The notes beneath the pieces were generated by a model. It was given only the letters and a program-made list of their open reading frames with translations, was not told the origin of the DNA and made no database searches. The translations under genes were made by a program, and so were the position numbers. A stretch of 63,209 bases of DNA, filler included, from Rozella allomycis CSF55 (lineage: Eukaryota): the NCBI GenBank assembly GCA_000442015.1. It is 6 parts of 6 records of this genome, joined end to end, with 100 filler letters (N's around TTAATTAATTAA, not from the genome) between each part and the next. Parts side by side here need not be neighbours in the genome. Positions count along the whole stretch, not along the records: positions 52,013 to 62,099 come from KE560861.1; 5 more parts are not named here. The stretch is one strand, 5' to 3'. How positions within the stretch are numbered: the first letter of the stretch is position 1; every line of letters begins with the position of its first letter. Shown here piece by piece: positions 1 through 63,209 of the stretch.

Positions 1-50783: not shown

Positions 50784-51485
50784 TATTTGCCACTTTCTAC
50801 CTTCCGAGGAGTAGCAAAATATCTATTAAATCAGGTTGAATGAAATACCTTAGCTGTATATTCTTTACCGCAGCCAACAACAATCATTTGAGGTAAAAAT
50901 TTATTATCGCACCAGGACACGCAAAATTGACCATCTATTTCTCGTTGAGTGGTGCAAATCTCAATTTCATCCATTAACGTCCAATGTGATGCATTCATCG
51001 GATCTATTGCTTCATAAATTCTAACAAATCCATCAGTTGAGCATGTTGCGATTTTAAAACCAAGATGTACGGGAGAAAATGCAATATCTTGAATAGCTCC
51101 CCTGCTGTCAACCAGACGAGCCCTTTCTATCCATCTTTTATTTTTTGAAGAGGCTATTGATTAATATACATAATTTGTTACTGTTTTGATTTTCTTCCCA
51201 TATCCTTACGGTTCTATCCAAAGAGGAAGTGGCAATAACATTTCCAAATTCAGGGTCTGCCCATTTGATTTTCAAAACTGAGCTATCATGAGCCTTTCTG
51301 TGAAAACCAAAAATAAAGTTTACGTGCCATTCATGATTCAAAATCCACTCATTGAGGGAATCGTCATAATCAAAAACTTTTACTTTCTGGTCGCTAGAGC
51401 AAGTAGCTATCCTACGACAATAATAGTCGAAAGAAATGTCGTGTATCAAATCATCGTGTTTTGGCTTAAAGTTTGTTAAAGTCAT
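50354..51485 (-). CDS. SEH1: Nucleoporin/GATOR2 WD40 protein Seh1
   Basis: HDDLIHDISFDYYCRRIATCSSDQKVKVFD, WADPEFGNVIA, WAPNFGRSYELIATACKD, VWRVSWNTVGTILSTSGDD. Confidence 0.93.
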
Positions 51486-51508
51486 TTGAGAATTTTTCAC
51501 GTTGTCGA

Positions 51509-51912
51509 ATGAATGATTTTCTTCAGACTGTGAAAACTTCAGTTGAAAGAAATGATGGTTTAACACTAGCTTCTTGTTTCTCTCTTCTAGATTTAAATTT
51601 CCCTTCATTTTTAGAGTTACGAAAAGGTTATATGGGGACAAAATACCATTCCATGAATGCCTCCCGGGTATATCAGCATGTTCAAAATAATTATGCTGAC
51701 ATCCGCAAAGTTTGTGAGGTAGTAAAGCCTTACGATGAAGTCTTGTCTTCTTTTCTTCTTGTCATCAGAGAATTGCGAAGCAATGATGCATTGAAGTTGT
51801 ATAAAGAGATGTCGAATGCCGTGCAGTAAATAGCTTTCACATTTATAAGGCAGGAATTTTCACAAGCTTTTTACAAACAGTGAAACTGGGTGGGAAGTAC
51901 CCGTATTGAAGG
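51509..51912 (+). CDS. PCI-domain protein N-terminus (PCID2/Csn12-like), truncated by gap
   Basis: MNDFLQTVKTSVERNDGLTLA...PYDEV...AVQNFHKLF...WEVPVL resembles the PCID2/Csn12 N-terminus. Confidence 0.6.
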
Positions 51913-52012
51913 NNNNNNNNNNNNNNNNNNNNNNNNNNNNNNNNNNNNNNNNNNNNTTAATTAATTAANNNNNNNNNNNNNNNNNNNNNNNNNNNNNNNN
52001 NNNNNNNNNNNN
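51913..52012. other. Artificial contig linker
   Basis: N44-TTAATTAATTAA-N44. Confidence 0.97.
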
Positions 52013-54009
52013 ATACTAGAAAATAAAGTTGCCTTGACGTATTTTCAGGAATTCATGAAGTCGAGTAAGCAACAGCAAGACATTCTAGCAATTTACTTTG
52101 ATTGTGATTCATTTTTGAGCCAAAAAGAGATAACAAGGGAAGAATGTGAAAATCTGATAAAGAAATTAGAATTGAGGGCAGAGACCCTCGCGATTGTGCT
52201 TGATGCTATTCCAAGATTGAAATATTTTTTGAATGAAAAGAAAGAAGAGGAATTTAAAATGCAAGTTGCGACAATCAAACAATTTGTATTCCAATCAATG
52301 GAAGATGAAGACGCTCAATCATTTTTTGCTACAGATTTGTATTATCGATATTTAAGTAATCCTGAAGAACAATTAAATTCTTATCATGTTAATGTTAAAA
52401 CATCGCCATCTGTCACAGATCTACGTTCTGAATCTGAATTTGTAGACGAGGATTTAGTTGAAGCTGTTGAAAACAAGTTGGGTGAAATTATTCAGTTGAA
52501 ACCACATGAAAATCATTTTGATAATTTAAGCGATAGAGAATCTTCTACAGAAAACGACGACTTGAAGCAGAGAAAGGAATTACACGAATTAGAAGAGAAC
52601 TTGGATAATTTAAAGCAAGAAATGAGCGTTGTTAAAACCTTAATAGAAAGAGCTCAAAGAAGGAAAAGTGTAAAGGAAGAAAACGTTCTGAGGAAAAGCT
52701 TAACTTCTCTAGAGAGCGAATATAGAATATTGTCGTTCCAAAAAGATCAATTAGCCATTGAAGAATCTGAAAATACCTTTACCCCTGTATGAAATTTACA
52801 ATTATATTGACAAGGGTTGTTTTGATGTATTTATCCCGTCGTTTTCAATTACAAAAGATGAAGTAGGGAAGGAATATGCTCTCTTTACTATTGAAATTAA
52901 TAAATTAGATAAACAAGACCCTTCAAAAATAGTTGGAGGGTGGCTTATCTTTAGGCGTTATTCTGAATTCTTTGCATTGGATCAGAAACTTCGATTATTA
53001 TTCCCAATTGTTTCTGACTATAATCTTCCTCAAAAATCTGTAAAGAATTTGTTCAAATTACCCGTTTCTTTTGTGGAAGAAAGAAGAATGAACTTGGAGC
53101 TTTACTTGAAAGTATTCATTAAAGAGTGTTTATTTAGAAATTATCATCAAATTTGGAAATCTGCACAAGTTCCGAATTCAAGTCATTTATGTGCAACCAA
53201 CAATTAAGGGATGAAATTCAAATTCCAGAAAAAAGAGCTTCATTGAAAAATTCATTAAAATCCATTATAAGTACTTTGAAGAGAAAATCTGATGCTTCTT
53301 CAATCCACGAGACGGAAAGTATTCCTCAGAGTCCAGGTAGGATACAACGGATTCTATCAAGGGCTGCATCTCCAATTTCTTCTGACCATTCGTCAAAGAT
53401 AATGGAAGCTGTAAATGATGAAATGAGTGATCAACCATTGCGCCCAAACTACTCCCTTCCTGTAACCCCTGCTGTGGCAGAACCTATTTGCGATTTGTTT
53501 ATCGAATTATTTGAACTGAAAGATAAAAATAGATGGCTAAGAAGAAACGCCGTTACAATAATTCTTCAACAGTTCCTGGGAGGGACAATTGAAAGAAAAG
53601 TCATTGAAAACATAAAATATTTAACAGATGATGAAATGCTTAGTTTCTATTTGACTCAATTTTCTGAATCATTTTGGCCAAATGGGCATTTATATGAAAC
53701 GCACAATAAAAGAACTGAAGAACAAATGCAGAAAACTAAGCTTGAAGTTCAACACAAACTCATCTCCCTATTTCCAGGTAATTCTGCGTTTTAATTATTT
53801 TTGAAATTCTAGGCGGAATGGTCGGTAGACATAATGCAAAGAAAGGAGCGGCCAGACTTTTTGATATCTTTCAATCTGAAGATTTAAACAAACATATTCT
53901 ATATTCGTTACTGGACGACATTTTGTTGACTTTGTTTCCTGAAATAGACTGGAATCTATTAAAGAAATCGCTAATTTCCCCCTGTGTTGGAAAGAGGGCC
54001 TCTATTAGA
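52013..54009 (+). CDS. C-terminal half (RGS-PX-PXC) of Mdm1/SNX13/14/25-type sorting nexin
   Basis: LTYFQEFM (RGS), GWLIFRRYSEFFALDQKL..EERRMNLELYL (PX), ELFELKDKNRWLRR..QQFLGGTIERK..FWPNG..LNKHILY (Nexin_C). Confidence 0.85.
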
Positions 54010-54010
54010 N

Positions 54011-55070
54011 TACGTATTGATATCAGACACTTTCTTTCCATTTATTAAATCATCTTTGCGATGGTTTTGAATTTGAATTCTCCACTTTCTTATTTCAGCC
54101 ACCAAGTGATTCCGTATTCTTTTAGCATCTTCAACGCTACTACATTGTTTTATCACCTTTAAAAATTCATCAAAAGTCTATTATATTGATTTAAAGAGAA
54201 TTACTTTAGGCTTTCTGCCTGGATTGCTTGAAGTTGTGAACATTGGTCTTTCCAGTGCTTCCCTCAACTTCTTAACCATCCTTAAATCCTCAATTGCTCG
54301 GGTTGCCTTTAAAAACTTTAATCGTTATTTACGAATGTATCAATTGTTTGATTAATATAGTCTGGATCTGATAGTGTCTTAATAATCGGATGCAAAATGT
54401 TGCACACCAACACTTCTCTTAAAATAGTACTCACTATATCACTGCCATTTTCTAAATCAGGAAGGATGAATGGTAGAATCGATTTAACAACTGCCCTTAA
54501 ATAGTTCTTTTCAGTATCTTCATCGTGTCTAACGGCCTGATGAAGTTCTCCATTTTTATATCTTTGGAGAAGAATAAATTCAAATTGATTAATGCTCTTT
54601 GGTTGTACTACTGTCACTGTTCGCGAGGCCGCTTCCGCCTTTTTATATTCTTGTAAATGTTCCATAGCCAAAGGTACAACTTGGGCAGCTACAAAGTTCA
54701 CAAGATCAAACTTTTCGATTCTTAATTTCAATTGATACAAAGAAAGCAACATGCCTCTATACGTCCTTATAGATATCGAAGTATTTTTTGGTGACACAAT
54801 GGATGTCCATGAATCAATAAAATCTCTCTTTATATAAGATAATATTCTAGTAAAACTAACTTGAATGCTTGGTTGAATAAACCATTCAATCATAGGTAGT
54901 GGAGGCTCATTTCGAAGCTCCTGTGAAACAAATTGTAAGCCGGGATCAAAAAGCGCTGTCGTCGGAGGCCGATATTTTTTGTTATTTTCTGTTTTAGTTT
55001 CTGCTTGTATCAGCACCTTGTAAACCAGGAATCCAATAAACAAACCAAAGAGTATTAAATCGCCAGCCAT
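54011..55070 (-). CDS. N-terminal half (TM-PXA) of Mdm1/SNX14-type sorting nexin
   Basis: TM leader; YIKRDFIDSW, EKNYLRAVVKSILPFILP, LREVLVCNILHPIIKTLSDPDYINQ (PXA); IKQCSSVEDAKRIRN. Runs into N54010. Confidence 0.85.
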
Positions 55071-55485
55071 CTGGAAATTTCAAAGCGAAAGAAAAAAAAA
55101 TTGGTAGGTTGGTTTACTCTTTAGTTTTCTTTTTCAAGTGATGAAACAGTGTGCCAATGTGAGAGTCTTATTAGAATAAGACTTTGTGATGGTATATCCT
55201 TTTGCCCTGATGTTATTTTTCGCGCTATGTCATTTTGTGAATTGCTAACCCTAGGTTAGAAATTATTAGAAGTTAGATAAAGATTATAAATATATACATA
55301 TTTATTACTTTGTTTGACTTAATTCTGTAGTATTTTGGTAAAATTTTCCGATTTCCTTGCAAGATTAGTAAAGTCGCATGATCTCTTAATTTTATTAGCA
55401 AAAACGTCGACTGTAACACTGTCTGTCTGTCCAGGCTGCGGTTTAAAACAGAAAACGAATTTTCTACATCTTTTGTCCCCTTATT

Positions 55486-58247
55486 ATGACTTGGTCTTAC
55501 TTTATTGCCACTGTTATTGAAAATCTGGAACAGGAAGAGTTGAAAGAAGTAATTATTAAAAAGTTTGCACCGTAACCTGCCATCTCATATCAGAGTGTAG
55601 GAAATACATCAAAAGCAAGGATAATCTGGTGATGTTTGCGATGAAAATACTTTTTTGTGACATTACAGGCACACACAATGTAGATCTAAATAACAAACGT
55701 GTCACTTTTGAGATTCAAACACACGAATTTCCGTTTCCGAGACATCTCCTAAAATGTGCCATCCCAGAGGATGATGAATTATTCATTATATCCTTGAGTG
55801 AACCAGCCGATTTGTTCTTTATCAGTCGCAACATTGACCAATCGAGCTTGGCAGATCATTTTATTGACTGTCGAAACCTCAAAGTTAGGTTTGATCATTT
55901 TTTAGAAATAATACCCTTTGTTTTTTACCTTGAAGATTATAACGAATATGTGTTCCGTATATATTTAGGGCCTTGTGAAATTCAACAATCAGTTGTCGAT
56001 ATTGGTCAGGAACTTGTGTGGCAGGAACTTACCGACACAGATTTCTTAATCCCAAAAGGAATTTATTTTTTGATGCAGTAAACCATTTCGCCTATTTATA
56101 TGAAGGTTTCAAAGATCCCCCAAGAAAGATTCACGGGGTACCTGGAGAGCTTAGACGCTATCTCCGAGCAATCTTTGTTTGTCAATTTGTCCTCCATTAT
56201 TTTTGCCGATGATGTGAATAGGGACGCATCTCTAGCTCACGTGAAATGGGCTATAGAAACTGATGGAGAATTGCCAACAGAGGAGCTTGAAAATATTTTT
56301 AACAGGATTGAGTCTAAGCAATCACAGTGTGTGGCTAACATGAGAAACTTGTACAATGCTGAAGTTCATCAGGTGATGACTGACTATCTGGTTCCGAGCC
56401 TTGTCGAAGTCAAATATGAAATTGTATTGCAGAAACTCACGGAAGTGAACGCATCAGAGTTTTTTAGTACTTTCTATGGCGATGTACTTGAGTCGGGTAT
56501 AGAAAAACAAAATGACATGAGGGCTTTCTTAACGTATCTTGCCAAATTGTACGTTGATGTTAATTCTAGGATAGGTCCAAAATAAGTCAAATGAATTTAT
56601 TTGCAAACAAAAAGGAGAGATTGGAATGCACTTATGTGGTTCAGGTCATTGCTCCTGTGATTGATGAGCTTATGTTGTCATTGACTAACGAGAATTTGTC
56701 ATACGACAGGTAATAACAAGATTGGGATAATATTAAGGGGTGAAAAACTGATACGGAAATCTCGAATATCAGGGGGAAACACAAAGAAGGCTGATCTCTT
56801 AGTCCAACTTTTTGGGGAAGATTTGGTTGTCGGTGAAGACAAGGCGGTCCAATCAGACGAATTTAAACTCGCAAAAAAATTAAAGGATTGTCTTTTATCT
56901 TGGTATTCCAACGTAGAAACCGAATGGAAAGACTTGCCCATGACATTTGGCTATCGTTCGTGGGGAAGCAACATAAAGCTATATTGTGCCAAATGGGCCT
57001 TTAAAGATTTTATTGTAGTGACGTGCCTTGATGAGGTTCAGTTAAGCCTTGATCCTTCTGTCTCTATGAACTGGCTGAGGACAAACATTAAAGCCTTTTT
57101 AAAATGCATTGCATTTAGAGTAATTATTATTAAAATGAACTAAATAGAATCTCATTCGAAAAACTGTTTGTGCAATTCAAAACGTCAAACCCAGAGAGAC
57201 AGATTTAGCAATTTCAAATGTGTTTCCAACTGCCACACGTGGCAAACCCATCCCTAGAGCCAACTTTGAAGCGCGATCTGATTTGTCGAAAACCACATCG
57301 CTGTTGTTCTCTAAAACTAAAATATCATCATCTGAAGCGGCGACTAACTCTAACCAGGAGATCATAGCGTACCTTTTGTCAAAGGTATCAAAACATTGTT
57401 TTTGTTTATTAGGGAGCTAATAACATAGAATCTTTCTCTACATTAAATAGTTACGTATACATTACCAAACATGCAGTGGAGTGTCAGGAAAGGTTCCAGA
57501 CGTTGAGTCAAGACATTCCAACATTAATCTTGCCAACCAGCGTGTTTAAATACGAGAATAACGCATACATGTATACAGGCGTAAAACCTGTGCGCGATTT
57601 GAAATTACAATATAAGGACATTGTTAATATAATGCGACAAGCCTTACTCGTAACTTTGGTAGGGCAAAATAATACAGGCACTTGCCAAAATTCAATCTCA
57701 CGGATACATGTATTTGAATATTACACGGGACACATTGTTAATTGATTCAATGAAGATCATCTACTTTATTGACGGGTGTTTTCTAAATCCCGTGGACGAT
57801 TTGTTTTGCATCTATGAGCCACGGGTAAATTTAAATTCTCATTGCAGGGCTAAATTTTTACGTAAATAATATCCATATTTTACATCAGGGTTATGGCAAT
57901 CAAGAGGTGTCTTAGATTTTACACAAAGTCACCACAATCCAATTGTTCATTATGTGTCCCCAGCCATGGATGTGTTTCTGTTTGGAATATGCTTCTTAGA
58001 AATCATTAGTTCTCAAATGGGAAAAGATAGTTCGTTGAACTCGCTCACGTATAATGCGATGATCAATGTCCATAAATCATGTTGCGCAGCGGCAAGTGAT
58101 GCCGATTGCCAAAAAGCGTTGCGAGTGGTTGGTGGCTGTTTGGATAAAGATCCTGCTTCTAGAAAGACCATTAATGTTTTATTAGATTGGCTTGACGCTG
58201 AGTCTACCTTCAGTAGTATGGAATCTATTGCCGCACATAATAAATAA
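55486..58247 (+). CDS. Multi-exon protein with PD-(D/E)xK REase-like domain and C-terminal pseudokinase (Crinkler/CR-effector-like)
   Basis: ECTYVVQVIAPV..RGE..KKADLLV..DLVVGEDK..DEFKLAKKLKD, then LAKIQSHGYMYLNI, SPAMDVFLFGICFLEI, CLDKDPASRKT. Exon structure of the 5' third is unresolved. Confidence 0.55.
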
Positions 58248-58656
58248 ATATATAACTTTATCGATTCACTGTATTATATGATACCTTGTCATTGCAGTTA
58301 GTTTAAAGCAGTTAGTTTAACAAATAGGAAAATAGGCTCAATAGTATTCGATCGATACATCTCTACAAACTAAAAGAACTTCTCTTAAGTTGTTTAGTTT
58401 AAATCGGTAGTATGTATATATTTAATATTTTAAAACAACCGGCGTTGATCGTGTAGTTTTAAATAGTATCTATTAGATAGCTCTCAATCGTAGTTCTTGC
58501 ACTTTCTGTTCTTTGTGACCCGTGCGTGGCATTTCAAGAATCAAATGAAATTATTGAAGCAAATTCTACCTAGTTAAACTCTCTTCGCAGGTGCCAGGTA
58601 CATATCCGGAACCTCCAAATACCACTAAAATTATTCATATTCACAAGATTTCATGT

Positions 58657-59519
58657 TTATTCGCTTTCTGCAGATAATAATATGTACATACGCCTGTCGA
58701 GGAGGTACCTGTCTATTAGCAAACTCCTAATTCTATTCTTTTCTAGCGTGCTCATCATAATCTTGTTGTAATTTTCGCTTTCATCATAGTAAAATGATGG
58801 GTATTTCTTAATAAGAGTGTTTTTGTCCTGTTGTATAGTAGTCTCAAATTCTACTTTGTTTTCAATTACCATTGGTTTAATAGCTTCGTGATTCGTTATG
58901 ATTTCGGATTTACTATCTGTAGCTAAGGTGTCATCACTCTTATCATTCAATTCACTAAATGCACTTTTTCCTAATTTATGGGGCTGTACGACGCCAGCAT
59001 CAATACTTTTAGGTGCGCTTGATACTTGATTGCTCTCCTCTGACGTTAAGCGATAATTGCCGCTGACTTTTGATAAGGTTACAGTACATTTGAAGGAGAC
59101 TACTTTGGTCCTTAGTCCCCTCTCTTTCCATAAAGTAATGGATTCTTCGCTTAACATCTCTTAAAAATAATGATAAGTACATTACCTTATTAGCAAATTC
59201 AGCAAGCCTAATCTCCCAAACTTGAAGTACGTCATCCCCAAGAAGAATCATGATCCACAGCTTGGAGTTTTGTATTTCTTTGTATATTTGATCATTTAAT
59301 GGGAATTTACATGATTTTCCATGAATTCCATCCTTTTGATTAATGTTTAGTGAAACTTAACCATGAATACTGATCTTGTTTACCAGATGGAAACAGTTCG
59401 GTGAAATTGATTACCAGCTTTAAATTGTCGGCCACGTTACTTATTTCTTTAATTAAAAGCTTCAATTCCCATCTAAGAATTCATTTGTCACACAATTCTT
59501 ACATACTTTCTTCGTGCAT
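58657..59519 (-). CDS. Hypothetical protein with N-terminal C2-like (DUF4497/MAP10-like) domain; 3' end uncertain
   Basis: Spliced reading FTELFPSVSL..IHGKSCKFPL..IQNSKLWIMILL resembles the F.DFP...GKSCLF pattern. Three micro-introns in the 5' part. Confidence 0.4.
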
Positions 59520-59627
59520 ACTTTAACGGGGAAGATTAAACCAAAACATTGCAACAATTCTAAAAATTTAAAACTCCTTGGTTTGATAACATATAAAATT
59601 AATTATTAACTCTTCTATTTATTTTTA

Positions 59628-60557
59628 CTATGGTTCAATTATTTGGAAAGGTACGCTGTATTTTTGAAATATTTTCTTTGATCGTATTACAAATTCTACG
59701 CTGTAGTAAATACAAACTCGTTGTGTATCAATGGATTTAATCCAATTCTTTGGTAAATTTGCGAAAAATCTGGTCTGATTAGTTAAATTTGATCCAATCT
59801 TTGGCATTTTAGATTTGACATTCAATTTTCTTTTAAGACATTCTTTTTCGGAATTTGGAGCATTATTTTTAATAAGGATATATTGTACGAGCTTAATTTT
59901 TTGAATTTTGATGGATTCTGTAGGGAAAAAGTTACTAGCTGTAAGGACAAATGAAATTTGCGAGCCCGGCAAGAGCTTTCGTTTTTCAAAATTCATTGAT
60001 ACAATAACGGGGAAATCTTGACTGCATATTCTTTTGGGTGAAATATTTTCTACATTTAAAATTTCAAAGTTTCTATTGTCATGTTCGCCAATTTTTGCGT
60101 CAACTTTCTTGCAGATATTACGCCAAAGAAAGCCTGCTCTTTCGACGTATAATTTGAAGTATACTTTTCTTTTGATAGATATTATCTTCATCGGAGAAAA
60201 CGTTCGGCCACAAAATGGAAGAACAAAAATTGAAGAAGATCTATTCACAGCCATTTTCTGGAATGTGGGCGAGCATCTCCAACCAGTGGTATCAATTGTC
60301 AAAGTCCCACTGTACTTTCCTGGAAGAGTGCTTCCCTGTGTTATACAGCCAGAAAAATCAAAATATGCTATTGTGTTTTTATGTTTTGTTTCGTCTTTTT
60401 TGGTTTTATGCAAGAATGTAATATTTTCTTTCTCGACCAAGCTCAGGGAGATTCTTTTAACTTTCTTTAATTTCTTTTTTACAAATATCGAAAAAGGAAT
60501 GTTGTAAACTTGTTCTGGAGCGAAAATAGGCATATATGAGAATTCCAAGCTCGCCAT
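59628..60557 (-). CDS. Arrestin-fold protein (intronless, basic)
   Basis: LPGKY..SPTF..VYFKLYVERAG (N-lobe); KRKLLPGSQISFVLTASN..IKLVQYI..IYYSVEF (C-lobe). Confidence 0.6.
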   Translation of the reverse strand: MASLEFSYMPIFAPEQVYNIPFSIFVKKKLKKVKRISLSLVEKENITFLHKTKKDETKHKNTIAYFDFSGCITQGSTLPGKYSGTLTIDTTGWRCSPTFQKMAVNRSSSIFVLPFCGRTFSPMKIISIKRKVYFKLYVERAGFLWRNICKKVDAKIGEHDNRNFEILNVENISPKRICSQDFPVIVSMNFEKRKLLPGSQISFVLTASNFFPTESIKIQKIKLVQYILIKNNAPNSEKECLKRKLNVKSKMPKIGSNLTNQTRFFANLPKNWIKSIDTQRVCIYYSVEFVIRSKKIFQKYSVPFQIIEP

Positions 60558-60725
60558 ATAAAAAATAGTGGCTGAGCAGAATAACTTTATTTTTAGTGGC
60601 GCGTATTTGGAGATATTTCGGGAAAGAAGTATTTCTGACTCTTGAAAATCTGACAGTGCAAATGAATAAAGTTGTCTAGAATATTTTTAATTCGAATTAT
60701 TTTGACTCGCTGTGGCTTATAATTT

Positions 60726-62099
60726 ATGTTTTTTGAAAGGAGTTTGGAATACCTTGGACTGCTCAAAAAGTTTGGAAAAACTACCGAAGTTGCCCAAGTC
60801 CTGTATTCCTTATCTAAAGACATGAAATTTTGTGACGACACAATCATTCTTGATTCATCATTTAACCCACCAACAATTTCACATTTCAATATGATCAAAG
60901 CAGCTATAGAGACCCAGACTAATCAAAATTTTAAAATCATGCTTGTTCATTCCTTGATTAACGCTGACAAGCCAAAAACTGCATTGATTGATACCTCCCG
61001 AAGGCTTTCATTGGTGGAAGCATTTGCACACGATATTAGCAAATACGCTTCTGAGGCTAAAATAAATGTATCAATCCAAATTGTGGCATGCAAAAAGGCA
61101 AAATTTGTCGAAAAATTTGATATTCCCTTGTTTAAGAATTCTACATGGGTTATTGGGGATGATACTGTAGAAAGAATCTTCAATTCAAAATACTATGCTG
61201 ATTTCCAAGAGTTTATTTTAAATATTACAAGCCAAATGGAGCAAAACCGTGTTAAAGTGTTTGTTATTGAAAGATCTTCATGCAATCCGCAAATACCAAG
61301 TTGTTTGAAAGAAAAATTCACTTTTATAGATTCCTGGGATGTACAGGCGAACAGCACAGTTTCATCTACACTAGTTCGCTCATTAACAGATGCTAGTAAA
61401 GTTGAGATGCTAATGCCTGAAGCAACATTTCAAGCTTACCGAAGATATCTATGCAGTTTTATGGAAATCGCTTTTAATGCAAGTGACCAGATGTATAAAG
61501 GGGTTTATCACGGTAAGCAGCAGCACCAAATAGATCTTGACAATGTTATTGAAAGGGCACTTGTTACAGGAGTTAATAAGATATTATTTACAGCTACGGA
61601 CGTTAACGATGTTATGGAGGGCATTGAATATCTTGAAAAGAATGATGCCAAAGGATATGCAAGAATCACGGCTGGGGTGCATCCTACCAACTGTAATGAA
61701 TTCATCGATTGTGAAGATTATTGTGCACAAAAGTTGAAAGAATTTTTTAGTCATCCATTAGTTGCTGCTGTTGGTGAATTTGGATTAGGTAAAGAAAGTT
61801 GATCAAAGTGAGGAAGACTACGATAGATTGCAGTTTTGTGACAAAGATGTCCAAATAAAATATTTCAAATTACAACTTGATCTGTTGCCCGAAGGAAATG
61901 AAAAGCCTCTATTTTTGCATTGCCGAAATGCATCTAAAGATTTACTAGCCATTCTTTCATCTTATAAAGCAAAATACAAATCAGGGGTCATTCATTCATT
62001 TGATGGTACATTGGAAGATGCATTAGAATTTATTAAACTTGGCTTCTTCATAGGGATCAATGGATGCTCTTTAAAGACTGAAGACAATTTGAAAGTCGT
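60726..62099 (+). CDS. Fusion of Pof1-like NMN adenylyltransferase (HxGH-type NTase) and TatD DNase, 3' truncated by gap
   Basis: ILDSSFNPPTISH, INADK, KFVEK, IGDDTVERIFNSKYY, SSTLVR. In the same frame: EIAFNASDQMYKGVYHGKQQH, AGVHP, VGEFGLDYDR (28-nt intron 61789-61816), PLFLHCR, GVIHSF, GINGCSLKT. Confidence 0.85.
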
Positions 62100-62199
62100 N
62101 NNNNNNNNNNNNNNNNNNNNNNNNNNNNNNNNNNNNNNNNNNNTTAATTAATTAANNNNNNNNNNNNNNNNNNNNNNNNNNNNNNNNNNNNNNNNNNNN
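62100..62199. other. Artificial contig linker
   Basis: N44-TTAATTAATTAA-N44. Confidence 0.97.
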
Positions 62200-63041
62200 T
62201 CATTTTCCATAGTTGGCCTTTTAAAAACTGTCGGCTGTAAGACCAGTTATACAATGAGTCTCGACGGACACATCTTGACTTCGACTACTGCTCCCTCTAC
62301 GACGACTAATAATTCAAAGATTATAATCATTAATTATTAAGCCGTTTTAATCTTTCAATATAACATTTAATTTGTAGAATTTCATAACAGTAAGATACCC
62401 TCGCGTACAACAGGCGTACTACNACTACTCTAGGGCGACCTATCGACACCTGATGGAGAGATTAGGTTGGACGACGAAGCGAGCTCAGTAATCTTTATAT
62501 GCTTTATTTCATAGGGACTATTTAAGAGCTGCTAGTAAACTAAAGGAAGCCTGCCAAGGTCATGGGCTAGACCTTCTATTAATACCTATCAAGTGGGTAT
62601 ATGTAATGACTAACGCTAATCCAGAGAGGCGTGAGAGGCTTTTAACAACTGAAATTAATATTCACCAAAGCAATGTTTTACGTGACTACTTGGGTCAGAA
62701 CAATATTGAAGTTAACACAGACGGCCACTTCTCAATGACAATTAATAAATCATAATTCTTTATTGCAGTTACATTTTTGCTTAAATAGACATCGGAGTGT
62801 GTATGGCCTAAGGCGATTTTGGACCACGTAGGCGAATGATCACATAACCTAAACCCAACGCGTACTACACGCAGTACACCACGCGTGAGTCTCACGTAGG
62901 CGAATGATCACGTAAACTGAACCCGATGATTTTTTGGCATTAGGATCCGGTTTTTACTAATCTTTAAAAATATTTATATTAAAATATATATTATTTTACA
63001 TGACTAAGATGATAGATTCTATAAAACTAACCGTTTTTGAT

Positions 63042-63066
63042 AAAGGTGCCGTTTCGGCACCTTTTT
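63042..63066. other. Perfect 10-bp GC-rich hairpin followed by T-run
   Basis: AAAGGTGCCG-TTT-CGGCACCTTT-TT. Confidence 0.6.
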
Positions 63067-63209
63067 GTATTTCTTTATCTATCTCCAATTGAACTATTCT
63101 ACATAATTTATTATACTATTAACAACATGTCATATTAATATCTAGCAGTAAAAATGTCGCTAGTAGGTATAAATGTTAAGCAGATACCCACGCGTACTAC
63201 ACCCAGTAC

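What the first reader, a model, noticed from the sequence alone, without database searches (positions are those of the whole stretch)
60726..62099. Pof1-type NMN adenylyltransferase fused in frame to TatD nuclease
Seen: a complete HxGH-superfamily nucleotidyltransferase (DSSFNPPT.SH ... SSTLVR) runs through ~25 residues straight into a TatD/TATDN1 barrel. There is no stop, intron or N between them. Known: yeast Pof1 (NMNAT activity) and TatD are separate genes; I do not know of this fusion. Inference: either physical coupling of NAD+ synthesis to DNA/AP-site processing, or fusion of neighbours through genome compaction. An ATG just inside the TatD start (FMEIAF) could still allow separate translation.
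Basis: partly seen in the sequence, partly recalled or inferred. Interest (0 to 1): 0.7.

Follow-up and report, generated by a model that had tools for sequence, protein, structure and literature searches.

The report
NMNAT–TatD fused reading frame in Rozella
In the parasitic fungus Rozella allomycis, an NAD-making enzyme and a DNA-cutting enzyme share one unbroken reading frame with no spacer, an arrangement found nowhere else and half missing from the public gene models.

Summary
One frame runs from 60726 to 61788. It skips a 28-nt GT..AG intron (61789-61816) and continues to 62099, where the contig ends. That gives 448 codons and no stop.

Residues 1-245 are a complete NMN/NaMN adenylyltransferase, supported by Pfam PF01467, the motifs T50xxH53 and S213xxxxR218, and a confident NMNAT-like fold. 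It keeps 24 of 24 columns that are invariant in 19 homologues. Residues 245 onward are a TATDN1-type TatD, which keeps 25 of 26 columns invariant in 17 homologues. There is no linker.

DNA contigs from three runs in three studies bridge the junction without a stop or indel.

The window's TatD part is letter-for-letter an NCBI protein of Rozella allomycis CSF55. Both public models start at M246, and the NMNAT half is in no protein set searched.

No protein with both domains appeared among 1.84 billion representatives. None of 80 metagenome NMNAT loci has a TatD nearby.

Best reading: one gene and one bifunctional polypeptide, produced by fusion of two genes. Functional coupling is not shown. 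No RNA evidence could be obtained, and the gene's 3' end is missing. Interest is moderate.

The parts
60558..60725 (.). 168-nt intergenic region shared with the divergent upstream gene (59628-60557, minus strand). Presumed promoter region of the fused gene.
   Evidence: ORF list. An in-frame TAA at 60720-60722 lies just before the ATG. GC drops to 0.26-0.28 here. Runs X1 and X4 carry a 19-nt insertion behind 60659.
60726..61460 (+). NMN/NaMN adenylyltransferase half (aa 1-245), Pof1-like. Absent from both public gene models.
   Evidence: Pfam PF01467, E 2.5e-8. It keeps 24 of 24 columns invariant among 19 homologues. A family profile hits solved NaMNAT/NMNAT chains at E 1.3e-12. The AF2 model has pLDDT 86.9 and pTM 0.85, and its top Foldseek hits are NaMN/NMN adenylyltransferases.
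60873..60884 (+). T50-I-S-H53, the T/HxxH ATP-binding motif
   Evidence: Sequence. H53 is invariant in alignment A1. The motif definition comes from passages of PMC13191266.
61362..61379 (+). S213-S-T-L-V-R218, the SxxxxR motif
   Evidence: Sequence. S213, S214 and R218 are invariant in A1. The motif definition comes from passages of PMC13191266.
61458..61463 (+). Junction codons F245-M246. M246 is the start codon of both public TatD models. F245 and M246 align with the conserved hydrophobic pair that precedes the D of xFIDIGxN in TatD homologues.
   Evidence: No difference or indel is listed in 61300-61500 in runs X1, X2 and X4.
61458..61788 (+). TatD (TATDN1-type) barrel, first coding part
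   Evidence: Pfam PF01026. It is 100% identical to P0158 (EPZ35165.1) over this part. tblastn hits from full-length TatD homologues begin at 61440-61458.
61789..61816 (+). 28-nt GT..AG intron inside the TatD domain
   Evidence: The frame shifts by +1 between the two TatD ORFs. The join reproduces GEFGLDYDRLQF of P0158. DNA contigs carry the intron: no joints are listed.
61817..62099 (+). TatD second coding part, cut off by the contig end
   Evidence: Pfam PF01026 profile positions 103-180 of 253, E 3.3e-17. The contig ends at 62099. A contig of run X4 runs 1,747 nt further.
62100..62199 (.). Artificial linker between contigs (N44-TTAATTAATTAA-N44). Not biology.
   Evidence: the same linker occurs at five places in the window.

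Best explanation
This is one Rozella allomycis gene whose mRNA is translated into a single two-domain polypeptide. The N-terminal domain is a Pof1-like NMN/NaMN adenylyltransferase (ATP + NMN gives NAD+ + PPi). The C-terminal domain is a TATDN1-type TatD metal-dependent nuclease.

Shown: the open frame, the completeness and conservation of both domains over the part present, and the absence of any spacer or stop.

Inferred: the NMNAT reading frame is clearly maintained and has no stop codon of its own. Any ribosome that makes the NMNAT must therefore read on into TatD, so the fusion protein is the obligate product of NMNAT expression.

Also inferred: the arrangement arose when two formerly separate genes lost everything between the last NMNAT codon and the TatD start. 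The two active sites most likely work independently, so the fusion gives only co-expression and co-localisation. The public gene models that start at M246 are 5'-truncated.
For: (1) The spliced frame has 448 codons and 0 stops. The chance of 245 open codons at this base composition is about 1e-8.

(2) The NMNAT half scores above the Pfam cut-off. It keeps 24 of 24 columns invariant among 19 homologues and 3 of 3 columns that are at least 90% conserved, including T/HxxH and SxxxxR. It folds confidently (pLDDT 86.9, pTM 0.85) into a fold whose best PDB matches are NaMN/NMN adenylyltransferases.

(3) The TatD part keeps 25 of 26 columns invariant among 17 homologues.

(4) There is no spacer. NMNAT homologues project to end at query residues 246-253; this covers the 6 of 19 whose alignment reaches the C-terminal part. 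TatD homology begins at 243-246.

(5) All 17 free-standing TatD homologues have at least 4 residues before the conserved D. A protein starting at M246 would have 1. F245, encoded upstream of that ATG, sits where the homologues have their conserved F/L.

(6) DNA contigs from 3 runs in 3 studies bridge the junction. No difference is listed in 61300-61500 and no indel anywhere in 60726-62099. None of the 13 listed coding differences makes a stop.

(7) GC at the junction is coding-like (0.36-0.43), against 0.26-0.28 in the true intergenic region upstream.
Against: I obtained no RNA or peptide evidence of any kind.

Two independent public annotations model only TatD from M246. These appear to be automatic predictions.

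The fusion was found in one species only, so conservation cannot vouch for it.

The 3' end of the gene is missing, so the full product cannot be seen.

Haplotype differences are too few to measure selection. The NMNAT half has 3 synonymous and 2 non-synonymous; the TatD part has 2 synonymous and 6 non-synonymous. Table 3 also left 6 further differences unlisted.

The only homologue-invariant TatD column that is not kept (D to E at E247) lies right at the junction.
Confidence: 0.7

Rival explanations
1. Two products from one locus. The fusion protein is made, and TatD is also made alone from an internal transcription start or by initiation at M246, as the public models assume.
For: An ATG sits at the start of TatD homology. 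Both NCBI models use it. The -3..-1 context (TTT) is the same at 60726 and at 61461, so neither start is favoured by context.
Against: M246 aligns with an internal hydrophobic position of the first TatD strand (the I of FIDIG). A start there would leave 1 residue before the conserved acidic residue, against at least 4 in 17 of 17 homologues. No AT-rich, intergenic-like stretch precedes it.
Confidence: 0.2
2. Only TatD is expressed. The NMNAT frame is a decaying relic that now serves as leader or promoter sequence.
For: The public models omit it. It lacks a segment of about 35 residues that most homologues carry.
Against: A relic would not stay open for 245 codons at 35% GC (about 1e-8). It would not keep 24 of 24 homologue-invariant columns, nor fold at pLDDT 86.9. 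Three haplotype sources keep the frame open.
Confidence: 0.05
3. The NMNAT is ended separately by a non-standard route, such as an unrecognised splice near the junction or a stop codon created by polyadenylation. Two separate proteins would then result from an apparently fused frame.
For: The idea rests only on recall that some eukaryotes complete stop codons by polyadenylation.
Against: Homology to both families is continuous in one frame up to and across the junction. The one GT..AG candidate nearby (61493-61513) encodes the conserved stretch YHGKQQHQID.
Confidence: 0.03
4. Assembly or sequencing artefact: a lost stop or indel, or a chimeric join.
For: The locus lies near a contig end, and the window is a concatenation of contigs.
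Against: Contigs from runs X1 (60914-62099), X2 (61319-62099) and X4 (whole stretch) all bridge 61460 with no indel and no listed difference in 61300-61500. The three runs come from three studies. X1 or X2 may be the data the window was assembled from. X4 carries another organism label and year.
Confidence: 0.02

Closest known systems
Saccharomyces cerevisiae Pof1 (YCL047C) and its fungal homologues: free-standing NMN adenylyltransferases of about 230-290 aa
   Same: Same Pfam family (PF01467). Same T/HxxH and SxxxxR ATP-binding motifs, as described for Pof1 in passages of PMC13191266. It shares the LDSSFNPP(T/H)xxH, NADK, G(x)DT and KYY blocks with 19 mostly fungal-type homologues at 23-30% identity. 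The N-terminus is full length.
   Different: It has no stop codon of its own and runs directly into a TatD domain. It lacks a segment of about 35 residues that most homologues have. Orthology to yeast Pof1 itself was not tested, because no named Pof1 sequence was at hand.
TATDN1 / E. coli TatD-type nucleases (Pfam PF01026): free-standing proteins of about 300 aa
   Same: 36-45% identical to 17 eukaryote-type homologues. It keeps 25 of 26 homologue-invariant columns, including the GExGLD, LFLHxR and HSF blocks. The intron-joined sequence equals the NCBI 'TatD DNase domain-containing 1' model of R. allomycis.
   Different: It is preceded in frame by an NMNAT domain rather than by its own short N-terminus. 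It has E where all 17 homologues have the first conserved D. The last ~95 residues could not be seen.
Solved NaMN/NMN adenylyltransferases (e.g. 8aih, 9rpk, 3e27, human NMNAT1 1kqn and NMNAT3 5z9r)
   Same: The family profile matches them at E 1.3e-12 to 1e-8. The predicted fold matches at Foldseek E 1.8e-6, probability 1.00, target-normalised TM 0.58-0.67.
   Different: Only 14-19% identity in the structural alignments. The Rozella domain has an extra N-terminal helix and strands (residues 2-29) and a long C-terminal helix.
Other fused gene models seen among the hits: P0066 (Pof1-like domain + D123, 585 aa), P0117 (gag-like + TatD), P0011 (177-aa unassigned N-terminus + TatD)
   Same: They show that each of the two families is sometimes found joined to another domain in gene predictions.
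   Different: None joins NMNAT to TatD. Their reality was not examined.

Membership tests
NMN/NaMN adenylyltransferase (Pfam PF01467 CTP_transf_like; Pof1-like branch) | Significant match to the family profile | tested here: met
   34.6 bits against a cut-off of 21, E 2.5e-8, aa 43-218 covering profile positions 3-131 of 133. The A1 profile matches solved NaMNAT/NMNAT chains at E 1.3e-12.
NMN/NaMN adenylyltransferase (Pfam PF01467 CTP_transf_like; Pof1-like branch) | T/HxxH and SxxxxR ATP-binding motifs | tested here: met
   T50-I-S-H53 and S213-S-T-L-V-R218. Motif definitions come from passages of PMC13191266.
NMN/NaMN adenylyltransferase (Pfam PF01467 CTP_transf_like; Pof1-like branch) | Nucleotide-binding alpha/beta fold of the solved NMNATs | tested here: met
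   The AF2 model has pLDDT 86.9 and pTM 0.85. The top Foldseek hits are NaMN/NMN adenylyltransferases, followed by PPAT.
NMN/NaMN adenylyltransferase (Pfam PF01467 CTP_transf_like; Pof1-like branch) | Orthology to yeast Pof1 specifically (reciprocal best match or tree) | not tested
   No named Pof1 sequence was returned by any search. The closest named hits are 'hypothetical protein' of Lipomyces and Podosphaera, and the JGI name 'nicotinamide-nucleotide adenylyltransferase'. 'Pof1-type' is recalled.
NMN/NaMN adenylyltransferase (Pfam PF01467 CTP_transf_like; Pof1-like branch) | NMN adenylyltransferase activity | not testable with these tools
   Needs an enzyme assay.
TatD / TATDN1 nuclease (Pfam PF01026) | Significant match to the family profile | tested here: met
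   37.3 bits (profile positions 13-94) and 63.1 bits (profile positions 103-180), against a cut-off of 27.
TatD / TATDN1 nuclease (Pfam PF01026) | Conserved residues of the barrel in the part present | tested here: met
   25 of 26 columns invariant among 17 homologues are kept. The exception is D to E at E247.
TatD / TATDN1 nuclease (Pfam PF01026) | Complete barrel, including the C-terminal conserved E..D, P..C and R columns | not testable with these tools
   The contig ends at 62099. Profile positions 181-253 and about 95 residues are missing.
TatD / TATDN1 nuclease (Pfam PF01026) | Free-standing protein with its own short N-terminus | tested here: not met
   The frame is open for 245 codons upstream. 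17 of 17 homologues have at least 4 residues before the conserved D, whereas the M246 model has 1.

The most novel reading that the evidence does not exclude
The fusion is adaptive. It tethers an NAD+ synthase to a DNA end or AP-site nuclease, so that NAD+ is made, or NMN and ATP consumed, exactly where damaged or ingested DNA is processed. This would be a hard-wired version of the recruitment of a nuclear NAD+ synthase to chromatin. Alternatively it links nucleic-acid breakdown to nucleotide and NAD salvage in an endoparasite. A recent yeast study ties loss of Pof1 to NR production and to resistance to the DNA-alkylating agent MMS (abstract and passages of PMC13191266). That gives the idea a loose foothold.
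Probability: 0.1. Interest if true: 0.7.

Novelty: new variant of a known kind. Interest (0 to 1): 0.4.

Why it matters
If the long protein is made, it is a domain architecture (NMNAT + TatD) that I could not find among 1.84 billion representative proteins. It would be a Rosetta-stone hint of a link between NAD+ metabolism and nucleic-acid processing that could be tested in yeast, where the two genes are separate.

There is also a practical point. The public proteomes of Rozella allomycis lack this NMNAT domain altogether. Rozella is the reference outgroup for how Microsporidia lost NAD+ and nucleotide synthesis. PMC5923384 states from genome analysis that Rozella, unlike Microsporidia, can make NAD+ (passages read; its Supplementary Fig. 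7 was not seen). A missed NMNAT therefore bears on such metabolic reconstructions.

If the fusion is only an accident of gene fusion, it is an ordinary lineage-specific event.

Tried and rejected
RNA evidence: no RNA holder was listed for 60600-62099. The one RNA run laid (X8, a metatranscriptome with the same species label) gave 0 contigs on the stretch. This says nothing about expression.

Whole genome: none is held for this window. I could not look for a second NMNAT or TatD copy, for the missing 3' end, or for typical gene spacing genome-wide. Within the window, tblastn found no other copy of either domain.

Close relatives in metagenomes: 106 pattern matches, none confirmed.

ESM Atlas: no usable hit with the 354-aa frame. 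With the NMNAT half, only CTP_transf_like clusters appeared.

Apparent overlaps: some TatD hits (P0034, P0046, P0062, P0045) aligned 25-48 residues into the NMNAT C-terminus. On inspection their N-termini are Ser/Thr-rich, low-complexity leaders with no NMNAT motif, so I rejected them as fusions.

Junction geometry: the AF2 model of residues 1-270 models the first TatD residues as a continuation of the last helix at pLDDT 44-57. That is uninformative without the barrel. I did not fold the two-domain protein or run a complex prediction, because the TatD barrel is truncated.

Earlier scan notes: none for this genome.

Literature: a full-text search for 'TatD' + 'adenylyltransferase' + 'fusion' gave 6 papers, none about such a fusion judging by title and abstract start in the listing. 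'Rozella allomycis' + 'transcriptome' + 'gene fusion' (at least 2 of the 3 terms) gave nothing specific in the 15 papers listed.

Full report
**What is there.** Under the standard code, a 358-codon ORF runs from the ATG at 60726 to a stop at 61800-61802. The ATG is directly preceded by an in-frame TAA at 60720-60722.

Pfam finds two domains in it. CTP_transf_like (PF01467) covers aa 43-218, and TatD_DNase (PF01026) covers aa 268-354. Both score above the curated cut-offs. The TatD match stops at profile position 94. It resumes at position 103 in the +1 frame at 61828-62097.

The two TatD pieces join across a 28-nt GT..AG intron at 61789-61816, which turns ...GEFGL|GKES* into ...GEFGLDYDRLQFC.... 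The spliced frame has 448 codons and no stop. It is cut at 62099.

**Where the window comes from.** The window is a chain of contigs joined by N44-TTAATTAATTAA-N44 linkers. The finding lies at the 3' end of a 10,087-nt contig (52013-62099).

The spliced TatD part is letter-for-letter the NCBI protein EPZ35165.1, 'TatD family domain-containing protein, partial [Rozella allomycis CSF55]', which sits on a 10,087-base contig. A second model, RKP17729.1, differs at a few residues.

Both models start at M246 (MEIAFN...), use the same intron, and end at the same contig end. Full-length TatD homologues of 306-312 aa align only to their residues 211-215, so about 95 residues are missing.

**Is the DNA right?** I laid Logan contigs of three DNA runs from three studies (X1, X2, X4) on 59500-62099. 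All three bridge the junction at 61460. No difference is listed between 61300 and 61500, and no indel is listed inside 60726-62099.

The only indels listed lie at 59522-59527, 59862 and behind 60659. None of the 13 listed coding differences creates a stop. They split 3 synonymous to 2 non-synonymous in the NMNAT half, and 2 to 6 in the TatD part. Six further differences were not shown by the tool.

The differences at 61599, 61614/61616 and 61744 account for the three substitutions that separate the window from the RKP model over the aligned ORF part. No contig skips the intron, so these runs behave as DNA. An assembly artefact is therefore very unlikely. X1 or X2 may be the window's own source data.

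**The NMNAT half is complete and conserved.** I aligned it with 19 homologues, which are 23-30% identical. It keeps 24 of 24 columns that are invariant among those homologues. It also keeps 3 of 3 columns that are at least 90% conserved.

These include T50xxH53 and S213xxxxR218. A 2026 paper on Pof1 names these two motifs as the conserved ATP-binding motifs of NMNATs (passages of PMC13191266).

A profile of the alignment hits solved NaMN/NMN adenylyltransferases at E 1.3e-12. AlphaFold2 with this alignment gives pLDDT 86.9 and pTM 0.85. Foldseek then ranks NaMN/NMN adenylyltransferases first, at E 1.8e-6 and probability 1.00.

One difference stands out. The domain lacks a segment of about 35 residues that most homologues carry after residue ~190. 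By base composition, 245 open codons have a chance of about 1e-8. This is a maintained coding sequence, not a relic.

**The TatD part.** It is 36-45% identical to 17 homologues. It keeps 25 of 26 columns that are invariant among them. The exception is E247, where all 17 have D.

**The junction has no linker.** For the 6 of 19 NMNAT homologues whose local alignment reaches the C-terminal part, the homologue's end projects onto query residues 246-253. TatD homologues begin to align at query 243-246, often from their own residues 1-6.

The residues F245-M246-E247-I-A-F-N251 line up with the consensus F-I-D-I-G-x-N. So M246 occupies an internal hydrophobic position of the first strand, and F245, encoded upstream of that ATG, already belongs to TatD homology.

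All 17 free-standing homologues have at least 4 residues before the conserved D. The annotated model has 1. GC content across the junction is 0.36-0.43, against 0.26-0.28 in the real intergenic region at 60615-60749.

**Is the architecture known?** A phmmer search of the 358-aa frame against 1.84 billion representative proteins gave 782 hits at E up to 0.001. Only one scored below 1e-30, and it was the Rozella TatD model itself.

Among the 150 listed hits, none matches both halves. I scanned 30 of those 150 with Pfam: the long ones, the ones with N-terminal extensions, and the two-stretch ones. None has both domains. A true fusion would score on both domains and should rank near the top.

The word-index searches with the 358-aa frame (lengths 196-627) and with the NMNAT half (lengths 134-429) returned 9 and 7 proteins. 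There was no fusion and no Rozella NMNAT among them. The NMNAT half is therefore unannotated in the protein sets searched. JGI's own fungal catalogue may not be fully included in those sets.

A scan of metagenome contigs with the NMNAT alignment returned 80 loci totalling 465,638 nt. Of these, 62 have at least 1 kb downstream of the match and 34 have at least 4 kb. tblastn with six TatD proteins found no TatD in any of them. So neither the fusion nor the adjacency is general.

A full-text search for TatD + adenylyltransferase + fusion found 6 papers, none on this subject by their listing.

**How it most likely works.** The NMNAT frame is under evident constraint and has no stop of its own, so its translation must continue into TatD. 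I therefore read the locus as one gene for a bifunctional NMNAT-TatD polypeptide, and the public models as 5'-truncated (confidence 0.7).

The origin is inferred. Everything between the last NMNAT codon and the TatD start was lost when two genes fused. The neighbours (sorting-nexin PXA and Nexin_C pieces, a kinase fragment, unassigned ORFs) give no functional hint.

TatD may additionally be made alone from M246 (0.2). The other rivals are a dead NMNAT relic (0.05), non-standard termination (0.03) and an artefact (0.02).

**What remains open.** I obtained no RNA or peptide evidence. No RNA run holds the stretch, and this says nothing about expression. The 3' end of the gene is missing, although a contig of run X4 runs 1,747 nt beyond 62099.

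Functional coupling of NAD+ synthesis to DNA processing is possible but unsupported (about 0.1). The only loose link in print that I saw is that loss of Pof1 raises NR production, and NR levels correlate with MMS resistance in yeast (abstract and passages of PMC13191266).

PMC5923384 states from genome analysis that R. allomycis, unlike Microsporidia, can make NAD+ (passages read). Its Supplementary Fig. 7, which would show which NMNAT was counted, was not seen.

**Verdict.** This is a new domain combination of two well-known enzyme families, seen in one species and not yet shown at the RNA or protein level. It also corrects the public gene models. Interest 0.4.

Noticed in passing
window 5501-5600, 28594-28693, 41309-41408, 51913-52012, 62100-62199: The window is not one natural molecule. 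It is several contigs joined by an artificial N44-TTAATTAATTAA-N44 linker, so features that seem to span these points are not real. Single N positions are also scattered through the contigs.
   Followed up: yes
window 60659 (between the divergent genes at 60557 and 60726): Contigs of runs X1 and X4 carry a 19-nt insertion here relative to the window. It is a length polymorphism in the presumed shared promoter region.
   Followed up: no
window 61461-61466 (M246-E247): The only homologue-invariant TatD column not kept is the first conserved D, which is E here, directly at the fusion junction. Whether this matters for metal binding or activity is unknown.
   Followed up: partly
window about 61290-61300 (after residue ~190 of the ORF): The NMNAT half lacks a segment of about 35 residues (in homologues, roughly ...QxxYVxxIRxGxIxGVPxxW...) that most of the 19 aligned homologues carry. 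The predicted fold is still confident.
   Followed up: partly
proteins P0066, P0117, P0011 (hits): Other unusual gene models turned up among the hits: a Pof1-like domain fused to D123 (585 aa), a retrotransposon gag-like region ahead of TatD (479 aa), and a TatD with a 177-aa N-terminal region with no Pfam match (506 aa). They may be real fusions or merged predictions.
   Followed up: no
window 59628-60557 (-): The divergent upstream neighbour is a 309-aa ORF with no Pfam match at E up to 0.01. Further upstream are PXA (54318-55070, minus strand) and Nexin_C (53189-53794, plus strand) pieces on opposite strands, which is odd for what is usually one sorting-nexin gene.
   Followed up: no
window 62070-62099: Both public assemblies' TatD models end at the same residue (...NLKVV), and short 130-nt contigs in runs X1 and X2 overlap this point. 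Something here, such as a repeat or heterozygosity, breaks assemblies. Run X4's contig passes through it.
   Followed up: partly
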